Below are positions 1 to 20,000 of a stretch of 20,000 bases of DNA, in pieces. Origin of the DNA: Brevibacterium luteolum (GTDB lineage: Bacteria; Actinomycetota; Actinomycetes; Actinomycetales; Brevibacteriaceae). Position 1 is the stretch's first letter; each line of letters opens with the position of its first letter. Position numbers and translations under genes: made by a program. Where the stretch lies: contig NZ_JABEMC010000005.1 of assembly GCF_013004595.1 (NCBI RefSeq), positions 231,559 through 251,558 of the forward strand, read 5' to 3'. The notes beneath the pieces are model-generated. The model was given only the letters and a program-made list of their open reading frames with translations, ran no database searches and was not told the DNA's origin.

Positions 1-123
1 ACCTCGGGAGCGGAGCCAGCCACCGCCTCGGCACCGGTGACCGGCACCGTCTGAACCACCGCCTCGGGCACGGGGATGAGCGGACACGATTTGGACACAA
101 TCACCGGTGCCGCACAGCCGCCA

Positions 124-152
124 GTGACTTGTGACATGCTTCACGATAAGCT
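124..152 (+). promoter_or_regulatory. Putative sigmaA promoter of the ABC operon with a CRP/GlxR-like site in the spacer
   Basis: GTGACT(124-129)-17 nt-TAAGCT(147-152); TGTGA-catgct-TCACG at 130-145 matches TGTGA-N6-TCACA at 9/10 positions. Confidence 0.5.
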
Positions 153-249
153 CATCGGCACACCGCACTTTCGGTGGGCGCCGGAGCACCGGCGCCGGGT
201 TCGCACCACCCGGTGACAACCTCACCGCACCGCAACCAGGAGGAATTCC

Positions 250-1071
250 GTGAAGCGATCCTTGAGCATTGCTGCCCTGACGGCGGCATCAGTCCTAGTC
301 CTGTCCGCCTGCGGCGGCAGCGGCGGAGACGACGGCAACGGCGCCGAAGGCTTCCAGCCCGTCTCCGGCGGCAAACTGACCCTGTGCTCCGACATCCCCT
401 ATGAGCCGTTCGAGTTCACCGACGAGAACAACGAGACCGTCGGCTTCGACATCGACCTGGCCAACAAGCTCGCCGAGCGTCTCGACCTCGAACTCGACGT
501 CGTCACTACCGGCTTCGAAGCCATCGAATCAGGCTCCGCACTCGACACCGCGCAGTGCGACCTGGCGCTGTCGGGCATGTCGATCACCGAAGAGCGAGCG
601 ACGAAGTTCGACTTCTCCCACAAGTACCTGCTCGACAACCTCGGCCTCATGGTCACCAAGGAATCGGGCATCACATCACTCGATGAGCTCAAGGACAAAG
701 AGGTCGGGGCTCAGCAGGCGACGACCGGTGAGGCGTATGCCAAGGACGCCGGAGCCAAGGTCGTGCAGTTCGAAGATTCCGGCCTGCTGACCCAGGCGAT
801 CACCTCGGGCCAGATCGACGCTGCGGTGGCGAACCTCTCGACGATCTACGCCGCCACCCAGGCCAGCGACAAGCTCGAGCTCGCCGAGGACTACGACACC
901 GACGAGGCACTCGGCGCCGGCTTCAAGAAGGGCAACACCGAACTTGCCGATGAGTTCAACACGATGCTCGGCGAGATGTTCGAAGACGGCTCGTACGACG
1001 AGCTCGTCGACGAATGGTTCGGCGAGGTCGCCGATGCCGCGAAGGTCCCGGAGGACCAGCGCGGATCCTGA
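250..1071 (+). CDS. Polar amino acid ABC transporter substrate-binding lipoprotein (SBP family 3), copy 1
   Basis: AGGAGG RBS before GTG; lipobox LSAC; PYEPFEF, GFDIDL, MSITEER, FS..Y motifs. Confidence 0.93.
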   Translation: MKRSLSIAALTAASVLVLSACGGSGGDDGNGAEGFQPVSGGKLTLCSDIPYEPFEFTDENNETVGFDIDLANKLAERLDLELDVVTTGFEAIESGSALDTAQCDLALSGMSITEERATKFDFSHKYLLDNLGLMVTKESGITSLDELKDKEVGAQQATTGEAYAKDAGAKVVQFEDSGLLTQAITSGQIDAAVANLSTIYAATQASDKLELAEDYDTDEALGAGFKKGNTELADEFNTMLGEMFEDGSYDELVDEWFGEVADAAKVPEDQRGS

Positions 1072-1086
1072 TCCTGCTGCCCCGCA

Positions 1087-1126
1087 CCCGAGGCGGGCCG
1101 ACGCACTGACGCCGGCCCGCCTCGGG
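1087..1126 (+). repeat. Intercistronic 14-bp stem-loop (REP-like; mRNA stabiliser or partial terminator)
   Basis: CCCGAGGCGGGCCG(1087-1100) and CGGCCCGCCTCGGG(1113-1126) are perfect reverse complements, between the SBP and permease genes. Confidence 0.75.
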
Positions 1127-1224
1127 CACGGCAGGGTTGACACACTGAGCGAGCGGCCAGCCGGCGGCGCGAACCGCAGCCGGGGCGGCAGCACGACTCC
1201 ACCCACCCCACAAGGAGCTTTACG

Positions 1225-2016
1225 GTGGCAATGACTATGCGCCAGCGGGCACGCATGTCCCGCGGCATCCAGTACGCGATTCTCATCATCGCCGTCATCG
1301 TCGCGGCATTCCTCGCCGACTGGGGCACGATCTTCGGGAAGTTCTTCAACCCGCAGGTCATGGCCGACCAGTTCCCCGGCATCATCACGATCGCGCTGAA
1401 GAACACCCTCATCTACACCGCCCTGGGCTTCGTGCTCGGACTGGCGCTGGGCATCCTGCTCGCGCTCATGAAGATCTCCTCCGTCGGGCCCTACCGGTGG
1501 CTCTCGACCCTGTACATCGAGTTCTTCCGCGGGGTCCCGGCTCTGCTTGTGTTCATCGCGCTGGGCTACGGCATCCCATACGCCTTCGGCATGCGGATGG
1601 ACACGTACCTCACCGTCATGCTTGCGCTGGGCATCGTGTCGTCTGCCTACATCGCCGAAACCCTGCGCGCCGGCCTGCAGGCCGTACCCAAGGGCCAGTA
1701 CGAGGCGGCCCGCTCACTGGGCATGACGCACTCGCGGGCGATGATCACGATCGTCATCCCGCAGGCGTTCCGCATCATCCTGCCGCCGCTGACGAACGAG
1801 ATCATCCTCATGACGAAGGACTCCTCGCTCATCTACCTGCTCGGCCTTGCCGCCAGCCAGTACGAGCTGACGAAGTTCGGCCGCGAGGCGATCACCGCTC
1901 CCGAGGCGGGCCTGACCCCGCTGGTGGTCGCCGGTGCCTGCTACCTCGTCATCACCGTGCCGCTGGGCATCCTGGCCCGGAGGTTCGAGTCCCGTACCGC
2001 CAAGATCAAGAAGTAG
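1225..2016 (+). CDS. Amino acid ABC transporter permease (HisM/GlnP family)
   Basis: AAGGAG RBS; YIEFFRGVP, AYIAETLRAG, GQYEAARSLGM (EAA loop), KDSSL motifs. Confidence 0.95.
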   Translation: MAMTMRQRARMSRGIQYAILIIAVIVAAFLADWGTIFGKFFNPQVMADQFPGIITIALKNTLIYTALGFVLGLALGILLALMKISSVGPYRWLSTLYIEFFRGVPALLVFIALGYGIPYAFGMRMDTYLTVMLALGIVSSAYIAETLRAGLQAVPKGQYEAARSLGMTHSRAMITIVIPQAFRIILPPLTNEIILMTKDSSLIYLLGLAASQYELTKFGREAITAPEAGLTPLVVAGACYLVITVPLGILARRFESRTAKIKK

Positions 2017-2910
<894 letters not shown>

Positions 2911-2913
2911 GCA

Positions 2914-2953
2914 ACCACCGCCTCGGGAACGGGACACCCGCCTCGGGAACGGG
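2914..2953 (+). repeat. Two tandem copies of the dispersed GC-rich repeat CCGCCTCGGGAACGGG
   Basis: Identical 16-mers at 2918-2933 and 2938-2953; related copies at 55-73, 7927-7944 (reverse) and 10582-10600. Confidence 0.8.
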
Positions 2954-2988
2954 CCCGGGGCGTGAAGTCCACCAGCACAGGAGACGAC

Positions 2989-3813
2989 ATGACACGCACA
3001 CGGCACCTCACCACACTCACCGCACTGGCTGCCGCCGGAGCCCTGATGCTCTCCGCCTGCGGCGGAAGCGGATCCGGCGCGACCGACGGCGGCAGCGACT
3101 ACCAGCTGGCCAAGGACGGCAAGCTCATCATGTGCTCAACGCTGCCGTATGAGCCCTTCGAGTTCACCCGCGATGGAGAGTCGGTCGGATTCGACATCGA
3201 CCTGGCGAAGAAGCTCGCCGAGCGGCTCGACCTGGAGTACGAGCTCGTCGACACCGGGTTCGAGGCGATCGAGTCGGCCTCGGTGCTCGACACGCAGCAG
3301 TGCGACATCTCGCTGGCGGGCATGACGATCACCGATGACCGGGCGACGAAGATGGACTTCACCGACGCCTACCTGCTCGACAACCTCGCGCTTATGGTGC
3401 GCAAGGACTCCGGCATCACGTCGATTGCCGAGCTCAGGGGCAAGGAGGTCGGCGTCAAACAGGCGACGACCGGTGAGAAGTACGCCCAGGAGCAGGGCGC
3501 GGAGACCGTGCAGTTCGAGGACAACACGATCATGATCCAGGCGATCAGCTCCGGGCAGGTCAACGCGATGGTCTCGAACGTGTCGATGATCTACTCTGCC
3601 GTACAGACTGATGACAACCTGGAGCTCGTCGAAAGCTACGACACCAACGAGCAGCTCGGCGCCGCGGTCGTCAAGGGCAACGACAAGCTGGCCGAGGAGT
3701 TCAACACGATGCTCGGCGAGATGTATGAGGACGGGTCGTATGACGAGCTCGTCGACGAATGGTTCGGCGAGGTCGCTGATGCCGCGCGGATCCCGCCAGA
3801 CCAGCGCGGCTGA
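2989..3813 (+). CDS. Polar amino acid ABC substrate-binding lipoprotein, copy 2
   Basis: AGGAG RBS before ATG 2989; lipobox LSAC; colinear paralog of 250..1071. Confidence 0.93.
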   Translation: MTRTRHLTTLTALAAAGALMLSACGGSGSGATDGGSDYQLAKDGKLIMCSTLPYEPFEFTRDGESVGFDIDLAKKLAERLDLEYELVDTGFEAIESASVLDTQQCDISLAGMTITDDRATKMDFTDAYLLDNLALMVRKDSGITSIAELRGKEVGVKQATTGEKYAQEQGAETVQFEDNTIMIQAISSGQVNAMVSNVSMIYSAVQTDDNLELVESYDTNEQLGAAVVKGNDKLAEEFNTMLGEMYEDGSYDELVDEWFGEVADAARIPPDQRG

Positions 3814-3900
3814 GGGCGCGTGGCTGCTGGGCCGTGGGTGCTGGGCCGAGGGTGGCTGGAGCTGCCGATGGCCCTGAAACTGGCCGCGGCTCAGTGCCGT

Positions 3901-3968
3901 GAGAAAAGTTAGTAAAGTTGTTCATGGTTTTTCGAGCAGAAACCATGAATAGCTTTACTAACTTTCTC
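3901..3968. repeat. AT-rich long imperfect palindrome, copy 1
   Basis: Arms 3901-3930 and 3940-3968; about 29-bp stem with two G.U pairs on the + strand and a 1-nt bulge. Confidence 0.9.
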
Positions 3969-4026
3969 TGGTGATGGCCGGGGCGGCTTCTGACAGGACA
4001 CGTTCGATGCAACTGTGGAGGAACCA

Positions 4027-4758
4027 ATGACCGATAACGCTTACGCACATCCGCGATTGGCGAAGCTCTACGACGGCTTCGAAGGTGACCGCTCCGATCT
4101 CGACTGCTACGTCGAGGTGCTCAGCGAGGCGGGCGTGCGCTCGGTACTCGACGTTGGATGCGGCACCGGAGTGTTCGCACTGCGGCTCTCCGATCTGGGC
4201 TTGGAGGTCACCGGGGTCGATCCCGGCGCCGGCATGATTGATGTCGCGCGTGCCAAGCCTGGCGCGGATGCGGTGAGGTGGATCGTCGGTGAAGCCGCAG
4301 ACGCCCTGCCGATTCAAGTCGATGCGGTCACGATGACGGCCAATGTCGCGATGGTCTTCACCTCCGACGATCACTGGGAAGCGACGTTACAGGCCATTCA
4401 TGCCGCGCTGCGGCCTGGCGGGCTCCTCGCGTTCGAGTCGCGCAACCCCGCCGATCGCGGTTGGGACCGGTGGGGCCACCCTTATATGGAGATGGACGTA
4501 GCAGACGAGAGGATCGTGACATCGCAAGAGGTCACCTCCGTCAACCTGCCGCTCGTGACGTTCGTCGACACCAACCGGTTCCTCAGCGACGGAGAAGTGC
4601 TGACGTCCACGTCGACGCTGCGGTTCCGGGAGGAGGCGGAGATTCGCACGTCCCTGAAGGAGTGCGGATTCACCGAGATCGACGTTCGCGATCTGCCCTA
4701 TGCCCCGGGCCGCGGCTGGCTCGTCGTCTGCCGGAAGCCTGCGGGAGAAAGTTTGTAG
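4027..4758 (+). CDS. Class I SAM-dependent methyltransferase
   Basis: GGAGG RBS before ATG 4027; VLDVGCGTG motif I, VTGVDP motif II, LRPGGLLAFE. Confidence 0.9.
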   Translation: MTDNAYAHPRLAKLYDGFEGDRSDLDCYVEVLSEAGVRSVLDVGCGTGVFALRLSDLGLEVTGVDPGAGMIDVARAKPGADAVRWIVGEAADALPIQVDAVTMTANVAMVFTSDDHWEATLQAIHAALRPGGLLAFESRNPADRGWDRWGHPYMEMDVADERIVTSQEVTSVNLPLVTFVDTNRFLSDGEVLTSTSTLRFREEAEIRTSLKECGFTEIDVRDLPYAPGRGWLVVCRKPAGESL

Positions 4759-4808
4759 AGCTACTCATCTGATCCGGCCCTCAGAATATGAACAGCTCTA
4801 CAAACTTT
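4745..4808. repeat. AT-rich long imperfect palindrome, copy 2 (contains the methyltransferase stop codon)
   Basis: AAAGTTTGTAGAGCT(4748-4762)/AGCTCTACAAACTTT(4794-4808) perfect 15-bp inverted repeat; right arm 18/21 identical to that of copy 1. Confidence 0.9.
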
Positions 4809-4837
4809 GCGCGGACAGGGTTCGCTCCGGGGATTCG

Positions 4838-4889
4838 CTGGTCAGACTTTGGCCCTGCTGAGTGCTTCAGAGGGTCAAAGTGTGACCAG
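4838..4889. terminator. Imperfect inverted repeat between convergent genes (possible terminator or REP)
   Basis: CTGGTCAGACTTTGGCCCT...AGGGTCAAAGTGTGACCAG, with an inner CTGA/TCAG pair. Confidence 0.55.
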
Positions 4890-4934
4890 TCTTCAGAGAG
4901 CCCCAAGCAGGCCTGAACCAGCCGAGTTCAGCGA

Positions 4935-6206
4935 TCAGGCAAACGCGGCGAGCACCTGGCCGACGGCCAGTCCGAGGAAGGTGCCGGCGAAGGCGCCGAT
5001 GAGGGCGAAGAGCACACCGACCGGGACGAGCTGCCGGTTGAAGGCGCTCGCAACGACCGGGGCTGAGGCCACTCCACCGATGTTGGCCGTCGACGCCACG
5101 GCGATGCTGAACAGCTCGGTCTTCGTCGCCTTGGCGTACAGCACCATGAGCACGAGGTGGATGAGCACCACCATGACGCCGGCAAGCAGGTACAGCGGCG
5201 CCTCGACGAGCGAGGTGAAGTCGGAGTCGGCGGCGATGACGCCGATGATGATGTAGAGCATGATCTGGGCGACTTCCGAAGAGCCGGGCATCTTGCCCCA
5301 GCGGGTCGAGCCGATGATGAGGCCGAGGACGGAGACGATGAGGATCGTCCACGTCGTCGAGGTCACGACGACGCCGATCTCCGGCAGCAGACCGCCGATC
5401 CATGTCGCCGCAGCTGAGGCGAACAGGCCCAGGGCGAGCACCCGGAACAGGGAGACGAGATCGAGAGTCTCCCCCGCCTCGGCGCCGGTGGCAGCGGGCG
5501 CGCCGGCGGCGGTAGACGCACCGGCCGCGGCAGGCGCGTCGGTGGCGGCGGGTGCACGGGTGGCGGCGGTGGAAGCGGTCGCGCCGGTGGCGGCGGGTGC
5601 TGTGGCGGAGGAGTGGACGTCGAGATAGGATGTGTCGGCTTTGGTCCAGGCGTTGAAGCGGTCGGAGACGGTGACCGAGGAGAACATCACGAGCAGCCAC
5701 ACGGAGTAGATGATCGTGTCGACGATGAGCACGTGGCCGAAGACGTTCTCCGGGGCATCGAGGATCCCCTGTACGGCGACCATGTTGGCCGATCCACCGG
5801 TCCACGAGGCGGCGAGCGCGGACAGGCCCTTCCACGCCTCGGGGTCGAGCAGGCCGCGGAAGACGAGGAACGTCAGCACGAAACCGAGCAGGATCGACAG
5901 GGCCGAGGCCGCATAGGTCAGCAGCAGCTTGGGGCCGAGCTTGATGATCTGGCGGATGTCGCACTGGAAGAGCAGCAGCATGATCATCGCCGGCAGGAGC
6001 GCGTCCTTGACCCCGCCGCCGACGTCGGTGATCGAGTCGGATTCGCCGAAGACGCCGATGGTGTTGAGCAGCGCGGCGATGAGGTAGAGGAACACGAAGC
6101 CGGGCACGAATCTGAAGACACGCACTCCGCGGCGCTTCTCCAGGTAGACGAGGACGGCTGAGATGGCGATGAGCAGGCTGAGGAAGAGGAATCCGTCGGT
6201 GATCAT
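4935..6206 (-). CDS. DUF819-family integral membrane protein (putative transporter)
   Basis: Many TM segments; SWTGGSANMVA and ASTANIGGVASAPVVA motifs; start placed at MITDG (6206). Confidence 0.85.
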   Translation of the reverse strand: MITDGFLFLSLLIAISAVLVYLEKRRGVRVFRFVPGFVFLYLIAALLNTIGVFGESDSITDVGGGVKDALLPAMIMLLLFQCDIRQIIKLGPKLLLTYAASALSILLGFVLTFLVFRGLLDPEAWKGLSALAASWTGGSANMVAVQGILDAPENVFGHVLIVDTIIYSVWLLVMFSSVTVSDRFNAWTKADTSYLDVHSSATAPAATGATASTAATRAPAATDAPAAAGASTAAGAPAATGAEAGETLDLVSLFRVLALGLFASAAATWIGGLLPEIGVVVTSTTWTILIVSVLGLIIGSTRWGKMPGSSEVAQIMLYIIIGVIAADSDFTSLVEAPLYLLAGVMVVLIHLVLMVLYAKATKTELFSIAVASTANIGGVASAPVVASAFNRQLVPVGVLFALIGAFAGTFLGLAVGQVLAAFA

Positions 6207-6363
6207 GAGGGGCTCCGGTTGGGGATGTGAGGGGCGGGTGCTCGGTAAGCGAAACCGGAGCTGAGGAGCCGCCGGCGTCACTGCCGAGCACGTGCCACGT
6301 TAGCAGGTGCGGGCATGTGACGCTGAGAGGAGCTGGGATGACCGCGCACAGTGCAGCTGCACA

Positions 6364-6443
6364 GTGCATCGGCACAGCATTGCGGTTCGGATCTCATGTT
6401 TGTGCATCGGCACAGCTTCGCGGTTCGGATGTCACGTTTGTGC
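6364..6443 (+). promoter_or_regulatory. 38-bp tandem direct repeat with TGTGC-N4-GCACA-type palindromic cores; putative operator
   Basis: Units 6364-6401 and 6402-6439 are 34/38 identical; located in the divergent DUF819/MFS intergenic region. Confidence 0.65.
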
Positions 6444-6559
6444 TTCAGCCCACACATGAGCCGGGCAGAGAGAGTAACGTGGTCCGGGGATACGCCTGTG
6501 CTCACGGCGCCCCGGCGCCCTCGCGGCCAGCCGCAGTCACCTACGCTTCAGGAGATCCA

Positions 6560-7897
6560 ATGTCAGATCAGGCCGGCCCGTCCGAGACCGCCTCAGCGCG
6601 CGCCCCGTACATCGAGGTCGATGAGACCACCGCGCGCAAGGCCGCGACCGCCGCGCTCGTCGGCACGGCGATGGAGTGGTACGACTTCTTCCTCTTCACC
6701 ACTGCGGCGGCCATCGTCTTCAACGTCCAGTACTTCCACTCCGAGGACCCGGCGATGGCCACCATCCAGTCCTTCGCCACGATGGGTGTCGGCTTCGTCG
6801 CCCGCCCGATCGGCGCTTTCGTCTTCGGCCACCTCGGCGACCGGATCGGCCGTAAGGCCGTCCTCATGATCACGATCATCGGCATCGGCGTGGCCACCGG
6901 CCTCATCGGCCTGCTGCCGACGTACTTCCAGATCGGCATCTGGGCGCCGATCGCGCTCGTCGCCCTGCGCATCGTCCAAGGTCTGGCCGTCGGCGGCGAA
7001 TGGGGTGGCGCGGTCACCGTCGCCGTCGAGAACGCCCCGCCCGCCAAGCGCGCCCGCTACGCCGTGTTCCCGCAGATCGGCTCCCCGATCGGCACACTCA
7101 TGTCCTCCGGCGGGTTCTTCCTCATGGCGGTCATCGTGCCCACCCAGGCCTTCGACGCCTGGGGCTGGCGGATCCCGTTCCTCGCCGCGATCCCGCTGCT
7201 GCTCGTCGCCGTCTACATCCGCAAGCAGCTGGAGGAATCCCCGATCTTCCGCGAGCTCGAAGAGGCCGGTGAGAAGGAGTCCGCCCCGGTCCTCGAACTG
7301 TTCCGCAAGTCGTTCCCGCAGGTGCTCGTCGGGATGGGCGCGAACTTCCTCGGCGTCGGCGGGTTCTTCCTCGTCACCACCTTCGTCGTCTCCTACGGCA
7401 CCGGCGTGCTCGGCATGACCAAGCCGCTCATGCTCGGCGCAACCCTGGCCGCCGCTGCCATCGAGATCGTCGTGCTCATCTACTTCGGTCGCCTGGCCGA
7501 GCGCCTCGGCGTCTCCCGCGTGGCGGTCATCGGCAGTGTCGCGACGATTGTCATCGCCTTCCCGATCTTCCTCATGATCGAATCGACCGTCCCCGTGCTC
7601 GTGATCCTCGGCGTCACCATCGGCGTGGCCTGCCTGTCGATCCCGTACGCCGTCAACGGTGCGCTGACCACCGCACTGTTCCCGCCCTCGCACCGCCTGT
7701 CCGGTGTGGCGATCTCAGCGAACCTCTCAGCGATGGTCTCAGGCTTCGTGCCGATGCTCGCGACGGTGTTCCTCGCCGCGACCGACAACGCCTGGTGGCC
7801 GGCCCCGGCGATGCTTGCCGTCATCGCCGCGATCACCGGCATCTGCTCGCTCATCGCCCCGCGGGTCTCCGAGGACATCCCCGGCTACCTGCGCTGA
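6560..7897 (+). CDS. MFS transporter, metabolite:H+ symporter (MHS; ShiA/ProP-like)
   Basis: AGGAG RBS before ATG 6560; GTAMEWYDFF, ARPIGAFVFGHLGDRIGRK, QGLAVGGEWGGA, WGWRIPFL, EESP motifs. Confidence 0.93.
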   Translation: MSDQAGPSETASARAPYIEVDETTARKAATAALVGTAMEWYDFFLFTTAAAIVFNVQYFHSEDPAMATIQSFATMGVGFVARPIGAFVFGHLGDRIGRKAVLMITIIGIGVATGLIGLLPTYFQIGIWAPIALVALRIVQGLAVGGEWGGAVTVAVENAPPAKRARYAVFPQIGSPIGTLMSSGGFFLMAVIVPTQAFDAWGWRIPFLAAIPLLLVAVYIRKQLEESPIFRELEEAGEKESAPVLELFRKSFPQVLVGMGANFLGVGGFFLVTTFVVSYGTGVLGMTKPLMLGATLAAAAIEIVVLIYFGRLAERLGVSRVAVIGSVATIVIAFPIFLMIESTVPVLVILGVTIGVACLSIPYAVNGALTTALFPPSHRLSGVAISANLSAMVSGFVPMLATVFLAATDNAWWPAPAMLAVIAAITGICSLIAPRVSEDIPGYLR

Positions 7898-7969
7898 GTC
7901 GATTGGCTCCGGCGGCCCGGGGGCTGCCGTTCCCGAGGCGGTGGCCGACGGCCGACGCTGCGCCCGGCG

Positions 7970-9220
7970 TCACGGCCCCAGCAGCGCAAGCGGCACAACG
8001 GCGATCCCATCGGGACGGCGGTATGCCGTCGTCCCTGTGGTGACGACCACGAGGTCTGCAATCCGGTCTGGAATCTGGTCGCGCAGCCACAGTAGATGTC
8101 TGACGTCTGCAGGGGAGACACTGGGCGTGAGTTTGACCTCGCAGCCGACGACCTGCCCATCGACGCCTTCGACGATGAGATCGACTTCGCGATCTCCGCC
8201 ATACATCCGCAGATGTCTCACGCGGGCTTCCGCGGCTTGAGCAGCGACTTTTACGCTCAATGTGACAAGCGATTCGAAGAGGGGACCCAGCATATGCGAA
8301 CCCGTTCTCCCTACCAGGGAACCAGCAGACAGGCCCAGCAGTCGTGCCGCCAGCGCAGGGTCGGCGAGATGGTGCTTGGGTGCTTCCTGGAGTCTGCGCA
8401 GATCATTGTGTGCTGGCAGCCAACCAGGAACCGGGTCGAGCAGCCACAGCCGGGTGAGGTGCTCCCGATACGCCATTGTGGTCGTCTTCGCCGGCTGTGA
8501 ACCGTCGCCTCCGGTGGTGGCATCGAGTATTTTCGAGTAGGCCGTCGTCGTGGACACAGCCGCCGCATAGGCGGCAAGCCACCGGCGCAGCACCTCTGGA
8601 CGACGCACACGAAAACCCGAATCCGGAAGCTCACGGTCGATGATTCTGTCGATGTAGGAGTCGAGCATTGCTCGTCTGACTCGCGGCGCGGCCGTCATGA
8701 CGCCCGGGAATCCACCAGCGGCGATGGACTCTGCATAGTCGGCGACGGTGAACTGGGACTCCCCTTCGATCGCGCGCTGCTCCCCGCTCAGCAACGCAGC
8801 CAACGACACGGTGGGTGTCACGGCGCCTCGCTCATGCAGCGCCATCGGCCGCATCCGGAGCGAGAGGATCCGTCCTGCTCCGCTATGCGTACCAGCGGCA
8901 TCCGTTGGAGTCGCCGACCCTGTCAGGAGAAACCGGCCGGGTTCAGCTCCGGCATCGACCCGCCGGCGGACTGCATCCCATACCTGCGGGAGCTTCTGCC
9001 ATTCATCGATGAGCAGCGTGCCTTGTGGCACTGCTGAAAAGGTGAAGTCGGCGGCGGCGATCTCTCGCTGCCCAGGGTCATCGAGCATCCACTCTGTGGA
9101 AGCCCGCCGAGAAGCGGTATCGGTCTTGCCGACGCCCTTGGGGCCGTCGATGGCGATAGCCGGCGCCATCGACATGAGATCGTCCAGCTCCGTATCAATC
9201 GTTCGACGCTGATAATCCAT
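7970..9220 (-). CDS. AAA_14 ATPase with DUF4143 and a C-terminal PD-(D/E)XK-like domain
   Basis: Walker A IDGPKGVGKT, Walker B LLIDEWQ, FLLTGSA, PKHHLADPAL, FESLV, REVDLIVE...CEVK; GAAAGGG RBS before ATG 9220. Confidence 0.9.
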   Translation of the reverse strand: MDYQRRTIDTELDDLMSMAPAIAIDGPKGVGKTDTASRRASTEWMLDDPGQREIAAADFTFSAVPQGTLLIDEWQKLPQVWDAVRRRVDAGAEPGRFLLTGSATPTDAAGTHSGAGRILSLRMRPMALHERGAVTPTVSLAALLSGEQRAIEGESQFTVADYAESIAAGGFPGVMTAAPRVRRAMLDSYIDRIIDRELPDSGFRVRRPEVLRRWLAAYAAAVSTTTAYSKILDATTGGDGSQPAKTTTMAYREHLTRLWLLDPVPGWLPAHNDLRRLQEAPKHHLADPALAARLLGLSAGSLVGRTGSHMLGPLFESLVTLSVKVAAQAAEARVRHLRMYGGDREVDLIVEGVDGQVVGCEVKLTPSVSPADVRHLLWLRDQIPDRIADLVVVTTGTTAYRRPDGIAVVPLALLGP

Positions 9221-9288
9221 GCACTGCCCTTTCCGCACTCTGCGCGATCACCCGCACTCGTTGCCCGAGTGCCAACGGCAGCCCGTTG

Positions 9289-9380
9289 ACACTACCATCT
9301 ACGACACTCGAACACTCCCTTACACGACACTTATACACTACCATCCACGATACCTGAACACTACCATTCACGATCGCACG
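9289..9380. repeat. Four tandem 23-bp degenerate direct repeats (core ACACTACCATYYACGA)
   Basis: Units start at 9289, 9312, 9335 and 9358. Confidence 0.9.
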
Positions 9381-9501
9381 TGAAGCGGTTCCGACCTGAA
9401 CCCAGAACAACCCGGATTCTCCATCCAGACGACGGCGGGCGCGCTGCGCGCCGGACGGCACGGCCCTGCACGCGGGCTGGAATCTGTGATTGAGTGTGGG
9501 T

Positions 9502-11238
9502 ATGACGCGCATCACCTCCACTGCTGACTCCTCCCCTGCCGCCTCCGCCCAGGACTCCGCCGCCGGCCCCGATGCCCCCGCCTCCCGTTCGGCTGGGCAC
9601 CTCATCGTCGCCCAGCTCGAAGCCGAGGGCGTCGAGCGCATCTACTGCGTGCCCGGCGAGTCCTACCTCAATGTGCTCGACGGCCTGCACGATTCGACCA
9701 TCCGCACCATCACCTGCCGGCAGGAGGCCGGTGCCGGGTTCATGGCACTGGCCGAGGGCCGGATGACCGGCCGGCCGGGCATTGCGATGGTCACCCGCGG
9801 GCCGGGTGCGGCCAATGTCATGATCGCCGTGCACACCGCCTACCAGGACGCCACGCCTCTCGTCATCTTCGCCGGCCTCATCCCCACCGACCACCGCGGC
9901 CGCGAGGCCTTCCAGGAGTTCGATCTGGCTGGCTGGTTCGGCACGACGGTGAAGAAGACCCTCATCCTCGACCACCCCGATGAGGCCGCAGCCCTCGTCG
10001 CCGATGCGATGCACACCGCCGCCTCCGGCCGGCCCGGCCCGGTCATCGTCGGTCTCCCCGAGGACCCGCAGCTCATCACCACCCAGGCGGACACCGTCAC
10101 CCCGCGCCCCGTTCCCGAGGTGGTGCCCACCGCCGCACAGATCGCCTCAGTCGCCGAGGCGGTCGCCAGAGCCCGCCGCCCGGTGCTCATCGTCGGCGGC
10201 GAGCGCTGGGATGAGCAGTCCTCCCGCACGGTCGCTGACTGGGCGGCCGGGCTCGGGATGGGCATCATCGCCGACTTCCGCGCCTACGACGGCATCGACC
10301 ATGATGAGCCGCACTACCTCGGTGCGCTCGGCTTCGGTTCGGCACCCCTGACCCGCAAGGCCTTCGACGAGGCCGACCTGCACGTCTACCTCGGCTGCCA
10401 GCGCACCGATGTCTCAACGAACTCGTACTCGATCGGCTGCAGCCCGGACCACACGATCGTCATCAGCCCTGATCCTGACCTGCATGCACACTTCGGGCCG
10501 GTCGATGAGCAGATCATCGCCACCACCCGTGGCTTCGCCCAAGCACTCACCAGCACTGACGCAACGACCGGCACCGAGGCGACCACCGCCTCGGGAACGG
10601 AGACGAACCTGCCCGACTGGGTCACCGAGACCCGGCAGCGGTTCCAGCAGTGGCGCGAGATCCCAGCACCGACTGGTGATGAGGACCCGGCCTATGTTGA
10701 TATGGACACCGCCTTCGGCGAGGTGCGCCGCCTGCTGCCGGATGATGCGATCATCACGTATGGGGCGGGCAACTACTCCGGCTGGGCCTCGCGCTACCTG
10801 CCGGTGCACAGCTTCCCGTCAGTGCTCGGCCCGCGCAACGGGGCGATGGGCTTCGGGATGCCGGCGGCGGTGGCGGCTGCGCTCGTGTGCCCGGACCGCC
10901 CGGTGCTCGCCGTCGCCGGCGACGGCTGCTTCCTCATGAACGGCCAGGAGTTCGCCACCGCGGTCGCCCATGACCTGAATATCACCGTCATCATCAACGA
11001 CAACAGCGTCTACGGCACGATCGTCGGCCACCAGGAGCGCGACTATCCCGGCCGGCCGGAAGGCACTGGGCTGAAGAATCCGGACTTCGCCGCCTACGCC
11101 ACCGCCTTCGGCGGCGCCGGATTCAGTGTGACCCGCACTGAGGACTTCGCGGCCGCCTTCGAAGCGGCGCTGAACCATCCGGGTCCTGCGCTCGTGCAGG
11201 TGCGCACTGACCCGGCGATCCGCTTCACCCGCAGCTGA
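9502..11238 (+). CDS. Thiamine diphosphate-dependent enzyme (acetolactate synthase large subunit-like, probably catabolic)
   Basis: CVPGESY, catalytic Glu in RQEAGAG, TRGPGAAN, AFQE, GAMGFGMPAA, GDG...N ThDP-binding motif; start could be 9490 or 9502. Confidence 0.92.
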   Translation: MTRITSTADSSPAASAQDSAAGPDAPASRSAGHLIVAQLEAEGVERIYCVPGESYLNVLDGLHDSTIRTITCRQEAGAGFMALAEGRMTGRPGIAMVTRGPGAANVMIAVHTAYQDATPLVIFAGLIPTDHRGREAFQEFDLAGWFGTTVKKTLILDHPDEAAALVADAMHTAASGRPGPVIVGLPEDPQLITTQADTVTPRPVPEVVPTAAQIASVAEAVARARRPVLIVGGERWDEQSSRTVADWAAGLGMGIIADFRAYDGIDHDEPHYLGALGFGSAPLTRKAFDEADLHVYLGCQRTDVSTNSYSIGCSPDHTIVISPDPDLHAHFGPVDEQIIATTRGFAQALTSTDATTGTEATTASGTETNLPDWVTETRQRFQQWREIPAPTGDEDPAYVDMDTAFGEVRRLLPDDAIITYGAGNYSGWASRYLPVHSFPSVLGPRNGAMGFGMPAAVAAALVCPDRPVLAVAGDGCFLMNGQEFATAVAHDLNITVIINDNSVYGTIVGHQERDYPGRPEGTGLKNPDFAAYATAFGGAGFSVTRTEDFAAAFEAALNHPGPALVQVRTDPAIRFTRS

Positions 11239-11269
11239 GCGGCCGGCAGCCAGACGAAGGAGGTCTGAG

Positions 11270-12964
11270 ATGCGACTCGACACGATCATCCGCAATGCCC
11301 GCATCCACACGATGGCCGGTGATGGCGCGCCCGCGCCCGAGGCGGTGGGGATCGCCGGTGGCCGGATCGTCGCCTTCGATGATGAGCTGGAGGGCTCGTA
11401 CGCCTCGGCCGGCGAGGTCGTCGATGCCGCCGAGCTGACCGGTGATGCAGGCGGTGCTGGCGGTGGTGCGGGTGCGGGTGTGCCGACGGTGGTGCCCGGG
11501 TTCATCGACGCGCACTGTCACACGACGTGGTTCGGGCTGACGCTTGCCAGTGTCGATGTCGAGAACTGTCCCGGCGGCCTCGATGAGGTCTACGGCCGGC
11601 TGGCCACGGCTGCCGAGAAGCTGCCTGACGGTGAGTGGGTGCAGGCGACCGGGTACTCCCACCACGACTACGGTGGCGCCTATCCGGACCTCACCGTCCT
11701 CGACCGGATCACCGGTGGCCGGCCACTGTTCATGCGGCAGGTGAGCGGCCATTCGGCGATCGTCAACACCGCCGCCCTGCGTGCTGCCGGAATGCTCGAA
11801 CCCGGCTACACGGATCCGGCCGGCGGCAAAGTCGTCCGCGACGCCGACGGCCGCCCGACCGGGCTGGTCGAGGAGACCGCGCAGACGCAGGTGCAGGATC
11901 TCATCCGGCCGTATTCGGTCGAGACGATCGTCCACGCCCTCGACCTGGCCACCGCCCACTACGCGAAGGAGGGGATCACGAGCTTCGGTGAGGCCGGGAT
12001 CGCCGCAGGCTGGATCGGGCATTCGCCGCTGGAGGTCTACGCCTACCAGCAGGCCCGCCAGGCCGGGCTGCTGCGGGCGCGTGCCCAGCTCATGCCCGTC
12101 ATCGACGCCCTCCACCCAATCCACGGCCACGCCGCCGACACCCCGGAACTCGGGCTCGACCTCGGCATGGTCACCGGGTTCGGGGATGACGAGATCCGCA
12201 TCGGCCCGGTCAAGATCTTCATGGACGGCGCACTGTCGGGCCGAACCGCGGCACTGCACGAGCCCTATGTCGGCCAGTCCGATGCCGGGTACCTGCAGGA
12301 CGACCCCGAAGTGCTGCGCGCCCAGACCCTGGCCGCCTACCGGTCCGGCTGGTCAGTGGCCGTCCACGCGATCGGCGACCGGGCTGTCGATGAGGCGATT
12401 CACAACATCACCGCAGCCGTCGATGAGTGCGGGCCACGGGCGTTTCCCAACCGGATCGAACACGCCGGGATGATCCGCACCGAGCAGCTGCCTGTCCTTG
12501 CCGAGTACGGCATCGCGGTGACCCCGCAGGCGGCGTTCTTCGACAACATCGGCGACGGCATGCTCGACGCGATCGGTGAGGAGCGCGCCCACCTGCTCTA
12601 CCGCGGCCACTCCTTCCTCGAGGCCGGCGTGACGCTGGCCGGCAGCTCGGATCGGCCGTGCGCGGAGGGCAATGTGCTGCGCGGCATGCAGTTGTTCATG
12701 ACCCGCCTGACCCGCTCCGGCCGCGTCTCAGGACCCAGCCACGAACGCCTGTCCGCGCACGAGGCGCTGGCAGCCTACACCTCGGGCGCGGCTGCCGCGA
12801 TGGGCATGACCGGCACACATGCCGGCCGGGCCGGTGAGCTCACCCGCGGGGCGCTGGCCGACCTCGTCATCGTCACCGGTGACCCGCTGGACACCGCTGC
12901 CGAGGCGGTGACCGGGCTGGGTGTGAAGGCGACGATGCGCGGCGGGCAGTGGACGCACCGGTGA
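11270..12964 (+). CDS. Metal-dependent amidohydrolase (Amidohydro_3, YtcJ/NfdA-like)
   Basis: AAGGAGG RBS; PGFIDAHCH, KIFMDGALSGRTA, VHAIGD, RIEHA, SSD motifs. Confidence 0.92.
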   Translation: MRLDTIIRNARIHTMAGDGAPAPEAVGIAGGRIVAFDDELEGSYASAGEVVDAAELTGDAGGAGGGAGAGVPTVVPGFIDAHCHTTWFGLTLASVDVENCPGGLDEVYGRLATAAEKLPDGEWVQATGYSHHDYGGAYPDLTVLDRITGGRPLFMRQVSGHSAIVNTAALRAAGMLEPGYTDPAGGKVVRDADGRPTGLVEETAQTQVQDLIRPYSVETIVHALDLATAHYAKEGITSFGEAGIAAGWIGHSPLEVYAYQQARQAGLLRARAQLMPVIDALHPIHGHAADTPELGLDLGMVTGFGDDEIRIGPVKIFMDGALSGRTAALHEPYVGQSDAGYLQDDPEVLRAQTLAAYRSGWSVAVHAIGDRAVDEAIHNITAAVDECGPRAFPNRIEHAGMIRTEQLPVLAEYGIAVTPQAAFFDNIGDGMLDAIGEERAHLLYRGHSFLEAGVTLAGSSDRPCAEGNVLRGMQLFMTRLTRSGRVSGPSHERLSAHEALAAYTSGAAAAMGMTGTHAGRAGELTRGALADLVIVTGDPLDTAAEAVTGLGVKATMRGGQWTHR

Positions 12965-13024
12965 ACCGGCCGGCACTCCAGCGTCTTCCCAGCGCGTGAG
13001 TCGCTGGCGGCTACAGTGGCACCC

Positions 13025-13639
13025 ATGGGCTATCAGACACTGCGTCGGGAGGCGCATGCCGAGATCGAGATCAAGCGCTCGCGCTTCATCGCCCGCGTCG
13101 TTCCAGTCGAGACCGAGGAGGCCGCCCGTGCGGTCATTGAGGAGCAGCGGGCTGCGCATCCGAAGGCTCGCCATCACTGCACGGCCTTCATCCTCGATGC
13201 CGATGGGCGCACACAGCGCTTCAACGACGACGGCGAGCCGGCCGGTACGGCCGGTGCCCCGATCCTGGAGGTGCTCACCGGCCATGAGCTGACGTATGTG
13301 GTGGCGGTGGTGACCCGGTACTTCGGCGGCACGCTGCTGGGCGCCGGCGGGCTCGTGCGCGCCTACGGCGGGGCGGTCTCCGCGGCACTCGAGGACGCGC
13401 AGGTGGTGACCCGTACGCTGCTGACCCCGGTGACGGTTGAGTTGAACTATGCCACGGCGGCTGCCGCCCAGCGGCAGGCCCAGCAGGCCGGATGGGAGGT
13501 CATCGACAGCGACTACAGTGCCAGCGTGCGGCATGTCTTCGCGGTGCCAGCTGACGAGGTGGAAGCGTGTGCAGCGATGCTCGCTGACGTCTCGGCAGGA
13601 CTCGCCGCTCCCGAGGTGGGGGATCCGGTCTATCGCTAG
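13025..13639 (+). CDS. yigZ: YigZ/IMPACT family protein, probably leaderless
   Basis: IKRSRFIA, ARHHCTAF, DDGEPAGTAG, VVTRYFGGTLLGAGGLVRAY; TACAGT -10 box 7 nt before ATG 13025. Confidence 0.92.
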   Translation: MGYQTLRREAHAEIEIKRSRFIARVVPVETEEAARAVIEEQRAAHPKARHHCTAFILDADGRTQRFNDDGEPAGTAGAPILEVLTGHELTYVVAVVTRYFGGTLLGAGGLVRAYGGAVSAALEDAQVVTRTLLTPVTVELNYATAAAAQRQAQQAGWEVIDSDYSASVRHVFAVPADEVEACAAMLADVSAGLAAPEVGDPVYR

Positions 13640-13683
13640 GCCGGCTGCAGTGCCGGATCGGTTGGTGTCACTGCGCCGGCTGG

Positions 13684-13757
13684 TCGGTGCTCGGCTGGGA
13701 GCAATGCCGGTGGGGATCAGTGCCCGTCTGGGACCGGTGTTCGGCTGGGATCGGTGC
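13684..13757. repeat. Degenerate ~17-bp tandem repeat between convergent genes
   Basis: TCGGTGCTCGGCTGGGA, GCAATGCCGGTGGGGA, TCAGTGCCCGTCTGGGA, CCGGTGTTCGGCTGGGA. Confidence 0.55.
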
Positions 13758-13761
13758 GTCG

Positions 13762-14262
13762 TCAGTCGAGGCTGGCGATACGGGCGACCTGTGCATTGGT
13801 GAGCATGACGAGGTCATCGGGACGCAGTTCGATCTCCAAGCCGCGGCGGCCGGCTGAGACGTAGACGGTGGAGAAGTCCTGAGCGGAGAGATCCATGACC
13901 ACCGGCGAGGAGTTGCGCTGGCCGAAGGGGCTGACGCCGCCGATCATGTAGCCGGTGCGGCGCTCGGTTTCGGCGATGCCGGTCAGCTGAGCTTTCTTGC
14001 CGCCGCACACGCCGGCGATCGCCTTGAGATCAAGCTGTCCGGAGACGGGCACAAGTGCGACGACTGGTTCCTGATCGACGTGGATCATGAGCGTTTTGAG
14101 GATTCTGCCGGATTCGACGCCGAGCTTCTCTGAGGCTTCGGTGCCGTAGCGGCGGCGGGCCGGATCGTGGTCGAACTCATGAACCGAGTAATCGATGCCG
14201 GCGAGGTTGAGCACGCGCAGGGCGGGGGTAGCCGCGGCGTGTGATCGAGCTGCAATCGACAT
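13762..14262 (-). CDS. ybaK: Cys-tRNA(Pro) deacylase YbaK
   Basis: TPA, ILKTL, LDLK, TGYMIGGVSPFGQ, VSAGRRGLEIEL; AGGAGG RBS. Confidence 0.93.
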   Translation of the reverse strand: MSIAARSHAAATPALRVLNLAGIDYSVHEFDHDPARRRYGTEASEKLGVESGRILKTLMIHVDQEPVVALVPVSGQLDLKAIAGVCGGKKAQLTGIAETERRTGYMIGGVSPFGQRNSSPVVMDLSAQDFSTVYVSAGRRGLEIELRPDDLVMLTNAQVARIASLD

Positions 14263-14448
14263 GGGTGTTCGCTGCCTCCTGCCTGCCGGGTCAGTCGGGG
14301 ACCTGACGGTTCGGCGGGCCGGTGTGTAGGTGCTGATCGGACGGGTGGACGACAGCTACTTTAAATGACCGATCAGTCCGATGACCAATCTTTTGTCCGT
14401 CCCCGACAATCCGGTAGGAGATCAGGGGCGGATCCAGAAGCGTTTTTG

Positions 14449-14868
14449 TCAGCCCCAGCCGAGTTCGTGGAGGCGTTGGTCATCGATGCCATGATGGTGG
14501 GCGATCTCGTGGACGATCGTGGTGAGGATCTCCTCGCGCAGCCGTTCGGCCGTACGGGAGAACTCGATGAGGTTGATGCGGTAGAGGAAGATGACGTCTG
14601 GGGGCACAAAGGCCCACGGGTCGCCGCGCTCGGTCAGCGGGATGCCGTCGTAGACACCGAGGATGTCCGGTTCCTCCGGCGGGGGCTCGTCCTCGGCGAA
14701 GAGGACGACATTGTCCATGTAGTCGAGCACACCTTCCGGCAGCTCGCCCATCACCTCGTCGACGAGGTCGTCGAAGATCGCGTACAGCGCATCGAAGGTC
14801 GCATCGTCGATCGGCTCGAGTGACTCGTGCTCGCCGGGACCCGCATGATCAGGGTGACCGCATGTCAT
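14449..14868 (-). CDS. Zincin-like minimal metallopeptidase, probably leaderless
   Basis: ILGVYDGIPLTER, PDVIFLYR, HEIAHHHG (HExxH), LHELGWG; TAGACT -10 box 6 nt before the ATG. Confidence 0.9.
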   Translation of the reverse strand: MTCGHPDHAGPGEHESLEPIDDATFDALYAIFDDLVDEVMGELPEGVLDYMDNVVLFAEDEPPPEEPDILGVYDGIPLTERGDPWAFVPPDVIFLYRINLIEFSRTAERLREEILTTIVHEIAHHHGIDDQRLHELGWG

Positions 14869-14956
14869 GGCCTCAGTCTACTGAGACACCTCAGTCCACT
14901 GAGGCGAGCCGACTGGCAGGCGGAGTGAGCGAGGGAGCGCGGACCACCTCGGGTGC

Positions 14957-15023
14957 GGTGAGCGACATCACAGGAAAAGTCCGCCGACCCGTTTTGCAAA
15001 TCCACCGAGCGGTGCGCTAAGCT
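14957..15023 (+). promoter_or_regulatory. Putative tRNA-cluster promoter with upstream CRP-like box
   Basis: TTGCAA(14994-14999)-18 nt-TAAGCT(15018-15023); GGTGA-N6-TCACA at 14957-14972. Confidence 0.5.
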
Positions 15024-15086
15024 ATCGGAGGTTCATGCGCCGGACAAACCGGAGCTGACAGCCTCATCGGGAGACTGATGCGGGAG

Positions 15087-15159
<73 letters not shown>

Positions 15160-15202
15160 CGTGTAGGATGGAGTTCGCCCCATCCGGCACACAAATGAAT
15201 AA

Positions 15203-15276
15203 GGCCCTGTGGCGCAGTTGGTTAGCGCGCCGCCCTGTCACGGCGGAGGTCGCGGGTTCGAGTCCCGTCAGGGTCG
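15203..15276 (+). tRNA. tRNA-Asp(GTC)
   Basis: GGCCCTG/CAGGGTC; anticodon loop CTGTCAC; GGTTCGAGTCC; CCA not encoded. Confidence 0.97.
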
Positions 15277-15286
15277 CGGAGCAATC

Positions 15287-15315
15287 GGCTCTTCTGTTTC
15301 AGAAGAGCCTTTGTT
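15287..15315 (+). terminator. Intrinsic terminator-like hairpin between tRNA-Asp and tRNA-Phe
   Basis: GGCTCTTCTG-TTT-CAGAAGAGCC followed by TTTGTT. Confidence 0.65.
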
Positions 15316-15357
15316 CTATCAGCAGGCAGACGAGCTGCGCTCGCTGCCAGCGGATCT

Positions 15358-15433
15358 GGCTCTGTAGCTCAGTTGGTAGAGCGTTCGACTGAAAATCGAA
15401 AGGTCACCGGATCGACGCCGGTCGGAGCCACCA
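15358..15433 (+). tRNA. tRNA-Phe(GAA), CCA encoded; probable integration (att) site
   Basis: GGCTCTG/CGGAGCC; TTCGA-CTGAAAA-TCGAA anticodon arm; T-arm ACCGG-ATCGACG-CCGGT. Confidence 0.96.
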
Positions 15434-15460
15434 GAAGAACCGAAACTAGGTGTCTAGAGC

Positions 15461-15509
15461 AAAACCCCTGGTCAGAGCGGAAATCACCACCGCACAGGCC
15501 GGGGGTTTT
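15461..15509. terminator. Bidirectional terminator-like hairpin between tRNA-Phe and the integrase
   Basis: AAAACCCCTGGTC...GGCCGGGGGTTTT. Confidence 0.65.
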
Positions 15510-15516
15510 CGCTTGC

Positions 15517-16569
15517 TCAGACCTCATCTGCCACTGACTCACCGTGACCTCCTTGCGTAAGCTCAGACATGGACCCGTAGAACCGTTCGACCGTGCGCCG
15601 CGCAGCCTGCTTGCCCGCTGTCGTGTAGAGACTCGTCACCGCGAGAGACGAGTGACCCATGAACTCGCGGACATCGTGGGCAGGGATACCGGCATCCAGC
15701 CACGCCGTCGCCGCGTGATGCCGCAAGTCGTGCCAGCGGAGACCCGGACGTACCTCGTCCCGCAGCTGTCGCCAACGCAGCTCGCGCGCCAAGTTCGACG
15801 GGTGCACCGGCTTACCAAGAGGACTCGTGCACATCAGCGTGCGCGGGTCTGCCGCAGCGAGGTCAACCCCGTGGGCCTCGATGCTATCCAGCAGCTCTGG
15901 CAGTATCGGCACGTAACGCGGCTTCCCGGACTTCGTTGTCACTCGGTGCCCTTGCCGGTCCAACTGCGCATTGACCAACAGCAACCGCCGTTCCAGCTCG
16001 GCCTGCCCAACTGTGACTGCGGTAGCTTCCGAGAGCCGCAGCCCGGCGTATGCCATGAACCCGAACAGCAGCCGATAGCGGCGCGGGACCACCGTAAATA
16101 GCTGCGACAACTGCGTTTCTGTCAGCGCGTACGAGTCACGCGGTTCCGCCTTCTGCCGGGGCAGCTCAATCTGCTTCGCAGGATTCGCCCATATCAACCG
16201 TTCGCGCACCGCCCGCTGAAGAATGCGCGAGAGCACAGCCCTCGCATCCGTCTTAGTCGAACGAGCCCCTGACCACGAGAAGTACGCGTCCTCAATATCC
16301 ATCGGTGACAGCTCATCCAGCCGATAATCACCCAGCGACGGACGGACGCGCAGCCGCCAGCCAATTTCGTATGACGTCCGTGTTGACTTCGAGACCTGAC
16401 GGAGCACCGCAGGCAGATGCTCAGCGCCAAAATCTGCGAGAGTTGGTAAGGTCGCCGCTCGTGTCCCTTTTAGTGTTTGCTCATCGACTCGGGTGAGGGC
16501 ACCCGGCAAAATGCTGCGCATTTCACCGGCTATCGACACGGCCCCGGTCATTCGCTCTGCCGCACCCAC
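15517..16569 (-). CDS. Tyrosine recombinase/integrase
   Basis: AGLRLSE (R), TKSGK (K), WHDLRH (HxxR), MGHSSLAVTSLY (H, Y): full catalytic set; start at 16569 or 16551. Confidence 0.95.
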   Translation of the reverse strand: MGAAERMTGAVSIAGEMRSILPGALTRVDEQTLKGTRAATLPTLADFGAEHLPAVLRQVSKSTRTSYEIGWRLRVRPSLGDYRLDELSPMDIEDAYFSWSGARSTKTDARAVLSRILQRAVRERLIWANPAKQIELPRQKAEPRDSYALTETQLSQLFTVVPRRYRLLFGFMAYAGLRLSEATAVTVGQAELERRLLLVNAQLDRQGHRVTTKSGKPRYVPILPELLDSIEAHGVDLAAADPRTLMCTSPLGKPVHPSNLARELRWRQLRDEVRPGLRWHDLRHHAATAWLDAGIPAHDVREFMGHSSLAVTSLYTTAGKQAARRTVERFYGSMSELTQGGHGESVADEV

Positions 16570-16607
16570 AGCAGACTCCCGTCCTCAAATTTCCCCATGA
16601 GGTTGCG

Positions 16608-16727
16608 TGTCAACGACGGCTGAATTTTGACCCCTTAGCGACGGCTGAATTTTGACCCCCTGTTGTTGTGGTTGTGTTGGTTTCAGTCGTTTTCGGTTAG
16701 TAGTTCGCGGCGTGTTTTGGTGCGGTA
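16608..16727 (-). mobile_element. IS21-family right-end remnant (terminal TGT, two 21-bp repeats, probable istB 3' tail)
   Basis: TGTCAA at 16608; CGACGGCTGAATTTTGACCCC at 16614-16634 and 16639-16659; YRTKTRRELL tail resembles actinobacterial IstB C-termini. Confidence 0.8.
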
Positions 16728-17252
16728 GGTCGCCACATGGACGCGGTTGGCGCAGTTGCGCAGGTCGCAGAATCGCTTCGACTTGTTCTTTGTCAGATCA
16801 GCGAGCGCCGCGGTGCAGTCGTCCGCCGCACAGGTGCGGAGACGTCCCAGGTCGCCTGAGCGGATCAGGTCGGTCAGCACCAGTGCAATGTCAGAGGCGA
16901 CGCGCTCGCCCAGAGGAGCGGCGTTCCCCGCTGCGTGCAGATGCCAATCCCACTCGTCGTGACGCACAAGTTGCGGGAACGTGCGGATCTCTCGGAATGT
17001 CGCGTTGATCGCGTCGACCACCGCGGTCACATCATCGTCTAGAACGACTCGGAAGCGCTCACGCATTGTCGCTACCGCAGCGACATCGAACGCTGAGGCC
17101 TCCAACGACCCGGTGAAGTCATGCACAGTGACGAAGCGCTCCAGTTCCTCCGGTGCGGCGAGCCGATCGTCCGGGCCCCTCACTCCGGGCCCGGTGTTCA
17201 ACAGATCGACCAGCATGGACAGGTTCGCCCGAACATCGTGACTGAAGCGCAT
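16683..17252 (-). CDS. CGNR zinc finger / ABATE domain protein (putative regulator)
   Basis: DLLNT, PQLVRHD..DWHLH, RLRTC-x4-C...D.TKNKSKRFC-x4-CANR; TAACAT -10 box 6 nt before the ATG (leaderless). Confidence 0.9.
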   Translation of the reverse strand: MRFSHDVRANLSMLVDLLNTGPGVRGPDDRLAAPEELERFVTVHDFTGSLEASAFDVAAVATMRERFRVVLDDDVTAVVDAINATFREIRTFPQLVRHDEWDWHLHAAGNAAPLGERVASDIALVLTDLIRSGDLGRLRTCAADDCTAALADLTKNKSKRFCDLRNCANRVHVATYRTKTRRELLTEND

Positions 17253-17292
17253 ACCTCTATGTTACCCGAGTGAGACCGGAGGCTACCAGCTT

Positions 17293-17360
17293 ATAGACAG
17301 TGTTTTTACGGCTTCTGATAGAATACAAACAGTGTCTATCAGTTAATAGTCACTGTCTAT
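17293..17360. promoter_or_regulatory. Nested inverted repeats in the AT-rich divergent promoter region (putative operator)
   Basis: ATAGACAGTG(17293-17302)/CACTGTCTAT(17351-17360); CTGATAGA(17315-17322)/TCTATCAG(17335-17342). Confidence 0.6.
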
Positions 17361-18414
17361 GTCAGCTCGAAGGGATGGTTCTGTGCACTATCGCGTGGTG
17401 GCTGGGTTCGTGTTCATGCTGGCCTCGGCGTTTTTCTTCGCCGTGTCCGGCCCGGTGGCCAAGGCCCTCTACGAGATCGGCTGGACGCCCGGCTCGGTGG
17501 TGCTGACCAGGCTGACCGGCGCAGCACTGATCCTCCTGATTCCCACCCTGATCGCCCTGCGAGGGCTCTGGGGCGAGGTGCGACGCAACTGGAAGCCGAT
17601 CGCTGTCTACGGCGTGGTCTCGATGGCCGGGGTGCAGGCGTTCTTCTTCCTCGCCGTTGAACACCTCAGCGTCGCCGTTGCCGTGCTGCTGGAAGTGATG
17701 GGTGCCCCGTTGATCGTGGTGTTCTGGCTGTGGGCACGCACGCGCCAGCGCCCCAGCGCGGTAACGGGCATCGGGGTCGTCATCTCGCTGATTGGTGTGG
17801 TGCTGGTGCTGGACTTCCAGAACTCGTCACTGAGCTGGTTCGGGGTCTTCATGGCCGTCGGTGCGGCAGCGTGCTTCGCGTTCTACTTCCTCATGGCCGC
17901 CAACCAGACCATCGAGATACCACCCATCGCATTCACCGGACTGGGTATGAGCGCGGGCGCGCTCGCCGCGCTCATCATCAATCTCAGTCAGGTCATGCCT
18001 GCCCAGTTTGCCAACGCCAGCGTAGACTTCGCGGGCACGCGCATGTCCTGGTTCATTCCCGCCCTCCTGCTGGTTGTGTTCACCGTCGGGGCGTACGTCT
18101 GCGGGTTCCTCGGCCTGCGCTACCTCGGAGCCACCGTGGGATCGTTCGTGAACCTCACCGAAGTGCCCGCCTCAGCCATTGCCGCATTCATCCTCCTCGG
18201 CGAACTCCTCACCCGGCAGCAATTCCTCGGCGGAGGCATCATCCTCGCCGGAATCGCACTCGTCAAATGGGGTGACCTGAAGGCACAGCCGCGACAAGAG
18301 CCGCCCAAAAGAGTGACACTCCAAGAGGGCGACGCGGACACCAGCACACGCGCCACGACCGCTCCACTCACGACGCTTCCGACCCCGTCCGACAAATACC
18401 TCAACGGCTCTTAG
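17359..18414 (+). CDS. EamA/DMT family transporter
   Basis: About 10 TM helices in two repeats; SGPVAKAL..GWTP, VQAFFFLAVEHLSVAVAVLLE, SFVNLTEV, LLGE motifs. Confidence 0.92.
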   Translation: MSARRDGSVHYRVVAGFVFMLASAFFFAVSGPVAKALYEIGWTPGSVVLTRLTGAALILLIPTLIALRGLWGEVRRNWKPIAVYGVVSMAGVQAFFFLAVEHLSVAVAVLLEVMGAPLIVVFWLWARTRQRPSAVTGIGVVISLIGVVLVLDFQNSSLSWFGVFMAVGAAACFAFYFLMAANQTIEIPPIAFTGLGMSAGALAALIINLSQVMPAQFANASVDFAGTRMSWFIPALLLVVFTVGAYVCGFLGLRYLGATVGSFVNLTEVPASAIAAFILLGELLTRQQFLGGGIILAGIALVKWGDLKAQPRQEPPKRVTLQEGDADTSTRATTAPLTTLPTPSDKYLNGS

Positions 18415-18681
18415 CCTCGATCCACCGCTATAAGGGGCTTCGTTGAGAATTCGGGCAAGGACTTTGCGCTGGCCCGGCGACAGATCAGCCACGTTCTTGC
18501 CTTCGCAGGCCAGCGCCCACCACACCGTGTTCTTCATCGCGCACGCGCCGCACGTCCGTGGCGAGACCACGCCGAACTCGCCCATACGCGGAGGGAAGTC
18601 CCAGCCTGCGCTATAGGCCTCATCCGGGGTCAGCACGGCGCTTGTGCTGCACACCTCGCACCAGTGCTCGAATGGGTCCAT
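18172..18681 (-). CDS. Small CxxC...CxxC putative zinc-binding protein; plausible core about 18435-18681, the rest looks like read-through
   Basis: HWCEVC...AGWDFPPRMG.FGVVSPRTCGAC...WWAL; TAACGT -10 box 6 nt before the ATG; the 3' half overlaps eamA antisense by 243 nt. Confidence 0.65.
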   Translation of the reverse strand: MDPFEHWCEVCSTSAVLTPDEAYSAGWDFPPRMGEFGVVSPRTCGACAMKNTVWWALACEGKNVADLSPGQRKVLARILNEAPYSGGSRLRAVEVFVGRGRKRREWSGRGACAGVRVALLECHSFGRLLSRLCLQVTPFDECDSGEDDASAEELLPGEEFAEEDECGNG

Positions 18682-18722
18682 ACGGCCACGTTATCGCCAC
18701 AGGGGGCACTCTGCTGTTCCGG

Positions 18723-19553
18723 TTAGGGCTCCGACCCCGAGGCATAGACGCCGTGGAAGAACACTTCCCGATGGATAGCCAGCGCCTCATCCATGCTCAT
18801 GCACGCCAGGCCCGCGGGTTCGTCACTGAGACTCATCGCGTGCGCCTTGGCCCAGGCACGCCGCTGCTCCTGGAAGAACTTCCGCCGCAGCACAGTCCAC
18901 CCCTTCGACCGCGAGACCGCATGAGAACCGGCACCCATCGACCGATGCCGCCGATGACCACAATCTCGCCCATGACACTCCCGCGTGCACGCCATCTCAT
19001 CCCGCGCAGCACGGGTGAGAGTATCCGCATGGGCTACAGCCTCCGGCGACCGGTTCGATACCGCCTCAGCGGCCAGGTCTTTCGCCACGTAACCGAGCAC
19101 CTTGCCGAGATAGCTGATCGCCCGGCGGGCCTGGTCCGGCTCAATCCCCAGAATCCGAGCGTCAACCTGGCGTCCCCACCGGACTACCGAATCATCCACC
19201 GCGCTAGAGGCCACCACCCCGGCACACGTATCTTCCAGCAGCGACACCAACGACGACCGCGACACAGACAGGTGCTCAATCCGCAGCAGCACATGGAAGT
19301 GCAGGACACCCCTCACCTGCCACTCACGGACAGCGCCATAGTCGAACCGATCAGGCAACGCACGGCGCAGCGCAATCTGCGTATACCGCCACAACTCGCT
19401 CACATCACGGTTGAACCTGACCTGCCCGGCATAGTCGTAGGCCTTGGCATCGACCGGCACCCCACGCAGCACCCGCTCACTCTCGCTATGCCGACGCCCG
19501 CACGCGCACCGCTTCGCCGCCTGGCCTGGCTTCGGTACACGATGAACCTTCCC
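18723..19553 (-). pseudogene. RepSA-family (pSAM2/AICE) HUH rolling-circle replication initiator, 3' part; interrupted by IS3
   Basis: GKVH, CACGRRH, G.PVD..AYDY.GQV.FN, EWQVRGVLHFHVLLR (HUH), WGRQVD, YVAK; the junction at 19553/19554 coincides with an IS end. Confidence 0.85.
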
Positions 19554-19871
19554 TGAACCGTCCTGGGTTTCGTTCCTAGATGGTTGGTAAAGACAGTTCA
19601 TCGTTGGTGAGGCTTTCGGCGTATTGGGCTTCGACTTCTGCTGGTGTCTTGTAGCCCAGTGCTTCGTGCAGCCGGGTGGTGTTCCACCAGTGGACCCAGT
19701 TCATGGTCGCGAACTCGACATCGGTCAGGCTGTTCCAGGCCGGCTGGGAGTAGATCAACTCGGCCTTGTACAGGCCGTTGACGGTTTCGGCGAGGGCATT
19801 GTCGTAGCTATCGCCGACTGTTCCGACTGATGGGGTGATTCCTGCGGTGATGAGGCGTTCAGTGTAGGCAA
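19554..19871 (-). mobile_element. IS3-family element A (IS51/IS6110-like): right end and 3' part of orfB
   Basis: Terminal TGAACCGTCCTGGG at 19554; the transposase stop lies at 19576, just inside the end. Confidence 0.88.
19576..19871 (-). pseudogene. IS3 DDE transposase C-terminal fragment
   Basis: AYTERL...SVGTVGDSYDNALAETVNGLYKAELI...WVHWWNTTRLHEALGYKTP; the expected upstream HSDxGSQY motif is missing. Confidence 0.9.
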
Positions 19872-20000
19872 TGGGGACTGCTGAAGGTTTGGTTGACTTC
19901 ACGACTGGACAGATTCCAGGAAGGATAGAAGTCATGCCCAAGATCTACACAGATGAGTTCAAGCAATCAGCGCTCGATCTCGTCAATGACGGAATGACCC
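19872..20000 (+). mobile_element. IS3-family element B, left end, nested in element A in the opposite orientation
   Basis: TG-starting end TGGGGACTGCTGAAGG at about 19872, exactly where transposase A similarity stops; orfA follows. Confidence 0.8.
19934..20000 (+). CDS. IS3 OrfA (HTH) N-terminus, runs off the window
   Basis: AGGAAGGA RBS; translates MPKIYTDEFKQSALDLVNDGMT, with the YTxEFK start typical of OrfA; absent from the ORF track. Confidence 0.85.
   Translation, partial: MPKIYTDEFKQSALDLVNDGMT

Follow-up and report, generated by a model that had tools for sequence, protein, structure and literature searches.

Upstream of a solitary gene for a predicted ATPase-nuclease in Brevibacterium luteolum lies a tandem array of four 23-bp units, and the question that this locus raises is what the array is for. 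The window, a 20,000-nucleotide stretch of DNA, carries the gene on the minus strand (7970..9220), followed toward higher positions by two hairpins and then by the array (9289..9380, minus strand). An initial annotation proposed that the array is an iteron-like loading site for the encoded protein, serving autoregulation, self-marking or mobility, or else is transcribed as a structured repeat leader. The analyses described below, of the protein, of the DNA and of homologous loci, suggest that this member of a known family is likely to possess a self-operator read by two domains of its own product.

The 416-residue gene product contains AAA_14 (E 1e-11) and DUF4143 (E 5e-19) matches in Pfam, united in one single-gene product of the COG1373 type, and it matches the PADLOC PDC-S01 model PDLC04790 over residues 2-414 (E 4e-76). 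The initial annotation could name no function for this family; the gene is the PADLOC phage-defence candidate PDC-S01, and 82 of 82 aligned proteins match the same model. Translation starts with the ATG at 9220, judging from the starts of close homologues; the start at 9238 given by the ORF finder lies six codons too early by the same comparison and was rejected. The gene is single-copy in its own genome (G000), and Brevibacterium records include proteins 100% and 98% identical to its product. Its third-position GC content of 0.68, against 0.87-0.93 in the flanking genes, points to horizontal gain. The family is patchily distributed, being found in 13 of 41 relatives, 32 of 201 genomes of the phylum and 79 of 401 genomes of the order (E 1e-90).

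In an AlphaFold2 model of the protein (pLDDT 94), an AAA+ domain is followed by a bundle of three helices and then by an alpha/beta domain at the C-terminus. The Walker A codons (G26-T33) occupy 9122..9145 on the minus strand, with G26, G31 and K32 present in 124 of 124 clade members; Walker A/B and D347 are invariant in the same 124, and K363 and E316 are each retained in 123. Structural searches with residues 1-296 gave archaeal 2qen as the best match (Z 14.8, rmsd 5.1, 257 aligned) and 2fna as the second (Z 14.2, rmsd 4.1, 251 aligned), with NLR/STAND proteins ranking below them; Foldseek matches include ORC/Cdc6. Residues 208-285 (8366..8599, minus strand), modelled as helices 208-220, 228-236 and 245-257 followed by short strands, form in our reading a predicted winged helix, on the strength of this layout and of the fold matches. 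The C-terminal domain (7973..8323, minus strand) has an intact E316, D347, E361 and K363 and resembles McrC (Z 8.9, rmsd 3.6, 112 aligned), Can2 (Z 8.5) and a NucS-type enzyme (Z 8.4); PD-(D/E)XK nucleases, including Can1 and many restriction enzymes, make up most of the 50 structural matches listed for it. By its model the window protein has the fold and the catalytic residues of a PD-(D/E)XK nuclease. Sequence searches for a solved structure of a relative found none.

Published accounts of the family, as far as their text was covered, are brief about function. PDC-S01, an ATPase fused to PD-(D/E)XK, is ranked as the fourth most common prokaryotic defence system in a source portion that describes most PDCs as untested (PMC12988326), and the function of the family is given as 'Unknown' in the covered part of PMC3424549. 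According to the accessible text, PDCs entered PADLOC untested (10.1101/2024.01.29.577857), and one PDC-S01 coding sequence, cloned without its promoter, is not among the systems that a second paper reports as protective in E. coli against T4, T5 and T7 (10.1101/2024.09.26.614923). Part of another source records a Thermus AAA_14/DUF4143 gene that is up 6.6-fold when a plasmid and Argonaute are both present (PMC4406477). Within the portions of the family literature covered, which include PMC13356809, 10.64898/2026.10.19.760177 and few subscription papers, we found no description of an array, a residue code, DNA specificity or autoregulation.

The array itself is regular. Each of its four 23-bp units consists of an about 17-bp bipartite box and a free linker, and repeat finding, covariation and a genome matrix scan together make it a likely operator. 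Tandem Repeats Finder reports 9289-9373 with a period of 23, 3.7 copies, no indels and a score of 100, and the periodicity score of 33 exceeds that of 60 out of 60 dinucleotide shuffles, so that the four units and their exact 23-nt period stand as first described. The array is also AT-richer than its surroundings, as had been noticed, with a GC content of 48% against 63-69% in the adjacent genes; the flank upstream of the array is GC-rich. On the coding strand, TGGTAGTGT appears in three units; the third unit (9312-9334) deviates. With a box matrix built from eight other loci that have like residues in the protein, three of the four window units top the 2.97-Mb genome, and the third unit is outscored by 30 other genome sites. 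A possible decayed fifth box, a weak candidate by matrix score, lies over the ribosome-binding site and start codon (9220..9236, minus strand); about one genome position in 10,000 scores as high, and the box is one base out of phase. Reading the 68-nt spacer between array and start codon as three decayed units was rejected, the first unit failing at the 12% level and the others being weak.

Does the array belong to the gene? We called an array where the 200 nt preceding the gene contained a tandem period that beat 60 of 60 shuffles. A first sample of 100 full-length genes with a start (four more lacked one) was reduced to 82 by excluding seven found by DNA pattern, six with short flanks and five duplicates; a tandem period occurs upstream in 58 of these 82 loci (23 in 50, 22 in 4), compared with three downstream and one inside the gene. 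The second sample, after removal of six loci for start or flank and 13 duplicates, has arrays upstream in 73 of 87 (period 23 in 72), downstream in seven of 85 and inside the gene in none of 87. Overall, 131 of 169 non-redundant homologues carry an upstream array (period 23 in 122) versus 10 of 167 with one downstream, and a significant array is absent from 38 of the 169. No period of 22-24 scoring at least 12 was found in 32 Fic/RhuM control loci; three Fic loci (L269, L279 and L280) have 40-42-bp upstream repeats of their own.

The association also holds in the reverse direction. Searching with a two-unit pattern returned 14 matches, nine of them with the gene or a fragment directly downstream (about five distinct loci); of the others, two end too soon and three are orphans. 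An empty allele (L120), with flanking genes that are 96-98% identical, is without gene, array and hairpins. The array does not follow the divergent ThDP gene, a possibility raised in the initial annotation: among 30 ThDP loci, boxes occur in three of three with the ATPase and in none of 27 without it. These results confirm that the array belongs to the ATPase-nuclease gene, and the three computable tests that had been set for a loading site, namely arrays upstream of homologues, covariation with the protein (below) and independence of the ThDP gene, all speak for the array as the protein's likely loading site. One orphan array (L084), nearly identical to that of L154 and behind a similar PLP-enzyme gene, has no ATPase gene in the next 972 nt and is likely the product of gene loss. 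Within arrays, identity is 40-54% at the five linker positions and 70-94% at positions 5-20, where it forms two peaks; because conserved box peaks alternate with a free linker, the array would be a protein site and not a minisatellite.

What, then, sets the specificity of the box? Among the first 33 arrays, box similarity beyond protein identity is highest for residues 231-250 (P 0.008 by permutation across all residue windows); the turn and helix give P 0.006, and the whole winged-helix domain taken as one block gives P 0.06. An unbiased mutual-information scan covered 416 residues and 23 box positions (9,568 pairs) in the 113 of 124 clade proteins whose array has a period of 23 with P no higher than 0.1, one of them (L025) set by hand. 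The top pairs are residue 340 with box position 8 (z 23), 245 with 13 (z 14), 246 with 17 (z 11) and 343 with 5 (z 9), followed by 340 with 7 and 246 with 18. Arginine or lysine at residue 340 goes with C8 (56 of 57 loci, against 11 of 51 otherwise), histidine with C7-G8, and tyrosine, leucine, isoleucine or valine mostly with T8. Residue 343 as arginine goes with G5 and as aspartate or glutamate with C5; R245 accompanies T13 in 26 of 30 loci and K245 accompanies G13 in 57 of 59; threonine or serine at 246 goes with G17 and proline with A17-A18. Several of these rules fit the usual preferences of arginine and lysine for guanine, of aspartate and glutamate for cytosine and of hydrophobic side chains for thymine.

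The residues concerned fall in two places. Codons 244-246 (8483..8491, minus strand) lie where the predicted recognition helix begins and vary with box positions 13-18, and codons 340-343 (8192..8203, minus strand), in a hairpin loop of the nuclease domain, vary with positions 5-9; in the AlphaFold2 model, residues 245-246 open the third helix and residues 340-343 form the loop joining the first two strands of the nuclease domain. The covariation with the central helical domain that the initial annotation had named as a check is found at residues 244-246. The apparent reading of half the box by the nuclease domain was absent from that annotation. We infer that reading of the box is divided, its 3' half falling to the predicted recognition helix and its 5' half to the nuclease hairpin loop, about one helical turn apart. 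What is new, to judge from covariation, is a probable residue-to-base code that links two parts of the protein to the two halves of the box.

Several controls bear on this code. The rule for residue 245, spotted in the first sample, holds in the second alone (23 of 26 and 34 of 36), and the links persist under three other register settings, including alignment on the other box half or on the start codon. Odds ratios for the matching pairs are 185 and 204, compared with 3.1 and 1.7 for the crossed pairs; because each residue predicts its own box half only, joint inheritance does not explain the pattern. On a FastTree phylogeny built without the code columns, K/R245 changed at least 14 times and residue 340 at least 24 times. 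In independent pairs on well-supported branches the box changed the same way as residue 245 in 5.7 of 6 (p 0.03) and as residue 340 in 5.2 of 7 (p 0.06), with an average of 0.0 going the opposite way for both; the smaller residue classes give too few independent pairs.

Eight residues place a protein's own array at a median rank of 4-5 of 113, also when relatives more than 62% identical are excluded, in a non-nested comparison for which the residue/position pairs were chosen on all data; the nearest-protein baseline there ranks 36 and entropy-matched control residues 34-65. Nested cross-validation by protein cluster gives a median rank of 7 of 113, with the identical five pairs selected in six of six folds. 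The window array ranks only 47 of 113 in this nested cross-validation because Y340 is rare, and its box position 5 is T, against the D343 rule (C5). The box predicted for a held-out Chlorobi plasmid gene finds three units at -107, -84 and -61, and that predicted for a second held-out gene with a degenerate helix (L293) finds no clear match, so that the code predicted one of two held-out loci. L293 is a PDC-S01 gene divergent from a type I-U cas3, with only weak 23-bp repeats upstream.

The array could also consist of tandem promoters or bind a regulator of the host, its match to the protein reflecting joint inheritance only. This explanation would account for the extended -10 motif in the units and for the rise of box similarity with overall protein identity (Spearman 0.45), yet the boxes of same-genome paralogues are no more alike than their protein identity predicts (0.40 vs 0.41 expected, 22 pairs). 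Moreover, the signal sits on few residues, dissociates doubly and reappears on different branches of the tree; in distant clades, K340 proteins (L077 and L109, 28% identical) have the 5' half of the box in common with K340 proteins of the close clade; and the code held in another phylum, the Chlorobi. We therefore consider this explanation highly improbable. Mutual exclusion of codes between paralogues was considered as a separate signal and rejected: no code is common to both members of any of the 46 pairs, yet just 1.2-2.0 such pairs would be expected (P 0.27). On the covariation evidence, box specificity appears to be set by the encoded protein.

The position of the arrays suggests what such binding would do. 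With start codons chosen by protein alignment, the array ends at most 7 nt from the start codon in 68 of 113 loci, and 62 of these 68 have TAnnnT at -14 to -12 (background 0.6%); 28 more arrays end one unit earlier, with the hexamer there in 17. An array that ends beside the start with a -10 hexamer would therefore cover the -10 and -35 regions. In 62 of the 113 loci the last unit would be the -10 element of a leaderless gene, and the repeats appear to overlap the gene's own promoter; the extended -10 reading that was first noticed in three window units accordingly corresponds to a -10 element in the last unit of most relatives. Part of the conservation of the box presumably reflects promoter function, since the box contains the -10 hexamer. 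Eleven loci, the window among them, have a longer gap, and because the window's array ends 68 nt before the start codon the position of its promoter is an assumption: an extended -10-like element in the gene-proximal unit (9289..9297, minus strand) falls at the same box positions as the -10 hexamer of leaderless relatives, from which we predict a transcription start near 9282 and a leader of about 62 nt. A sigma-70 promoter and terminator scan of the window found nothing.

Are the hairpins part of the same system? Both are present in the window as originally described, a 6-bp hairpin at 9273..9288 and a 7-bp hairpin at 9254..9272 in the predicted leader, neither assigned to a strand. The former is broken by three non-compensatory changes in the 98%-identical relative L024 and by one change in run X16; the latter is unchanged in L024 and L027 and was not seen in other homologues. 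A stem of at least 6 bp occurs in three of 11 loci with a gap of at least 35 nt before the start, compared with 14% of random 68-mers, in a count that took in the window's first hairpin incompletely because of where the scanned stretch ended; the two stems together arise in 0.3% of random 68-mers, a point in favour of the window hairpins. The hairpins are real in the window and are no feature of the family.

That repeats and hairpins form a structured RNA leader or a small RNA, as initially offered as one option, gains something from the predicted 68-nt leader, which folds better than 196 of 200 shuffles (z -2.15) and pairs the ribosome-binding site. The leader of L024, however, folds differently, the array region as a whole gives z -1.3, no Rfam match was found, and in most relatives the array would precede the transcription start of an apparently leaderless gene. 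With the linker positions free and the hairpins unconserved as well, we regard an RNA function as extremely improbable. The array belongs to no known RNA family and has no conserved pairing of the sort that would mark a CRISPR or a structured RNA array.

Nor does the box appear to label DNA at large. A mark of self DNA throughout the genome, or a restriction-type target on invaders, would make sense of sequence-specific reading joined to a restriction-fold nuclease. Against genome-wide marking, the genome of the window contains no further array, its other single sites score below three of the four units, and no match to a locus's own box was found elsewhere at the 113 loci; against a restriction target, the box is too long, so that its chance occurrence on phage would be too rare, IMG/VR yielded one two-unit match, and most loci are without a methylase partner. 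Either role seems scarcely credible. The IMG/VR match (L097, 269-306, with 23-bp spacing) lies on a viral contig of 5.4 kb that lacks the gene; a nearby ORF looks WhiB-like, and the match may be chance, an orphan or a decoy. No close relative of the protein was found in IMG/VR; the family search returned 88 plasmids and, from the phage set, four short records that carry no annotation.

A more substantial rival makes the array mainly a substrate: the protein would dock, nick or cut beside it, and recombination would copy the array-plus-gene cassette, with repression a side effect. Tracking of half the box by the nuclease domain would bring its intact active site to the array, and several copy pairs that are 82-90% identical have only the array and the ORF in common. 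The low third-position GC content of the gene fits a mobile history, as does the finding that none of 85 flanking ORFs scanned is an integrase or transposase, and long flanking direct repeats occur at 12 of 163 loci against three of 2,050 G000 ORFs. Such repeats are nevertheless present in one of 32 Fic/RhuM controls (P 0.7 vs the family), so that this footprint may not be special to the family, and as a family-specific mark of mobility we rejected it. The 46 paralogue pairs within single genomes are 43-67% identical, with no near-identical copies, a box at the downstream end occurs at none of 113 loci, and ordinary homologous recombination by allele replacement yields equally sharp borders. 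The sites at both ends and near-identical copies of a transposon or insertion sequence are absent. On balance we judge a primarily recombinogenic array unlikely and prefer the reading of the array as an operator.

In the window itself, a degenerate direct repeat of about 37 bp has its upstream copy at the empty-allele junction (9429..9466, minus strand) and its downstream copy over the stop codon (7942..7978, minus strand), a possible long target duplication. The pair is weak, an equal score being found in 1% of G000 genes; the copies match each other with a shuffle P of 0.0005 for a pair chosen after the fact, and compared with the empty allele the downstream copy gives P 0.018 and the upstream copy P 0.19.

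Neighbouring DNA offered further observations. Among 121 flanking ORFs from 49 loci, chosen by a codon heuristic with shadow frames included, 12 match PADLOC models, about five convincingly, and the neighbours are mostly housekeeping genes. Next to PDC-S01 cassettes of distant clades lies the ychF 3' end, complete or reduced to a short remnant, upstream in L028, L034, L041 and L011 and downstream in L034 and L039; ychF is likely an insertion hotspot at which the gene tail is duplicated. The L165 gene resembles the copies at one site by 89% yet occupies the site of copies that it resembles by just 81% (compared with L160-L163 and with L166, L169 and L172), which is allele replacement between cassettes. 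About 6 kb from the array gene, a tyrosine integrase (15517-16569), a pSAM2-type RepSA (18723-19601) and the cargo between them make window positions 15517-19601 an actinomycete integrative element. A 38-bp tandem duplication lies upstream of an MFS gene (6364-6443).

These lines of evidence converge on a model of graded certainty. The encoded protein very probably binds the array directly, and it quite probably represses its own gene; that the array is an operator of its own protein, covering the promoter and restraining an ATP-dependent nuclease with an intact active-site motif, is our favoured and probable reading. Points against it include the absence of the one coding sequence from the protective systems of the published E. 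coli test and the mostly housekeeping neighbours. One protein molecule would sit on each 23-bp unit, head to tail, with a rotation of about 69 degrees between successive molecules (23 bp, taking 10.5 bp per helical turn), and the two reading heads on a box may come from one molecule or from neighbours. Bound protein would occlude RNA polymerase at its own promoter, closing a negative feedback loop, and binding to the array would park the nuclease. A speculative extension, quite possible if somewhat less so than its opposite, is that the protein is freed or activated when foreign DNA arrives or the array is lost, and that it then cuts DNA, giving defence or addiction. Rather unlikely in our estimate, and bolder, is that PDC-S01 is a one-gene selfish and defensive element with DNA as its 'antitoxin', a head-to-tail polymer that is silent on its private 23-bp array, which two domains read by a small code open to recoding, and whose nuclease is unleashed by array loss or foreign DNA and whose cuts at or near the array spread the cassette.

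Were this last proposal true, PDC-S01 would stand for a conflict system of a new kind and one of the commonest that prokaryotes have; it would also be a programmable DNA binder of natural origin. More immediately, the code provides a candidate DNA ligand together with the residues likely to read it, and it suggests that a test of the coding sequence alone may miss the function of PDC-S01 because the native operator is omitted. A restriction-fold domain and a winged helix that together read a tandem array, with specificity recoded many times by single residues, would make a clean natural system for the study of protein-DNA recognition.

How does this locus compare with known systems? The window protein is a member of PADLOC PDC-S01 (AAA_14 + DUF4143; COG1373), and the published text covered for PDC-S01 is silent on arrays upstream of the gene, on DNA specificity and on autoregulation. 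For omega repressor, C proteins and methylase autorepression, the covered part of PMC3874152 describes specificity groups and a cooperative mode of binding to repeats that lie in the system's own promoter. Those systems use a separate regulator or antitoxin, whereas here regulator and nuclease are one chain, and, unlike in those systems, the nuclease domain would, judging from covariation, supply half of the specificity. Restriction-modification genes inserted with long target duplications, as the available text of PMC2853133 describes them, have variable repeats of more than 30 bp round a nuclease cassette without a mobility gene; the present family is without a methylase, and its repeats may not exceed those of other solo accessory genes. 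The archaeal STAND-like ATPases PAB2304 (2qen) and SSO1545 (2fna), the best structural matches to residues 1-296, match at 16% identity and stop before the nuclease domain, and a common fold shows no function. The AAA+ plus winged-helix fold is also that of Orc1/Cdc6. Orc1/Cdc6 and plasmid Rep-iteron systems have repeated boxes beside their own gene and two-part DNA reading. Compared with both, the window protein carries a C-terminal nuclease domain, its array would lie over the promoter, and its site is chromosomal, between housekeeping genes.
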